NCBI GenBank assembly: GCA_963619015.1
Contig: CAVEUW010000003.1
Span: forward strand, 2,640-66,639
Length of the DNA: 64,000 bases
Direction: 5' to 3'
From: Senegalimassilia sp.
GTDB taxonomy: Bacteria > Actinomycetota > Coriobacteriia > Coriobacteriales > Eggerthellaceae
Both the position numbers and the translations under genes were made by a program. The notes beneath the pieces are model-generated. The model had not been told where the DNA came from. It did no database searches and saw only the letters and a list, made by a program, of their open reading frames with translations. Within the stretch, counting starts at the first letter, position 1; every line of letters begins with the position of its first letter. Below are positions 1 through 64,000 of the stretch, piece by piece.

Positions 1-1023
1 TTGATCAGAAATGCTTAAATACCCAAGTTTGCGAGCAATATCAGTGTTTTGAACCATCGAACGACCAGTCACAACTACCTTGCGCCCATTTTCGACAGCG
101 GCATCGCAAATTTGCTGCAAACGATGGATATGACTCGCGAAAGACGCAATAATAACGCGACCAGTAGCTTGAGCAATAATACGTTTAAGTGCTTTTCCAA
201 CCTCAGCCTCGGAAGGTGTGAAGTTGGGATTTGTCGCATTCGTTGAGTCAGACATCATCAAATCGACGCCCTCTTCGGAGAAACGTGCAAGCGCTCCGAA
301 GTCGGTATGAATTCCGTCAATTGGCGTTTGGTCGAGCTTGAAGTCACCAGTATGCAAAACATTACCAGCAGGGCTTCGGAAGAAGACACCCAGTGCACCC
401 GGAATTGAGTGGTTTACAGCAAAAAACTCAGCAGTCATGCAGCCAAGTTTTACTTTATCACCAGGTTTAACTTCACAAAGTTTAGCATTTTTAATGCGAT
501 GCTCTTTAAACTTACCTTCAATAAGACCAAGCGTCATTTTTGAACCATAAATTGGAACCTGACGATCAAGGTCTTTGATTAGATAAGGCAAAGAACCCGT
601 GTGGTCTTCGTGACCATGAGTGATAACAATGCCGCGCAGTTTGTCTGCATGCTGCAAAACATACGTGTAATCAGGCAGAATTAAGTCAACACCCGGATGA
701 TTATCGTCAGGGAACATGAGGCCCGCATCATCAAGAATCATGTCGTTTTTGCATTCAAAAACGGTCATGTTCTTGCCAATTGCATCAAGACCACCTAAGG
801 GGATGATCTTAAGCGTTGCGTTTTTATCTTTTTGAGGCGAATCGAAAGACGTCTTACGATTCGAACGACGACGATTGCGCGAATTGCCTTCAGATTGACC
901 GTCTTTTGAAAGTTTCGGACGTTCTAAATCTAATTTGACATGCTTAACTGACTGCGTAGGTTTACCACCCTGCGCAGAACGTGCACCCTTCTTATTATTT
1001 GGGCGCTTTTCATTTTGATCCAT
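1..1023 (-). CDS. rnj: Ribonuclease J (5' part; gene runs off the window start)
   Basis: Not in the ORF track. Manual translation from ATG 1023 (SD AAGGAA) gives a basic N-terminal extension, then LKIIPLGGLDAIGKNMTVFE...GVDLILPDY...ITHGHEDHTG (RNase J metallo-beta-lactamase motifs). Lies downstream of dapA. Confidence 0.93.
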   Translation of the reverse strand, partial: MDQNEKRPNNKKGARSAQGGKPTQSVKHVKLDLERPKLSKDGQSEGNSRNRRRSNRKTSFDSPQKDKNATLKIIPLGGLDAIGKNMTVFECKNDMILDDAGLMFPDDNHPGVDLILPDYTYVLQHADKLRGIVITHGHEDHTGSLPYLIKDLDRQVPIYGSKMTLGLIEGKFKEHRIKNAKLCEVKPGDKVKLGCMTAEFFAVNHSIPGALGVFFRSPAGNVLHTGDFKLDQTPIDGIHTDFGALARFSEEGVDLMMSDSTNATNPNFTPSEAEVGKALKRIIAQATGRVIIASFASHIHRLQQICDAAVENGRKVVVTGRSMVQNTDIARKLGYLSISDQ

Positions 1024-1088
1024 ATGTAATTTCCTTACTACAGCTTCAAGCGCAAAAAGTGGATGGCTTACTTGCGCCAGACCTGGAG

Positions 1089-1979
1089 TTAGAGAACGCC
1101 GACCTCGCGCATAGTACGCTCGAGTTCAGCAGACTGTTCGGCAGTTGCGCTGATAAGCGGAAGACGCACACCGCCAACAGGGAAACCTACAAGTTTCAAT
1201 GCCTCTTTCACCAGGATTGGGTTCGCTGTCTTAAACAGCCCTTCCATAAGGGGCATCAGGCGTTCATTGGCACATGCAGCTTCCTCCCACTTGCCCGCAG
1301 CGCATAAATCAACGATTTCCTTCATACGAGCAGGAGCCACATTACCAATGGTGGAAATAACGCCAACACCACCTAATTTCATAATTTCCATAGTCGCAGA
1401 ATCGTCGCCCGAGTAGACATCAAAACCCTCAGGAGCACCTTCAACAATTGCTTTGACTTGGTCCATGTCACCAGAAGCTTCCTTCACAGCAACAATGTTT
1501 TCAAAATCGTGGGCCAGACGCAAGGTGGTTTCAGCCGTCATATTGATCGAACAACGACCCGGAATGTTGTAGAGCACGACAGGCAGATCGACAGAGCGAG
1601 CGATGGTGCTAAAGTGCTGATAAAGACCCTCTTGCGGAGGCTTGTTGTAGTAAGGCACAACACACATAAAGCCATCAACGCCAAGCTTAGCAACATCAGA
1701 AGCAAAGTTGACAGTATCAGCAGTGCAGTTGTCGCCGACGTTGGCAATAACAGGTACGCGACCATTAACTGCAGAAACTACAGACGTAAACAACTTGATT
1801 TTGTCAGGATAAAAGACAGTCGGGCTTTCACCAGTAGTGCCATTAACAATAATGGCGTCTGCTCCGCCTTCTACCAATCGATTAGCAAGTTGTTCTGCGC
1901 GATCAAGATCGAGCTCAAGGTTTTCGTCCATGGGAGTAACCATTGCAGGGATCATTCGACCGAAACGAGGCTCAGACAT
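1089..1979 (-). CDS. dapA: 4-hydroxy-tetrahydrodipicolinate synthase
   Basis: GTTGES, PYYNKP, YNIPGR and Schiff-base KEASG motifs. Confidence 0.96.
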   Translation of the reverse strand: MSEPRFGRMIPAMVTPMDENLELDLDRAEQLANRLVEGGADAIIVNGTTGESPTVFYPDKIKLFTSVVSAVNGRVPVIANVGDNCTADTVNFASDVAKLGVDGFMCVVPYYNKPPQEGLYQHFSTIARSVDLPVVLYNIPGRCSINMTAETTLRLAHDFENIVAVKEASGDMDQVKAIVEGAPEGFDVYSGDDSATMEIMKLGGVGVISTIGNVAPARMKEIVDLCAAGKWEEAACANERLMPLMEGLFKTANPILVKEALKLVGFPVGGVRLPLISATAEQSAELERTMREVGVL

Positions 1980-2103
1980 CTTGGTACCTTTCTACACATA
2001 GCGCCTCAAACGAGGCGCTACACACGATAAACTGTTTGTAATTTTCTCACATCGAACTGCTAAAACAGCAAAGTTCACTACATTGTCACGCGAACGGCAA
2101 CAA

Positions 2104-2868
2104 TTAAGCCATGAACTCCTCAAGTCCAACGATAAGACCCGAGCGTTCCTGCACGCTGCGAATTCCCAAAAGAACACCAGGCATGTAAGAAGTACGATCC
2201 CAGGAATCATGACGAATAGTAAGGGTTTGACCCATCGAGCCAAACACGACTTCCTGACTTGCAACGTAGCCCATAGAACGAACGGAGTGAACTGGCACAC
2301 CCTCTACCAGTGCGCCACGAGCACCCTCGCATCCTGCAAGTTCAGTTTCGCTACCAGGTGCTTCACTGGAACAGCCACGAGACTGCGAGATAATCTGAGC
2401 CGTTCTGACAGCTGTACCGGAAGGTGCATCCTTTTTATTGCAGTGGTGAAATTCGAGTACCTCTGCCTCAGGGAAATACGGAGCGGCAGCTTTTGCAAAC
2501 TGCATCATGAGCACTGCACCTGTTGTGAAATTTGGTGCATAGAACAGGCAGGTATCACTTGGTGCGATATTGGCAAGCTCTTGAAGTGTTTCGTTTGAAA
2601 GGCCAGTTGTACCAACAACGCAATCAATGCCAGCAGCAAGCGCTAAACGCAAATTACCCTCTACAACGCTTGGCTGAGTGAAATCAACCAGAACGTCAAT
2701 TCCACCAGCGGCAATAGCTTCATCCAAAGATGCATAGGTAGCGAAACTATCTTGGGTGGCATGAGGGTCAACACCGCAAACAATCTGCATGTCATCTGCA
2801 GCAGTAACTGCATCCACTACAGCAGATCCCATACGCCCACGATAGCCAGCAACAGCAACATTAATCAT
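2104..2868 (-). CDS. dapB: 4-hydroxy-tetrahydrodipicolinate reductase
   Basis: GYRGRMG, VDFT, GTTG, EFHHCNKKDAPSGTA. Confidence 0.96.
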   Translation of the reverse strand: MINVAVAGYRGRMGSAVVDAVTAADDMQIVCGVDPHATQDSFATYASLDEAIAAGGIDVLVDFTQPSVVEGNLRLALAAGIDCVVGTTGLSNETLQELANIAPSDTCLFYAPNFTTGAVLMMQFAKAAAPYFPEAEVLEFHHCNKKDAPSGTAVRTAQIISQSRGCSSEAPGSETELAGCEGARGALVEGVPVHSVRSMGYVASQEVVFGSMGQTLTIRHDSWDRTSYMPGVLLGIRSVQERSGLIVGLEEFMA

Positions 2869-2890
2869 GTTATTCTCCTTAAATACAGCT

Positions 2891-2921
2891 TCGGGCTAGC
2901 TCGAAAAACGAACCAGCCCGA
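2891..2921 (-). other. Stable stem-loop between pnp and dapB (weak terminator or mRNA-stabilising hairpin)
   Basis: Minus strand TCGGGCTGGTTCG-TTTTT-CGAGCTAGCCCGA, a 13-bp stem with G-U pairs and no clean U-tract. Confidence 0.55.
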
Positions 2922-2974
2922 GGTAAATAGCATATTAACTACAACGACATATGCCTGCAGAAATAAACAAACTG

Positions 2975-5170
2975 CTAGGCGTCATGACGACGGCGAGGCG
3001 TACGGTTTGAACGACCCGGGCGAGCATCGTTTGAACCCTTGCCCTCACGACGCTCTCGAGGAGCAGGAGCACTGCCTTCAGGTGCATCCGGCTTATCAAG
3101 ACGATCAAGCGAAATTTTGCCGGATTTCGGATCAACCTCAAGGACCTTAACCTTTACGGTATCACCCATGGAAAGCACATCTTCAACCTTGCCAACGCGA
3201 CCATTAGCAACACGTGAAATATGCAACAGACCGTCCTTGGCAGGAGTCAGCTTAATGAAAGCGCCGAAGTCTTTAATGCCCACAACTTCGCCTTCAAATT
3301 CTTCACCAACCTCGGGCTCTTTAACAATGCCGAGAATTGCAGCCTTAGCTGCTTCACCAGCAGGGCCTTCAACAGCTGCAATATGAATAGTGCCATCTTC
3401 GAGGATTTCGATGGTTGCGCCAGTTTCTTCCTGGATGCCACGAACAACTTTGCCACCCGAACCGATGACATCACGAATTTTGTCAACCGGAATATGAATG
3501 GTTTCGATGCGCGGAGCAGTATCGCGCAGTTCTGCACGCGGCTGCGGAAGTTCGGCAAGCATAGCGTCCAAAATAAATGCACGACCTTCGTGTGCCTGTT
3601 TCAATGCACGGCCAAGAATCTCAGTGGAAAGACCGCGGGCCTTGTTGTCCATCTGAAGTGCAGTAATACCCTTTGAGGTGCCACAAACCTTGAAGTCCAT
3701 GTCGCCGAGGAAGTCCTCGATACCCTGAATGTCTGACAGGATTACAACATCGTCGCCTTCTTTGATAAGGCCCATGGCAATGCCGGAAACAGGAGCTTTA
3801 ATCGGCACGCCAGCATCCATCAGAGAAAGCGTAGAACCGCAGGTAGAAGCCATCGAAGACGAACCGTTAGACTCAAGCACTTCAGAGACTACACGGATTG
3901 CATACGGGAATTCATCCTCGGAAGGGATAACGGGCAAAAGTGCGCGCTCAGCAAGAGCACCATGACCGATTTCGCGACGCTTCGGTGCACCCATACGTCC
4001 AGTTTCGCCAGTGCAATACGGCGGGAAGTTGTACTGGTGCATATAGCGCTTGCCCTCAGCCGGATCGATGGTATCAAGACGCTGCCACTCGTTAAGCATG
4101 CCAAGCGTACAAATGGAAAGAGCCTGCGTCTGACCACGCTGGAAAAGACCCGAGCCATGAACGCGTGGCAGATAACCAGGAACGATGTGCAACGGACGAA
4201 TTTCATCAGGACGACGACCGTCGGCACGTTCGCCAGTTGCGATAACCATCGCACGCATAGCCTTCTTTTCGAGCTTCTTCAGTTCAGCAGCAATGTCTGA
4301 GCCCCAAGCGGAAAGCTCTTCCTCGTTGAATTTTTCTTCCTTAATGCGAGACTTTAAGTCTTCAACCTTGCCCATACGAGCCTGTTTATCAGCATCTTTG
4401 AGAGCAGCAGACATTTCATCAAAGAACGGAACGATACGCTCGGCAATAGAGGGGTCAGCAACATGAACCGGCCACTCAACAGACTCGATATTGCAACGGT
4501 CAAGGAAGCGCTGCTGTGCTTTGCAGAACTCAGCGATAGCCTCCTGGCCAAATTCCATGGCACGAAGCATCAGCTCTTCAGAAACCTGATCAGCGCCAGC
4601 TTCAACCATAGAAATGTAATCGGCAGTACCAGCAATGGTCAGTTCAAGATCAGAATTTTCCTGCTCTGCATAAGTGGGGTTTACCAGGAATTCGTCAGTT
4701 TCAGGGTTATGTGCAATACGCACGCATGCAGCCGGTCCATCAAACGGAGCAGAACCAATCATCAAGGCTGCAGAAGCACCGCCAACACAAATGCAATCAG
4801 GCGGATTCTGACCATCGCACACGAGCGTGGTTGCAACAACATGAACCTCACGCTTAAAACCATCCACAAAGCCAGGACGGATCGGGCGGTCGATCATACG
4901 AGCTGTCAGAGTACCCTTTTCGGAGGGCTTTGCTTCACGCTTCAGGTAACCACCAGGGATACGGCCAACCGAGTACATCTTTTCAATGAAGTCAACGGTT
5001 AGCGGGAAGAAGTCGTAGTTCTTCTCTTCTTTAGAGATAACAGCTGTAACCAACACAGTGGTTTCACCCTGTGTCACGACAACTGCACCAGTTGCCTGTT
5101 TTGCAAGTTCACCGGTTTCAAAGCGGTACTGTTTACCGTACAGCTCGAAGGACTCGACGATCTTTTCCAT
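2975..5170 (-). CDS. pnp: Polyribonucleotide nucleotidyltransferase (PNPase)
   Basis: FFPLTVD, RREIGHG, SNGSSSMAS, GDMDFKV, KH and S1 domains. Start re-assigned to MEKIVES (ATG 5170, SD GAAAGA). Confidence 0.97.
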   Translation of the reverse strand: MEKIVESFELYGKQYRFETGELAKQATGAVVVTQGETTVLVTAVISKEEKNYDFFPLTVDFIEKMYSVGRIPGGYLKREAKPSEKGTLTARMIDRPIRPGFVDGFKREVHVVATTLVCDGQNPPDCICVGGASAALMIGSAPFDGPAACVRIAHNPETDEFLVNPTYAEQENSDLELTIAGTADYISMVEAGADQVSEELMLRAMEFGQEAIAEFCKAQQRFLDRCNIESVEWPVHVADPSIAERIVPFFDEMSAALKDADKQARMGKVEDLKSRIKEEKFNEEELSAWGSDIAAELKKLEKKAMRAMVIATGERADGRRPDEIRPLHIVPGYLPRVHGSGLFQRGQTQALSICTLGMLNEWQRLDTIDPAEGKRYMHQYNFPPYCTGETGRMGAPKRREIGHGALAERALLPVIPSEDEFPYAIRVVSEVLESNGSSSMASTCGSTLSLMDAGVPIKAPVSGIAMGLIKEGDDVVILSDIQGIEDFLGDMDFKVCGTSKGITALQMDNKARGLSTEILGRALKQAHEGRAFILDAMLAELPQPRAELRDTAPRIETIHIPVDKIRDVIGSGGKVVRGIQEETGATIEILEDGTIHIAAVEGPAGEAAKAAILGIVKEPEVGEEFEGEVVGIKDFGAFIKLTPAKDGLLHISRVANGRVGKVEDVLSMGDTVKVKVLEVDPKSGKISLDRLDKPDAPEGSAPAPRERREGKGSNDARPGRSNRTPRRRHDA

Positions 5171-5287
5171 AATAATCTTTCTTTCTCTTAACCTTGCCTG
5201 CCCTGTGCAGTCAAGCTTCTTCAGCAAGCGGTACTTTTGTTCCCGCTTACCACGAGCGAGCGCGCCACTGCACACTCGACCGTCTAT

Positions 5288-5313
5288 ACAAAAGCCCGCA
5301 TGAGGCGGGCTTT
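5288..5313 (-). terminator. Rho-independent terminator after rpsO
   Basis: AAAGCCCGC-CTCAT-GCGGGCTTTTGT on the minus strand. Confidence 0.8.
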
Positions 5314-5320
5314 CGATTCA

Positions 5321-5608
5321 CTAGATATTGTCGCGGATACCAAGCTTCTTGATAAGGGTACGATAACGCTCGATGTCGCGCTCTTTGATGTAGCTCAGCA
5401 GACCACGACGCTTACCAATAAGCATCATAAGACCACGGCGAGAGTGATTATCCTTCTTGTGGGTCTTCAGGTGCTCGGTGAGGTTGCGGATACGCTCAGA
5501 CAGGATTGCGACCTGCACGTCCGGATTGCCGGTATCGTGCTCGTTGTTGCCGAATTCCTTAACGAGTTCAGCAGTACGCTCTTTAGAGATGCTCAGTTTG
5601 CTAGCCAT
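5321..5608 (-). CDS. rpsO: 30S ribosomal protein S15
   Basis: [37 protein letters not shown]; rpsO-pnp synteny. Confidence 0.98.
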
Positions 5609-5752
5609 TTCTGACTTCCTTTCCTGCGGGCAAACACCCGCCTTCCGTGCAGCTTATGCTGCGCTCATCTGGCTTTCTTCTGAGAACCATGCAGTGCATG
5701 AGAACCAAGAAAAAAGTGGTTACTAAATTTGCAACTTGCAAATAATACGACG

Positions 5753-5786
5753 AAAAAGACGACCTGCCAACATTTGGGCAGGTCGT
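5753..5786 (-). terminator. Rho-independent terminator
   Basis: ACGACCTGCC-N8-GGCAGGTCGT followed by CTTTTT on the minus strand. Confidence 0.8.
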
Positions 5787-5819
5787 ATCACAGGTTTTGC
5801 ACAATTTAAAAAGCTTTGG

Positions 5820-6068
5820 TTATTGGGCAGCCTGAGCCTCACGCAAACCTTTCACAAGCTGGTCGGCGCATGAAGTAGAACGATTGCCGCAGGTATTACC
5901 TTCAAGAACAGCAGCGACGTCATCGACACTCATGCCCTTTACAAGCTTACCGATAGCCTTTAAGTTACCGTTGCAGCCGCCAATAAATTCAACATTGGAA
6001 ACCTTGTCGCCATCAAGTTCAATGTTAATAGCGCGGGAACAAACGCCGCGAGTTGTATAGGTATACAT
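5820..6068 (-). CDS. TSCPD-domain small protein (TIGR03905-like)
   Basis: GVCSRAI...FIGGCNGNL...CGNRSTSCADQL; SD GGAG. Confidence 0.85.
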   Translation of the reverse strand: MYTYTTRGVCSRAINIELDGDKVSNVEFIGGCNGNLKAIGKLVKGMSVDDVAAVLEGNTCGNRSTSCADQLVKGLREAQAAQ

Positions 6069-6130
6069 AACTTTCTCCTCTCGTCTTGCAAGAGATTATC
6101 GCATACGGACCAAAAATCTTAAGCAAAGCA

Positions 6131-6889
6131 TTAAAACAATCCGCAGCTAAACAGAAAATCAAGGGATTTCATTTTGGCACCTACATGAAAACGTGACCAC
6201 ATTTGGCAAAGCCGTAACGCGCCAAAGACACCATTTTGATCAATTTCCCACGTAGAAATATCGGCAAACGTAGCATGCAACAATGCATCAGACCATTTAA
6301 GGTAAGGAATTTCAACCTGAATAGAATCAGGGGTAGCACAAGAGCTACACTCCACTCCCCCGTTTTCTAAAGAAAAGAAAACGTCGCTGTGTTCTTGAAT
6401 TGGTGCAGAGCACATACAGCACGAAGAAAACGTGGGTAAAAAGCCAGTAAAAGCAAAAGTTTTCAATAAGTGAGCAGCGCATATAGCTGGCGCATGCTCT
6501 ACATCAGAACGATGCAATGCACAAAGCGCAGCCTCAGACATATTAAAAAGCTTTTCGTATTTAAGCCCTTGATCGCTGACTCGTTCAAGAAGCTCTGTCA
6601 TTGGGGCCGCGCATGCTGTTTTCTCAACTGACGAACGCAGCTGTGAAAATCCGCTAATTAAGCGTGCTTCCTTAACAATATCAAGGGTTCGGCCATGCGC
6701 GAGCAAAAGATCAGCAACGCAAAATAATTCAAGGCGTGACGAAAATGAACTAGTGGGCTTGCGCGCTCCCTTTGCGACAGCGCGAATTTGCGACCCATCT
6801 TGCTTAAGCAGCGTAAGAATCAAATCCGATTCCTTGAGCTTTGTTTTACGAAGAACAAGGACGCGCGCGTTGTATGTAGGAGCAGCCAC
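6131..6889 (-). CDS. recO: DNA repair protein RecO
   Basis: VLRKTKLKESDLILTLL...AVAKGARKP; C-terminal Cys zinc finger; era-recO synteny. Confidence 0.93.
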   Translation of the reverse strand: MAAPTYNARVLVLRKTKLKESDLILTLLKQDGSQIRAVAKGARKPTSSFSSRLELFCVADLLLAHGRTLDIVKEARLISGFSQLRSSVEKTACAAPMTELLERVSDQGLKYEKLFNMSEAALCALHRSDVEHAPAICAAHLLKTFAFTGFLPTFSSCCMCSAPIQEHSDVFFSLENGGVECSSCATPDSIQVEIPYLKWSDALLHATFADISTWEIDQNGVFGALRLCQMWSRFHVGAKMKSLDFLFSCGLF

Positions 6890-6899
6890 GAACTAAAAG

Positions 6900-8774
6900 C
6901 TACTTAAAAGTCACGCTTGTAACATTATTGGCTGAGTCAAATTGCAGAACGCCGGTCACTTGTTTAGTATCACCAGATACTGACAAGGTTTGACCAAGCA
7001 CACTTACAGAAGTTGACGCTCGCCCGGTTACAGCAAAAACAACACTGTCGTTGCCCTGGTATGTTAGCCAATCGACTGTCGAAACCGTAAATGTAGAACC
7101 ATCAGACGCCTCAAGCTGGGCATTAGACAGGTATGTATAGGCAGCGGATTGTAATTCAGCCGATCGTGATTTAGAAACTGAAATGGTAACTTCGGAACCA
7201 GATTTTACCTTTGAACCAGCCTCCGGCTGCGTGCCGAGCAAGCTTCCAGCAGAAACCGACTCATCATAAACATAGGTTAGCTTTGCTTTTAGTCCAGCGC
7301 TCTCAATCGCCTTGGTAGCTTCATCAGGGGACATTCCAGAAGTGTCGGGCACAGTGTAGGACTCAGCAACTTTTACGATAATACTAGTTGCTGCCTTTGC
7401 TTTAGAACCGCTTGCTGGTTCTACGGAAAGAATATTACCTTCAGTCTCGTCTGATTTTTCAGTAACAAAGTTCACATTCGTAAAGCCACTATCTTCAAAA
7501 AGTGACTTTGCAGAATCTTGACTCTTCCCCACGACATCAGGAATTACACGTGCAGTTGAGACGTGTAAAACAATTTCTGAGCCTTCTTGCTGCCTAGAAC
7601 CAGCAACTGGGTCCATTAAAAGCACGATTCCTTCAGTCGAATCAGAAGCTACTTGGGTGGTACGAACCGTAAAACCCTTATTCTGAAGCACAAATGCAGC
7701 ATCAGTTTGTGTCATATCAGCTACATTGGGAACAACTTTACCGCCCCATATTTCCATCTGGTAAGTAACACCAGCAGCAATACCGCAGGCAAGAACAGCA
7801 AAAATTGCAACACCTATTCCTACTTTCGCACCAGAGGACATACCCTTTTTATTTTTGGGTTCCTGAGGAACAGTTGTTTCAGAAGAATCTGCTGAAGAAG
7901 CAGCTTCGGAAACTTGTTCAGCTGCTTTTTTAGCAGCCTTTGCAGCTTTCTTGTCTCGTTTTGCCTTTTTCTTATCGTGAGGGTCTGGAGCAACAAAAGA
8001 AACACTCGCTGGCGTAGCGCCAGAAACAGCGGGCATCTGCATCGTGTCACCCGAGCGATAAGCTGGCGCGGGCGCAACATAGCTAGAATCAACAAGATAT
8101 TCGTCAAATCCAGTAAGGTCAGCACTGTTTGTTTTGCCCTGAACGTTTGGATTTTCAATTAATGAAGTTTTTGAAGCCTCAAGAGACAAAAGACGCAGCT
8201 GCTCTTCATCAAGTTCACCAGTTTGTTGCTTGTCGACATTAAGACCTTTTGCATCTTCAAATTTGTCCCATTTATCTAAAACACTCTCAGCATGGGCTTC
8301 GGCTTCATCGACATCGACAGTGCTTAGAATTTCAGGTAGTGGCTCGTAATCATTTTGCGAGTCAGTGCCGTCTTCACCATCATCATCGCTACTTGAGATT
8401 TCGATAGAGTGCTGTTCAGCGTTTTCGGCATCGGGGCCACAATCTGCTTGTTCACAAGCTTCCGCCTGCTTAGCACCCTCACCACAAGCACTAACATCTT
8501 CGTCGTCATCACTTGGCTGATTAGAATCAACACCAGATGCCAAATCTTCAGAGTTACCTTTGGGGCTATCTTCAATTTCTGGAACGGACACAGAAATACG
8601 TCCGCTATCACTTGATTCAATATCAGGCAAATCGCCAACAAGCGTAGGTAAATCTGTCAATGTATCGGGTGACGAAAGTTTCGCCCCACATTCATCACAG
8701 AATTTGGCACCTTCTCTATTTTTGGATTGGCATTCAGGGCAGATCATGCTCGCAGTGCTCCTTGGAGACATCAT
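6900..8774 (-). CDS. Zinc-ribbon / single-TM / triple-PASTA membrane protein (start may be the downstream MICPEC Met)
   Basis: N-terminal CPECQSKNREGAKFCDECG, long acidic linker, TM segment VGIGVAIFAVLACGIAAGV, three PASTA repeats (VPNVAD, IPDVVG, VPDTSG). Confidence 0.85.
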   Translation of the reverse strand: MMSPRSTASMICPECQSKNREGAKFCDECGAKLSSPDTLTDLPTLVGDLPDIESSDSGRISVSVPEIEDSPKGNSEDLASGVDSNQPSDDDEDVSACGEGAKQAEACEQADCGPDAENAEQHSIEISSSDDDGEDGTDSQNDYEPLPEILSTVDVDEAEAHAESVLDKWDKFEDAKGLNVDKQQTGELDEEQLRLLSLEASKTSLIENPNVQGKTNSADLTGFDEYLVDSSYVAPAPAYRSGDTMQMPAVSGATPASVSFVAPDPHDKKKAKRDKKAAKAAKKAAEQVSEAASSADSSETTVPQEPKNKKGMSSGAKVGIGVAIFAVLACGIAAGVTYQMEIWGGKVVPNVADMTQTDAAFVLQNKGFTVRTTQVASDSTEGIVLLMDPVAGSRQQEGSEIVLHVSTARVIPDVVGKSQDSAKSLFEDSGFTNVNFVTEKSDETEGNILSVEPASGSKAKAATSIIVKVAESYTVPDTSGMSPDEATKAIESAGLKAKLTYVYDESVSAGSLLGTQPEAGSKVKSGSEVTISVSKSRSAELQSAAYTYLSNAQLEASDGSTFTVSTVDWLTYQGNDSVVFAVTGRASTSVSVLGQTLSVSGDTKQVTGVLQFDSANNVTSVTFK

Positions 8775-8863
8775 TCAATATCAAAAACAAATTCTACCGG
8801 AAATGCAAACAAGTAATCATATCCTGCGAAAATAACAAAATATAGTGGAGGAAAATTCGAAAA

Positions 8864-9814
8864 CTACAATCCCTCGCCATAACCAAAACGACGAATTTGA
8901 GTTGCATCGCGACGCCAATTCTTCTTTACCTTAACCATCAAATCAAGGTAAACGCGAGTACCAAGAAGCTGCTCAAGATCGACTCGAGCTTCTTGCCCAA
9001 TGCGTTTAATAGAAGATCCACCTTTTCCAATAATGATGCCCTTTTGACTATCTCGTTCGACATAAATTCGGGCAAGAATATGATTCAAGTCTTTCTTTTT
9101 GTCGTAAGACATGTCTTCAACGGTCACACCAATAGCATGCGGAACTTCATCGTGGAAGGTACGTAAGATTTTCTCACGGATAAATTCCGCAACAATAACT
9201 TCAATAGGCTGATCGGTTTCCATATCTGCTGGAAACCATGCAGGGCCCTCTGGTAGAAAACCTTCAACTTCTTCGATGAAAGCGTCTACGTTATAGCCAC
9301 TCTCAGACGAAAGTCCAACCATTGCATCCCATGGAGCTAACTTTTTTGCTAGCTCAGCTTGGGCATGCAATTCATCTTTTGTCACAAGATCGGATTTTGA
9401 GAGAACGCAGATTTTTTTAGCGTGCTTTGCCTGAGGACTCGCAAGTTGCGAGGCTACCCACTCGTCTCCTCGACCAACCGGCTTTGAAGCATCAATAAGC
9501 ATGGCAATAACGTCAACATCTTCAAGAGCTTTAAGTGCAGAGGTATTTAGTTCTTCACCCAAGGCATCATGTGGCTTATGAAGGCCAGGGGTGTCTACAA
9601 TTATCATTTGAAAATTGTCGCGGGTGTAAACCGCACGAAAACGATGACGCGTTGTTTGCGCTGTATTTGAGGTGATGGCAATTTTTTTACCCATAATGCG
9701 ATTGAGCAAGGTTGATTTGCCAGCATTCGGTCGACCGACAAGGGTCACAAAGCCCGAACGAAAACCTTCTGTGCTCACAGGTGCCGAATGACCAAAGTAC
9801 GCATCAAGATCCAT
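8864..9814 (-). CDS. era: GTPase Era
   Basis: GRPNAGKSTL, QTTR, DTPG, KH motif QKGIIIGKGG. Start re-assigned to MDLDAYF (SD AAGGA). Confidence 0.96.
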   Translation of the reverse strand: MDLDAYFGHSAPVSTEGFRSGFVTLVGRPNAGKSTLLNRIMGKKIAITSNTAQTTRHRFRAVYTRDNFQMIIVDTPGLHKPHDALGEELNTSALKALEDVDVIAMLIDASKPVGRGDEWVASQLASPQAKHAKKICVLSKSDLVTKDELHAQAELAKKLAPWDAMVGLSSESGYNVDAFIEEVEGFLPEGPAWFPADMETDQPIEVIVAEFIREKILRTFHDEVPHAIGVTVEDMSYDKKKDLNHILARIYVERDSQKGIIIGKGGSSIKRIGQEARVDLEQLLGTRVYLDLMVKVKKNWRRDATQIRRFGYGEGL

Positions 9815-9831
9815 GAGTTCATCCTTTAAAG

Positions 9832-10254
9832 TTAGATGCCAAATAACGCAAAAAAGCGAGGCAAGAAAACAATAAGTCCAACAACAACCGAGCAAATAGC
9901 CCCAGCAAGGGCAGCGCCCGCAGCGCAATCTTTCGCCTTGCGAGCTAACTCATGATACCCGGGGCTAGCCAAATCAACGACTGCTTCAATTGCCGTATTA
10001 ATCGTTTCAAGCGCAAACATCATACCAATGCATATGATGACAGCTGTCCATCCGCTTGCGTCAATTCGCAACGCAAAACCAAGGACAACTGCAATTACAG
10101 CAAATGCAGCATCGATACGAAGGTTGCGCTCAGTTCTTACCGCTTCGCACAATCCACGCCATGCGTTTCCAAAAGCTTTCAAAAGTGAATAATGCTGACC
10201 TTCTTCTTTTGTAGAAGCGCTGCGCGTAAAAGGTTGTTCTGATTTATCTGCCAT
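9832..10254 (-). CDS. dgkA: Diacylglycerol/undecaprenol kinase (DgkA family)
   Basis: ERNLRI, ETINTAIEAVVDL, AKDCAAGA; ybeY-dgkA-era synteny. Confidence 0.9.
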   Translation of the reverse strand: MADKSEQPFTRSASTKEEGQHYSLLKAFGNAWRGLCEAVRTERNLRIDAAFAVIAVVLGFALRIDASGWTAVIICIGMMFALETINTAIEAVVDLASPGYHELARKAKDCAAGAALAGAICSVVVGLIVFLPRFFALFGI

Positions 10255-10256
10255 AG

Positions 10257-10721
10257 CTATCGCGCATACCATTCCGTAAGAAGCTTATCCTCAAGCGCTT
10301 CCATCACCTGGGCTTCTTCTTCAACAATATGATCATAGCCACACAGGTGAAGAAGGCCATGCACAAAAAGCAAATTGATTTCTTGGGCAAAAGTCGTCCC
10401 AAATTCTGCTGTTTGTCGCTCAGCTACATCAGGGGCAATCACAATATCGCCTAGCTCGAAAACTTCAGCGGCAGCTAATCCCACAAACTGAGCCATCTCG
10501 TCATCAACACCATCGCATTCGAAGGACAAAACATCAGTTGGCCCTTCTTTCCCACGATAGCTTTCATTTAAACGCGCTATTTCCTCGTCGGTAACAAACG
10601 ATAAGGAAACTTCAGTGTTATCAGGCTTTCCTTCGTGCTGTAATACAAAGAAGGCAAGTTCTTCAAGCGGCAGATCTAAAAGATCTGCTTCTCGATAATC
10701 GTAGTTAATTTGCAAATCCAT
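10257..10721 (-). CDS. ybeY: rRNA maturation endoribonuclease YbeY
   Basis: PTDVLSF, LGDIVI, HGLLHLCGYDH. Confidence 0.96.
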   Translation of the reverse strand: MDLQINYDYREADLLDLPLEELAFFVLQHEGKPDNTEVSLSFVTDEEIARLNESYRGKEGPTDVLSFECDGVDDEMAQFVGLAAAEVFELGDIVIAPDVAERQTAEFGTTFAQEINLLFVHGLLHLCGYDHIVEEEAQVMEALEDKLLTEWYAR

Positions 10722-10739
10722 GAACGTACCCCCGATGAG

Positions 10740-11690
10740 CTATTTCGCAGCTTTGTCATACGCTGCAACTATTGCAGAAACAAGCGAATGACGGACAACA
10801 TCTTTACCGGAAAGCTTACAAAACTCGATTCCTTTAATATCTCCAAGAATAGTTTCAATACCCTTTAGGCCAGATACCCCACGAGGCAAGTCGAGCTGGG
10901 TCGCATCGCCAGTGACGACCATCTTTGAACCGATACCAAGTCGCGTCAGAAACATTTTCATCTGCTCAGGCGTTGTATTTTGCGCCTCATCCAGAATAAT
11001 GAATGCGTCGTTGAGCGTGCGACCACGCATGAAAGCAAGCGGCGCAATTTCGATGACATTGTTTTCGATAAGCTGCATTGCACGCTCGTGATCGGCCATA
11101 TCAAACAGCGCGTCATACAGTGGACGCACATATGGATCAACCTTCTCTGTTAACGAGCCAGGAAGAAATCCGAGGTTTTCACCAGCTTCTACAACTGGAC
11201 GGGTTAAAACAATACGGCCGACTTCTTTTCTTTTGATGGCAGCAATTGCCATAGCCATTGCTAAATAGGTTTTACCTGTGCCTGCAGGGCCAATACCAAA
11301 TGTGATTGTGTTATTTCGGATTGCATCCACATAACGCTTTTGACCTGCAGTTTTAGGTCGAATCGCTCGTCCGCGATATGTCAGCAAAACGTCTTCACGC
11401 AATGCATTCGGGCTAAATTCAGCACCTTTAAGTAAACTCATGGCTCGATCAAGATACGCCTCGTCAGGAGTTTCGCCATCTTCAACATGCTTCATCATTT
11501 CAGAAAATAGCTTTGTAAGCGTTTGAACCTCTGCTGCGTTACCAGCAATTGAAATAGTATTACCGCGAACGATGATTTGGGCGTCATAAGCCTCTTCGAT
11601 TTTATGAAGCAAACTGTCACCTGGACCAGTGACAAGCGCCATGTCAATAGATGCAGGCGCGCTTAAGGTAATGTGTTCAGAATCTGTCAT
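10740..11690 (-). CDS. phoH: PhoH-family ATPase (YbeZ-like)
   Basis: GPAGTGKT, LGFLPG, MRGRTL, DEAQN. Start re-assigned to MTDSEH to remove the overlap with mtaB. Confidence 0.93.
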   Translation of the reverse strand: MTDSEHITLSAPASIDMALVTGPGDSLLHKIEEAYDAQIIVRGNTISIAGNAAEVQTLTKLFSEMMKHVEDGETPDEAYLDRAMSLLKGAEFSPNALREDVLLTYRGRAIRPKTAGQKRYVDAIRNNTITFGIGPAGTGKTYLAMAMAIAAIKRKEVGRIVLTRPVVEAGENLGFLPGSLTEKVDPYVRPLYDALFDMADHERAMQLIENNVIEIAPLAFMRGRTLNDAFIILDEAQNTTPEQMKMFLTRLGIGSKMVVTGDATQLDLPRGVSGLKGIETILGDIKGIEFCKLSGKDVVRHSLVSAIVAAYDKAAK

Positions 11691-11697
11691 GCCGCAA

Positions 11698-11706
11698 AGT
11701 ATACCA
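11698..11706 (-). promoter_or_regulatory. Extended -10 promoter, probably giving a leaderless phoH mRNA
   Basis: Minus strand TGGTATACT-TTGCGGC-ATG: TGn-TATACT 7 nt before the start codon, no SD. Confidence 0.6.
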
Positions 11707-11739
11707 CGCACGCTTACAAGAGCATGCCGGCTTGAAAGG

Positions 11740-12981
11740 CTAAAGACGCACTTCCACAAGCGAACCAGCATCTGCACCGGCGGGTGCTAACACCTCGTGA
11801 TAGCTTTCGGTCATAGCACGGCCATCCTCTTCCACCAGCGCAAATTCGCACGTGCCACGTCGTCGTGTTAAATCAGAATCGCGAAGTTCATTAGACAAGT
11901 TGCGTAATTGTGTAGCACGCTGAGCTTTCACCTGCGGATCAACCTGGTCATCTCTGTCAGCCGCAGGAGTTCCCGCACGCATCGAATACGGAAACACATG
12001 TATCTTTGAGAAACGACAGCTACGCGCAATATGTAAGGTGTCTACAAAATCAGTATCCGACTCACCAGGAAATCCGCAGATGATATCTGTAGAAAGCGAA
12101 ATATTCGGCATAGCCTTATACAGTTTTTCAACTAAGTCGACGAAATATTGCACGGTATATGGACGATGCATTTCACGAAGCACTTTTGCACTTCCCGACT
12201 GCAGAGGTAAATGCAAATGACGACAAATTCGCCCTTGTGAAACAGACATTAAATGAATTAGAGAATCACTCACATCGCGTGGTTCGATACTTGAAATGCG
12301 AAAACGACAAGCAGGAGCATCTGCCTCATGAATATCTTTTGTTGCTAAAAGAAGACGCTCAAGTAAACCATCGAGGCAAACATCGCTTTGAGAAGTACCG
12401 TTTTCCGATACAGCTGCACTTCTATAAGAACCCAAGTTGATACCTGTAAGGACAATTTCACGAACGCCAGCTTGTGCAAGCTTCACACATTCATCAATAA
12501 CTTCATCAGCACTACGACTTGTTGCTTTACCTCGGGCAACATGAACAATGCAATACGTACACGCATTGTTGCAGCCATCTTGGATTTTTACGCCAACGCG
12601 ACTACGAAAACCGTCTCCTACCGCTAGCACGTTTGCATCATGCTCAAGTGGTCCAACGAGCTGATCAAGCAAAGAATCTACCTGGAGTTTTCCTGAAACA
12701 TGAACACGAGCGGGATCCATTGAGAGAAAGGTGTCGGCATCAAGAGCAGCAGCACATCCGGTAACCACAACATGTGCTGTCGAGCTGTCACGCAATGCGC
12801 GCCTGACAGCCTTACGCGTTTTTTTCTCGGCTTCACCAGTAACTGTGCAGGTATTAACAACAATAACATCTGCTTGAGTTTGGTCGGTTTCTATACAGCC
12901 ACGCGATAGGAGCCCTGCGGCAAAAGCATCGGACTCAACTTTATTAACTTTGCACCCTAAGTTTACAATTGCGAAATTCAC
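11740..12981 (-). CDS. mtaB: Radical SAM methylthiotransferase, MtaB type
   Basis: LGCKVN, VNTCTVT, KIQDGCNNACTYC; dnaJ-rsmE-mtaB synteny. Confidence 0.88.
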   Translation of the reverse strand: MNFAIVNLGCKVNKVESDAFAAGLLSRGCIETDQTQADVIVVNTCTVTGEAEKKTRKAVRRALRDSSTAHVVVTGCAAALDADTFLSMDPARVHVSGKLQVDSLLDQLVGPLEHDANVLAVGDGFRSRVGVKIQDGCNNACTYCIVHVARGKATSRSADEVIDECVKLAQAGVREIVLTGINLGSYRSAAVSENGTSQSDVCLDGLLERLLLATKDIHEADAPACRFRISSIEPRDVSDSLIHLMSVSQGRICRHLHLPLQSGSAKVLREMHRPYTVQYFVDLVEKLYKAMPNISLSTDIICGFPGESDTDFVDTLHIARSCRFSKIHVFPYSMRAGTPAADRDDQVDPQVKAQRATQLRNLSNELRDSDLTRRRGTCEFALVEEDGRAMTESYHEVLAPAGADAGSLVEVRL

Positions 12982-12983
12982 GG

Positions 12984-13778
12984 TCAGCCTAAACTTCCAA
13001 GCATGCCAAGCTCATAGAGCACAAGAGCCGGTGCAACAATTCCTGCAGTTTCAGTTCGAAGGATGGAAGAACCCAAACTAACCAGGTGAGCATTTATATT
13101 ACAATCTAGTAATTTTTGCACCTCATCAGGGCTTATGCCTCCTTCAGGACCAACAACCACAGCTATTGAGGGAATCATTTGAAGGGTCTGGGGCTTTTCC
13201 AGCGCAGACGATAAAGCCTCATGTAAAGAGGCTGTTTCCGGGGCTTCCTCCCAGCAAATGCAAACAACATCGCACGTAGATAGCTTTTCAAGCAATGTTG
13301 AAAACGAAGCGGGTTCACTAACCGTAGGGATTTTTGCTTGGCCAGATTGCATTGCGGCGCTTTTTGCGATAGCGCTCCATCGATTGGTGCGTGCTTGAGC
13401 CTTTTTTGCATCAAGCTTTACGATAGAACGCGAAGACGAAAACGGATGAAAGGCGGTAACTCCAAGCTCAGTAGCATGCCGGATAACCGTATCCATTTTG
13501 TCGCCTTTAGCAAGCCCCTGACACAGCATGACATATGCTTGCGGATTACAGGCCTTTTCGTGGCGAGAGATAGAAACGAACGGCACACCATTTTCGAACG
13601 CTTCAATTTGGCATTCAAAGTAATCAGACGCAGCATCGATAATTGCAATATGTTCGCCGGGATTTAGCCGCAACACGCGCAAATGTTTTGCGTCGTCCGA
13701 TTCAAGATCAAGGGCGAACACCTTTTCAGTTTCTTCAGCTAATACCTGTTCAGAAAGAAAAAAACGTGGCAACGACAT
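12984..13778 (-). CDS. rsmE: 16S rRNA m3U1498 methyltransferase
   Basis: HLRVLRL, ATELGV, VGPEGG, LGSSILRTETA. Confidence 0.95.
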   Translation of the reverse strand: MSLPRFFLSEQVLAEETEKVFALDLESDDAKHLRVLRLNPGEHIAIIDAASDYFECQIEAFENGVPFVSISRHEKACNPQAYVMLCQGLAKGDKMDTVIRHATELGVTAFHPFSSSRSIVKLDAKKAQARTNRWSAIAKSAAMQSGQAKIPTVSEPASFSTLLEKLSTCDVVCICWEEAPETASLHEALSSALEKPQTLQMIPSIAVVVGPEGGISPDEVQKLLDCNINAHLVSLGSSILRTETAGIVAPALVLYELGMLGSLG

Positions 13779-13793
13779 GCTAAGCCCTACACG

Positions 13794-14921
13794 CTAGTTG
13801 AACTTATCGCGAAGCTTCTGCAAAGGAGTACGAGCCTCGGCAACATCTTCGCCAAACTCATGTGCAAGCTGCTCAAGGAGTTCACGCTGCTTCTTAGTAA
13901 CCTTCTTTGGAACAGTTACGCGCACATGAACGTACAAATCACCGCGGGCGTCAGAGCGCAAACGGGGCATACCATGACCCTTCACGCGCACCGTTTGATC
14001 ATTCTGCAAACCCTCTGGAATGCGAACAGTAACCTTTTCATCTTCAAAAATTCCGTCGACTTCAATTTCGGCACCCAAAGAAGCCTGAACAATAGATACA
14101 TTTGCCCGACAATGCAGATCGTCTCCATCGCGTTCAAAGAATTCATGAGGCTGAATACGGCAAGTAACAATAAGGTCACCTGAAGCAGCGCCACGAAGGC
14201 CAGTTTCGCCAAAACCAGAAAGACGAAGTTGTTGAGCATCGCGAATGCCAGCAGGAACTTCAACAGAGACACGCTGACGATCAGGCACACGACCCTGACC
14301 ATCACATTCGGGGCACGGATTATCGATAGTTTTACCCGTACCGCCACACTTTGTGCAGGTAGAAGCAGTCTGCATGTCGCCTAAGAAAGTCCGCTGAACC
14401 GTAACAACACGCCCTCGGCCTTCACACTCAGAACAGGTGACTTCCTTACCGCCTTCAGCCATACCCGTTCCTTCGCAATCGGGGCACGGTGAGAGGCGGT
14501 CGTAAACGATTTCTTTCTTGACGCCGGTAGCAACTTCCTCGAGGGTTAAGCGCAAGCCAACGCCCATATCGCGACCTTCGCGTCGCTGCTGACGTCCACC
14601 ACCTGCACCGCCGCCGAAGAAACTTGAGAAAATATCTCCCATTCCAAATCCGCCGCCGAAAAGGTCTTCGAAATCAACAGCTGATCCATAGCCACCACCA
14701 GAGGCGCCAGGAATTGTGCCAAAGCGGTCATACTGAGCGCGCTTGTTCGCATCAGAAAGAACGTCATAGGCCTCGTTCAACTCTTTGAACTGATCCTCAG
14801 CATCGGCTGCTTTATTCACGTCGGGGTGCAACTCACGTGCACGTCGACGAAACGCCTTCTTGATTTCTGCCTCTGTGGCATCTTTTGAAACACCGAGAAC
14901 TTCGTACAAGTCCTTCGCCAT
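13794..14921 (-). CDS. dnaJ: Chaperone DnaJ
   Basis: J domain with HPD, G/F-rich region, four CxxCxGxG repeats. Confidence 0.97.
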   Translation of the reverse strand: MAKDLYEVLGVSKDATEAEIKKAFRRRARELHPDVNKAADAEDQFKELNEAYDVLSDANKRAQYDRFGTIPGASGGGYGSAVDFEDLFGGGFGMGDIFSSFFGGGAGGGRQQRREGRDMGVGLRLTLEEVATGVKKEIVYDRLSPCPDCEGTGMAEGGKEVTCSECEGRGRVVTVQRTFLGDMQTASTCTKCGGTGKTIDNPCPECDGQGRVPDRQRVSVEVPAGIRDAQQLRLSGFGETGLRGAASGDLIVTCRIQPHEFFERDGDDLHCRANVSIVQASLGAEIEVDGIFEDEKVTVRIPEGLQNDQTVRVKGHGMPRLRSDARGDLYVHVRVTVPKKVTKKQRELLEQLAHEFGEDVAEARTPLQKLRDKFN

Positions 14922-14965
14922 ATAAATCGAACTACCTTTCTAAAGCAGGCGTAATGCCTAATAGC

Positions 14966-15982
14966 CTACTGATCTTCAAGCGCAGAACCACAAATGCGAA
15001 CCGCGCGTAATACCTTTGAATAATCCATACGGGTTGGACCGATAACCGCCACAACACCAGCAGAATCCCCCCTACCGTAACGGCTTGCAACAACCGAAAC
15101 GCCTGATAATGCCTCAGGTTCATTCTCTGAGCCGATAGTAACCGTAGGAGTCAAACTTGTCGTTTGGCAAGCCTGGTCGAGAATATGCAATAAAACCGTA
15201 TCGTCATCAAGCGCTTGCATAACAGGCAATATGGCACTTGACGAACTAAACTCGGGCTGAGCAAGCAAGCTTGACAGACCAAGCCTATGAGCACGTGAAC
15301 CCTCAGACTCTCGCAAGCACGATAAAACCTCGTCAAAGGCAAGACGTACAAGCGGATCGCTGAATGCCTCAGTAACGCCTGCGGCAACGCCACCTTCAAC
15401 ATCATGAAGCGAATTTCCGGTAAACACGTCATTTAGCAAGCGTTGGACTCGTGCTAATTCATCAGAGGAGACCTCTTCAGCAAAATCAATCTGGCGATTA
15501 AAAACCTGTGCATCCTCGGTCACAACCACCGCTAAAGCACGATGAGGTGTGAGCGAAATTAACGAAAGCTGCTTGATGTGCATATCAAGCACCGAAGGGG
15601 CAAGCACGATAGATAGGCAATCTGTCAGACGCGTGAGGGCAGCTGATGTTTGCTCAAACAACTCATCAAGCTCAGTCGCGCTTTCGCGTAGTTCACGAGC
15701 TGCCTGTTTGCATCGCTCATCGTCATCATGATGAGCCTGTTCGCTTAAGAGCTCGTCAACAAATGCACGATAACCCGCATCGGTTGGAATTCGACCCGCT
15801 GAAGTATGAGGTTGTGCAATATAGCCACCATCTTCAAGAACAGAAAGTTCATTTCGGACGGTCGCAGAACTCACACCAAGATGATAACGTTCAGTAAGGG
15901 TACGAGATCCTACAGGAAGGGCGTATGCTACGTACTCCTCAATCAGTGCAGCAAGAACTTTTTGCCTTCTGTCTGATAGCAC
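14966..15982 (-). CDS. hrcA: Heat-inducible transcription repressor HrcA
   Basis: PVGSRTL, SSATVRNEL, QPHTSAGRIPT, IGPTRMDY. GTG start at 15982 after SD GGAAAGG. Confidence 0.95.
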   Translation of the reverse strand: MLSDRRQKVLAALIEEYVAYALPVGSRTLTERYHLGVSSATVRNELSVLEDGGYIAQPHTSAGRIPTDAGYRAFVDELLSEQAHHDDDERCKQAARELRESATELDELFEQTSAALTRLTDCLSIVLAPSVLDMHIKQLSLISLTPHRALAVVVTEDAQVFNRQIDFAEEVSSDELARVQRLLNDVFTGNSLHDVEGGVAAGVTEAFSDPLVRLAFDEVLSCLRESEGSRAHRLGLSSLLAQPEFSSSSAILPVMQALDDDTVLLHILDQACQTTSLTPTVTIGSENEPEALSGVSVVASRYGRGDSAGVVAVIGPTRMDYSKVLRAVRICGSALEDQ

Positions 15983-16041
15983 GACAACCACCTTTCCCAA
16001 ATATCTGACCACAAGGGTGCTTATAATTGCAAAAAGGTATT

Positions 16042-16068
16042 TTAGCAGCCGTTAGCAAAGAGTGCTAA
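16042..16068 (-). promoter_or_regulatory. CIRCE element (HrcA operator)
   Basis: Minus strand TTAGCACTC-TTTGCTAAC-GGCTGCTAA versus consensus TTAGCACTC-N9-GAGTGCTAA (2 mismatches), directly upstream of hrcA-dnaJ. Confidence 0.9.
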
Positions 16069-16163
16069 GTTTGCACCGAATCGTAACGAAACAGATGATT
16101 AAAGGGAACTCTGCTAAGCCAAGCGGCAAAAATAGACTCGAAAAAACGCTTTCGTAAAGAAAA

Positions 16164-17273
16164 TTATGGCGCCAGATCAAACAAGCGACCATACAGTTCG
16201 TTGCCACACAACCAACCACGCTCTGTTGGGCGCCAACGTCGGTCAACATGCTCTACCAATCCAGCTTCGCTAAGCCAAATGAGCACCTGCTGCGTTTGAG
16301 GCAATTGATTCATGGCAGCTTCTACCTGCTCGTCTGCTATCCCTGCCGACATACGCATGCCTAACATAAGGTCTTCGGCAATCATTTGACGAGAATCTAA
16401 ATCGTCAGTAATGCACCCATCTTGCACACGCATACGACGCTTATCATTTTGTGTCATTGTTGCAGCTGAACGGCCAAGTCCTAAGTAGGGTTTGCCTGTC
16501 CAATAAGCAATATTATGTTTGCACTCAAACCCTGGTTTTGCATAACTTGCAACCTCGTAACGACAGTAGCCTGCTTGTTCAAGAATGCTCGCAGCCAATT
16601 GCATATGCTGAGCTTCAACATCTTCATCTGGCTCTTCCAGCTGACCAGTTAAAACCATTTTCTGAAAGGGCGTATGATCTTCGATAGTTAATGGATACAC
16701 ACTGATATGAGGCACGCCTAAATCGATGGCAGTTTTTAAGCTTTCAATGAATGATTCAGCAGACTGGCCAGGAATTCCGCACATAAGGTCAATGCTGATA
16801 TTTTTAAAGCGTTCTTGGGCTAAACGAACTGCGTCTTTTGCCGTTTGGGCATCATGTGCACGACCTAAGATTTCAAGCACTACATCATCAAAACTTTGAA
16901 CACCAATCGACAAACGATTCACACCAAGAGCCCAAATATCACGAACCATATTTTCTGTAAGGCTTTCAGGATTTGCCTCCATGCTGCATTCAACATCAGG
17001 TTCAAGACGCATTGAAAGCGAAAGCGTATAAAGCAACATTGACAAGCGCGCCATGCCAACATACGAGGGCGTGCCACCGCCGATATATACCGTGTCAATT
17101 TGGCCCAGTTCGCCCTCGCGTGCCTTTTGGCGAATTTGCAAGCATAAGTCTTCAATATAAGTATCAATTGATGCGTCTTCGCAAGGCACGGCTGAAGTGG
17201 TGAAATCGCAATACGAACAGCGCTTCACGCAAAAGGGAATATGCAAATACAAAGCCTTATACGGATCATGCAT
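16164..17273 (-). CDS. hemW: Radical SAM heme chaperone HemW (HemN-like)
   Basis: YLHIPFCVKRCSYCDF, GGGTPS, HNIAYW motif; lepA-hemW-hrcA synteny. Confidence 0.9.
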   Translation of the reverse strand: MHDPYKALYLHIPFCVKRCSYCDFTTSAVPCEDASIDTYIEDLCLQIRQKAREGELGQIDTVYIGGGTPSYVGMARLSMLLYTLSLSMRLEPDVECSMEANPESLTENMVRDIWALGVNRLSIGVQSFDDVVLEILGRAHDAQTAKDAVRLAQERFKNISIDLMCGIPGQSAESFIESLKTAIDLGVPHISVYPLTIEDHTPFQKMVLTGQLEEPDEDVEAQHMQLAASILEQAGYCRYEVASYAKPGFECKHNIAYWTGKPYLGLGRSAATMTQNDKRRMRVQDGCITDDLDSRQMIAEDLMLGMRMSAGIADEQVEAAMNQLPQTQQVLIWLSEAGLVEHVDRRWRPTERGWLCGNELYGRLFDLAP

Positions 17274-18246
17274 GTGCGTGAGCCACCTCTAAAAGTTCGT
17301 CAAATACCGTATCGAAATCTTCGACAGTAACGCAGGCATTAATTTTGCCCCGAGCAGCTGCAGCTCCAGGAAGACCTGACATGTACCACATAGCGTGCTT
17401 TCGCATGCGAACAATATTGCGACCATGTCGCTCAGACAAAAGGCGTGCATGTCGACGCGCCATGGCAATACGTTCGTCAACCGAAGGTGCACTGGGAATG
17501 TCATTTCCGGCAAGCGCTGCTGCAGCCTGGGCAAACAACCAAGGATTTCCCTCAGCTCCTCGCGCTATCATAACTGCATCGCACCCCGTTTGTGAAAGCA
17601 TAGCCGCGGCATCTTCGCCAACTTTTACATCACCGTTACCAATGACCGGAATGCTTACAACACGCTTGACACGCGCTATAGTTTCCCACTCAGCACTCCC
17701 CCGGTAGAGTTGTTGCGCATAGCGTCCATGAATAGCAACGGCACTTGCGCCAGCTTCCTCCATACGCAAAGCAAACTCAGGAGCAGTTTCTTGACCTTCA
17801 AACCAACCTCGCCTGAACTTTACCGTCACTGGATGTTCTACCGATGCTACAACGCAACGCACAATTTTTGCTGCTAGTTCTGGGTCGCGCATAAGTGCGC
17901 TTCCGTCGCCCTTTGACACAATTTTGCGAGCAGGACAACCCATATTGATGTCGATATATGCAAGGGTGTTACCCATTTCCTGTTCAATCCAAGCAGCCTG
18001 AGAGGCCATAACATGAGGTTCATGACCAAACAACTGAACTGCTACCATATCTTCACCAGGAGCTAGATCAAGCAAATGACGCGTTTTCTCGTTAGCATAT
18101 GAAAGGCCTTTTGCAGAAACCATTTCGGTGTAAGTCATATTCGCGCCCGACTCTCGACAAAGGCATCGAAATGCTTCATCTGAGACACCAGCCATTGGAG
18201 CCAGTAAGAGCTTTGGAGAAGTTAGAAACTCTTGAAAATTAAACAT
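17266..18246 (-). CDS. dusB: tRNA-dihydrouridine synthase
   Basis: LAPMAG, DINMGCP, HGR, NGD, MIARG. Confidence 0.92.
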   Translation of the reverse strand: MFNFQEFLTSPKLLLAPMAGVSDEAFRCLCRESGANMTYTEMVSAKGLSYANEKTRHLLDLAPGEDMVAVQLFGHEPHVMASQAAWIEQEMGNTLAYIDINMGCPARKIVSKGDGSALMRDPELAAKIVRCVVASVEHPVTVKFRRGWFEGQETAPEFALRMEEAGASAVAIHGRYAQQLYRGSAEWETIARVKRVVSIPVIGNGDVKVGEDAAAMLSQTGCDAVMIARGAEGNPWLFAQAAAALAGNDIPSAPSVDERIAMARRHARLLSERHGRNIVRMRKHAMWYMSGLPGAAAARGKINACVTVEDFDTVFDELLEVAHAHA

Positions 18247-18253
18247 AGAATAG

Positions 18254-18439
18254 CTAGCTCATTAAGATACCAAGGCTGCCAACAAGCGTCGTTAAAAGCA
18301 AAGCAATCATAGCAACAATGACAATAATGCAGCCGATACCAGCAAAAATTGTAGAATGGCTTTTTGCGCGTTGTGCCTCTTCAGCAGCCTTCTTTTCGTC
18401 GAAAGCATTATCAAGCCAACTTGAATCTTCAGTTTTCAT
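18254..18439 (-). CDS. Small hypothetical protein with C-terminal TM helix
   Basis: SD GGGGAG, fills the lepA-dusB gap, hydrophobic C-terminus. Confidence 0.65.
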   Translation of the reverse strand: MKTEDSSWLDNAFDEKKAAEEAQRAKSHSTIFAGIGCIIVIVAMIALLLTTLVGSLGILMS

Positions 18440-18478
18440 CTTTCGACTCCCCCAAACTGCCTACATTAAGCATGCGAA

Positions 18479-20281
18479 TTAATCGTCAACCTTCAAAATT
18501 GCCATAAACGCTTCTTGCGGCACTTCAACATTGCCAATTGCCTTCATGCGTTTCTTACCTTGCTTCTGCTTTTCAAGCAATTTACGTTTACGGCTAATAT
18601 CACCGCCATAGCATTTCGCCAAAACATCCTTGCGTTTTGCCTTAACGGTTTCACGTGCAAGCACCCTACCACCAATTGCGGCCTGAATAGGCACTTCAAA
18701 CATTTGACGAGGAATGATCTCCTTCAACTTTTCAGTTAGCACGCGGCCGCGGTCGTAGGCTTTGTCTTTATGAACAATAAAGCTTAATGCGTCAATAGGC
18801 TTTCCAGAAAGCAAAATATCAAGCTTAACCAGCTTCGATTCATGATATCCATCGAATTCGTAATCAAGAGACGCATACCCTTTTGTATTTGACTTCAATC
18901 TATCAAAGTAGTCCATAATCAGCTCAGAAAGCGGAATTTCCCAAAGCATTTCTACGGTATGTTCAGAGAGATATTCCATGCTTACAAAGGTGCCTCTACG
19001 GGCAACAGTAAGTTCCATCACTGCACCAACATAATCAGGCGGGATAAGTATTTTCGCCTTCAGATACGGTTCTTCAATGCGCTCAATTTCACCTGGATCA
19101 GGCATTTCTTGCGGCGAATGAAGGCTTACCATAGTACCGCCCTGCTTGAACACGTGATATTCAACCGAAGGGGCCGTAGCAAGCAGGTCAAGATTAAACT
19201 CGCGCTCTAGGCGCTCTTTAATAACCTCCATATGAAGCAAGCCTAAAAAGCCAACACGGAAGCCAAAACCAAGAGCATGTGACTTCTCTGCTTCCCAGAT
19301 TAAAGCCGGGTCATTCAGCGACAGCTTCTCAAGTGCCTCTTTCAGAGGTTCGTACTGGTCAGAGTCAATAGGGAACAAACCGGTATATACCATTGGCTTC
19401 GCTTCGCGATACCCAGGCAAAGGCTCGCTCACCCCACCCTCAGCAAGAGTGAGGGTATCGCCAACTTTTACATGAGACAAGTCTTTAAGGCCTGTAACTA
19501 AGTAACCAACCTCACCAACACTCAGCTCAGGCAGCGCCTCTTCTTTCGGGTGGCGCGCTCCAACCTCTTCGGCCAAAATTACCTGATCAGTCGCTAACAA
19601 ACGAAGCTTTTGACCTTTGCGCATGCTGCCATCAACGACACGTACGAGCGCAACAACGCCACGGTACGGGTCAAAGTAGCTATCAAAGATGAGTGCACGC
19701 AATGGAGCGGTTGCATCGCCCGTAGGTGCCGGAATGTTGTACACCACCGATTCAAGAAGATCATGCACACCAACACCAGTCTTACCGCTTGCTAAAACCG
19801 CATCGTCAGCAGGAATTGCCAGTCCATCTTCTATTTCAGCTTTAACGCGCTCGGGTTCAGCCGAAGGAAGGTCAATCTTGTTAATAAGAGGAATAATCTC
19901 CAAATTAGCATTCATGGCCATCATGGCATTTGCGACAGTTTGAGCTTCAACGCCCTGGGTTGCGTCAACTACCAAAACGGCACCTTCACACGCCGCCAAA
20001 GAACGAGAAACTTCATAAGTAAAGTCTACATGACCTGGGGTATCAATCAGATTAAACTGATAGGCTTCACCATCATCTGCCGTATAACTAACTCGAACTG
20101 CCTGGCTTTTAATCGTAATGCCACGCTCGCGCTCAATATCCATACTATCAAGCAATTGAGCTTGCATATCGCGCTCAGAAACAGTACCAGTCTGTTCCAA
20201 AATGCGATCAGACAAGGTAGATTTACCGTGGTCGATATGGGCGATAATCGAAAAATTTCTGATATGAGACGGGTCAGTCAT
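18479..20281 (-). CDS. lepA: Elongation factor 4 (LepA)
   Basis: [43 protein letters not shown]. Start taken at MTDPSH. Confidence 0.97.
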
Positions 20282-20390
20282 GGCCTGCGCTTTCGAAAAC
20301 AAGGGCACCGCAATGGCGCCCTTTAAAACTTGCTATTCATTTATGGTAACAGGTTAGCAGCACCTCTAAGGCAAACTTAAACGTCAAGCA

Positions 20391-20828
20391 CTACAATTCC
20401 ACTTCAGCAGGGCCACTCGCACTCGAACTTACCGTAACCAATTTAGAAGCTTTTACTGAAGAACCGTCAACAGTCGCAAGAACCCAAGTACCCTCTTCTA
20501 ATGTAATTTCAACACTGCCACCAGAAACTGTCTTTGAAGTTTGCTGCTCAGGAACAAACTTCGACCCGTCTTCAGCGGTAAATACCGGTTTGCAAACAAC
20601 AACACTACTTGCAGAGGTTTTTACGGTTACTGTGCCATTTGACGATACAGCATCTTTTGGAGATGAAACGTCATAGGTCTGCTTTGAATCTGAATGGCAC
20701 GAGGTGCATGATTCACCATTATTAATAACTTCATGAGCACCTGAACAGCCCGTAAGTGCAATGCAGCCAAATGTCAAAACACCTACAACTGCAACAGTGG
20801 TTACTCCCCTTTTTACGCTAACTAACAT
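20391..20828 (-). CDS. Putative monoheme c-type cytochrome lipoprotein
   Basis: Signal peptide with lipobox LTGC, then CTSCH (CxxCH). SD GAAAGGGG before ATG 20828. Confidence 0.7.
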   Translation of the reverse strand: MLVSVKRGVTTVAVVGVLTFGCIALTGCSGAHEVINNGESCTSCHSDSKQTYDVSSPKDAVSSNGTVTVKTSASSVVVCKPVFTAEDGSKFVPEQQTSKTVSGGSVEITLEEGTWVLATVDGSSVKASKLVTVSSSASGPAEVEL

Positions 20829-20925
20829 ACAACCCCTTTCAAACCCCGTAGTCATTTGTGCATTTGCCTGCACAAATAGAAATTTATCAGCACAAAAGCG
20901 TGCTGCATTTGTTATTCTATCGCAT

Positions 20926-21053
20926 TGCGTATCCGGCTAGACGTTCCCAAATAAGTTTTTTGGGAGTCCGCAGACTAGGCTGCATGAAGGACCGTCGTCG
21001 CGCCGGGTGGCCGATTGGCTCAACCGAAGCGGGAAAACCTGACCGCTTACGCA
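20926..21053 (+). ncRNA. Candidate structured non-coding RNA or long rpsT leader (family unassigned)
   Basis: Nested helices found by eye (see findings). TGnTATTCT extended -10 at 20910-20918 just upstream. G-U pairs favour the + strand. Confidence 0.5.
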
Positions 21054-21196
21054 CACTGCTTGCTATCTATACGCAAGATTTTCTGTGCGCCAATCAGTCA
21101 CCTGTGCACGTCAGTTCCTTTTACAGTTTATTTGCAAGCCGCTACGAAATGTAGGGTTGCTTCGCGCAACATAAACTAACGAAAAGGAGTTTCAAA

Positions 21197-21724
21197 ATGG
21201 CAAACATCAAAAGCCAGAAGAAGCGCATCATCACCAACGAAAAGTCCCGTCAGCGTAATCGCGCCTACAAATCGGAACTGAAGACTGCTGTCCGCGCAAC
21301 TCGCGAGGCTGTTGCTGCTGGCAACGCTGCAGAAGCTTACGCAAACGGTCTTACTGCATGCCGTCTGCTTGACAAGGCTGCTTCTAAGGGCATCATCCAC
21401 AAGAACCAGGCTGCTAACCGCAAGTCTGGCGTTATGGCACTGGTTAACACCATCGTCACCGACGAAGTACGCGCTGCTTACGTAAAGCCTGAAGCCAAGA
21501 AGGTTGAGACCAAGGGCAACAAGAAGGCTGCTGCTAAGGCTGCACGTAAAGAAGCTGCCAAGAAGGCCTCTGACGAAAAGGCAAAGCGCGCTGCAAAACA
21601 GCAGAAGGAAGAGGAAAAGGCAAAGGCAAAGAAGGCTGCTGAAGCCGCTGCTGCCGCTGAAGCCGAAGCCGCTGCTGCCGCAGAAGAGGCTGCTGAAGAA
21701 GCAAGCGAAGAGGCTGCAGAATAA
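21197..21724 (+). CDS. rpsT: 30S ribosomal protein S20 with long K/A/E-rich C-terminal extension
   Basis: [10 protein letters not shown]...[27 protein letters not shown]. Confidence 0.96.
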
Positions 21725-21750
21725 CACTTGTTTTAGCAAGAACCTACAAC

Positions 21751-21789
21751 AAGACGCCTTCGGAGTTTCCGAAGGCGTCTTTTATTTTG
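21751..21789 (+). terminator. Rho-independent terminator after rpsT (may also serve convergent holA)
   Basis: AAGACGCCTTCGGA-GTT-TCCGAAGGCGTCTT-TTATTTT. Confidence 0.88.
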
Positions 21790-21839
21790 TAAGTTTGAAA
21801 TGCAGTTATATCGATTGCATCCTCGGAAAATTGTTAGTC

Positions 21840-22856
21840 CTATTTTGCAGTAACAGATACTACCCATTCGAGAAATGCCACATTAGGATCTGTTCCGCTT
21901 TTCATAGCTTGTTCCGCATTGCGCGCAGAACTTAAAGCATAACGAAGTTCTGCAGAGGTAAAATTTTTGGCCCATCCAACATGCTTCTTAAAGGCCCATT
22001 CAGGACGAGGTTTAGGTGCGCCCTTACCCTTGGGTTTTTTCGCAATAGCCGTCATAGCACTAGCTATATTTGCAGGATTAGCATTTCCGCGTTTTGCTAA
22101 AGAGCGGACACAAATAAGTTCACGCAAACGTGTGGTACACATGGGCAGCAATGCATGCGGTGAAACCGATTTCATACGAGAAAGATACAAAATACAAGTT
22201 TTGGTATCTCGAGCCGCAAAAGCATCTACGAATTCCCATGGCTTTACTTCAGCCGTGCGACTTACCATCAAGCGAACCTCTTGATCGCTTACCGGCTGAG
22301 AATCACTATGAGCTATTGCGAGTTTTTCAACTTCCGCATTAAGATGCACAGTGTCTGACCCAACAAGTTCAACAAGTAATGCAGCAGCAGCTGGCGTAAA
22401 GGTAACCCCGTGAGAAACGGCCATATCGCGCACTAACGATGGTAGATCGCGCGCAGCAGGCGACGAACAGTCAATAACCGCTGATTTACCAAGCGCCGCA
22501 ACAGCCTTATACAGGCGAGTATTTTTCGCTAACTTCTCTGCAATAAGACACAGAACACTCGATTCGCACGGAGAAGCTAGATACGAAACTAATGCTTCCG
22601 AATCGTCTTTTAAAAGCTTGTCAGTATTGCGAACTTCTACAAGTCTGACAGGACTTGCAAATGGAACAGTGTTGCATGCGCTAACAATTGCAGCACCACT
22701 ACATTCACCAGAGGCATCAAAGACATCAGAATTAAATGATAAATCGCCCATTGACTCTAAGCGCGTGCGCAAACGCGAGACAACACGATCTCGTTTAAGG
22801 GCATCATCACCCACAACAAGATACACAGGAAGCAATTTGTTATTATCGTTAGCCAT
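21840..22856 (-). CDS. holA: DNA polymerase III delta subunit
   Basis: PVYLVVGDD, PFASPVRLV, EVEKL; comEC-holA-rpsT synteny. Confidence 0.88.
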   Translation of the reverse strand: MANDNNKLLPVYLVVGDDALKRDRVVSRLRTRLESMGDLSFNSDVFDASGECSGAAIVSACNTVPFASPVRLVEVRNTDKLLKDDSEALVSYLASPCESSVLCLIAEKLAKNTRLYKAVAALGKSAVIDCSSPAARDLPSLVRDMAVSHGVTFTPAAAALLVELVGSDTVHLNAEVEKLAIAHSDSQPVSDQEVRLMVSRTAEVKPWEFVDAFAARDTKTCILYLSRMKSVSPHALLPMCTTRLRELICVRSLAKRGNANPANIASAMTAIAKKPKGKGAPKPRPEWAFKKHVGWAKNFTSAELRYALSSARNAEQAMKSGTDPNVAFLEWVVSVTAK

Positions 22857-22865
22857 GCTTCTATT

Positions 22866-25244
22866 CTAACGTAGCGTTTGAACCGAAACACCCTGCGGGC
22901 TTAATTCACAAACAACATCACCCGAAATGTCGGTTCTTAGAATTGTTGCCCCAGCGCTTTCTAAAGCATCTAACGTTTTTGAATTTGGATGACCATACCT
23001 ATTGTTTTCACCAACTGAAAACAAAGCCAACTTTGGCTTAAGAATGTTTGCTTGTTCGGAGGTAATTGCGTTTTTGGAACCGTGGTGGCCAACTTTGTAT
23101 ATGTCAACCTGGTTAATATGGCCTGAGTCAATCAGTTCAGCTAACTGCTCTGTTTCTGCATCTCCAACCAAAAGCGCGGTGCCTTCCGGATTTTCATCAT
23201 TATCTACATCTGCTTGAGCAGCAAGACAAACACTGTCAGCATTACCCCCTTCATCGGTAAACTCATCTGGCCAGATACATGTCGCCTGCCACTTTCCAAT
23301 ATGAAGCGTATCTCCAACGGAAATGAATTGCATAGCATCTTCGCCGACCACTTGAACCGCACTGGCCTTTAAAGTGCCGCAGTTAGAACACGAGCATGAC
23401 CTAACGCCGTCACTGACTATTACCGAGGCCACCTCAACTACTCCCTTTAAGCTAGAAAGTGAACCCATATGGTCATCATCTGGATGCGTTATAAGTACAG
23501 CATCTAACTTATAAATTCCGTTTCGTGCAAGCGCCTCACGTAGTTTTGAATCTTGATTACCAGTGTCAATAAGCAAGGTCGAACCACAAGATTGAAGAAC
23601 AATTGCATCCCCTTGACCAACATCAAGCATGATGATTCTGGTAGTACTTGAATTAAGTATTCCAAATGCTACGAGCACCAAAACAATGGGCATTCCAGCA
23701 AGAACAACACTTGCCAGCCTTACTTTATGAGGCTTCGGCCAACACACCCACAGAAAGGCGCATAGAGCAAAGGAGAAACCAAGCGCACATCCTTCTGGTA
23801 TATCTACAGGAATTGACGCCCAAGGAACTGATGCGGTTACTTTTACGACCCAAGCTAGAAACCACCCTGCCCACGAGGCGGCATTACCTGCAATCAAAGA
23901 AATCTGCGGAAACGCTAACGAAATCGTTGTAGCCCCTAATCCTAGTGCACAAATCGGAGCAAACAGTGGTGCAGTAAGCACGTTTGCAAGTACTGCCACA
24001 CAGGGAAACTGAGAAAACAATGCAGCAGAAAATGGAGCTGCAACAACAGAAGAGGCAAAAGTGAGAGATATTGCGTCAGCTACAAACGCTGGACAGAAAG
24101 GTATAAGAAAATTAACCCATGACGAAAACAGCTTTCCAAACAAAACAATCCCAAGAGTCGATAAAGTAGAAAGCGCAAACGAAACCGAAATTGAAGCAGT
24201 TGCATCGAAACCTATCATTGCAATAATGCAAATACACAAGGCATTTAATGAAGAAGGTCGACGCTTTAATGCCCACGAATTGAGCCCCGCAATTGTCATA
24301 ATTGCTGCTCGCAAGGCTGAGGCAGGTATCGCAGTAAACACCAAGTAAGCAAGAACGAACAGTACTTGCAACGCGCAAGAAAAAGCACGCGGTGATCGTA
24401 GGGATTTTAGTAACCCAGCAATAAATGAAGTCACAAGACTTAAATGAGCTCCACTGACTGCAACAATATGAGCTAATCCACTAACCTGAAATGAACGATA
24501 AACCTCCTCGTCAAGGCTTCCTCGCCATCCACAAACAATGGCAGCACACACTCCACTATCACGCTTAGAAAAAGGTTCAAAAAATGAAATAGCCTGATTT
24601 CTGACCTGGGCAATTAGTCCAATAAGGCTAGTCTTGCTTGACGATTCAACGTTATAAGCTTTAAGACTACCAACCGCACCTGATCGCACAAAGGAAGCCT
24701 TTTGGGTATCTTTAGGGCTCGCAATAGTCCCCCATACCGTAAAGGAATCTCCGTAATGCATGGTTTCAGACTTTGAATCAAGTTGAATCCTGACACGAAA
24801 TATCTTGCCCTCTGATGCAACATCCGCTAAAACAGTCTGCCCAAAAGAACCCTGCTCGCCGTCGCTAACCGCAACACAATCCCACTTTGCAGCAACACCT
24901 TCTGCTTGGCATATATTGTTATTCCATACACAAAGTGAGACCGAAGCTAAACTAATTCCAAGAAGTAAACCAATAAGAAAAAGAACTCCGCAGATTACCT
25001 TCTTCTTTTTCCAGGCAAAGCAAAGAAAAAGTAGACCAAGTACCACACAAAGACCTGCCGCACACCAAAGATATCCAACGGGAATATCAACACATACAGT
25101 TAGAACCGCTGCGCACGCAGCCCAAAGGCCTATAGCAAAAAAGCCAATAGGAGGCAGACTTGGTCTTACCGCAGGTTTGTCCGAATCATTTATGACGTCA
25201 TCATCTGCACAAACAGCAAATGGAGCAGCAGCTATCCGACGCAT
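22866..25244 (-). CDS. comEC: DNA uptake channel ComEC/Rec2 (start uncertain)
   Basis: GLAHIVAVSGAH, SALRAAIM, LDVGQGD, THPDDDH, KVGHHGS, NRYGHP. Confidence 0.92.
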   Translation of the reverse strand: MRRIAAAPFAVCADDDVINDSDKPAVRPSLPPIGFFAIGLWAACAAVLTVCVDIPVGYLWCAAGLCVVLGLLFLCFAWKKKKVICGVLFLIGLLLGISLASVSLCVWNNNICQAEGVAAKWDCVAVSDGEQGSFGQTVLADVASEGKIFRVRIQLDSKSETMHYGDSFTVWGTIASPKDTQKASFVRSGAVGSLKAYNVESSSKTSLIGLIAQVRNQAISFFEPFSKRDSGVCAAIVCGWRGSLDEEVYRSFQVSGLAHIVAVSGAHLSLVTSFIAGLLKSLRSPRAFSCALQVLFVLAYLVFTAIPASALRAAIMTIAGLNSWALKRRPSSLNALCICIIAMIGFDATASISVSFALSTLSTLGIVLFGKLFSSWVNFLIPFCPAFVADAISLTFASSVVAAPFSAALFSQFPCVAVLANVLTAPLFAPICALGLGATTISLAFPQISLIAGNAASWAGWFLAWVVKVTASVPWASIPVDIPEGCALGFSFALCAFLWVCWPKPHKVRLASVVLAGMPIVLVLVAFGILNSSTTRIIMLDVGQGDAIVLQSCGSTLLIDTGNQDSKLREALARNGIYKLDAVLITHPDDDHMGSLSSLKGVVEVASVIVSDGVRSCSCSNCGTLKASAVQVVGEDAMQFISVGDTLHIGKWQATCIWPDEFTDEGGNADSVCLAAQADVDNDENPEGTALLVGDAETEQLAELIDSGHINQVDIYKVGHHGSKNAITSEQANILKPKLALFSVGENNRYGHPNSKTLDALESAGATILRTDISGDVVCELSPQGVSVQTLR

Positions 25245-25912
25245 ATACTTGCTTCAATTGCCGCAAATTTTTTGTCTCCAATACCGCTGACTCGTTTCAA
25301 GTCTTCAATGGTTTTATATGGTCCGTTTGCAGTTCGATCGTCTATGATTTTTTGAGCCATTGCGGGGCCTACCCCTTTTAGCGTTTGTAAATCCTCCGAA
25401 GTAGCTGTATTGATATTTACTTTCCCTGTTGCAGTTGCACTACTACTTGTCGCAGATGATGATTGCGATGTCGAAGAAGTAGAACTTGCGTCTTCATTTG
25501 TTACTTCCTGAACAGCGGGAACAATAATCTGCTCTCCATCTGTCACTTGACGAGCTAGATTAAGCGCATCGGCGTTCGCACCTTCGCTAAAACCCCCAGC
25601 AAGCGATATTGCCTGCTGTACCCTATCCCCTTCAGTAAGTTCATACAAACCGGGAGATATGACAGCACCCCCAACATGCACGTAAATTTTTTTTGGTTCG
25701 GTATTAGTAGATGCCTGCGACTCTTCGGCACGATTAGAAGTTTCAATACTAATTGTTGGTTGCGTTAAGGCCTTGATGACATTGCTTCCCAAAAGGACAA
25801 CAATCATAAGCACCGCAACCGTCGAACCAATAAGCACAGGAAGACGAAAGCCTCCCAAATGAAGCTTAGATCGAAGCGTTTCACTGTATCCGACAAAATC
25901 CAATTCCAACAA
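25232..25912 (-). CDS. comEA: Competence DNA receptor ComEA
   Basis: N-terminal TM, SLBB domain (VHVGGAVISPGLY), HhH motifs (KVNINTAT, LKGVG, VSGIG). Confidence 0.92.
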   Translation of the reverse strand: MLELDFVGYSETLRSKLHLGGFRLPVLIGSTVAVLMIVVLLGSNVIKALTQPTISIETSNRAEESQASTNTEPKKIYVHVGGAVISPGLYELTEGDRVQQAISLAGGFSEGANADALNLARQVTDGEQIIVPAVQEVTNEDASSTSSTSQSSSATSSSATATGKVNINTATSEDLQTLKGVGPAMAQKIIDDRTANGPYKTIEDLKRVSGIGDKKFAAIEASICVG

Positions 25913-26028
25913 CCCCTATCCATCTGGGTTGTAAGAATACAGACGCAATCTAGCACATAGCTTGCCGATACCTACAGAACGCTAGCACAAGTGCGGCAAA
26001 AACCTAGCATGCAAAACTAGTGGGAAAT

Positions 26029-26059
26029 AAAGAAAAACCTGCGTGTATTTACGCAGGTC
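26029..26059 (-). terminator. Rho-independent terminator after thiI
   Basis: ACCTGCGT-AAATAC-ACGCAGGT-TTTTCTTT on the minus strand. Confidence 0.82.
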
Positions 26060-26065
26060 AAAGAG

Positions 26066-27289
26066 CTAGTTATCAGATTTTCTAGACTTATTTCGTTTAA
26101 AGCCAGGACAGGTATATTCATGCAATTCTGCTAAATCAGCAATTTCGGGTACCCAGTCCGCTATAGGAAGCAGAGCCTCAGCCGCAAGCACATCTTCAAG
26201 CTTCGCATGCGTCTCGGGGCTTCTAGGCATAAACAGCGTGCAGCAATCAGGCGCATCCTGGGAACTAATCTCAAAGGTTCCTACCTGGTTTGCCATATCA
26301 ATAATCTCAAGCTTATCGGTACCAATTAGCGGCCTGAATACTGGCATGTCTACAGCAGCGTCAGTGCAACGGATATTATCGAGTGTTTGCGAAGCAACCT
26401 GTCCCAAGCTCTCGCCAGTCACAAGTGCTTTAGCGCCTTCACGCCGTGCGATTTCTTCAGCAACCTTAAACATGAGCCGGCGATACATGATTACACGCAA
26501 CTGCGGCGGAACAGTAAGCGATATTTCGCGTTGATAATCACCAAAAGGAACTACGAAAACACGCGCAATACAACCAGTCTTCTCAAGAATATGAGCGATA
26601 TCATCAACAAGATATTCAGACGCATCTGAGGTTTGCGGCCGCCCGGAAAAATGAACGCCAATGCAAACCGCACCACGGCGTGCCATACGCCAAGTAGCAA
26701 CAGGAGAATCAATACCACTCGAAAGCAGACTGACTACTTTGCCTGAAGACCCAACAGGTAACCCACCAACGCCACGAACACTACGTGCGTAGACATAAGC
26801 AGCGTTTTGAACAACCTCAACACCCACTTCAACGTCGGGCTGTTTCATCTGTACTTTTTTGTCAGGAAAAGCTTCGCACAGCGCTGCACCCACCAAACGA
26901 TTCAACTCCATAGAATTGATGTCAAAATCGGTATGGTTGCGGCGTGCTTGCACCTTAAAGCTGTAGAAGTCATCAGCTTCAGAAAGCGCTTCAATGGCTG
27001 CGGCATTCATTTCTTCAAGAATGCGATCACATTTGTAGCCAGAAGAAACGCGGGCTACGCCAGGAACCTTACGGATTGACTCGGCGCAGGCCTTTTCAGT
27101 TTCCCAATCAGTTCCCTCTTTCAAAAAGACGCATAAACGTCCCGAAATTCGGTGAATTGTGACAATGGGAAAATCAGAAAGAAGCACCTCAAGATTTTTC
27201 AAAAGACGCATTTCAAACGTTGAACGATTGTGTCCTTTGAGTCCAATTTCGTGATAATGGACAAGACAAATGCGCTGAAAAGTACTCAT
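26066..27289 (-). CDS. thiI: tRNA 4-thiouridine synthase ThiI (no rhodanese domain)
   Basis: YHEIGLKGHNR, THUMP domain, PP-loop LLSSGIDS, GESLGQVASQT, DCC. Confidence 0.93.
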   Translation of the reverse strand: MSTFQRICLVHYHEIGLKGHNRSTFEMRLLKNLEVLLSDFPIVTIHRISGRLCVFLKEGTDWETEKACAESIRKVPGVARVSSGYKCDRILEEMNAAAIEALSEADDFYSFKVQARRNHTDFDINSMELNRLVGAALCEAFPDKKVQMKQPDVEVGVEVVQNAAYVYARSVRGVGGLPVGSSGKVVSLLSSGIDSPVATWRMARRGAVCIGVHFSGRPQTSDASEYLVDDIAHILEKTGCIARVFVVPFGDYQREISLTVPPQLRVIMYRRLMFKVAEEIARREGAKALVTGESLGQVASQTLDNIRCTDAAVDMPVFRPLIGTDKLEIIDMANQVGTFEISSQDAPDCCTLFMPRSPETHAKLEDVLAAEALLPIADWVPEIADLAELHEYTCPGFKRNKSRKSDN

Positions 27290-27304
27290 GAGGTGCTAAA
27301 AATC

Positions 27305-27565
27305 CTAGTGGTTAGATGCGTCGATAGTTTCCGGATTATAGGAAACGTCGCCGCGAGCAATTTCAGAAAAAGCCATCGAAAGCGGCTTTTTGTCAACAGC
27401 CTTAGCAATTTCAACGGCAGACTGCAGCTGAATAGCACGGTCACGCTGACCGCGAATCATGTCATTGATGTCATGGGCACGCTTAGAGGCGAGCGAGCAC
27501 AACAGGAAACGGTCATTTTCCGTTTCGTTTAGCAGGTCGTTGATCCTCGGTTCAATAATGCTCAT
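27305..27565 (-). CDS. rpoZ: RNA polymerase omega subunit
   Basis: RFLLCSLASKRA...KPLSMAFSEI; follows gmk. Confidence 0.88.
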   Translation of the reverse strand: MSIIEPRINDLLNETENDRFLLCSLASKRAHDINDMIRGQRDRAIQLQSAVEIAKAVDKKPLSMAFSEIARGDVSYNPETIDASNH

Positions 27566-27571
27566 TTGGAA

Positions 27572-28144
27572 TTACCCTCGCGATTTCTCTGCTTGTTCGT
27601 TTACATATCCGACCAATGCATTTACAGCATCATCAAGATTGTCGTTCACAAGCTGTACATCATACTCCATTTTTTTGGAAAGCTCTACCTTTGCGGCAGC
27701 AAGACGTTTTTCTACCACATCTTCGGGTTCTGAGCCACGCCCACGCAGGCGCTGCTCTAACACCTCTAAAGAAGGAGGCTCGATAAAAATCAGATGAGCC
27801 TCAGGAAGAAGCTTTCGAACCTGGAAAGCGCCTTGCACGTCAATCTCTAAGATGACCTGCTTTCCGGCTTCCATGTGTTCAACAACGCTAGAAAGTGGCG
27901 TACCATAATAGTTGTCGCCATAAACAGCCCATTCAAGCAAGCCATTCGAATCAATAAGCTGTTTGAATTGTTCGACAGTTTTAAATTGATAATGAACGCC
28001 ATCTATTTCACCTGCGCGAGGCTTGCGCGTAGTTGCCGAAACAGAAACCCACGCATCAGGAACCTCTTGCACAAGTCGGGCCACCAGGGTACCTTTACCG
28101 GCCCCTGATGGCCCTGAGATGACAAATAAATTGCCGGAACGCAC
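27572..28144 (-). CDS. gmk: Guanylate kinase
   Basis: SGPSGAGKGT, TTRKPRAGE, YYGT, LEIDVQG. Confidence 0.97.
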   Translation of the reverse strand: MRSGNLFVISGPSGAGKGTLVARLVQEVPDAWVSVSATTRKPRAGEIDGVHYQFKTVEQFKQLIDSNGLLEWAVYGDNYYGTPLSSVVEHMEAGKQVILEIDVQGAFQVRKLLPEAHLIFIEPPSLEVLEQRLRGRGSEPEDVVEKRLAAAKVELSKKMEYDVQLVNDNLDDAVNALVGYVNEQAEKSRG

Positions 28145-28149
28145 AGTGT

Positions 28150-28458
28150 TTAGCCCAGACGCTCCAGAAGAGCCTTCTGCTGACGCTCGCCAAGACCGCG
28201 CAGGCGGCGGGATTCAGCGATCTGCAGTTCCTTCATGATCTTCTCAGCCTTGGCCTTGCCATAGCCAGGAAGGGTTTCGATGAGGGTGGAAACCTTCATG
28301 CGACCAACAATCGGGTCGTCCTTCATCTTGATGACCTGAGCCAGCGTGATTTTGCCGGTCTTCAGCTCTTCGCGAACCTGTGCGCGCTTAATGCGAGCAG
28401 CCTTTGCCTTTTCGAGTGCAGCCTGACGATCGGCAGCGCTAAGTTGAGGAATAGCCAT
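28150..28458 (-). CDS. mihF: Actinobacterial integration host factor (mIHF)
   Basis: RQAALEKAKAAR...LPGYGKAKA...RRLRGLGERQ. Confidence 0.93.
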   Translation of the reverse strand: MAIPQLSAADRQAALEKAKAARIKRAQVREELKTGKITLAQVIKMKDDPIVGRMKVSTLIETLPGYGKAKAEKIMKELQIAESRRLRGLGERQQKALLERLG

Positions 28459-28651
28459 GTTTGAACTCCTTTGTGTCTTTCACGGACTGTGAAAATACTA
28501 GCACGTCATCTGCGGTTTTGCGTGAAATATTTCGTAATTCGTCTTAAACTTTTTTCTAAATAGCCGCTGAACTGGGAAAACGTACTAATTCAACAACTGG
28601 TGAAAAGAGCAGTTATGACGGAAATGACACAAAATCGCAGGTAAATGACGA

Positions 28652-29380
28652 TTAGGAAAGCTCTTCAGCGATTGCCATAAAGGCCGCAGCGGGGTCAGCC
28701 GCTTGGGTAATCGGTCGGCCTACAACAATGTGAGAAGCACCATTTTCGAAAGCTTGCCTCGGCGTTGCAACGCGGCTTTGGTCACCCAACGCACTACCAG
28801 CAGGACGAACGCCAGGCGTAACAATATAGCCTTCAGGACCAAGGACGCTACGCAACATAGATGCCTCTTGAGGAGATGCAACAACACCTGAAATACCAGC
28901 ACGTTTAGCCTGTTCTGCAAGCACATTTACCTGGTCAGCCATAGAACGCGTCACACCGGTATCGGCAAGAGCAGCATCTGACATAGAAGTAAGCACAGTA
29001 ATACCAAGCGTAATAGGAACATCAAAGCCATATTCAGCCGCAGCACGTTCTGCACCCTTCTGAGCAGCGCTCATCATAGCAACGCCGCCTGTGGTATGCA
29101 TTGTCATCATGTCGGCACCACTTGCGCAGGCCGAATACGCGGCACCTTCAACCTGGTGCGGAATGTCATGAAATTTCAAATCAAGAAACACCTTAAAGCC
29201 GCGTTCTTTGAGCGCATAGACAATTGCTGGACCATTGGCATAAAAAAGCGTCATGCCAACCTTCATCCACTTAGCTTTGCCTTGTAGCTTATCTGCGATA
29301 TCAAAAGCCTCTTCGATACCACAGTCAATAGCGACAATAACGCGATCACGTGCAGGAATATCGTTGAAGTTTTCTAGCAT
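28652..29380 (-). CDS. pyrF: Orotidine-5'-phosphate decarboxylase
   Basis: FLDLKFHDIP, TVLTS, VTPGVR, VVGRPI. Confidence 0.96.
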   Translation of the reverse strand: MLENFNDIPARDRVIVAIDCGIEEAFDIADKLQGKAKWMKVGMTLFYANGPAIVYALKERGFKVFLDLKFHDIPHQVEGAAYSACASGADMMTMHTTGGVAMMSAAQKGAERAAAEYGFDVPITLGITVLTSMSDAALADTGVTRSMADQVNVLAEQAKRAGISGVVASPQEASMLRSVLGPEGYIVTPGVRPAGSALGDQSRVATPRQAFENGASHIVVGRPITQAADPAAAFMAIAEELS

Positions 29381-30327
29381 TTCAAAGCTCCTATCAGCTC
29401 GTTTACATCCTTTACACCATGGCGTTCACAATAAGTAGCAATTCCGTTTACTACCTTTATAGTGCTTTGCGGATCAACAAAGTTCGCAGTACCAACAGCC
29501 ACCGCAGTTGCACCAGCAAGCATAAATTCAACGGCATCTTGCCCTGTTGAAATGCCACCCATACCAAGAATAGGAATGTTGACAGCATTGTGGCATTGCC
29601 ACACGCAACGAAGAGCAACTGGCTTGACGGCGGGACCAGAAAAACCAGCAAGCGGACGAGCTGTTTTCGTACACTGACGTTCGGCGTCGATTGCCATTCC
29701 CATAAGGGTATTAATCATAGACAAGGCATCTGCACCAGCCGACTCAGCAGCACGCGCGATTTCGGTAATGTCAGTAACATTTGGCGTAAGTTTAACGATA
29801 AGCGGTCGAGTTGTTGCAGCGCGACACATACCGACAACCTTTTCGACGCTTTCAACATGAGTACCAATGGTCATGCCACCAGCATCAACATTAGGGCATG
29901 AGATATTTACCTCGTAAGCATCAACCGGTGCTGTTTCAAGCGCTTCAATAACGGATACATATTCGTCGAAACTATGACCTGATACGTTGACGATTGTGGT
30001 TGCTCCAACTTCTTTTAACCAAGTAAGCTCGTGTTCTTTCAAATGCGCAACACCAGGATTTTGTAACCCAATGGAATTCAACATGCCAGAGGCAACTTCA
30101 GCTATGCGCGGCGAAGGATTGCCTTCCCAGCCGTTAAGTGAAACTCCCTTAGTTGTAACAGCACCAAGGCTTGCAACGTCAACGAAATCGCTGTACTCAC
30201 GACCAGCGGCAAAGGTGCCAGAAGCTGTGGTAACAGGGTTTTTCATTTGCAAACCGCCAAGATTAACGGAAAGGTTAACCTGGGTAGAATTTGGCTTTGC
30301 CGGATTAAACTCGTGCAATTGAGCCAT
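29374..30327 (-). CDS. pyrD: Dihydroorotate dehydrogenase family 1B catalytic subunit
   Basis: ASGTF, NSIGLQNPG, NISCPN, KLTPNVT. Confidence 0.95.
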   Translation of the reverse strand: MAQLHEFNPAKPNSTQVNLSVNLGGLQMKNPVTTASGTFAAGREYSDFVDVASLGAVTTKGVSLNGWEGNPSPRIAEVASGMLNSIGLQNPGVAHLKEHELTWLKEVGATTIVNVSGHSFDEYVSVIEALETAPVDAYEVNISCPNVDAGGMTIGTHVESVEKVVGMCRAATTRPLIVKLTPNVTDITEIARAAESAGADALSMINTLMGMAIDAERQCTKTARPLAGFSGPAVKPVALRCVWQCHNAVNIPILGMGGISTGQDAVEFMLAGATAVAVGTANFVDPQSTIKVVNGIATYCERHGVKDVNELIGALKC

Positions 30328-31131
30328 TTACCACACCACCTTAGCTGCATCGAAGACTGGCCCGTCAACACATGAACGCTGCTTTCCGTCAACGGTATCT
30401 ACCACGCACGACAAGCAAGCACCAACACCGCAAGCCATACGCTTTTCCATTGAAATTTGACACGCTACTCCAGCTTCAGCAGCCTTACCAGCAACGATTT
30501 TCATAAGCGGTTCGGGACCACAACACACAACCAAATCATAGGGTTTACCTGCAATGCCCGTCTCAAGTGCTTCTTCAACAAGCGAAGTACAGAAACCCTT
30601 TCGGCCAAAGCTGCCGTCATCGGTCGCACATGCAGGTTCTTTTCCGACAACCTGAGTGTAACGTTCACGCGTAACCAAGGTATCAGCACTCGCAGCACCC
30701 AAAATCACATCAACAGAGACACCTGTTGAAACCAGCTTTTCACAGAACATGAACAAAGGCGCAGCACCAACGCCGCCACCAACAAGCAAAACACGCTCAC
30801 AGCCTTCTGGGAGCGTCCAGCCATGCCCAACAGGGCCGATAAGCTCAAGTTGGTCTGCAAGCCCGCAATGACTATCGATAATAGTTAAATGGTCTGAGCC
30901 AAAGCCAACCGTTTGATACAGAATATCAATTGTGCCAGCAGCAGAATCTGCTGCATATACCGAAAACGGGCGACGAAGGATATGCCCCTCCATTCCCGGG
31001 ATTTGCATATGCACGAATTGCCCAGGTTGCACGGTTTGAGCAATTTGAGGTGCCGCAAGCGTAATGATATAAAGCCTTGGACCTACCTGTTCATTCGAGA
31101 TAACTCGAACGTTTTCGTTCACAAGTGCCAT
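30328..31131 (-). CDS. pyrK: Dihydroorotate dehydrogenase electron transfer subunit
   Basis: RRPFS, GGGVGAAP, CGP, MACGVGACLSC...C.DGPVF [2Fe-2S] motif. Confidence 0.93.
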   Translation of the reverse strand: MALVNENVRVISNEQVGPRLYIITLAAPQIAQTVQPGQFVHMQIPGMEGHILRRPFSVYAADSAAGTIDILYQTVGFGSDHLTIIDSHCGLADQLELIGPVGHGWTLPEGCERVLLVGGGVGAAPLFMFCEKLVSTGVSVDVILGAASADTLVTRERYTQVVGKEPACATDDGSFGRKGFCTSLVEEALETGIAGKPYDLVVCCGPEPLMKIVAGKAAEAGVACQISMEKRMACGVGACLSCVVDTVDGKQRSCVDGPVFDAAKVVW

Positions 31132-31158
31132 AAAACTCCTTTTGTTGCCCCCTACGCC

Positions 31159-31204
31159 CGAAATCGAGCGGTCTTACGTTACGAAATCGAGCGGTCTAAC
31201 GTTA
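31159..31204. repeat. 23-bp tandem duplication in the carB-pyrK spacer
   Basis: CGAAATCGAGCGGTCTTACGTTA followed directly by CGAAATCGAGCGGTCTAACGTTA (1 mismatch). Confidence 0.9.
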
Positions 31205-31213
31205 CCTTAAAAC

Positions 31214-34200
31214 CTATGCACGACTTGGCAGATCATGCTGTGGTAAATCTTGCAACGCGATAGGATCAAGACCCCTATCACGTGCTGCTTCCATACCTGC
31301 AACAAGAGCCTGAGCTGCGGCAAGCGTGGTTACCTGCGTTACACCATGCTTTACAGATTCCGTACGAAGAATATAGCCGTCGTTACGAGTTGCATTACCG
31401 AAGGGCGTATTAATAACCAGCGCAATTTCGCCGTTCACCAGCATGTCTTGAATGTTCGGGCTGCCTTCGCTAATTTTCTTAACCACCTGAGTTTCAACAC
31501 CTGCGGCCTTAAGCGTACGAGCAGTACCACCTGTTGAAACGACATTGAAGCCAAGACGTACGATTTCGCGAGCGATAGAAATGATTGAGCGCTTATCGCG
31601 GTCGCATACACTGATGAAAACATTGCCGCCTTCAGGAAGCATGTAGCTGATAGCAAGCTGAGTTTTTGCGTATGCGCAGGGGAAGTTATAAGCAATACCC
31701 ATAACCTCGCCGGTTGATTTCATTTCAGGCCCAAGCCTTGTATCAGCCCCGGGGAAACGGCCAAAAGGCATAACGGCTTCTTTGACGCTAAAGTGGTCAA
31801 TCTCACGATTGTCAGCTGGAAGATTCAAATCAGCAATCTTTTCGCCAGCCATAATGCGAGCTGCACACTTCGCAAGCGGAACACCTGTTGCTTTTGAAGC
31901 AAATGGCACCGTACGGCTCGCGCGCGGATTTGCCTCGATCATGTATACAACCTGGTCTTTTACGGCGAACTGAATGTTCATAAGACCCACAACGCCAATA
32001 CGAAGCGCTAAACGGCGAGCAATGTCACGAAGCTTATCTTGCATGGTTTCCGAGATGGCAAACGGAGGTGTGCAACACGCCGAGTCACCGGAGTGAATAC
32101 CAGCTTCTTCAATGTGCTCCATAATGGCTCCGACGAATACTTCTTCGCCATCGCACAGGGCATCCAAGTCAAGCTCAACCGCTCCTTCAAGGAATCGGTC
32201 AAGGTATACCGGGTGGTCAGGAGTAATTTTTGCAGCTTCGGTCATATACTTTTCAAGCTGCGAGCCATCGTAGACGATACCCATACCGCGCCCGCCAAGC
32301 ACATAGCTCGGGCGAACCAAAAGCGGGAAGCCAATATTTTCCGCAACCTTACAAGCCTCTTCAAACGTTGATGCTTGACCTGCCGCCGGATACATGATGT
32401 TAAGTTCGTCACAAATAGCTCGGAAGCGATCGCGATCTTCAGCCAAGTCAATTGCTTCTGGCTTCGTACCCATAATGTGCACGCCTGCATCTTCAAGAGC
32501 TTGGGCAAGCTTGAGCGGCGTTTGACCGCCAAGGGTGACCACTACCCCATCAGGCTGTTCGACATCGACGATATCCATGACATCTTCGAAGGTCAGAGGC
32601 TCGAAATACAGCTTATCTGATGTGTCGTAGTCAGTAGAGACAGTTTCGGGGTTGCAGTTAACCATAATGGTTTCGAACCCTGCGTCGTGCAAAGCATAGC
32701 TTGCATGCACGCAGCAATAGTCGAATTCGATACCCTGGCCAATACGGTTCGGACCAGCACCCAAAATCATTGCGCGAGGACGCGTATGCTCACCGGGAAC
32801 TTCACTTTCCGCTGCATCGTATGTTTTATAGTGATATGCCGTCTTGCTTGGGAATTCAGCAGCGCACGTATCAACTGTTTTAAACGCTGGAACAACACCT
32901 AAAAGCTTACGGCAAGTGCGCACAGTAAGCTCATCAGAGCCGGTCAAGTGAGCAATTTGTGCATCGGATAAACCCATCGACTTCACAACGCGGAAAGCGT
33001 CAGCGTCAAGTGCTTCAAGCTTCATGCCACGCAAGTTTTCTTCAACTCGCACGATGTCATACATGCGATTAAGGAACCAACGGTCGATTTTCGTAGCTTC
33101 AAAGACCTTATCAACAGACCAACCGCGCTTCATCGCCTCAGCTACGTAGAAAATGCGATCCTGAGTAGGTCGACCAACCAAATCGTCGAACTCAGCCTCA
33201 TCGAAAACTTCTTTGCACTTACCATCAGCATTTAAGCCGTCTCGTCCGTTTTCAAGCGAACGCATCGCCTTGCCAAGGGCTTCCTCAAATGTACGTCCGA
33301 TAGACATGATTTCGCCAACAGCCTTCATGCGTGTGGAAAGCGTGTCGTCAGAACCTTGGAATTTCTCGAATGCAAAGCGGGGAACCTTCACAACGCAGTA
33401 GTCGATTGAAGGCTCAAAACACGCAGGTGTTGCTTTGGTGATATCGTTTACGATTTCGTCAAGCGTATATCCTACAGCCAAGCGAGCAGCAGCTTTTGCA
33501 ATAGGAAAACCTGTTGCTTTAGAAGCAAGCGCCGACGAACGGGACACGCGCGGATTCATCTCGATGACGACCATACGGCCATTGTTGGGATTGAGAGCGA
33601 ACTGAACGTTTGAACCGCCCGTTTCAACGCCAACCTTTTCAAGAATCGCAAGCGAAGCTGTGCGCATGCGCTGATATTCGACATCAGATAGCGTTTGTGC
33701 GGGAGCAACGGTAATGGAGTCACCGGTGTGTACACCCATAGGGTCGAAGTTTTCAATGGAGCAGACGATAATGCCATTACCTGCGCGGTCGCGCATGACC
33801 TCCATTTCGTATTCTTTCCAACCCTCAATAGATTCCTCTACCAGGACCTCACCTGCCGGAGAGAGCTCAAGACCTTGCGATACGATAAGACGTAGCTCAG
33901 CTTCATCATGCGCGATACCGCCACCAGCGCCGCCCATCGTAAATGAAGGACGCAGCACAACCGGATAACCCAGCTTGTCAGTAATAGAGAGTGCATCGTC
34001 AACGGAATAAGCATATCCGCTTCGTGCGGTCTCAATTCCTAATTCAGCCATGCAGTCGTTGAAAAGCTTGCGGTCTTCACCACGTTCGATTGCCTCAAGG
34101 TCGCAACCAATCATCTCAACACTGTATTTTTCAAGAACACCCGACTTTGCAAGTTCAACAGCGGTGTTAAGACCTGTTTGACCGCCAAGTGTCGGCAATA

Positions 34201-34456
34201 GTGCATCAGGGCGCTCTTTTTCAATAATTTTTTCGACAAACTCAGCGGTAATAGGCTCAACATAGGTTCGATCAGCCATACCAGGGTCGGTCATAATGGT
34301 GGCCGGGTTCGAATTCACAAGGATAACGCGATAGCCGTCAGCTTTTAAAACCTTGCAAGCCTGTGCACCGGAATAGTCAAATTCACAAGCCTGGCCGATA
34401 ACAATAGGGCCAGAGCCGATGACTAAAATAGATTGAATGTCTGTACGCTTAGGCAT
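31214..34456 (-). CDS. carB: Carbamoyl-phosphate synthase large subunit
   Basis: MPKRTDI...[17 protein letters not shown], duplicated ATP-grasp halves, MGS domain. SD AAGGAGG before ATG 34456. Confidence 0.97.
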
Positions 34457-35819
34457 TGGCGGCCTCCTTGTCATTTGCAGACGACACTTCAGCACCAAAC
34501 GCCCAACCTGAAAGCCTGTCAGCAGCAATATCAATATCTAGATAATCGCTTCTGCCTTCCATAAGGCGCGCAAACGCTGTGAAGAGGTAGTGTGCATCGG
34601 TAGGTCCAGGGTTCGCCTCAGGGTGATACTGAACAGAAAACGCCGGAATATCCATAAAAGCAATGCCTTCTGCGGTGCCGTCGTTCAGATTGACATGCGT
34701 CAGCTGAATGCGGCCGAATCGCTTATTGTTCACCACAGGAGCTACACCCTGTTCAACCCAAAAACGCAGGTCGTCGTGATGTTCGGATATTCCACCGGAA
34801 AGTTCAGGTATCAGTTCGCCAAGGCTTGGGAATAACAATCCGAAACCATGGTTCTGTGCCGTGATTTCGACACGATGCGTGCGTAAGTTCATGACCGGAT
34901 GATTACCACCGCGATGGCCAAACTTCAGCTTCTCGATATCTGCTCCGGCGGCCTTGCTCATCATTTGGTGACCGAGGCAAATTCCGAAAACGGGAAGCTT
35001 TCCCAGCAACTTTTCCACCTGGTCATACGTACCAGCAACTGCTTCAGGGTCGCCCGGACCATTGGACAGAAACACGCCGTCAGGATGCATGTCAATAACC
35101 TTCTCAGCAGGCGTATCCCAGGGAACACACGTAACCGAACAGCCGGCGCGAACCAAGCCGTCAAGAATGGACTTCTTAACGCCGCAGTCATACGCAACAA
35201 CATTGAAGCGAGGCGCGGGCGGATTGGTCAGCGCGAATGCCTGACTTTGGGGAAGATCGGAAACTGCATGTGTGTAAGCGCTTTCGCAAGAAACCGTTGC
35301 AGCGAGGTTCACACCAACGATGCTTTCAGACGCACGAACACGATCGAGCAGAACTTGCGGGTCGGTTTCAGTCGTAGAAATGACCGCACGCTGAGCACCA
35401 TTGTCACGAACATGGCGAACCAGTGCACGAGTATCAACACCTTCGATTGCAACAATACCGTGCTCACGCAAAAATTCAGGAAGAGACTGGGTAGATCGCC
35501 AGTTAGAAGGAGTGGTGCACATATCACGAACAACCAGTCCGCGCAAAGCAGGATTTACCGACTGCATGTCATCGGCATTCACACCGTAATTGCCAATTTG
35601 AGGGTAGGTCATCGTGATGATTTGGCCTGCATAACTTGGGTCAGTGATGACTTCCAAGTAGCCCTCGAGCGAGGTATTGAAGCAGATTTCACCGAACGCT
35701 TCACCTTCGGCACCACATGAAGTACCGCTAAAGATTGCGCCGTCCTCAAGCACGACATAAGCCTGAGAACCGGAAATCTTCGACGTTCCTTCTAATAGCT
35801 TTCGCGAGATTTCACTCAC
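34449..35819 (-). CDS. carA: Carbamoyl-phosphate synthase small subunit
   Basis: [33 protein letters not shown] start after SD AAGGAG. Confidence 0.96.
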
Positions 35820-35855
35820 CAATAGCTCCTTTCACTGTGCACCTACCGCAAGTTT

Positions 35856-35884
35856 AAAAAAACACGCCCATCACGCGGGCGTGT
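35856..35884 (-). terminator. Attenuator terminator upstream of carA
   Basis: ACACGCCCGCGTGATGGGCGTGT-TTTTTTT on the minus strand. Confidence 0.82.
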
Positions 35885-35923
35885 CAAGAAAACCGCATGC
35901 GCGGATACTGCGTATGATGCTTT

Positions 35924-35956
35924 CCTTGTCGGTCTCTCTGTACCGCCCTTAAAGGT
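35924..35956 (-). promoter_or_regulatory. PyrR-binding RNA element upstream of carA
   Basis: ACCTTTAAGGGCGGTACAGAGAGACCGACAAGG: CUUUAA and CAGAGA loop motifs of PyrR sites. TATAAT at 35964-35969 just upstream; terminator downstream. Confidence 0.82.
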
Positions 35957-36065
35957 TGCAACGATTATACGCCTGCTTTCGTCTTTTATATCAGCTATCT
36001 GGCGAAAGCAGGCAAATGAACACGTACATCTAAACAGGTTGTTGCACCCCTGCTCAGATGCCTTT

Positions 36066-37361
36066 TTACGATTCCACGATTTCGCCGTCTTCCATAGTTG
36101 CATAGCCTGCAACGTAAGTATCAGTTGCCATGCCGCAAAGCTTACTTCCGATAAAACCGGAATTAGTCGCCTTGCTACAGAACTTCGAAGGGTCAACTAC
36201 CCAAGAAGCATCAGGATCGATAACGGTAAGATCACAAGTGCAACCAGCCTCAATGGCAACACGCTCGACACCTAGGATTTCACGCGGGCGAACAGCCATT
36301 ACTTCGCATAAGCGATTCCAGTCAATTTTGTTCGTATGCACCAAGTTTGTAAGCACTAGACCAAGCGACGTTTCAAGCCCAACCATTCCGTTTGGCGCCA
36401 ACTCAAATTCACGGTCCTTCTCGAAATTAATATGCGGAGCATGATCGGTCGCAATAACATCGATGGTGCCATCACAGACCCCATCAATAAGAGCACAAGC
36501 ATCGGCGGCAGTGCGCAGCGGCGGATTCACCTTAAGGTTCGTATCGTAATCATCACTTATCGCATCTTCGGTTAAGAACAGATGATGCGGTGTAACTTCG
36601 CAGGTCACAGGTAAGCCTTCGGCTTTTGCTGCACGTACGAGATTAAGCCCACGAGCCGTTGTAATGTGTTGAATATGAAGCTTACAACCAGTTAAACGAC
36701 ACAGGGCAATATCGCGTGCAATTTGAATTTCTTCGCCTTCAGCTGGCCAACCTAAAAGAGCCAAGCGAGTTGACGCGACACCTTCGTTGACCTGGCCTTC
36801 CCCTACCAAGTCTTCATCTTGGCAATGCGACATGACAACGCGGTCAAACTGACTGGCGTAATCCATCACACGACGCATCATCCCCGCGCCCTGCACGCCT
36901 CGACCGTCATCGGTAAACGCCACCGCGCCATGAGCAACCATGTCGCCCATTTCCGATAGCGTGGTGCCTTCCAAGCCCTTCGTACAGCTACCAGCCACAT
37001 AAACACGGCATTTTCCAACAGCTGCAGCTACCGACTTCACATATTCGACGCCAAGTGCGTTATCGATGACGGGCTGCGTATTCGGCATTGCGCACACAGC
37101 CGTAAAGCCACCGTGAGCAGCAGCGCGAGTTCCTGAGGCAATATCCTCTTTCTGCTCGAAGCCCGGTTCACGCAGATGCACATGCATATCAACAAGGCCT
37201 GGCACGATAACCTTGCCAGTTAGGTCGCGCTCAACACCTTTCGGCATAGTAAGGTTATGGCCAACTTCTACGATTTTGCCGTCGCGAATAAGAATCTCAC
37301 AAACCTCATCGAGCCCGACCTGCGGGTCGATAACGCGTGCACCTTTAAGCAGTAACGCCAT
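36066..37361 (-). CDS. pyrC: Dihydroorotase
   Basis: DMHVHLREPG, MPNT, KVNPPLR, ATDHAPH. Confidence 0.96.
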   Translation of the reverse strand: MALLLKGARVIDPQVGLDEVCEILIRDGKIVEVGHNLTMPKGVERDLTGKVIVPGLVDMHVHLREPGFEQKEDIASGTRAAAHGGFTAVCAMPNTQPVIDNALGVEYVKSVAAAVGKCRVYVAGSCTKGLEGTTLSEMGDMVAHGAVAFTDDGRGVQGAGMMRRVMDYASQFDRVVMSHCQDEDLVGEGQVNEGVASTRLALLGWPAEGEEIQIARDIALCRLTGCKLHIQHITTARGLNLVRAAKAEGLPVTCEVTPHHLFLTEDAISDDYDTNLKVNPPLRTAADACALIDGVCDGTIDVIATDHAPHINFEKDREFELAPNGMVGLETSLGLVLTNLVHTNKIDWNRLCEVMAVRPREILGVERVAIEAGCTCDLTVIDPDASWVVDPSKFCSKATNSGFIGSKLCGMATDTYVAGYATMEDGEIVES

Positions 37362-38289
37362 CTTCGCTCCCTCCTAATAGCAAGTACAAAGCGGCCATAC
37401 GAGTTAAGATTCCGGCATACACCTGGTCTAATATGACTGAACGATTCGGATGATCAGCCATGAAACTATCGAGTTCAACACCTCGGTTCACAGGCCCCGG
37501 GTGGCACACAATAGCATCTGGTTTCATCAGCGCATCGCGCGATTCGTTAAGCCCATAGAGCATGTTGTATTCGCGCAGACTTGGAAACGGCGCACCCTCA
37601 AGGCGTTCGCGCTGAATACGAAGCATATACACCACGTCAAGTTCCGGAAGCACCTCGTCAATGTTATGAGAAACGTGATCGATTCCAAGAACGTCGGGGC
37701 GTGCCGGCATCAGAGTTGGAGGGGCGATTGCCGTTACTGTACAACCCATAATCTTAAGTGCTGGAACAAGGCTTCCACAAACACGCGAATGCGCAATGTC
37801 CCCGACAATTCCGACGTGTAATCCGTCAAGCGTGCCCTTGGTCTGCCAAATTGTGAATAAATCCAAAAGCGCTTGAGTGGGATGTTGATGCTTGCCGTCA
37901 CCCGCATCTATTACATGAACGCCGGAAACATCAGCAATTTTTCGCGGAACACCTGCGTGTTTATCGCGCACAACAATTAAGTCAATTTTGTAGGAGCACA
38001 ACGTCTGCACCGTATCAACTAACGACTCGCCCTTTACGGTAGAAGTTGAGCTGCCGCCAAAGTTCATCGAGGTAGCCGACAGGCGCTTTTCTGCGATTTC
38101 AAAGGAAGAACGAGTGCGCGTTGAAGGTTCGTTGAACATGTTAACGACCGTAAAACCCTTAAGCGTGGGTACCTGCTTAATGCGACGCTCGTTTACCTCT
38201 TTGAACCGAAGGGCGGTTTCAAGAATAGTCATAATGTCGTCAGCAGAATATTCGCTGATATCAATAAGATGCTGGTGATTGAATGCCAT
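37345..38289 (-). CDS. pyrB: Aspartate carbamoyltransferase catalytic subunit
   Basis: EPSTRTRSSFE, HPTQALLD, RIQRER, HPGPVNRG. Start re-assigned to MAFNHQH. Confidence 0.96.
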   Translation of the reverse strand: MAFNHQHLIDISEYSADDIMTILETALRFKEVNERRIKQVPTLKGFTVVNMFNEPSTRTRSSFEIAEKRLSATSMNFGGSSTSTVKGESLVDTVQTLCSYKIDLIVVRDKHAGVPRKIADVSGVHVIDAGDGKHQHPTQALLDLFTIWQTKGTLDGLHVGIVGDIAHSRVCGSLVPALKIMGCTVTAIAPPTLMPARPDVLGIDHVSHNIDEVLPELDVVYMLRIQRERLEGAPFPSLREYNMLYGLNESRDALMKPDAIVCHPGPVNRGVELDSFMADHPNRSVILDQVYAGILTRMAALYLLLGGSEDGVTA

Positions 38290-38290
38290 G

Positions 38291-38878
38291 TTATTCACCC
38301 CCAAGCGGAGCAGCACCAATATGCGCGCCATCTTTCAGTTCCAAGATTTCAACCTCGGTCTTGCCGTCGCATTCCTCTAAGAACAGTCGAACGTTCTCAT
38401 TAGCTGACGAAGGAACATTCTTCCCAACATAATCAGCGCGAATAGGAAGTTCTCGATGACCACGGTCAACAAGAACCGCAAGCTCAACACGACGCGGACG
38501 ACCGATATCCATAAGCGCATCAAGTGCAGCGCGAATAGTCCGCCCGGTATATAAAACATCGTCAACCAAAACGACGTCTTTACCTTCCATATCGAAATTA
38601 ATCTGTGTGGAATGAACTTCGGGAGCGAAATGAGTGGCGAAATCGTCGCGATAGAAGCTGATATCAAGTTTGCCGAGCGGAACCTTAGTGCCCTCAATTG
38701 CCTCGATTTTATGCGCGAGGCGCTGCGCAAGTAGGTCTCCCCTAGTCACAATACCTACAAGTGCAATAGATTCAGCACCTTTGTTAGATTCGAGAATTTG
38801 ATGCGCGATGCGTGTTAATGAACGCTCAATCTCAGCGGCGTCCATACAGACGTTTTTCAGCGTTGCTGTATCAGCCAT
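38291..38878 (-). CDS. pyrR: Pyrimidine regulator / uracil phosphoribosyltransferase PyrR
   Basis: [45 protein letters not shown]. Confidence 0.97.
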
Positions 38879-38991
38879 ACACACTCCTATCAACTAAGAC
38901 ATGTGCAGACAAACCAACATAGCGCAGGTAATGCGATTGGAGTTCGCCTTACCCGTTGTGTGCGTTTGCCACCCGATTGGCTTTCTTAATC

Positions 38992-39029
38992 AAAAAGAAA
39001 GAAAGCCCTTGTCGAAGAGACAAAGGCTT
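38992..39029 (-). terminator. Attenuator terminator in the pyrR leader
   Basis: AAGCCTTTGTC-TCTTC-GACAAGGGCTT-TCTTTCTTTT on the minus strand. Confidence 0.82.
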
Positions 39030-39074
39030 ACAACGTGTGCAATAAGGCTTACGCCGTGATGTAGTTTAGTTGCG

Positions 39075-39108
39075 CCCTTGTCGGTCTCTCTGTACCGCAT
39101 TTAAAGGA
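39075..39108 (-). promoter_or_regulatory. PyrR-binding RNA element in the pyrR leader
   Basis: TCCTTTAAATGCGGTACAGAGAGACCGACAAGGG; extended -10 TGATATACT at 39118-39126 immediately upstream. Confidence 0.85.
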
Positions 39109-39157
39109 ACTGAGAGGAGTATATCACCCAACAAAAGCAACGCAATAACGTTTTGAA

Positions 39158-40492
39158 TTATTTCGCTGAAGGACAAAAAGCGACTAAAGCAGCACTGCTT
39201 TCAAAGGTAGCAACGATACGATTTGAAAGCGAATCCCACGAAACAGAGGTTGTATCGAAACCGCTTCCGAACTCAGGATTTTCTGCAGCTTTAAGGAGTG
39301 AGTCCTTAAGAGCTGCCGCCAAACGACGTTCAAAATCAGGCAATTCGGATTCAACGGGCGTGTCGGTGCCTATGATTGTCGGGGTATTAACAAACAACAC
39401 TGGGGCGCCCGGTAAAGCCGCTTCAAGCCATGGCTTAACACCGGGCAAATTGGTTACGACTGCTCGACACCCGCATGCCATAGCCTCAATTGTTACAAGC
39501 GGAAGGCCTTCGAAAAATGACGGCAAAACGAAAATATGCGAGCCACGATACGCAGCAACGAGTTCATCTTGGCTGACGCGCCCAGCAAAATGAACTGGCA
39601 CGGGACTTTTTGTCGCTAAACTCACGATTTCATCGTATTGTGCCTGGTCGCTATGGCCCCCAACCAGCTGCAACTCAAGCTGATATGGAAAATCCTTCAG
39701 ATATTGCATCGAGCGAACAAGGCTTTCAACACCCTTTGCGCGGCAAATTTTACCTACATACAAGATACGCAACGGGTCTTGAGTACGCAGCGAAACATCA
39801 GTGTTGAACTCACGCGCGTTGTACCCAGTTCCCACAACATGAACCTTATCGCTTGCGACTCCGAAAACATCAACTATTTCTGATGCTTGCTCTGTATGCA
39901 AAGAGAAAATGCCATCAAGGCAGCGAACCGCCTCAATGATACGTTTGCGTTCCAAACCATGACTTTTTATCTGACGTAAATCAGTCGAATGACTAAGCGC
40001 CCACAGTTGGCATTTTAGCTGGTTAGAGCTACTTGAATTGTCTTGCTTGGCTCGACTCATAGGTTTCGGTGACCGATTTATACCGGCATCGCTATACATT
40101 CGCTGGATTGTTTCAACCATAACCGAACATACCAGGTAAAGATGATGACAAAGAATCACATCGGGGTGAAAATCGCGGACGACTTCTTCAATCCGTTTAG
40201 AAAAAGCGTCACGAAACACTTCAACCATATCAGGGGTCATATCACGATAGCGAGTCGCCTCGTAAGGCATGACATCACTCATACCACAGACAGGAAACGA
40301 CAACTCACCAGTTCGATACCGAACCGGATAAAATTTGCAGCCGTTTGCGAGTTCGGGGTTGTCGTCTCGATCGATTCCAGCGATAACCGCAACGCTATGA
40401 CCATGCGAAATCATTGATCGAACGGTTTCGGCCAAGTAAACGCCACTTCCAGTGCTATCAGGCTTTTGAGCTGAAATACAAAGGATTCTCAT
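39158..40492 (-). CDS. Glycosyltransferase family 4 (GT-B), selenium-cluster associated
   Basis: AQKPDSTGSGVY N-terminal loop, YVGKICRAKG, VLPSFFEGLPLVTIEA (Ex7E motif). Confidence 0.9.
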   Translation of the reverse strand: MRILCISAQKPDSTGSGVYLAETVRSMISHGHSVAVIAGIDRDDNPELANGCKFYPVRYRTGELSFPVCGMSDVMPYEATRYRDMTPDMVEVFRDAFSKRIEEVVRDFHPDVILCHHLYLVCSVMVETIQRMYSDAGINRSPKPMSRAKQDNSSSSNQLKCQLWALSHSTDLRQIKSHGLERKRIIEAVRCLDGIFSLHTEQASEIVDVFGVASDKVHVVGTGYNAREFNTDVSLRTQDPLRILYVGKICRAKGVESLVRSMQYLKDFPYQLELQLVGGHSDQAQYDEIVSLATKSPVPVHFAGRVSQDELVAAYRGSHIFVLPSFFEGLPLVTIEAMACGCRAVVTNLPGVKPWLEAALPGAPVLFVNTPTIIGTDTPVESELPDFERRLAAALKDSLLKAAENPEFGSGFDTTSVSWDSLSNRIVATFESSAALVAFCPSAK

Positions 40493-40542
40493 ACAAGTCT
40501 TTCTGTCACACAGGTATCGGTGAAAAATGGTAACCGGGATAG

Positions 40543-41682
40543 TTAAACAAGCTCAGCCGCAATTTCTTTAATAGCAACAATAGCCTGGTCAACTTCGTCT
40601 TCGGTATTAAACCACCCAAAACTAAAACGAACAACGCCCTGTTCGGCTGTACCGAGAGCTTTATGCATCAATGGAGCGCAATGAGCACCAGGGCGCGTAC
40701 ATATATCATAACGGGAAGACAACAGGTCACTTACGGTACCCGAATCAACCTCAGCGATGTTAAGGGCAACAATCCCACAACGCTTTTGCTCCCCACCGCC
40801 ATACACACGAACAGCTTCGACATCTGAAATACCATCTACAAATCGATCACAGAGCAACTGAACCTTAGCTTGAACAGTGCTTACGCCAATGCCATCCAAA
40901 AAGGCAACCCCCGCAGAAAGACCAGCCAAACCGTGAGCATTCGCCGTGCCAGCTTCTAAGCCCTCAGGCATGAAGCGCGGATGACGCTCGTCGAAGCTAT
41001 GTACGCCAGACCCGCCTTCTAAAAGAGGCACAATTTCAAGCCCTTCGCGAACAGCCAAACCGCCAGTGCCTTGTGGGCCATAGAGCGACTTATGGCCTGT
41101 AAAGCACACAACATCGGCGTCTATCTCCTGCATAGAAAACGGCAAACAACCTGCAGTTTGAGCGGCATCCAATATAAAAAGCGCACCCGACTCGTGAGCT
41201 GCCTCACACATGCGGGCTACATCGTAAACATCACCTGTCACATTCGAAGCGTGAGTAACCACAACCAATGACGCATCCGTCAAGGCGCGCTCATATGAAT
41301 CCCAGTCAAGCGACCCATCAGGGTTAATTGCGGCAACACTCACCGAACAGGAGCGGGTATCGCGAGCGCGGAATAGCGGTCGCAAAACGGAATTATGCGA
41401 AGCAGCGGTAGTAACCGCCTTCGACCTATCAGGCAGAAGACCTTCAATCGCAATGTTTAAAGCCATCGTTGCATTAAGCTCGAATGAAACACATTTAGGA
41501 CTTGAGACACCAAGTAAATTCGCAACCCGTGAGCGCGCAGAAAAAACTGCCATCGAAGCATCAAGTGCTGCTTGATGCGAACCACGCCCCGGCCCGCCAA
41601 AGCAAGACATCGCATTACTGACAGCGGAAATCACCTGTTCAGGCTTATGCATCGTGGAGGCAGCATTATCGAAATACAGCAT
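40543..41682 (-). CDS. Class V PLP enzyme, cysteine desulfurase / selenocysteine lyase family (TIGR01977-like)
   Basis: YFDNAAST, DAAQTAG, FTGHKSLYGPQGTG, catalytic RPGAHCAP. Confidence 0.9.
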   Translation of the reverse strand: MLYFDNAASTMHKPEQVISAVSNAMSCFGGPGRGSHQAALDASMAVFSARSRVANLLGVSSPKCVSFELNATMALNIAIEGLLPDRSKAVTTAASHNSVLRPLFRARDTRSCSVSVAAINPDGSLDWDSYERALTDASLVVVTHASNVTGDVYDVARMCEAAHESGALFILDAAQTAGCLPFSMQEIDADVVCFTGHKSLYGPQGTGGLAVREGLEIVPLLEGGSGVHSFDERHPRFMPEGLEAGTANAHGLAGLSAGVAFLDGIGVSTVQAKVQLLCDRFVDGISDVEAVRVYGGGEQKRCGIVALNIAEVDSGTVSDLLSSRYDICTRPGAHCAPLMHKALGTAEQGVVRFSFGWFNTEDEVDQAIVAIKEIAAELV

Positions 41683-41691
41683 ATCAAACTC

Positions 41692-42459
41692 CTAACAGGC
41701 TTCCTGTTTAAGTTCGCTAGCAAGAAGAGCGGCTCCTATTGCGCCCGCAAAGCGCGCTTGCTCACAGGTTGCGACAGGCGCGTTAAGCTGAACTGAAAGC
41801 TGTTCGCAAAAATAGTTGTTATCACACAAACCGCCAGTTAAGAAGTACTGCTTCGCGGGAATTTGCCCCACAAGGACAGCAACGCGTTTTACCACTGAAG
41901 CAATAATTCCATTCGCGATATTCTCTCGTGGCTCTCCGCGCCCGACAAGCGAGATAACCTCAGACTCCGCAAACACCGTGCACATATTTGAGATTTCTGT
42001 TGGGTTGCCAGCTTGTGCCATGCGCGACAATTCCTCTTGAGAAACCCCCAGTCGATCAGCCATAATCTCAAGAAACCGACCGGTTCCGGCAGAACATTTA
42101 TCATTCATTACAAACTTCATCACACGACCACCGCGAAGACTTATTGCCTTAGTGTCCTGCCCACCAACGTCTACAACGGTACCGTCTGCTTGAAACAGAA
42201 AGTCAGCACCACGGCCATGGCAAGTGATTTCAGTAACTACTTTTGTCGCATACGGCACAGAAACGCGACCATAACCAGTAGCAACAACGGGATGCTCTTC
42301 CACAGAAAAACCTGCATCAGCTAAACGCCCACACGCCTCTTCAGCAGCAGCAACGCTTGAATAACCTGTCGGCATAATAAAGGTTTCGACAACTTCGTTA
42401 TTCTCAACAACTGCTACCTTTGTAGCAGTTGAACCAATATCGATACCAATTCCAGCCAA
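41692..42459 (-). CDS. ASKHA ATP-dependent [4Fe-4S] activator/reductase (HgdC/YjiL/DCCP-R family)
   Basis: GIDIGSTATK, TGYGR, TEITCH, DVGGQDTK, MNDKCSAGTG, CTVFAESE. TTG start after SD GGAAGG. Confidence 0.92.
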   Translation of the reverse strand: MAGIGIDIGSTATKVAVVENNEVVETFIMPTGYSSVAAAEEACGRLADAGFSVEEHPVVATGYGRVSVPYATKVVTEITCHGRGADFLFQADGTVVDVGGQDTKAISLRGGRVMKFVMNDKCSAGTGRFLEIMADRLGVSQEELSRMAQAGNPTEISNMCTVFAESEVISLVGRGEPRENIANGIIASVVKRVAVLVGQIPAKQYFLTGGLCDNNYFCEQLSVQLNAPVATCEQARFAGAIGAALLASELKQEAC

Positions 42460-42666
42460 TGAAAACACCTTCCAAATCGTTAGGTTCAAGACTATCAGAT
42501 GCCATCAAAGACAGCCCAATGAACTAGAGAAACGGTATATTTGCCCATACAAATACAAGGCATTTGAACTCACCTGTTGTGGGATTTGCCCATCAGAGCA
42601 AACCAATGTGCTCTGATATACTTTCATACGTTGTATAGGAAAGCAAAATACCAGCAAAGAGGTGAA

Positions 42667-43764
42667 ATGAGCGAAACGAGCCACATAAGCAACGGTCCTG
42701 AAAACGACGGTGACCGAATCAGGCTCACGCTTCTCACCGACAAAGGTGGTTGAGCTGCGAAATGGGGTCCGGGTGATCTCACGGAAATATTGAAAAACAT
42801 TACGCCAGCCGACATGTTTGACCCCAACATTCTGCTCGGATTCGACACTGCCGACGATGCCGCTGTGTACAAAATCGACGACAACAATGCTGCTGTGTTA
42901 ACGCTCGATTTCTTTACTCCGGTCGTTGACGACCCGTACGAATACGGAGCCATTGCTGCAGCCAATGCACTTTCCGACGTCTTCGCTATGGGTGCCCGAC
43001 CAGTGACAGCTCTTAACATCCTGGCATTCCCAAGCTGCCTTGGTAAAGAGGTGGTTGGAGAAGTTTTGCGCGGAGGCGCAGATAAGGTCCGCGAAGCTGG
43101 TGCGTTTGTTGTCGGCGGCCATTCCATCGAAGACGACGAACCAAAATACGGGCTTTCCGTATTTGGTCTGGTAGACCCTAAAAAACTTATCCGTAATGGC
43201 GGCGCTTTACCTGGTGATGCACTGTATTACACAAAAACGCTCGGCACCGGAATTATGAACGCAGCACTTCGCGCGAAACTAAAAAGTGAAGAGGAATTGC
43301 GTCCGGTTATTGATTCTATGATGGAGTTGAACAAAGCAGCTTCTGAGGCCGGTATCGCCGCTGGCATGCGTGCGTGTACCGACGTAACCGGGTTTGGACT
43401 GGCAGGGCATTTACACGAAATGGTCGAGGCTTCAGCTTGTGCCGTACGTATCAGTTGGGACGCCATTCCCCTATTTGACGGCGTATACGAACTCTCATGC
43501 GATTACTGCCGTCCAGGTAAAACGTTTGGAATCATAGACTGGGCAACTGAGTTTGTCGCACAAGGCAGCCTTGATGATTTCGAATTCGACAACCGTATGG
43601 GCGTGCTCTGCGACCCGCAAAGCTCAGGGGGGCTACTTATCGCCATACCTCCGGAAAACGTCGAGATTTTCGAGAAAGAGTTCGAACGCCTTTGCGGACG
43701 CACAGCAGCCCGCATCGGCGAATTTATCGACGGCAAGCCAGGGACTATCCAAGTTGAGTGGTAA
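42667..43764 (+). CDS. selD: Selenophosphate synthetase, selenocysteine-containing (Sec29, TGA at 42751-42753)
   Basis: ATG 42667 (SD GAGGTG) reads MSETSH...RLTLLTDKGG-TGA-AAKWGPGDL in frame with the track ORF 42790-43764 (DDAAVY, DFFTPVVDDP, TDVTGFGLAGH, DPQSSGGLL). The TGA sits at the catalytic Cys/Sec position. Confidence 0.96.
42763..42781 (+). promoter_or_regulatory. Putative bacterial SECIS hairpin of selD
   Basis: TGGGGTC-CGGGT-GATCTCA; 16 nt separate the UGA from the loop, which has G as its second base. Confidence 0.7.
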
Positions 43765-43775
43765 ACATCAGATTC

Positions 43776-43806
43776 AAAAAAGCCTGGTCAAATGACCAGG
43801 CTTTAT
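43776..43806. terminator. Bidirectional terminator between selD and the DUF3343 gene
   Basis: AAAAAAGCCTGGTCA-AA-TGACCAGGCTTTAT between convergent genes. Confidence 0.82.
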
Positions 43807-43830
43807 AATTACTTCGGACAAGTCGAACAA

Positions 43831-44070
43831 TTAATATAGATCAACTACAAAAAGCGCGGCAAAGACAAGATTATTGTCTTGCAAAGCTGAAAGTAAAGTT
43901 TCCTTCCCCTTAAGGGGAACAGACCACGCAAGGCCGCAACCTGCACTAACTTCGGAGGGAACTGGAATTACCCGCCCCGGAACTTTACCCGCATCAGCAG
44001 CAGTTTGTACTGCCATTGCATCAGCAGTGTTATCGAAGGTTAAAACCGCGTGAGGAGTTTTCTTACGCAT
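43831..44070 (-). CDS. DUF3343-family protein (putative S/Se carrier)
   Basis: VLTFDNTADAM...GRVIPVPSEVSAGCGLAW. Start re-assigned to MRKKTP. Confidence 0.85.
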   Translation of the reverse strand: MRKKTPHAVLTFDNTADAMAVQTAADAGKVPGRVIPVPSEVSAGCGLAWSVPLKGKETLLSALQDNNLVFAALFVVDLY

Positions 44071-44083
44071 GCAAGGAAAACCT

Positions 44084-44680
44084 CTACGGGCGAACAACAA
44101 CGCGTGCGTTCAGTTGCTTTTCAACGATGACGTACATGTTGGTGACCTCACCGACGGCAAGCTTTTCAGTAAGCCCATAGTGATTCAAGCACGTGCCGCA
44201 GGAATAAATCTCAACTCCGGCTTCAGCAAGCTTTTTCAAATCTTCAAGCGCAGGGCTTCCCTCACACGTCAGCTTCACACCGCCGTTGTATGCAAGAATA
44301 GTTTGCGGGAGTTCGTCTTGCTGAGTCAGTGCGAACACAAACGCCTTCGCAAGCGTTGCACCGAGTTCATCGTCTCCTGAGCCCATAAACTCACTAGAAA
44401 GCACGACAACCTTGTCACCAGCAGGGATAAGCTCGCCACAGCTAGACTCTGCAGGTGCTTCGTCACCCGTCTTTGTAAACGTCACAGCAAAGTTTTGTGC
44501 ATCACGCACATCTGATGAAGTTGCAATCTTAAGCGACTTGCCAAGGTTTTCCAGATTATGCATAGCCGTCTCATTGTCGACGAGGACCTCAAGTTCACCC
44601 GCACCCATTTCCGCAAGCGCCTTCTTCGCGCGAACGACAGGAATCGGGCACGCCTCTCCTCGAGCATCAAGCTGTTCCAC
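44084..44680 (-). CDS. yedF: Sulfurtransferase-like selenium metabolism protein YedF (TusA/SirA + DsrE-like domains)
   Basis: LDARGEACPIPVV, MGSGDDELG, YNGGVKL, SCGTCLNHY, VGEVTNMY. Confidence 0.9.
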   Translation of the reverse strand: MEQLDARGEACPIPVVRAKKALAEMGAGELEVLVDNETAMHNLENLGKSLKIATSSDVRDAQNFAVTFTKTGDEAPAESSCGELIPAGDKVVVLSSEFMGSGDDELGATLAKAFVFALTQQDELPQTILAYNGGVKLTCEGSPALEDLKKLAEAGVEIYSCGTCLNHYGLTEKLAVGEVTNMYVIVEKQLNARVVVRP

Positions 44681-44813
44681 TTTTAACTCCTTTCATGCAG
44701 CGCTAGCTGCGACTAGGCAAATTGACCTTCAAATTGCCATTTGACTAATACCGGTCACCGGTTTACACCGACTAGTAAATGCTGTCATCAAATCCTACAG
44801 CGCAAATATAACC

Positions 44814-46022
44814 TTACAGCATCTCAATGAAAGCTGCTAAGCGCGTTTCAATCTGGCCAGAATCGTTCGTCGAATAATCGGTCTCGAGTTTCATGTACGG
44901 CACTCCAGCCTCTTCGCAAGCAGCGGCCACCTTCACTGACTCGATATTGAAGGTATGGCAGGCTTGTAATACAACTTCGACAACACCATCAACCTGGTAC
45001 TTCTTGACCATGCCCATCATATTCTCGATACGACCCTCATTCGGTGACATAACCGAGCAATTGATTGAAAGATAACGGTCGGAAATTGCGCGCAAGATAT
45101 CGGGGGCATCAGGGTCAACCAGCATAGACTGAGTGCGCTCGCCTGAGCAATCGTCAAGAGCCACGATAACGCCACCAGCCCTCTCAACCGTCATGCCAAC
45201 CTTCTGAATAACACCACCAGTCGGACACCCCGTAAGCATGATACGTTTGGCACTTGCCGAAATCGGACGCTCACCTGCCTCGTAGGCACTACGACGCTTC
45301 TCGGCAAGATCTTCAAGTGTTTTTGCATAGTCATCGACATTAAAGCTGAACGTCGCCTTCAAAAGCGTTGCCATCATCTCTACGCCGCTCATCGCAGGAG
45401 GGACTTGAGCTTGCAATTCGTACAGACTACACATCGCGCGACGAACGCGGTTACGCTTGCGAACAGCTTCACGCATAGCCTCGTCGGTAATTTCAACGTT
45501 GAAGCGATTCTCAAGTTCGGCTTTCAGAAGCTTCGCTTCCTCGTACCACACATCACCTGCGTAACTACGCGTGCGACTTTGCGGTAGCTGCATCACGTGC
45601 ACCGGCTTGATGTCTGAGAGCAACTCGTACATCTTTTTCTTGCCGTCACAGGTTGTCTCTCCAAGCACCATGTCGGAGAAGTACGTGAAAGGACACTTGT
45701 TTGTAAGCGCAAATCCATAGGTGCCCTTGATAAGCGGACAAAGATTTTTCGGCAACACCGTTTCGGCATCAGGAATGGTTTCGTTGTTCATACCACAAAG
45801 CCCAACGGCGGCAACACCAGCGGCATCAAGCAACTCAAGCGGACTGTATGAACACAAATAGCCAGCAAGCTTGCCGCCTTTCTGCTTGTAATTCATTGCA
45901 GCAACAAAGCTTGCACGGCGCGCCTCGTCAAACGATTCGTAAATGGAAGGAAGATCTGTTGGAACGCAAGGTTCGTCAGACTCGGAAGATTTAGAAACCT
46001 CGGTTGAAATATTTTCTGACAT
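44814..46022 (-). CDS. Double-cubane-cluster anaerobic reductase (YjiM/DCCP; 2-hydroxyacyl-CoA dehydratase-like fold)
   Basis: [65 protein letters not shown]. Confidence 0.88.
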
Positions 46023-46227
46023 ACATCTGCCCTTTCTCGTCTGGAATACAGAAATACGACCAAGTGGTTGTACAGCAGAAGGTTTAGTAGGGGCAGAAAT
46101 GCTAAACCGCAGATGAGTATAGCACCACTCATCTGAAGAGTTACCTCCTGAGCAGGCGAATAACTGATTATTCGGATATACTACAAGTTCGAAATCATCA
46201 AGTTCGCTTGTCTATGGAAGAGGATAT

Positions 46228-47799
46228 ATGCCAGGGAAACCTAACACCGAAGCGCTCAGAACCCTTCCCCAGGTCGAAGAGCTGATGCACGCACCACAGC
46301 TTGAGGCGCTCGAACCACTTATCCCCCGTCCGATTCTTGTCGATTGCGCACGCGAGGCTATTGAAGCAACTCGTAGCAAAATTCTTGACGGCTCAGCAAC
46401 TTCAGCAGATAACACTGCAATAGCCGATGCCGTCTGCACAGCAGCGCTCGCAAATTTGCGACCCTCACTTCGCCGAGTTATCAACGCAACCGGCGTGATT
46501 ATCCACACGAATCTTGGCAGAAGTGCGCTTGCTGAAAGTGCTGTTGATGCGGTTGTGGAAGCTGCGCGGGGCTATTCGACGCTTGAATACAACACCGATG
46601 AGATGCAGCGCGGAAATCGAAATGAGCATATCGAGCATTTACTGAAATCGCTTACCGGCGCTGAAGCAGCCATAGCAGTCAACAACAATGCTGCTGCCGT
46701 CATGATGGTGCTTTCCGAATTCGCCTCAGGACATGAGGCTATTGTTAGCCGTGGTGAGCTTGTTGAAATCGGCGGCAGTTTCCGCATTCCCGACATCATG
46801 GCACAGTCGCATGCGCACATGGTGGAAGTTGGCACCACGAATAAAACTCATGCACTCGATTACGAACGAGCAATAACACCGCAAACAGCAATGCTGCTGA
46901 AGGTTCATCCGTCCAATTACCGTATGATTGGCTTTACCGAGAGCGTTTCAAAAGAAGAGCTTCGACATATCGCCGATGCAGAAAACGCACGTCGAAGTGA
47001 ATCGTCTGAGTGTTCTGGCGACGCCGGGACTACAACAAGCACGGCGAATATTCCTGTTCTTGTATACGAAGATCAGGGTTCTGGTGCCTTCGAAAAGTTA
47101 ACCGTCTTTGGTCAATACGCCGAGCCAACGGTTCGCGAATCACTTGCCGCTGGTTGCGATCTTGTGTCGTTTTCCGGGGACAAACTGCTCGGTGGGCCTC
47201 AAGCAGGAATCATCGTTGGTCGAAAAGACCTGATAAGCCGACTAAAAAAGAACCCGCTTGCACGAGCGCTACGCTTAGACAAGATGACGCTTGCTGCCCT
47301 TGAGGCAACACTTCGCCTGTATCTCGATCACGAGCAAGCACTCAAAGAAATCCCCACGCTTCGCATGCTTACTGAAAACGCTGACGTAGTTCAATTGCGC
47401 GCCGAAAAACTCAGCAAGGCAATTCGCAAAAACGTTACTACTAAGCAGGCACAACTTGAAGTTGTGCAAGAAATTGGGCGCGCTGGCGGCGGTGCGCTTC
47501 CTATGTGCGACATTGATACCTACTGCGTACAAGTAACGTTTAGGTGCGGAAATGCTCAAGAGTGCGAGACTTTCCTTCAACAAAAACGCACCGTGCCTGT
47601 CATCGGACGCATCAAGAAAGAGTCAGTGCTCTTCGATGCACGAACAATAAACGAAGACGACATTGCCGAGATTGCTAGTGCTATGAAAGCCTACTTCGAG
47701 CATATTCCCAATAATCAAAAAGGTGCACAGAACGCCTCGTCCAGCAAATCACCAACGGCGAAATCGGCGAAATCGGCGAAAACATCAATGAAGGCGTAG
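46228..47799 (+). CDS. selA: L-seryl-tRNA(Sec) selenium transferase
   Basis: VINATGVIIHTNLGR, VNNNAAA, ELVEIGGSFRIP, EVGTTN, FSGDKLLGGPQAG. Confidence 0.96.
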   Translation: MPGKPNTEALRTLPQVEELMHAPQLEALEPLIPRPILVDCAREAIEATRSKILDGSATSADNTAIADAVCTAALANLRPSLRRVINATGVIIHTNLGRSALAESAVDAVVEAARGYSTLEYNTDEMQRGNRNEHIEHLLKSLTGAEAAIAVNNNAAAVMMVLSEFASGHEAIVSRGELVEIGGSFRIPDIMAQSHAHMVEVGTTNKTHALDYERAITPQTAMLLKVHPSNYRMIGFTESVSKEELRHIADAENARRSESSECSGDAGTTTSTANIPVLVYEDQGSGAFEKLTVFGQYAEPTVRESLAAGCDLVSFSGDKLLGGPQAGIIVGRKDLISRLKKNPLARALRLDKMTLAALEATLRLYLDHEQALKEIPTLRMLTENADVVQLRAEKLSKAIRKNVTTKQAQLEVVQEIGRAGGGALPMCDIDTYCVQVTFRCGNAQECETFLQQKRTVPVIGRIKKESVLFDARTINEDDIAEIASAMKAYFEHIPNNQKGAQNASSSKSPTAKSAKSAKTSMKA

Positions 47800-47807
47800 G
47801 TGAAGCC

Positions 47808-49730
47808 ATGGGCGAAGCAATCAACCTTTCAACACCTGACCTGATTTTAGGCACTGCAGGCCATATCGATCACGGCAAATCAACACTCGTTCATGCTCTC
47901 ACTGGCACCGACCCCGACCGACTCGCCGCCGAAAAAGAGCGCGGCATCACAATTGAACTGGGGTTTGCCAAGCTAGAACTCCCAAGCGGTATACACATGG
48001 GAGTTGTTGACGTACCTGGCCACGAACGTTTTGTACGCCAAATGATTGCCGGCGCTACGGGTGTTGACATTGCTCTTCTATGCATTGCTGCTGATGACGG
48101 CATAATGCCTCAAACCGAAGAACATCTTGCTGTCTTAACGTTGCTCGGAGTACCGAAACTCGTCGTAGCACTAACGAAATCCGATTTAGCAGACGAAGAA
48201 TGGCTTGAAGTTATCGCAGATGACATTCGCGAGCGACTCAAAAGCACACCTTATGCGAATTCACCCATCGTTTCCGTCTCCGCGCGAACAGGCGATGGGA
48301 TTGACAACCTAAAAGCTGCACTCGATAAGGCAGCAAGTCAAACACACCGTAGCCGTACCGAGGGAGCATTCCGCCTGCCTGTAGATAGGTCATTTGCTAT
48401 CAAAGGTGCAGGAACGGTCATTACTGGCACATTATGGTCCGGCGTCGTAAACGTCGGTGACGAAGTTGAAATATTGCCTGCAGGAAAACTTTCGCGCGTG
48501 CGTTCTATCCAGGTACATAATCAGCCAGTTGAATCCGCAGGTCCAGGTCACAGAACTGCGCTTAACCTTAATGGCGTCTCGACTGACGAGGTGCGACCGG
48601 GCGACTTTTTATGCACGCCGGGAAGCCTTACCCCCAGCGATCATTTCGATGTGGAATTCACCTATCTCGGGCTTCCGGGTTCTACAAAGCCACTTCAAAG
48701 CGGTTCTCGCGTACATGTGGCGCATGGTACGAAAGAAGTTGTCGGGCGCATTTTGCTTATGGACGATAACAGTATTGCTCCCGGCACGACTGCGCTCGCG
48801 CAAATTCGCACAGAAGGCGACCTTTCCGTCGCACGCAGTGACCGATTCATTATTCGCTCGTATTCTCCAGTGTTCGTTATTGGTGGCGGTCAGATTCTGC
48901 GCGCTCACCCACGACGCTCGACGAACCTTTCCGACGGCGAGCAAAAGCTAGTCGAAGCACTTCAATCGAACGACAACACACGTGCTATACAAGCGGTTAT
49001 CGAATCTGCAAGTATCCCGCTCGGCGTTGACGAGGTTGCTAACATGGTTGGGCTTTTACCCGATCAAACAAGAAACGAGCTTACAAACCTGACAAAAGCA
49101 GGCGCTATCACACAAATTGGCGAAGCCTTTGCCACAAAATCGCTCATACAAAAACTTACGAGCAAAATTGAAAACACCCTGATGAAATATCACTCAGCAA
49201 ACCCGCAGGCCACCGGTATGTCAAAAGGCGCCCTTATTGCGGCTGTATGTCCGAAATGTCCTGAAGCAACCTTCAATGCTGTTCTTGAATATGCCTGCAA
49301 ACAAGGAAAAGCTGTTTTTGCTGAAGGAGAAGTAAGCCACCCAACCGAAGGCGCAGGCGCCCGAAAGCTTGAAGAACAAGCTGCCGAGAAACTTTCATCT
49401 GCGCTAAAAGCTGCCGGAAGTACGCCTGCTTTCGCCAAAGATCTTATTGCCGAAGCCGGGCTTACTGCACAGGCTGGCTACAAAGCCTTTGGCAAACTAG
49501 AAGCCACTGACAGAGCAGTCAAGGTGAATAACGATTTGTACTTTGATGCCACTGTATTTAAACAGTTTGAACAAGCACTTCGAACTAAGCTTGCAGACGG
49601 TCCTGCAAGCGCGGCCGACTTAAAAGACGCAATGGGCACCAGCCGCAAATACGCAATCCCGCTGCTAGAGTATTTTGACAGCATTGGTATCACTCGACGC
49701 GTCGGTGACGCTCGCGAACTTATTAGCTAA
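47808..49730 (+). CDS. selB: Selenocysteine-specific elongation factor
   Basis: GTAGHIDHGKS, RGITIELGF, DVPGHERF; C-terminal winged helix GTSRKYAIPLLEYFD. Confidence 0.96.
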   Translation: MGEAINLSTPDLILGTAGHIDHGKSTLVHALTGTDPDRLAAEKERGITIELGFAKLELPSGIHMGVVDVPGHERFVRQMIAGATGVDIALLCIAADDGIMPQTEEHLAVLTLLGVPKLVVALTKSDLADEEWLEVIADDIRERLKSTPYANSPIVSVSARTGDGIDNLKAALDKAASQTHRSRTEGAFRLPVDRSFAIKGAGTVITGTLWSGVVNVGDEVEILPAGKLSRVRSIQVHNQPVESAGPGHRTALNLNGVSTDEVRPGDFLCTPGSLTPSDHFDVEFTYLGLPGSTKPLQSGSRVHVAHGTKEVVGRILLMDDNSIAPGTTALAQIRTEGDLSVARSDRFIIRSYSPVFVIGGGQILRAHPRRSTNLSDGEQKLVEALQSNDNTRAIQAVIESASIPLGVDEVANMVGLLPDQTRNELTNLTKAGAITQIGEAFATKSLIQKLTSKIENTLMKYHSANPQATGMSKGALIAAVCPKCPEATFNAVLEYACKQGKAVFAEGEVSHPTEGAGARKLEEQAAEKLSSALKAAGSTPAFAKDLIAEAGLTAQAGYKAFGKLEATDRAVKVNNDLYFDATVFKQFEQALRTKLADGPASAADLKDAMGTSRKYAIPLLEYFDSIGITRRVGDARELIS

Positions 49731-49839
49731 TCGCCGCAAATACCGTCCTTTTACAAAATTGTTACTGCAAAGATAACAAACTACGATACTATGCACCGTG
49801 GTCAAAATATAAGCCTACGAATTGCTGTTATTAAATAAT

Positions 49840-49936
49840 GGAGATGGATGGGTCCTGGTGGGCCCCGCGGCCTTCAAAGCCGTTGTGAGGCGCGCAGAAC
49901 GTCTTGGGTGTGTTCGATTCGCACGCATCTCCGCCA
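49840..49936 (+). tRNA. selC: tRNA-Sec (anticodon UCA)
   Basis: GGAGATG/CATCTCC acceptor with G73-CCA, 6-bp D stem GGGTCC-TGGT-GGGCCC, anticodon loop CTTCAAA (TCA at 49874-49876), long variable arm, T arm GTGTG-TTCGATT-CGCAC; directly after selAB. Confidence 0.96.
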
Positions 49937-49945
49937 AACAGTTGT

Positions 49946-49970
49946 AAGCCCCAAATTATGGGGCTTTTTT
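49946..49970 (+). terminator. Rho-independent terminator after selC
   Basis: AAGCCCCA-AATTA-TGGGGCTT-TTTT. Confidence 0.85.
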
Positions 49971-50287
49971 GATTCCCTGCATCGCTTTCCCAACACGGGA
50001 ATAACTACAACGCAAATCGCGAGACTGACCAACTTTGCGAAACGCTCTCTTCAAAACCCTATCGAGGAATAAACTGCGCCGTCACACCAACCAGTGCTAC
50101 CGCCATAATCATCACGAAAATCGAGATTATCAGCCTGTAGCGAAAGCACTTATGGTAGGCAAAGGCTCTGTTTGAATCATTAGCTGGCTGCTAATGCCAG
50201 GTGTCCATCAAAGTACCCTCGAAGAAAATCGATTACATATACAATGAAAGCATACGTTGCTCCAAGAATGTCAAGGAGGTAATAAAG

Positions 50288-50362
50288 ATGCTCTCAATCA
50301 TCCTGTATATCTTGTTTTTCCCGATCATAGTTATTTTTGATGTACTGAAAATGATGAAATAA
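50288..50362 (+). CDS. 24-aa hydrophobic peptide MLSIILYILFFPIIVIFDVLKMMK (type I toxin-like)
   Basis: Below the ORF-track cut-off. Strong SD AAGGAGGT 7 nt before ATG; one hydrophobic helix with a Lys-rich end. Confidence 0.65.
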   Translation: MLSIILYILFFPIIVIFDVLKMMK

Positions 50363-50476
50363 GCACGTATAGCAGCAAGGCGACTGTCTCAAAAGAAAAA
50401 CTGGATTAGCTGGATTTGTTGAATTAGCTAAACTCGAAAAGAACTTTACCTGCAGTAGTGGCATGGCCAAATAAAC

Positions 50477-50815
50477 TTACTGCCCTTGCTGTTCTTTCAT
50501 AGCTGCAAACGGCAAAAATTGCCGACCTCGGTCAGGGGAAGAGGTTGCCACGCGCGGGCCCTCAGCAGCTACCCGACGCGCAATGTCATCAAGAACTTGC
50601 TCACGATATTCGCGCTCGCCGGGCTTCAAATCCGACCACTGCCCCACATTGGGCAAAGATGCCTGCTTGTATGCCTGCTGCAACGCAGCCTTCTGCACCG
50701 CAGCTTGACCATCCGCTTGTTGTAACGCAGCCTTCTGCAACGCAGCCTTCTGCGTCGCCGCTTGCTGCGACTGTTGGCCCACCGCTTGCTGTAACACTTC
50801 ACCTTCCCTATGCAC
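50477..50815 (-). CDS. Short Q/A-repeat protein ending in a YolD-like motif (possibly truncated YolD)
   Basis: GTG start after SD GGAGGT, overlapping the polymerase stop; QKAAL repeats; C-terminal DRGRQFLPFAAMK. Confidence 0.55.
   Translation of the reverse strand: MHREGEVLQQAVGQQSQQAATQKAALQKAALQQADGQAAVQKAALQQAYKQASLPNVGQWSDLKPGEREYREQVLDDIARRVAAEGPRVATSSPDRGRQFLPFAAMKEQQGQ
50675..50797. repeat. Degenerate 15-bp-period repeat encoding QKAAL/QQA
   Basis: Repeated (TG)CAACGCAGCCTTC and CCGCTTG(C/T)TG units. Confidence 0.75.
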
Positions 50816-52118
50816 GATGACCTCCGATCTGCTGGTTACGTTCACGGGCGTTTGCTTCCTCTTTCAGACTTGTGCCCGTAAGCATTGCATTTGCCCCAAA
50901 GCGTGCGCGCACCGAAACCATCGCTTCAGCAAGCGCATCTTGCTTTTCCTGATCAGCATGGTCATCGAATAATGTCATCTGCACTTCGCTTTTATCAACA
51001 AGTCCTGAATACGAAACACCCAAGCGCCTGATTTTAAGCTTTGGGTCAATCGTCTTACGATAGACCTCCACCACAGCCGACACCAGTTCACGAGGAGTAT
51101 TTTCAGGCTTAGGAAGCTTCATTGAGCCTCCTGCAGACAAATTCGGTGCACACCAAAAGCCAACTTCCCAATTTTGATGCGCAAAATTTGAATTGGAATA
51201 ACCAATATGCACCCCGACCGTCTGCGCAGCAAGCCCCTTTTCTACCAGTTCAAGCGCAGATGCAAGCGCCATTTCACGCAGCACAGTTTCGGCCTCAGCA
51301 AACGTGTAGTCGCGCATGAGTACCTGCCCGCTATCGACGGAATGCCCGCGACGCTTGTAGCCGCGTGCCTCAGCAATAGTGCATGGTTCAAGGCCCCAAG
51401 CGTGGTCAAGCAGATATTCACCATTGACACCAAACTCGCGACGAATTACCTCATGAGGAAGAGCACAGATACCCGCCAAGTCATACACACCGTACTTAGA
51501 CAGGCGTTTTGCGATACCGCGGCCAATACCCCAAATATCAGTTATAGGACGATGAAACCAAATGTCGCGTTTGAAGGTAGCATCATCAAGCACGCCTATA
51601 CCATCAGGTGCATGCTTCGCTGTTACATCAAGTGCAACCTTCGCCAGAAACATGTTCGGACCAATCCCTGCCGTTGCCGTAATATGTGTTTCTTCAAGCA
51701 CAGCACTCATCAGGTGCTTCGCAAAGGTGCGCGCATCGGTGTGATACAGCCTCAAATACGGCGTCGCATCAATAAAGCATTCGTCAACCGAATAGACATG
51801 CATATCAATGTCACTTACAAAGCGCTGATAAATCCCATTAATCTTTTCGCTTACCCGCATATACTCGCGCATACGCGGAACAGCAGTTATGTAATCAATA
51901 CCTTCTGGAATATCACGCACGCGACAGCGGTTCTTTACCCCAAGTGCTTTCATTGCCGGCGTGATGGCAAGGCAGATGGTATTCGCCGAACGATCAGGGT
52001 CGGCCACCACCAAATTTGTTGTAAACGGATCAAGCCCACGGGCAGCGCATTCAACACTAGCGTAGAACGACTTCAGGTCGATACACATGAAGGTATGTTC
52101 CCAAGCATCGCTTTGCAT
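50808..52118 (-). CDS. Y-family error-prone DNA polymerase (UmuC/UvrX-like)
   Basis: CIDLKSFYASVEC, YSVDECFID, TAGIGPNMFLAKVALD, DIWGIG, C-terminal RNQQIGGH. Confidence 0.92.
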   Translation of the reverse strand: MQSDAWEHTFMCIDLKSFYASVECAARGLDPFTTNLVVADPDRSANTICLAITPAMKALGVKNRCRVRDIPEGIDYITAVPRMREYMRVSEKINGIYQRFVSDIDMHVYSVDECFIDATPYLRLYHTDARTFAKHLMSAVLEETHITATAGIGPNMFLAKVALDVTAKHAPDGIGVLDDATFKRDIWFHRPITDIWGIGRGIAKRLSKYGVYDLAGICALPHEVIRREFGVNGEYLLDHAWGLEPCTIAEARGYKRRGHSVDSGQVLMRDYTFAEAETVLREMALASALELVEKGLAAQTVGVHIGYSNSNFAHQNWEVGFWCAPNLSAGGSMKLPKPENTPRELVSAVVEVYRKTIDPKLKIRRLGVSYSGLVDKSEVQMTLFDDHADQEKQDALAEAMVSVRARFGANAMLTGTSLKEEANARERNQQIGGHRA

Positions 52119-52176
52119 GCGTCCCGCAGCTCCTTTCGCCCCAATGATTTTTCACAGTCTGTTCGCTATACAACTA

Positions 52177-52190
52177 TGAACATGTGTTCG
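52177..52190. promoter_or_regulatory. LexA (SOS) box, Gram-positive/actinobacterial type
   Basis: TGAAC-ATGT-GTTCG versus consensus CGAAC-N4-GTTCG, between the Y-family polymerase and the divergent gene. Confidence 0.8.
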
Positions 52191-52204
52191 ATAATATCAT
52201 AGCG

Positions 52205-52537
52205 ATGGACTATATGACGAAAGAAGGAAAAAGAAACCGCGTGCATAAACTGTACGTGGATGTTGTCATGCGCCTAACCGACGAAGGGCGAACTGATCCA
52301 CTTGCTGTCATTTGGCCTGATGGCAGGTCGTTTCGCATCGATGAAATTATGAAGCGCGGACATTTTGGGCCGCCTATTCATGGAAAGCAAACTGCTAGCT
52401 TTCGCGTGCGCTTTGGCGGGCATGTCACTGATTTATTTCTAGAAAAACAAGCAGGCGTGCCAACCATAGGCACGCCTGAAACAATGCGCTGGTGGGTATA
52501 TGCACAGGACACCACCAAGCGCGGCTCTATGAAATAG
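52205..52537 (+). CDS. Hypothetical protein divergent from the Y-family polymerase (start 52205 or 52214)
   Basis: KLYVDV...DEG...P..VIW.DGRSF.IDEI...LFLE...RWWV; resembles small proteins I recall next to DinB/UmuC genes. Confidence 0.7.
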   Translation: MDYMTKEGKRNRVHKLYVDVVMRLTDEGRTDPLAVIWPDGRSFRIDEIMKRGHFGPPIHGKQTASFRVRFGGHVTDLFLEKQAGVPTIGTPETMRWWVYAQDTTKRGSMK

Positions 52538-52559
52538 CCCGAATCACAAAAAGCTAGCT

Positions 52560-53132
52560 TTATGCGTTCATACCAAGCTCAAGTGCCTTTAAATTGCTAG
52601 CAAGCTTGTCGCGTTTGCTAGCAGGCACAACCTTATCCACAGCAGCACGGATAGTTTCTTCCGAACAAAAACGTGTTTCGGCATACAGCTTGCCAACCAA
52701 AATGACATTTGCAAGCACTTTAATACCAGCTTCTTCAGCCATCTGAGTTGCAGGCACAGCGCACACCTTCACGCCCGGGATATCGGGAATGCGCGGCACA
52801 AGCGTGCTATCAACGACAACCAAGCCACCTTCCTGCACGCTGTTTTCAAACTTGTCTAGCGAAGGCTGATTCATAACCAAAAGCACGTCAGGGTTAAGCA
52901 CAAGCGGGCTTCCGATAGGTTCATCAGCCAAGGTCACGCTGCAGTTCGCAGTACCACCGCGCATTTCTGGGCCATAGCTTGGAAGCCACGAAACTTCACG
53001 GTTTTCAATAAGGCCAGCGTTAGCAATAATTTTGCCAGCAAATAAAATACCTTGCCCGCCAAAACCCGCAAGCACCGCCTGCATGTTACGGCGTTCAGTA
53101 TTTATCGCGTTTGTTGCGTTCGATGTGCTCAT
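52560..53132 (-). CDS. 2-oxoacid:ferredoxin oxidoreductase gamma subunit
   Basis: AGFGGQG, PSYGPEMRGGTANC, MNQPSLDKF. Confidence 0.92.
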   Translation of the reverse strand: MSTSNATNAINTERRNMQAVLAGFGGQGILFAGKIIANAGLIENREVSWLPSYGPEMRGGTANCSVTLADEPIGSPLVLNPDVLLVMNQPSLDKFENSVQEGGLVVVDSTLVPRIPDIPGVKVCAVPATQMAEEAGIKVLANVILVGKLYAETRFCSEETIRAAVDKVVPASKRDKLASNLKALELGMNA

Positions 53133-53977
53133 TGCGCACCACCTTTGCTTTCTGCGTTTTCTGGATGAGCAATCGGGCAGTCGGCGTTACGAGCACCAGC
53201 AGCTTCAACTGCATTAGCAAAGCCATCAGCTACAACATCGCGATATACGCCAAGCGGATAATACGGCAGCATATTGGTACGCATCCACTCAAAGCTTGCC
53301 TGCGGCGTTAAACCCCAGTTCGTCGGACAGGTTGAAACCACTTCAACCAAGGAATAACCTATACCATCAATTTGGTTTTGGAACGCCTTTTTGATTGCAC
53401 GCTTAGCTTGGCGAACATGCTTTGGTGTATCAACAGTCACACGCTCGAGATACGCCGGACCATCTAAGGAAGATAGCAACTCGCATACACGAATGGGAAA
53501 ACCCGCAGTCGTAACATCACGACCATATGGAGACGTTTGCGTCACCTGATTCGGAAGACTTGTCGGCGCCATCTGACCACCGGTCATGCCGTAAATCGCG
53601 TTATTGATAAAGATAATGGTGATATGCTCGCCACGCGTTGCAGCATGGACCGTTTCAGCCATACCGATAGAAGCCAAATCGCCATCACCCTGGTACGCAA
53701 AAACAATGTTGTCAGGCAGGGCGCGCTTCAAACCTGTTGCCACCGCCGGCGCACGGCCATGAGCGGCTTCAACCATGTCGCAGCCAAAAAAATCAGTCGC
53801 ACAAACAGAGCAACCAACAGGAGCAACGCCAACCGTATCACCCGCAATATCCAGTTCATCAAGCGTTTCTGCAATCAAGCGGTGAACGATGCCATGGGGG
53901 CACCCCGGACAGTAGTTTGTAATAACAGGCAGCAGCGACTTCGGGCGTGAAAATACAACCTTTTCCTCTTGAGCCAT
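53129..53977 (-). CDS. 2-oxoacid:ferredoxin oxidoreductase beta (TPP-binding) subunit
   Basis: YCPGCPHG, PVGCS, HGRAPA, QGDGD...NNAIYGMTGGQ, CPTNW. Start re-assigned to MAQEEK. Confidence 0.92.
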   Translation of the reverse strand: MAQEEKVVFSRPKSLLPVITNYCPGCPHGIVHRLIAETLDELDIAGDTVGVAPVGCSVCATDFFGCDMVEAAHGRAPAVATGLKRALPDNIVFAYQGDGDLASIGMAETVHAATRGEHITIIFINNAIYGMTGGQMAPTSLPNQVTQTSPYGRDVTTAGFPIRVCELLSSLDGPAYLERVTVDTPKHVRQAKRAIKKAFQNQIDGIGYSLVEVVSTCPTNWGLTPQASFEWMRTNMLPYYPLGVYRDVVADGFANAVEAAGARNADCPIAHPENAESKGGAQ

Positions 53978-53978
53978 G

Positions 53979-55052
53979 CTACTCACCTGCCTTTCCTGCA
54001 ATATTGCGAATTTTGGCAAGCACCTCATCGGGCGTAGGAATTACACCACCGGTTCTGCCAAAGAAATCAACCGCTGCACGACCATTAACAGCCAGGCGCA
54101 CATCGTCGACCATCTGTCCCATATTCATTTCGACAGACAGGAATGTATGAGCTGTAGAAAGTGCCTCTTCAATAGCGTAAACCGGGAACGGCCATAAGGT
54201 GATTGGGCGGATAAGACCGCACTTGATACCCTCTTGACGCGCCTTATCAACAGCACTATGCGCAATACGAGCCGAAGCACCAAAAGCGACAATAACAATT
54301 TCAGCATCATCGACTAGGTACGTCTCAGCACGCTGCTCATTTTCCTTCACTTGCTCGTAGCGTTCAAAACGCTCGACGTTTAGGCGCTCTAAGTCTTCAG
54401 CAGTTAAGTACAGCGAGTCAACAATATTGTGCTCACGGGCATTCTTATGACCAGTTGTCGCCCATGACTTTTGCGGCAAATCATCTGCACTCTTAGGCTC
54501 AGGCAGCACAACTGGTTCCATCATCTGACCCAACATACCATCAGACAAAATCATGGCTGGCATACGATATTCATCGGCCTTATCAAAAGCCAAGTACGCC
54601 AAATCTGCCATTTCCTGTACAGTCGACGGCGCAAACACCAACACCTGGAAGTCACCATGACCCATCGCGCGTGTGGCCTGCCAGTAATCAGATTGGGAAG
54701 GCTGAATGCCTCCAAGACCAGGGCCTCCTCGCTGCACGTTAACAATAACAGCAGGCAGATCGCAACCAGCCAGGTACGACACACCCTCAGCTTTCAGCGA
54801 GACACCCGGCGAGGAAGACGACGTCATAACACGAGCGCCTGCAGCAGAGGCACCGTATACCATATTGATAGCCGCCACTTCAGATTCAGCCTGCAGATAC
54901 GTACCACCAACCTTCGGCATACGTTTAGAAAAATAGGCCGCAACCTCAGTTTGGGGCGTAATTGGGTAACCAAAAAAGAAGCGGCAACCAGCGCGCATAG
55001 CAGCCTCGGCCATTGCTTCATTGCCCTTCATGAGCACCTTTTCTTGCGCCAT
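53979..55052 (-). CDS. vorB: 2-oxoacid:ferredoxin oxidoreductase alpha subunit (2-oxoisovalerate/VOR type)
   Basis: MKGNEA, GYPITPQ, QAESE, TSSSSPG, RGGPGLG.IQPSQSDY, VEMN.GQM. Confidence 0.85.
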   Translation of the reverse strand: MAQEKVLMKGNEAMAEAAMRAGCRFFFGYPITPQTEVAAYFSKRMPKVGGTYLQAESEVAAINMVYGASAAGARVMTSSSSPGVSLKAEGVSYLAGCDLPAVIVNVQRGGPGLGGIQPSQSDYWQATRAMGHGDFQVLVFAPSTVQEMADLAYLAFDKADEYRMPAMILSDGMLGQMMEPVVLPEPKSADDLPQKSWATTGHKNAREHNIVDSLYLTAEDLERLNVERFERYEQVKENEQRAETYLVDDAEIVIVAFGASARIAHSAVDKARQEGIKCGLIRPITLWPFPVYAIEEALSTAHTFLSVEMNMGQMVDDVRLAVNGRAAVDFFGRTGGVIPTPDEVLAKIRNIAGKAGE

Positions 55053-55258
55053 TATCGCATCACCTCAATTGCAACGTCAGGGCACATCGTTGCGCACGAC
55101 ATGCAACCTGTGCAAGCTTGGGCATCAGTGAGTCGCGCCGGGTGATACCCCTTTGCAGTGATACGTGACGTATCAAGCTCGATGATATGAGCAGGGCACG
55201 CATCGACACACAAGCCGCACCCCTTGCAAAAATAATCATCGACGACAATTCTCGCCAT
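55052..55258 (-). CDS. 2x[4Fe-4S] ferredoxin (oxidoreductase delta subunit)
   Basis: CKGCGLCVDACP and CTGCMSCATMCP; SD GAAAGG before ATG 55258. Confidence 0.92.
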   Translation of the reverse strand: MARIVVDDYFCKGCGLCVDACPAHIIELDTSRITAKGYHPARLTDAQACTGCMSCATMCPDVAIEVMR

Positions 55259-55359
55259 GTTTAACCTTTCTCGCCTTATACACCGCAAATTTTGCGGCTA
55301 TTGCCTTCCTTTTTATACGTCGTTGAAATGCAAAACCAACCCCCAAAAGCAGGTTTTAC

Positions 55360-56130
55360 TTATTCCCACGGCTTTTTTACATACACATCTACAGGATAAA
55401 TAACACCAAGTTCTCCTGCGTTGTTCTCAAGATAACGTGGAACAGTGGTAAACGCCAAAGGGATATCCGCCAAATTTGCAACATCACGAGCGAATACCAC
55501 ACCGCGTGACAAAATGTCGCGATCGGTTTGACTAGACAAATGAGTGTTGTTCGCTAAAGCTGTAACCCTCAAGCGACTTGCACGCTCGACATCATGCAGA
55601 ATTTCAATTGCCTGTTCAGGACGGTGTGTTAGGTTACGACTTCGATTCAGCACATGCAGCATGTCGTAGTGTCCCGCAACAATCGAGGGCGCAAAACGTC
55701 CAAGTGCAGTTGCGCCGGCATCGTCGCCGCCCGCATCAATAACAAACAAGCGGCGAGGATTTACAGAATCGGGCGAACATGAATCTACTGACCCATCGGG
55801 CACATTTAAACTCGTGCAAGATTGGACCTCATATTCATATGCCCACTCACAAGCAGTTGCAACGCGTCCAGTCACTCCTGGATTATCAAGCGTTGTTCCA
55901 GCAAATGCCGTTGTGATGACACGAACGCCAGCTTCTTCAAGCAATTCGCGATAATCACTTGTACGAAAATAAGGATTGACTACATCAAGGTCAGCAAGAA
56001 CAACGTCAATTCCGCATCGACGAGCATCAAGCGCAAGATTAATTGCAAGATTAGTCTTACCGACCCCATAATGCCCGGTCAAAACTACAACCTGCGCTAA
56101 GCTTTCAATGTCGAATTTCTCCATACGCAA
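55360..56130 (-). CDS. P-loop NTPase of unknown function (MinD/ParA/CobB-like Walker A)
   Basis: GHYGVGKT, DLDVVNPYFR, DAGGD. Confidence 0.8.
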   Translation of the reverse strand: MRMEKFDIESLAQVVVLTGHYGVGKTNLAINLALDARRCGIDVVLADLDVVNPYFRTSDYRELLEEAGVRVITTAFAGTTLDNPGVTGRVATACEWAYEYEVQSCTSLNVPDGSVDSCSPDSVNPRRLFVIDAGGDDAGATALGRFAPSIVAGHYDMLHVLNRSRNLTHRPEQAIEILHDVERASRLRVTALANNTHLSSQTDRDILSRGVVFARDVANLADIPLAFTTVPRYLENNAGELGVIYPVDVYVKKPWE

Positions 56131-56153
56131 CCGACTTCGTCAACTTACATCTG

Positions 56154-57947
56154 CTAAACCAAACCCTCTGGGGTTTTCGTCCGAGGCTCGTGTGACGCGC
56201 TTTCGTCTGCTTCGCGAATTGCTGCACGACGAATTTTGCCGTTAACGGTTTTTGGCAGAGCATCTACAAATTCAACGATACGCGGATACTTATACGGAGC
56301 TGTACGCTGCTTAACCCACTGCTGAAGTTCTTTCACCAATGCATCAGAGCCAGTAAAGCCATCAGCCAAAACAACCGTTGCCTTTACCGCCTTACCGCGA
56401 ACAGGATCGGGGACACCGGTAACAGCAACTTCACGTACCGCCTCGTGTTCAAGCATTTCGCTTTCAATCTCAAACGGCCCAATGCGATAACCCGACGATT
56501 TAATGACGTCGTCGTTGCGCCCAACATACCAGAAGAAGCCATCTTCATCGACCCATGCAGTATCGCCCGTGTGATACCAACCATCAAAAACCGCAGCAGC
56601 AGTTTTTTCCGGATTGCGATAATACTCCAACATAATGCCCGGCGCCTTTTCGTGCACGTCAATGCAAATTTCGCCCGTCTCACCGACGTCGCATCGGCTT
56701 CCATCACCTCGTTGAATTTCAATAATAAACGCTGGCGACGGACGACCCATCGAACCCGGACGCGGAACAGCATGCGTTAAGTTTGCAACCGTAAGCGGAG
56801 TTTCTGTTTGCCCAAAACCCTCAAAGATAGTAAGACCAGTATGCTCTTTCCAGAAATCATACAAATCAGGATTTAAAGCTTCACCAGCAGTTGTGCAGTA
56901 AACCAGCGAGTTTAAGTCAAACGAATCAACATTTGCCTGCATCATCATGCGATACATTGTTGGCGGGCAACACAGTGTGGTTACCCCATAACGGCTAATG
57001 AGGCCAAGAATTTCATCAGCGTGGAAACGGTCAAAGTCATAGGTAAGCACACATGCTTCCATAAGCCACTGACCATAATATTTACCCCATACAGCCTTAC
57101 CCCACCCTGTATCGGCAATAGTGAAGTGCAGGCCATCCGGCTCAACATTGTGCCAGTGCTTGGCAGTTACTAAATGGGCTAGCGCGTAGTAGCTATCATG
57201 CAGCACCATCTTGGGGTTTCCTGAAGTACCCGAGCTAAAGTACATAAGCATCGGATCGTCAACGTGCGTTTGAACAGGCGAAAAATCTGCCGAAGCAGCA
57301 CGCACGTAGCTGTTGAAATCAAGCCAGCCTTCACGCGTAACCGGCGCTGCACAAATACCTTCCTTGCCGGAAAGCACCGCGCCTACCGGACCGTGATCGG
57401 TCACGAAATTGCCGGCATCATCGACAGGCGTAGTTCCACCGCCCGCACCATTGACCAAGATGCGCGTTTTAACAGACGGGCAGTTAGCAATGACGTTGTC
57501 GGTAATCTGAGCAATGTCACCTATGGAGGTTGCAATAACAGCCTTAATAGAGGCACCGTTTAAACGGTATTCCAAGTCGTGTTCTTTAAGCATGAATGTT
57601 GCAGGAACCATTACGGCGCCAAGCTTTGTTAAGGCCGTGGCCACAAACCAGAACTGATAATGACGGCGAAGGATAACCATCACGTAGTCGCCCTTACCAA
57701 TCCCCTGTTCAGCTAAGAAATTCGCTGTTTTATCAGACCAATATTTCATGTCGCCAAACGTAAATAGGTGCTCTTCACCCTCAGGGTTAGCCCACATCAT
57801 GGCGCGACGATCGGGGTCTGCTACAGCAATATCATCAACAACATCGTAGCCAAAATTAAACGTATCGGGGCACTTCACCTTAAAGTCAGTAAGTACACCA
57901 GCTTCGTTATAAGTTTCTTCGCAGAATCGCAAGTTGATATTTCGCAT
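56154..57947 (-). CDS. AMP-forming short/medium-chain acyl-CoA synthetase
   Basis: YFSSGTSGNPK, DTGWGK, GFGQTET, YHTGD, GRNDDVIKSSGYRIGP, LPKTVNGKI. Start taken at MRNINL. Confidence 0.92.
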   Translation of the reverse strand: MRNINLRFCEETYNEAGVLTDFKVKCPDTFNFGYDVVDDIAVADPDRRAMMWANPEGEEHLFTFGDMKYWSDKTANFLAEQGIGKGDYVMVILRRHYQFWFVATALTKLGAVMVPATFMLKEHDLEYRLNGASIKAVIATSIGDIAQITDNVIANCPSVKTRILVNGAGGGTTPVDDAGNFVTDHGPVGAVLSGKEGICAAPVTREGWLDFNSYVRAASADFSPVQTHVDDPMLMYFSSGTSGNPKMVLHDSYYALAHLVTAKHWHNVEPDGLHFTIADTGWGKAVWGKYYGQWLMEACVLTYDFDRFHADEILGLISRYGVTTLCCPPTMYRMMMQANVDSFDLNSLVYCTTAGEALNPDLYDFWKEHTGLTIFEGFGQTETPLTVANLTHAVPRPGSMGRPSPAFIIEIQRGDGSRCDVGETGEICIDVHEKAPGIMLEYYRNPEKTAAAVFDGWYHTGDTAWVDEDGFFWYVGRNDDVIKSSGYRIGPFEIESEMLEHEAVREVAVTGVPDPVRGKAVKATVVLADGFTGSDALVKELQQWVKQRTAPYKYPRIVEFVDALPKTVNGKIRRAAIREADESASHEPRTKTPEGLV

Positions 57948-58066
57948 TGTTATTAAAAACTTTCTAAGTAAAACGCAACGGATAGCTACCCGCTGCAAAA
58001 AGCGGTCGAGGAAATTTGTGTTCGGCACTGACCGGCAAGCGGATAATTCCGCATAGGCCGGCGTGC

Positions 58067-58645
58067 CTAAATAATCTCGCTCGGCTTGATCACAACAGCA
58101 AGAAACTTACATGGCTTGCCATCAATAGCAATAATGCCATGTCCACGACCCGAGTCATACATAACTAAATCGCCAGGGCCAAGCTCTTCAGTATGGTTCT
58201 CATACTGAAAGCGCATGCGCCCTTCCAAAATAAAGTCAAGTTCTTGGCCTTCGTGATATGAAAGATGAATCGGCTTATCCTGAAGCTCTTCACGGTATTC
58301 GGCAGTCACATAGAATGGTTCGGCAAGCTTATTGCGATAATGAGGAGCCTTATGCAAATACTCAAACTCGGCATTGCGCTTAATAGAAATGCCCTCATTA
58401 GCACGCGTAAGCGAGTAACCCGATAAGTGCGGACTTTCGCCCGTGAGTAAGTCGATTGGGTCAACACCTAATTTTGCAGCGCTCTTGTACAAAAACGTGA
58501 ATGATAGGTCTTCACGACCAGATTCTTGCGCCTCATATTCAGCGAGGCTTCTGCCAGTTGCTTCAGCCATTTCCTGCATGGTCAGGCCCATATCCTCGCG
58601 CAGCAAACGAATTCGCGCCGCCACCTCTTTATAATTCGGTTCCAT
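58067..58645 (-). CDS. XRE-family HTH / cupin transcriptional regulator
   Basis: N-terminal HTH (RIRLLRE...TMQEMAE), cupin HEGQE...YDSGRGH; SD AAGGAGG. Confidence 0.9.
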   Translation of the reverse strand: MEPNYKEVAARIRLLREDMGLTMQEMAEATGRSLAEYEAQESGREDLSFTFLYKSAAKLGVDPIDLLTGESPHLSGYSLTRANEGISIKRNAEFEYLHKAPHYRNKLAEPFYVTAEYREELQDKPIHLSYHEGQELDFILEGRMRFQYENHTEELGPGDLVMYDSGRGHGIIAIDGKPCKFLAVVIKPSEII

Positions 58646-58744
58646 TGTGACCTGACCTCCTTTACCAGCAATTAGGTTTCGTAATAGATTTGAACTTTAC
58701 ACTATCGGCAAACTTGTTTCGAGTATGTTTCAGTAAACGACACT

Positions 58745-60475
58745 CTATGATTCGCGAACGAACTTCACAGCGAAATGCGCATCTGATGTACCGGGTTCCA
58801 GTCGCGTTGCAATGCAGTTACGCCCATCAATCGGACAGACCGTAAAGCATTTACCCGCTTCACTCGAAAGGAACTCAGAAACAACGCCGGCATTTTCTTC
58901 GCGCGTAACCGTACAAGTTGCGTACGCAAGTGTCCCGCCAGGGGCCACATGAGACGCAGCAGCCTTAAGCATCCCAAGCTGCGTACGCGTAAAGCCGGCA
59001 ATATCGCCCTCGGACAAACGCCAACGAATTTCCGGATGGCGGCGTAGGGTACCAAGACCAGAGCACGGCGCATCAATGAAAACGAAATCGAAAGTACGCT
59101 CGCCTATCGCGCTATCAAGCTGCAACGCATCAGCCGTAAGAGCCTCAGAAACATACACGCCATACTGCTCGGCACGTCCTTTAAGGATATTCGTCTTGAA
59201 CTCGTGGTTATCAAGCGTAACGTATTCTTCTACCTGAGACCCATACTTACGTTGTGCACCCGACTGCAACAAAATGGTTTTTGTAGCACGGCCAGCACCA
59301 ATTTCAAGCACACTATCAGGCTTTTTATCGGGAAGAACACTAAAAGCCACCAACTGAGAAGCTGCATCAGTCACAATCATTTTGCCTTGTTCGATCTGGC
59401 GCGCCACACCCGGCACCAAAAGCGCTCTCCGCTCAGGCACGCGCATGCAACCAGGAACTTCAGTAGAGCCAAAACTCATCGGGAGCACTTCTTCGTCAGC
59501 GCGTTCAAACGCACGACAAACCGACTCTTCATCAGTCTTACAAGCATTAACCGCTACGAAAATGGGAGCAGGCTCATTAGAAGCACGCATAAAGTTAACG
59601 GCGGCCTCTACACCCATTTCGCGCACAAGCTTTTCAGCAATCCAGGTAGGGAAAGCCTGCGTACGCGCAAGGGCAGCGATATCTTGAGTGGGGTTTCCGA
59701 AGGGGAATTCTAAGCGCAGGCGAACAATTTTATGCAGCACAGCATTAGCCACACGAACTGCAGGACCAGGACTAAAGGACTTCACCAGCTCTACGCCCTG
59801 ATCAACTGCTACATGGGGTTCCTTGCCCAAAAATATCATTTCATACGTAGAAATTTGCAGCGCGTCGCGTGTTTCACGAAACACATCGGTAGGTTCATCA
59901 AGGGCACGATCGATAATCTCGTCAAGTGTACCGCGTGCGCTAACCGTGCCTAAAGCAAGCAGTGTTGCAAAAGCGCGGTCTTCAACCGACATCTTGGATT
60001 TATCAATAACCTGCGAAATTACTTCCTGAGCAAAAGCATTGCGCTCACGAACCGCGCGTACAACCTCTAAAGCAGCAAGACGCGCAGGAGTTGCCTTTGT
60101 CTTATGACGGCGAGGCTTATCGAAGGTTTTGGAACTAGCTTGCGACCCCTTTCGAGCATTGCTTGCACCATCAAACTTACGACGCGGATCACGTGTGGTA
60201 TTGCGATGACGAAAATCACGCTTAGGCTCATGTGAACTGCACGCTGAAGAATCAGCTGAACCATTTGAAGCTCCACGCGAAGGCCCATGTGAAGCGCCCT
60301 TTTTGTATCTAGTTTTTTCAGAGGCGCTAAAACGTTTATTCCCAGACGGTTTTCCACTTCCTCGTGAGTCGCCATTTGATTTTCCACGGTACGAACCACG
60401 AGAAGAATTTCCCTTATAGCCGCCTTTACCCGAATTGCGACGAGAACCGTTATCGCGAGTATCTTGTTCAGCCAC
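58745..60475 (-). CDS. rsmB: 16S rRNA m5C967 methyltransferase RsmB/Sun-like, with long basic N-terminal extension
   Basis: NusB-like domain, DAPCSGLGTLRRHPEIRW, YATCT; follows fmt. GTG start after SD GGGAGGG. Confidence 0.85.
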   Translation of the reverse strand: MAEQDTRDNGSRRNSGKGGYKGNSSRGSYRGKSNGDSRGSGKPSGNKRFSASEKTRYKKGASHGPSRGASNGSADSSACSSHEPKRDFRHRNTTRDPRRKFDGASNARKGSQASSKTFDKPRRHKTKATPARLAALEVVRAVRERNAFAQEVISQVIDKSKMSVEDRAFATLLALGTVSARGTLDEIIDRALDEPTDVFRETRDALQISTYEMIFLGKEPHVAVDQGVELVKSFSPGPAVRVANAVLHKIVRLRLEFPFGNPTQDIAALARTQAFPTWIAEKLVREMGVEAAVNFMRASNEPAPIFVAVNACKTDEESVCRAFERADEEVLPMSFGSTEVPGCMRVPERRALLVPGVARQIEQGKMIVTDAASQLVAFSVLPDKKPDSVLEIGAGRATKTILLQSGAQRKYGSQVEEYVTLDNHEFKTNILKGRAEQYGVYVSEALTADALQLDSAIGERTFDFVFIDAPCSGLGTLRRHPEIRWRLSEGDIAGFTRTQLGMLKAAASHVAPGGTLAYATCTVTREENAGVVSEFLSSEAGKCFTVCPIDGRNCIATRLEPGTSDAHFAVKFVRES

Positions 60476-61427
60476 GAGTGCCCTCCCAAGTCTTTGTTCC
60501 ATCTTTGATTCCTTGTACGCCTGCAGCAAATGCCTTAGCTTCCATAGCCTGTTTGCCGTCAGGTTTTACCCGTAAAACTTCAACTGCGCCATCCGACGCG
60601 CCAATAAACAGTCGCTTGCCAGCAAAACGCACAGCACCTGCGCAAATCCCCTCGGAAAGTTTCGTTGCGTCTTCATCATCAGCTACGGTTTTAGCCGCAA
60701 GTACGGTAAGTTTTTTGCCAGCAACCACCGCATGACTTGGATGAGCATCAGACGATGCTTGTACTTTACGGCAGACTATTTGCGCGCTATCAGAAGGCGA
60801 AACATCCAATTCACCACGCTCAATTTTAGTGGCGTAGGTAACAGCATCTTCAGCTTGTTTTGCCCAATACAGAGCACCAGAGGGAAGCTGAGCAAGAGCC
60901 GTCAAGAGCGCATGAGCACCTAAATCGGCAAGCTGGTCAGTCAAAACATCTGCGGACTGGTCGGCAATATCAATAGCACGGGAAATGCAGTAATCGCCAG
61001 TATCAAGGCCTTCTTCCATACGCATAATACAAACGCCGGCCTCTTGGTCGCCTGCAAGAATTGCACGCTCTACCGGAGCCGCGCCACGCCAACGAGGCAA
61101 CAAAGACGCATGAACATTCAAGCAGCCGTATTTCGGAATTGAGAGAACGTCAGCAGGCAAAATCATTCCGTACGCCGCAACGCAAATTACATCAGGGTGC
61201 ATGTCTGCAATAGCCTGCTGCTCAACAATGTCTCGCAAATTAGAAGGAGTGCGAACAGGAATGGAATGTTTTTGTGCAACCTCACTCACTGGAGATGGGG
61301 TGAGTTTCTTTCCGCGACCACGCACCGCATCGGCTCGAGTAAACACGCCAACAACTTCATGAACAGGTGCAATAGCTTCCAATATAGAGGCAGCAAAGCT
61401 TGGCGTTCCCATAAACACTACGCGCAT
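60468..61427 (-). CDS. fmt: Methionyl-tRNA formyltransferase
   Basis: FMGTP, VAAYG, NVHASLLPRWRGAAP, GLDTG. Confidence 0.96.
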   Translation of the reverse strand: MRVVFMGTPSFAASILEAIAPVHEVVGVFTRADAVRGRGKKLTPSPVSEVAQKHSIPVRTPSNLRDIVEQQAIADMHPDVICVAAYGMILPADVLSIPKYGCLNVHASLLPRWRGAAPVERAILAGDQEAGVCIMRMEEGLDTGDYCISRAIDIADQSADVLTDQLADLGAHALLTALAQLPSGALYWAKQAEDAVTYATKIERGELDVSPSDSAQIVCRKVQASSDAHPSHAVVAGKKLTVLAAKTVADDEDATKLSEGICAGAVRFAGKRLFIGASDGAVEVLRVKPDGKQAMEAKAFAAGVQGIKDGTKTWEGTRG

Positions 61428-61430
61428 AGG

Positions 61431-61964
61431 TTAGCCCTCCACAGAAGTTTCGCCCGGACGAGCACCTGCAGCAAGCGCTATCTCATAATCCTGTAGCGCT
61501 TGAATACGCGCCATAGAATCTGCGCGTTCAAACATGGTTACGCCATCAAGATGATCGGTTTCATGCTGTAAACAGCGGCCAAGCAAGCCATCACCTTCAA
61601 TTTCCCACTCTTCGCCATCCAAATCGAAGAAACGGCAACGCGCAAAAGGCGGGCGCGCAATAGGAACCGAAATACCAGGAATGGAAAGACAGCCCTCCCC
61701 TTCAGTCACCGGGTCGCCCTCGCGAGCAACGATAACGGGGTTCACCATGATAAGAGGATTACGAGCGCCGTCTTCTTGGTCGCAATCAATAACAACCAAG
61801 CGCTTCAGCACGCCTACCTGAGGGGCAGCAATGCCACAGCCTGCGTTTTTGTACATAAGATGAGCCATTTGCTTAGCAAGGCGCTTCAATGATTTGTCGT
61901 TAAAGTCGCACGGCTCGCAAACCGTATTCAATAAAGGGTCGGGCGATTGCACGATCGACAGCAT
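61431..61964 (-). CDS. def: Peptide deformylase
   Basis: GCGIAAPQVG, EGCLS, QHETDHLDG. Confidence 0.96.
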   Translation of the reverse strand: MLSIVQSPDPLLNTVCEPCDFNDKSLKRLAKQMAHLMYKNAGCGIAAPQVGVLKRLVVIDCDQEDGARNPLIMVNPVIVAREGDPVTEGEGCLSIPGISVPIARPPFARCRFFDLDGEEWEIEGDGLLGRCLQHETDHLDGVTMFERADSMARIQALQDYEIALAAGARPGETSVEG

Positions 61965-62144
61965 AAAGTCCTCCTCGTAAAGCAGTTGCTATGAGATTAG
62001 TTGCATTACACATAATGCAGTGCAAGTAGTTTGCATTTTCGCACGGGTTGCACGCTGAATTTTGCCGTATTAAGAGATTCCACAGAAAGACGAGGTGACT
62101 ACAGAGAGAATGCGAAAGTTGGGCGCAAATACAACCAAGCCCAA

Positions 62145-64000
62145 CTACGCCATGGAATGAGCGCGTTTTCGAGCAGTAATATCTCGCTGCATTGCTGCGA
62201 CAGTCTCAAACAGCATCTCGTATTCTTCAGGATCAAGTGAATCAGGCGCGGAAAGCTGCAAGCGCAGACTCGCAACGGCATCTTCTGCATCTCCAATTGC
62301 AAGTTCTTCAACCAAATATGAAGCTAAATACTCAGGTTTAGCAGACTGAGGAAAGCCATGGGTGAGCAAGTTTGCAGCACGTGAGTCTACAAGTGCTGCC
62401 GCGCTCACAATGCTTGCTGCGCTAGAAGTTGGGTCATCGGCAAGCGTGTTAAGCATGCTCGTCGCAACCGTTTGACACAACGGATCATGCCATTGTGTCT
62501 GAGCAAGGGCGTCTGCATGCATAAGGGCAATAGTTGGATTCGCTGCAACTAAGGCAAGCAACTGTCGCTCAAACTTTCGACGATTACGCTCCTCTGCTGG
62601 CATAGAAACCTGACGACCAGACAGCGCAGTAGTAGCAGATGAAGCAGAAGAGGTGGTGGTTGCACTTTGACGGGCGGACGCATTTTGATCTTCCTCAAAA
62701 ACACGAGGAGCTTTCAAGGCAGATAACTGCTCGAGCACGTCTTCTTCACGCTGACGACAACGGCTTGCAATCTGACGAGCGTAATCTTTCGCCAAAACGG
62801 AATCTTTAATAGGCGCCAAAACCGAAAGCGCATCAGTAAGTGCAGCGGCTCGCCCTTCCGCACGCGTTAAATCGTGGTTAGAAAGCCTACGCTCAATTCC
62901 GTATTCAAGAAGAGGCTTAGCCGCATCGATGAGCGCCTGTAGTTTTTCTGCCCCGTGCGATTGTAAAAACTCAGCAGGATCAAGGTTGTCGGGCAACGTT
63001 ACTGCTGCAAGTTCGATACGCATATGACCAGCTTCGGGGGTCATTGAAGAATCGATAAATTGCAAGGCTCGATCTGCCGCACGTTGACCTGCGGCATCGC
63101 CATCAAACAGGTACACAATTCGATTGCGTGCATGACGTGAAAGTACGCGAATATGTTGACGCGTTAGCGCGGTACCAAGAGTAGCTACCGCATTGGTAAT
63201 TCCCGCTTCATGCATAGCAATTACGTCTGTGTATCCTTCACAAACAACAGCACATCCACTTGCTGTCATAGAAGCTTTAGCCTTATCAAGCGCAAACAGC
63301 ATTCGCCCCTTATGAAAAAGAGGTGTCTCTTGCGTATTTAGATACTTAGGCTCGCCTTGTCCAATAACGCGTCCGCCAAAGGCAATACAATTGCCAGCCT
63401 CGTCATTAATGGGGAACATCACGCGATTATAGAAGCGGTCGCGCAGCTTTCCATCACGGCCATTTAGCGCAACATTAGCCTGCACCATTTCTTCAGGCTT
63501 AAACCCCTTTCAGGCAAGATGACGAACCAGTACCCCACGACCCGGAGCGAACTCAAGCTGCCAGTTTTTCGTCACCTGGCCACCAAAGTTACGACCATTC
63601 AGATATGCACGTGCAGCACCTGCATCAGCAGACTTTGCACGCATCAGTTGCGTATGGTAAAACTCTGCTGTTTCAGCACAAACAGCTTGCAAACGGGCCT
63701 TTTGACCGGAGCTGGCGCCATTACGTTGGCCCGGGGCATCGTCTGCGATATCTATATGGGCACGTTCGGCGAGTCGACGAACTGCCTCAGGGAAGGTTAA
63801 GTCTTCTGACTTCATGATGTATGCAAAAACGTCACCACCTTCACCGCAGCCAAAGCAATGCCACAGTTGAAGAGCTGGATCAATTTTGCAAGATGGCGTT
63901 TTCTCGTTATGAAATGGACAGCAAACCCAAAAATCGCGTCCACGCTGCTTAACAGGAGTGCGTTCACCTATAATCGCGACAAGATCGCTCGCCTCACGAA
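62145..64000 (-). CDS. dnaG: DNA primase (5' end outside the window; in-frame TGA at 63510-63512)
   Basis: One reading frame from the window edge: CCPFHNEKTPS...HCFGC zinc finger, then RHLA-TGA-KGFKPEEM, DRFYNRVMFPI, FGGR, KYLNT, CEGYTD, ATLGT, FDGDAAG (TOPRIM), DPAE. Confidence 0.9.

Follow-up and report, generated by a model that had tools for sequence, protein, structure and literature searches.

In the available text of PMC10891094, SenB is called the only known Se-glycosyltransferase family. According to the same text, the enzyme inverts configuration, taking an alpha donor to a beta product, and holds selenophosphate in a pocket formed by N20, H58, R61, T83, T85 and R155. For the glycosyltransferase (GT) family described here, no study was found in the literature searched, and the supplementary tables of the senABC and SAO papers may list it. 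A Slackia glycosyltransferase, Shel_25140, is given uncommented among the YedE partners in Table 1 of Lin 2015 (PMC5322559). In the portions available, the string 'glycosyl' matched one table cell of that paper and had no match in Haft (bioRxiv 2022.07.06.499078).

The GT gene lies at 39158..40492 (minus strand) of the window, by which we mean the whole 64,000-nucleotide stretch of Senegalimassilia sp. DNA that was analysed. It encodes 444 aa from an ATG start and, based on its Pfam domains, motifs and AlphaFold2 model, was annotated as a GT4 glycosyltransferase of an unmodelled family. The Pfam matches were to PF00534, PF13692 and PF13439, and none of the NCBIfam models was matched at its cut-off. 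The AlphaFold2 model (mean pLDDT 93.4) showed a GT-B fold. A sequence-only reading of this DNA had described a GT4 enzyme with an Ex7E motif and the stretch AQKPDSTGSG; these were confirmed at E328-E336 and at residues 8-17, respectively, together with the Pfam GT4 domains. The features that characterise retaining GT4 enzymes were found, namely the GT-B fold, PF00534/PF13439, Ex7E, a catalytic His in the N-domain and a basic pair in the C-domain. The motifs shared with the family are QxPxxTGSG, GMSDxMPY, CHHL, H168-x-TDLRQ, GK248xxxxK253G and E328GLPLxxxE336.

The gene is the last of a three-gene run on the minus strand. The run starts with an ATP-dependent activase of the BcrAD_BadFG type (41692..42489; TIGR00241 at 236 bits, PF01869; start codon uncertain), presumed to be the partner of the double-cubane protein, and continues with a selenocysteine-lyase-like cysteine desulfurase (40543..41682; TIGR01977 at 385 bits, cut-off 377). 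The desulfurase scored 297.8 against the SclA model NF040779, under the cut-off of 525. The order of this run and its gaps of 9 and then 50 bp (stop to start) were as previously described, and selD is indeed divergent from it, starting at the ATG at 42667 and not at the TTG at 42790 of the ORF list. The selD gene (42667..43764, plus strand; TIGR00476) encodes a selenophosphate synthetase that is itself a selenoprotein: the frame is open when TGA is read as U, and the one TGA within the family match, at codon 29 (GGU-AAK), specifies Sec29. The N-terminal part that holds this TGA (42667-42790) is absent from the ORF list. In many Atopobiaceae-like relatives, and in some others, SelD contains no TGA.

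Past selD, the cluster continues with genes that had gone unmentioned in the sequence-only reading. These are a DUF3343 putative Se/S carrier (43831..44100, minus; PF11823), the selenium metabolism protein gene yedF (44084..44680, minus; TIGR03527 at 205 bits, cut-off 110), a double-cubane cluster reductase (44814..46022, minus; NF040772 at 483 bits, cut-off 350), selA (46228..47799, plus; TIGR00474 at 559 bits), selB for the Sec elongation factor (47808..49730, plus; TIGR00475 at 397 bits) and tRNA-Sec, selC (49840..49932, plus; Rfam RF01852, ARAGORN). Right after tRNA-Sec, a DNA polymerase IV-like gene and a small YolD-like ORF with QQA repeats occupy 50477-52118, a segment that is possibly an inserted element.

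Downstream of the GT lies a pyr operon, and the remaining window is housekeeping. An identical 19-base stretch occurs at 35928 and 39080, upstream of pyrR and carA, together with a terminator-like hairpin (39029-39003, minus) and with no Rfam match at the gathering score; these look like PyrR attenuator sites. Five records with a carB 65-75% identical to that of the window and a Coriobacteriia-like gene order bear titles that look wrong (Bacteroidaceae, Subdoligranulum, Treponemataceae, Firmicutes, Acutalibacteraceae; L039/L041/L061/L072/L095). Promoter and terminator scans remained at shuffle level.

Polysaccharide, flippase and NDP-sugar genes had been stated to be missing nearby, which held in two scans of 12 and 20 window ORFs and in a reading of ORFs by eye. 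The generic database name of a polysaccharide or cell-wall GT was rejected, as no such genes are present at the locus or among the recurrent neighbours. The absence of a senA/egtB-like gene was also upheld, now for the whole source genome (92% complete), in which the FGE-sulfatase/EgtB-SenA domain (PF03781) was absent, TIGR04348 (SenB) had no match and PIG-L deacetylase (PF02585) had 0 matches.

A full HMMER scan (E<=1e-30) yielded 329 family clusters at 50% identity, which by names and Atlas clusters span Actinomycetota, Bacillota and Thermodesulfobacteriota. GMS[DN]xMPY was present in 561/561 full-length relatives, a count that is partly circular as the relatives were found via similarity. 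A FastTree of 140 members was used to choose queries, and in the alignment of 140 members Q9, P11, TGSG, GMSDxMPY, H117, H168 (99%), R173, Q174, K248 (100%), K253 (100%), E328 (99%) and E336 (99%) were invariant or nearly so. The GT belongs to a GT4 family that is distinct, has no model of its own and occurs in anaerobes. No family match came from the phage records; single matches came from a plasmid-collection record and a provirus flank. A search for longer fusions gave one with Gfo/Idh/MocA; overall, fusions were to Gfo/Idh/MocA (P0243, P0298) and to a GGCT-like domain (P0236), and DUF6873 was found at the GT C-terminus by fusion in P0217 and P0223 and adjacent in L194:8190-8909. A degenerate paralogue of ~28% identity lies between fdhE and fdhD in L244:7716-8933, L245 and L246 (genomes G218, G233 and G224); it has lost TGSG, GMSDxMPY, H117 and E328 and has kept both lysines and E336, and may be a nucleotide-binding pseudo-enzyme in formate dehydrogenase (FDH) maturation.

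The proposal was borne out in so far as the GT is not SenB. Against TIGR04348 the GT scored 24.4 bits (cut-off 300), over residues 233-353 only, and profile comparison with a TIGR04348 member gave 17% identity over 195 columns. SenB was absent from the best 60 matches listed and from the Foldseek matches listed. The scores against BshA (TIGR03999) and MshA (TIGR03449) were 24.9 bits (cut-off 273.7) and 55.5 bits (cut-off 462.5), respectively. Structure alignment gave Z 33-34 with BshA (rmsd ~3, ~350 aligned), Z 31.9 with MshA and Z 26.5 with SenB, which is shorter (rmsd 3.6, 313 aligned, 16% identity); the predicted model is nearer the O-glycosylating BshA and MshA than SenB. The catalytic-His stretch reads CHGTDLRQ in the GT, LHGTDIT in BshA and LTGTDLY in SenB. 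The HGTD-type His has a typical role in retaining GT4 enzymes, and having it, the GT looks retaining, unlike the inverting SenB.

The SenB numbering, as it appears in the available text of PMC10891094, was placed on two TIGR04348 members via motifs. Two of the six SenB residues that bind selenophosphate have counterparts in the GT: the H58 column holds the invariant H117, where BshA has Tyr, and T85 corresponds to T170 (T/S in the family), with D86 matching D171. N20 is replaced by Ser and T83 by His, and R61 and R155 are not kept. Of the donor residues, E231 is kept as E328, and N20 and T23 read S16 and Y19; K158 is kept as K253, and the EGGAHV motif reads EGLPLV. A ~65-residue insert carrying GMSDxMPY further sets the GT apart from SenB. 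As the scores, the residues and the insert all differ, the GT is not SenB.

To quantify the link with selenium, 301 Coriobacteriales genomes, evenly drawn and each at least 92% complete, were examined; six weak matches of partial length (E about 1e-46 to 1e-55), taken as other GT4s, were left out of the counts. The GT was found in 82 genomes and selD in 190; selD was present in 78/82 GT carriers compared to 112/219 non-carriers, and by genus the GT occurred in 35/50 selD-positive versus 1/32 selD-negative genera, both comparisons being among kin that are not independent, so that their p-values are too optimistic. The GT is accessory and dispensable, since 112/190 selD genomes are without it. 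Among the other Coriobacteriia orders it was found in 0/78 genomes, 75 of them with selD, and inspection around selD in 16 selD-positive, GT-negative genomes revealed no missed copy. The copies of G052 and G397 each form one open frame.

Dependence on a single selenium trait (Sec or Se-cofactor) was rejected, as carriers of each kind exist: the source genome, G000, is Sec-only (selA, no yqeB), and of the carriers without selA (selA in 0/5), yqeB was present in 4/4 tested. Dependence on the double-cubane protein was likewise rejected, its gene (E<=1e-120) occurring in 37 of the 60 carriers tested; the 60 were drawn from the 82 by setting aside three of the source genus and 19 of genus g15. With the GT in Sec-only and in Se-cofactor-only genomes, and the double-cubane protein in only part of them, SelD is the common factor, and the GT follows selD more closely than it does the double-cubane gene. 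Four carriers are selD-less. Two of these have selA (G279, G326), and in the other two, G246 (GT intact) and G158 (GT frameshifted), no selD, selA or yedF was found, selA/selB having been lost from the locus. Decay of the GT after loss of selD did not show in dN/dS, which was 0.15 for the GTs of G246/G158 compared to 0.27 in a selD-positive pair (225 codons, Nei-Gojobori), and G158 has since become frameshifted.

At the level of the locus, 56 of the 76 evaluable copies (from the 82 carriers) had selenium genes within ~8 kb, counting selA, selB, selD, yedE, yedF, yqeB, desulfurase or double-cubane. The gene orders included desulfurase-GT (own genus), activase-GT-selD, selD-GT-selA, selB-GT-desulfurase, DUF3343-GT-desulfurase and yedE-GT-desulfurase, as well as the GT divergent from selA or selD, and in L034 and L235 the GT ends yqeB-xdhC-modABC-mog runs. 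In Collinsella-like loci the GT is cleanly present or absent between activase and selD. Of the 20 unlinked copies, seven adjoin an ABC importer and two sit between fdhE and fdhD. Within Coriobacteriales, the GT thus has the two marks of a SelD-dependent gene, near-confinement to selD genomes and clustering.

Outside Coriobacteriales the physical link was rare. Selenium neighbours were present in 9/80 metagenome loci, three of which are Collinsella-like, leaving 6/77, and in 2/25 of the non-Collinsella loci with 3 kb on both sides. The six (L147, L163, L183, L184, L192, L198) are from outside Actinomycetota and show yedF-GT, GT-yedF, selD-yedF near the GT, or double-cubane/activase adjoining the GT. 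The linkage of this clade to selD, which the sequence-only reading had put forward as a check, held in Coriobacteriales for both genome and locus, and seldom elsewhere as a physical link. Named carriers include Limosilactobacillus oris, Gemella morbillorum and Coprococcus comes, all three SelD-positive in the part of supplementary file 2 of PMC5029168 that was available. In the rows viewed from that file, Lactobacillus was SelD-positive in 4/60. L. oris and G. morbillorum are rare SelD users that carry the GT. PMC5029168, as available, also gives 3/3 Facklamia and 2/2 Desulfotignum rows as SelD-positive, the named GT carriers being other strains, and the L. vaginalis type strain as SelD-negative, yet an L. 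vaginalis protein belongs to the GT family. As strains differ between the table and the GT carriers, co-occurrence by name provides hints only. In the Acetoanaerobium record, selD lies ~270 kb from the GT.

Two kinds of partner recurred beside the GT. Phosphatases were neighbours in 23/80 metagenome loci (12 PHP and 11 PP2C-like, the latter including one fusion to the GT N-terminus in L194); similarity and motif, rather than Pfam, identified the fused and L151-type PP2C-like domains. With the queries used, no PHP or PP2C-like partner was found in the source genome. MshA needs a phosphatase partner, so the GT family is in this respect similar. The other partner is a PhnS2/U2-like (AfuA-related) ABC importer, which was found in 17/301 genomes, with selD in 17/17 and the GT in 16/17, and which often abuts selD or the GT (for example L251:8919-12655, L185, L249, L250, L264-L266). 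The nearest matches of its binding protein are AfuA-type and pyridoxal-phosphate binders, and the protein keeps the AfuA phosphate ligands S37 and T150, with residue roles as given in the available part of PMC4546632. The importer is a candidate selenium-compound or phosphate-ester importer. Together, the phosphatase neighbours and the importer suggest that a substrate or product of the GT is phosphorylated. With a selenophosphosugar intermediate documented for K158A of SenB in the text available, it would be natural for the GT to be partnered by a separate phosphatase.

Taken together, the GT family is a real, uncharacterised, selenium-associated GT4 family and not SenB, and the sequence-only interpretation as a whole was partly supported. 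For acceptor, donor, stereochemistry, product and purpose, we infer the following. As an accessory enzyme of selenium metabolism, the GT would bind an NDP-sugar through K248, K253, E328 and E336 of the C-terminal domain and transfer the sugar, with configuration retained, to selenophosphate from SelD, or alternatively to selenide released by the desulfurase/YedF/DUF3343 relay. This would initially yield an alpha-glycosyl selenophosphate, to be converted into a 1-seleno-alpha-sugar either by a phosphatase of the PHP or PP2C type, in genomes that have one, or by simple hydrolysis. Such a small molecule would not be a precursor of selenoneine; it would keep activated selenium in protected, possibly reversible form, as an optional store or shuttle. 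That the GT glycosylates selenophosphate to form such an alpha-selenosugar(-phosphate) store is a tentative proposal, to which we give somewhat less than an even chance. In its favour are the co-occurrence and clustering with selD, the match of H117 and T/S170 to SenB H58 and T85, and the phosphatase and importer partners. The main contrary result is that the selD-less G246 and G158 kept the GT without relaxed selection. The four SenB pocket residues without counterparts, the closer structural match to BshA and MshA, the scarcity of selenium neighbours outside Coriobacteriales, the L. vaginalis conflict, the dispensability of the GT and the lack of a PHP or PP2C-like match in the source genome also weigh against it. 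The broader picture is doubtful: an unrecognised selenium trait of anaerobes, in which a retaining GT separate from SenB would cap selenophosphate and the product would be stored, unmasked by phosphatase and, in some lineages, imported by an AfuA-like system.

The purifying selection on the GT in selD-less relatives is also in keeping with O-glycosylation in the style of BshA, MshA or sucrose-phosphate synthase (SPS), where an NDP-sugar would react with a small acceptor, either phosphorylated or a carboxylate and perhaps taken up through the AfuA-like system, before a phosphatase acts. The product would be a solute or a low-molecular-weight thiol/selenol scaffold, with selenium added later or linked only via shared physiology. 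The best structural and profile matches (BshA, GlgM, SPS-like, MshA), the P-x-x-x-GSG and HGTD motifs of BshA type, the GT-plus-phosphatase pairs and neighbours with redox roles, among them flavodiiron protein, rhodanese, MsrAB and NiSOD, argue for this scheme. Alone, however, it gives no account of the 78/82 co-occurrence with selD or of the repeated insertion into selenium operons, and PIG-L deacetylase is absent from the genome and from the recurrent neighbours; we regard it as rather unlikely. The same evidence divides the earlier suggestion that the GT starts an MshA/BshA-like thiol or selenol: the structural resemblance stood, while the deacetylase of such a pathway is missing from the genome. 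Reversible reactions occur among other GT4 enzymes, and the importer could be read as part of a salvage route in which NDP would cleave an imported selenosugar(-phosphate), so that selenide or selenophosphate becomes available to SelD, SelA or YqeB/C. The phosphate-ester importer and the GT share selD operons (L249, L250, L251, L266), 16/17 importer genomes carry the GT, the GT adjoins the selenium importer gene yedE and a Sec-lyase-like gene in L042, L257 and L258, and the accessory distribution suits scavenging. Since the importer is present in only 16/82 carriers at the threshold used, and the source genome has none, salvage as the role of the GT is quite unlikely.

The fdhE-GT-fdhD arrangement of two genomes (L051, L242), with the degenerate paralogue at that position in three (L244-L246), raises a role in maturation: the GT would modify or hold a protein or a nucleotide-like cofactor, for instance while formate dehydrogenase or Se-Mo hydroxylase is assembled, with no free metabolite. 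The GT is also last in the yqeB-xdhC-modABC-mog runs (L034, L235) and adjoins other Mo-enzyme operons (L031, L147, L177). The majority of copies nevertheless lie outside such operons, most selD genomes with equal machinery have no GT, and the main family fully keeps its catalytic residues, which leaves this role very unlikely. Finally, the GT could be a passenger, an envelope or housekeeping GT4 that an ancestor of the Coriobacteriales captured beside its selenium genes and that has moved with them since. The weak physical link beyond Coriobacteriales, the persistence of selD-less orphans and the non-independence of kin would fit. Against this, the selenium genes that directly flank the GT are many and varied on either side, and such reshuffling within one selenium gene set is hard to reconcile with a passenger; there are independent links in other phyla, and in L. 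oris, Gemella and Acetoanaerobium the GT and selD co-occur unlinked. We consider a passenger highly improbable.

If the selenophosphate reading is true, the GT may point to a second route by which selenium is attached to sugar: a second, convergent Se-glycosyltransferase of opposite stereochemistry would lengthen the short list of enzymes that form C-Se bonds, anaerobes would have a small-molecule selenium pool not looked for so far, and the trait would extend to widespread members of the gut flora (Collinsella, Coprococcus, Eggerthellaceae). Even with other chemistry, a widespread gut-bacterial GT family gains a first functional handle, and a candidate selenium-linked ABC importer is gained that was not seen in the portions of the literature examined.

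Of the known systems, the pairs of sucrose-phosphate synthase and phosphatase share the logic of a GT4 enzyme with a phosphatase, and no SPS model was reached by the GT. In AfuABC sugar-phosphate transport, the counterpart is the importer near the GT, which is related to AfuA (E 6e-40) and keeps S37, T150 and D206. Unlike AfuA, it has no H205 or E229, and its ligand is therefore probably not a hexose 6-phosphate. BshA and MshA, which begin the synthesis of bacillithiol and mycothiol, are the best structural match, and the GT resembles them as a small-molecule GT without polysaccharide genes; with BshA it shares the GSG loop (P-x-x-x-GSG) and the HGTD catalytic His. It differs from both in having His, not Tyr, after the D-x-x-x-x-H strand and EGLPL instead of ESFG, in its link to selenium genes, and in a source genome without the PIG-L deacetylase (BshB/MshB). 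SenB (TIGR04348; PDB 8jjn, 8rz3) of the senABC selenoneine cluster is likewise a GT-B enzyme with Ex7E and linked to selD, but SenB clusters with selD and senA/egtB, whereas the GT clusters with selD without senA/egtB and is found in anaerobes. The cluster that surrounds the GT matches the selenium accessory set of YedE, YedF, DUF3343, Sec-lyase-like and double-cubane proteins as described in the available parts of PMC5322559 and bioRxiv 2022.07.06.499078.
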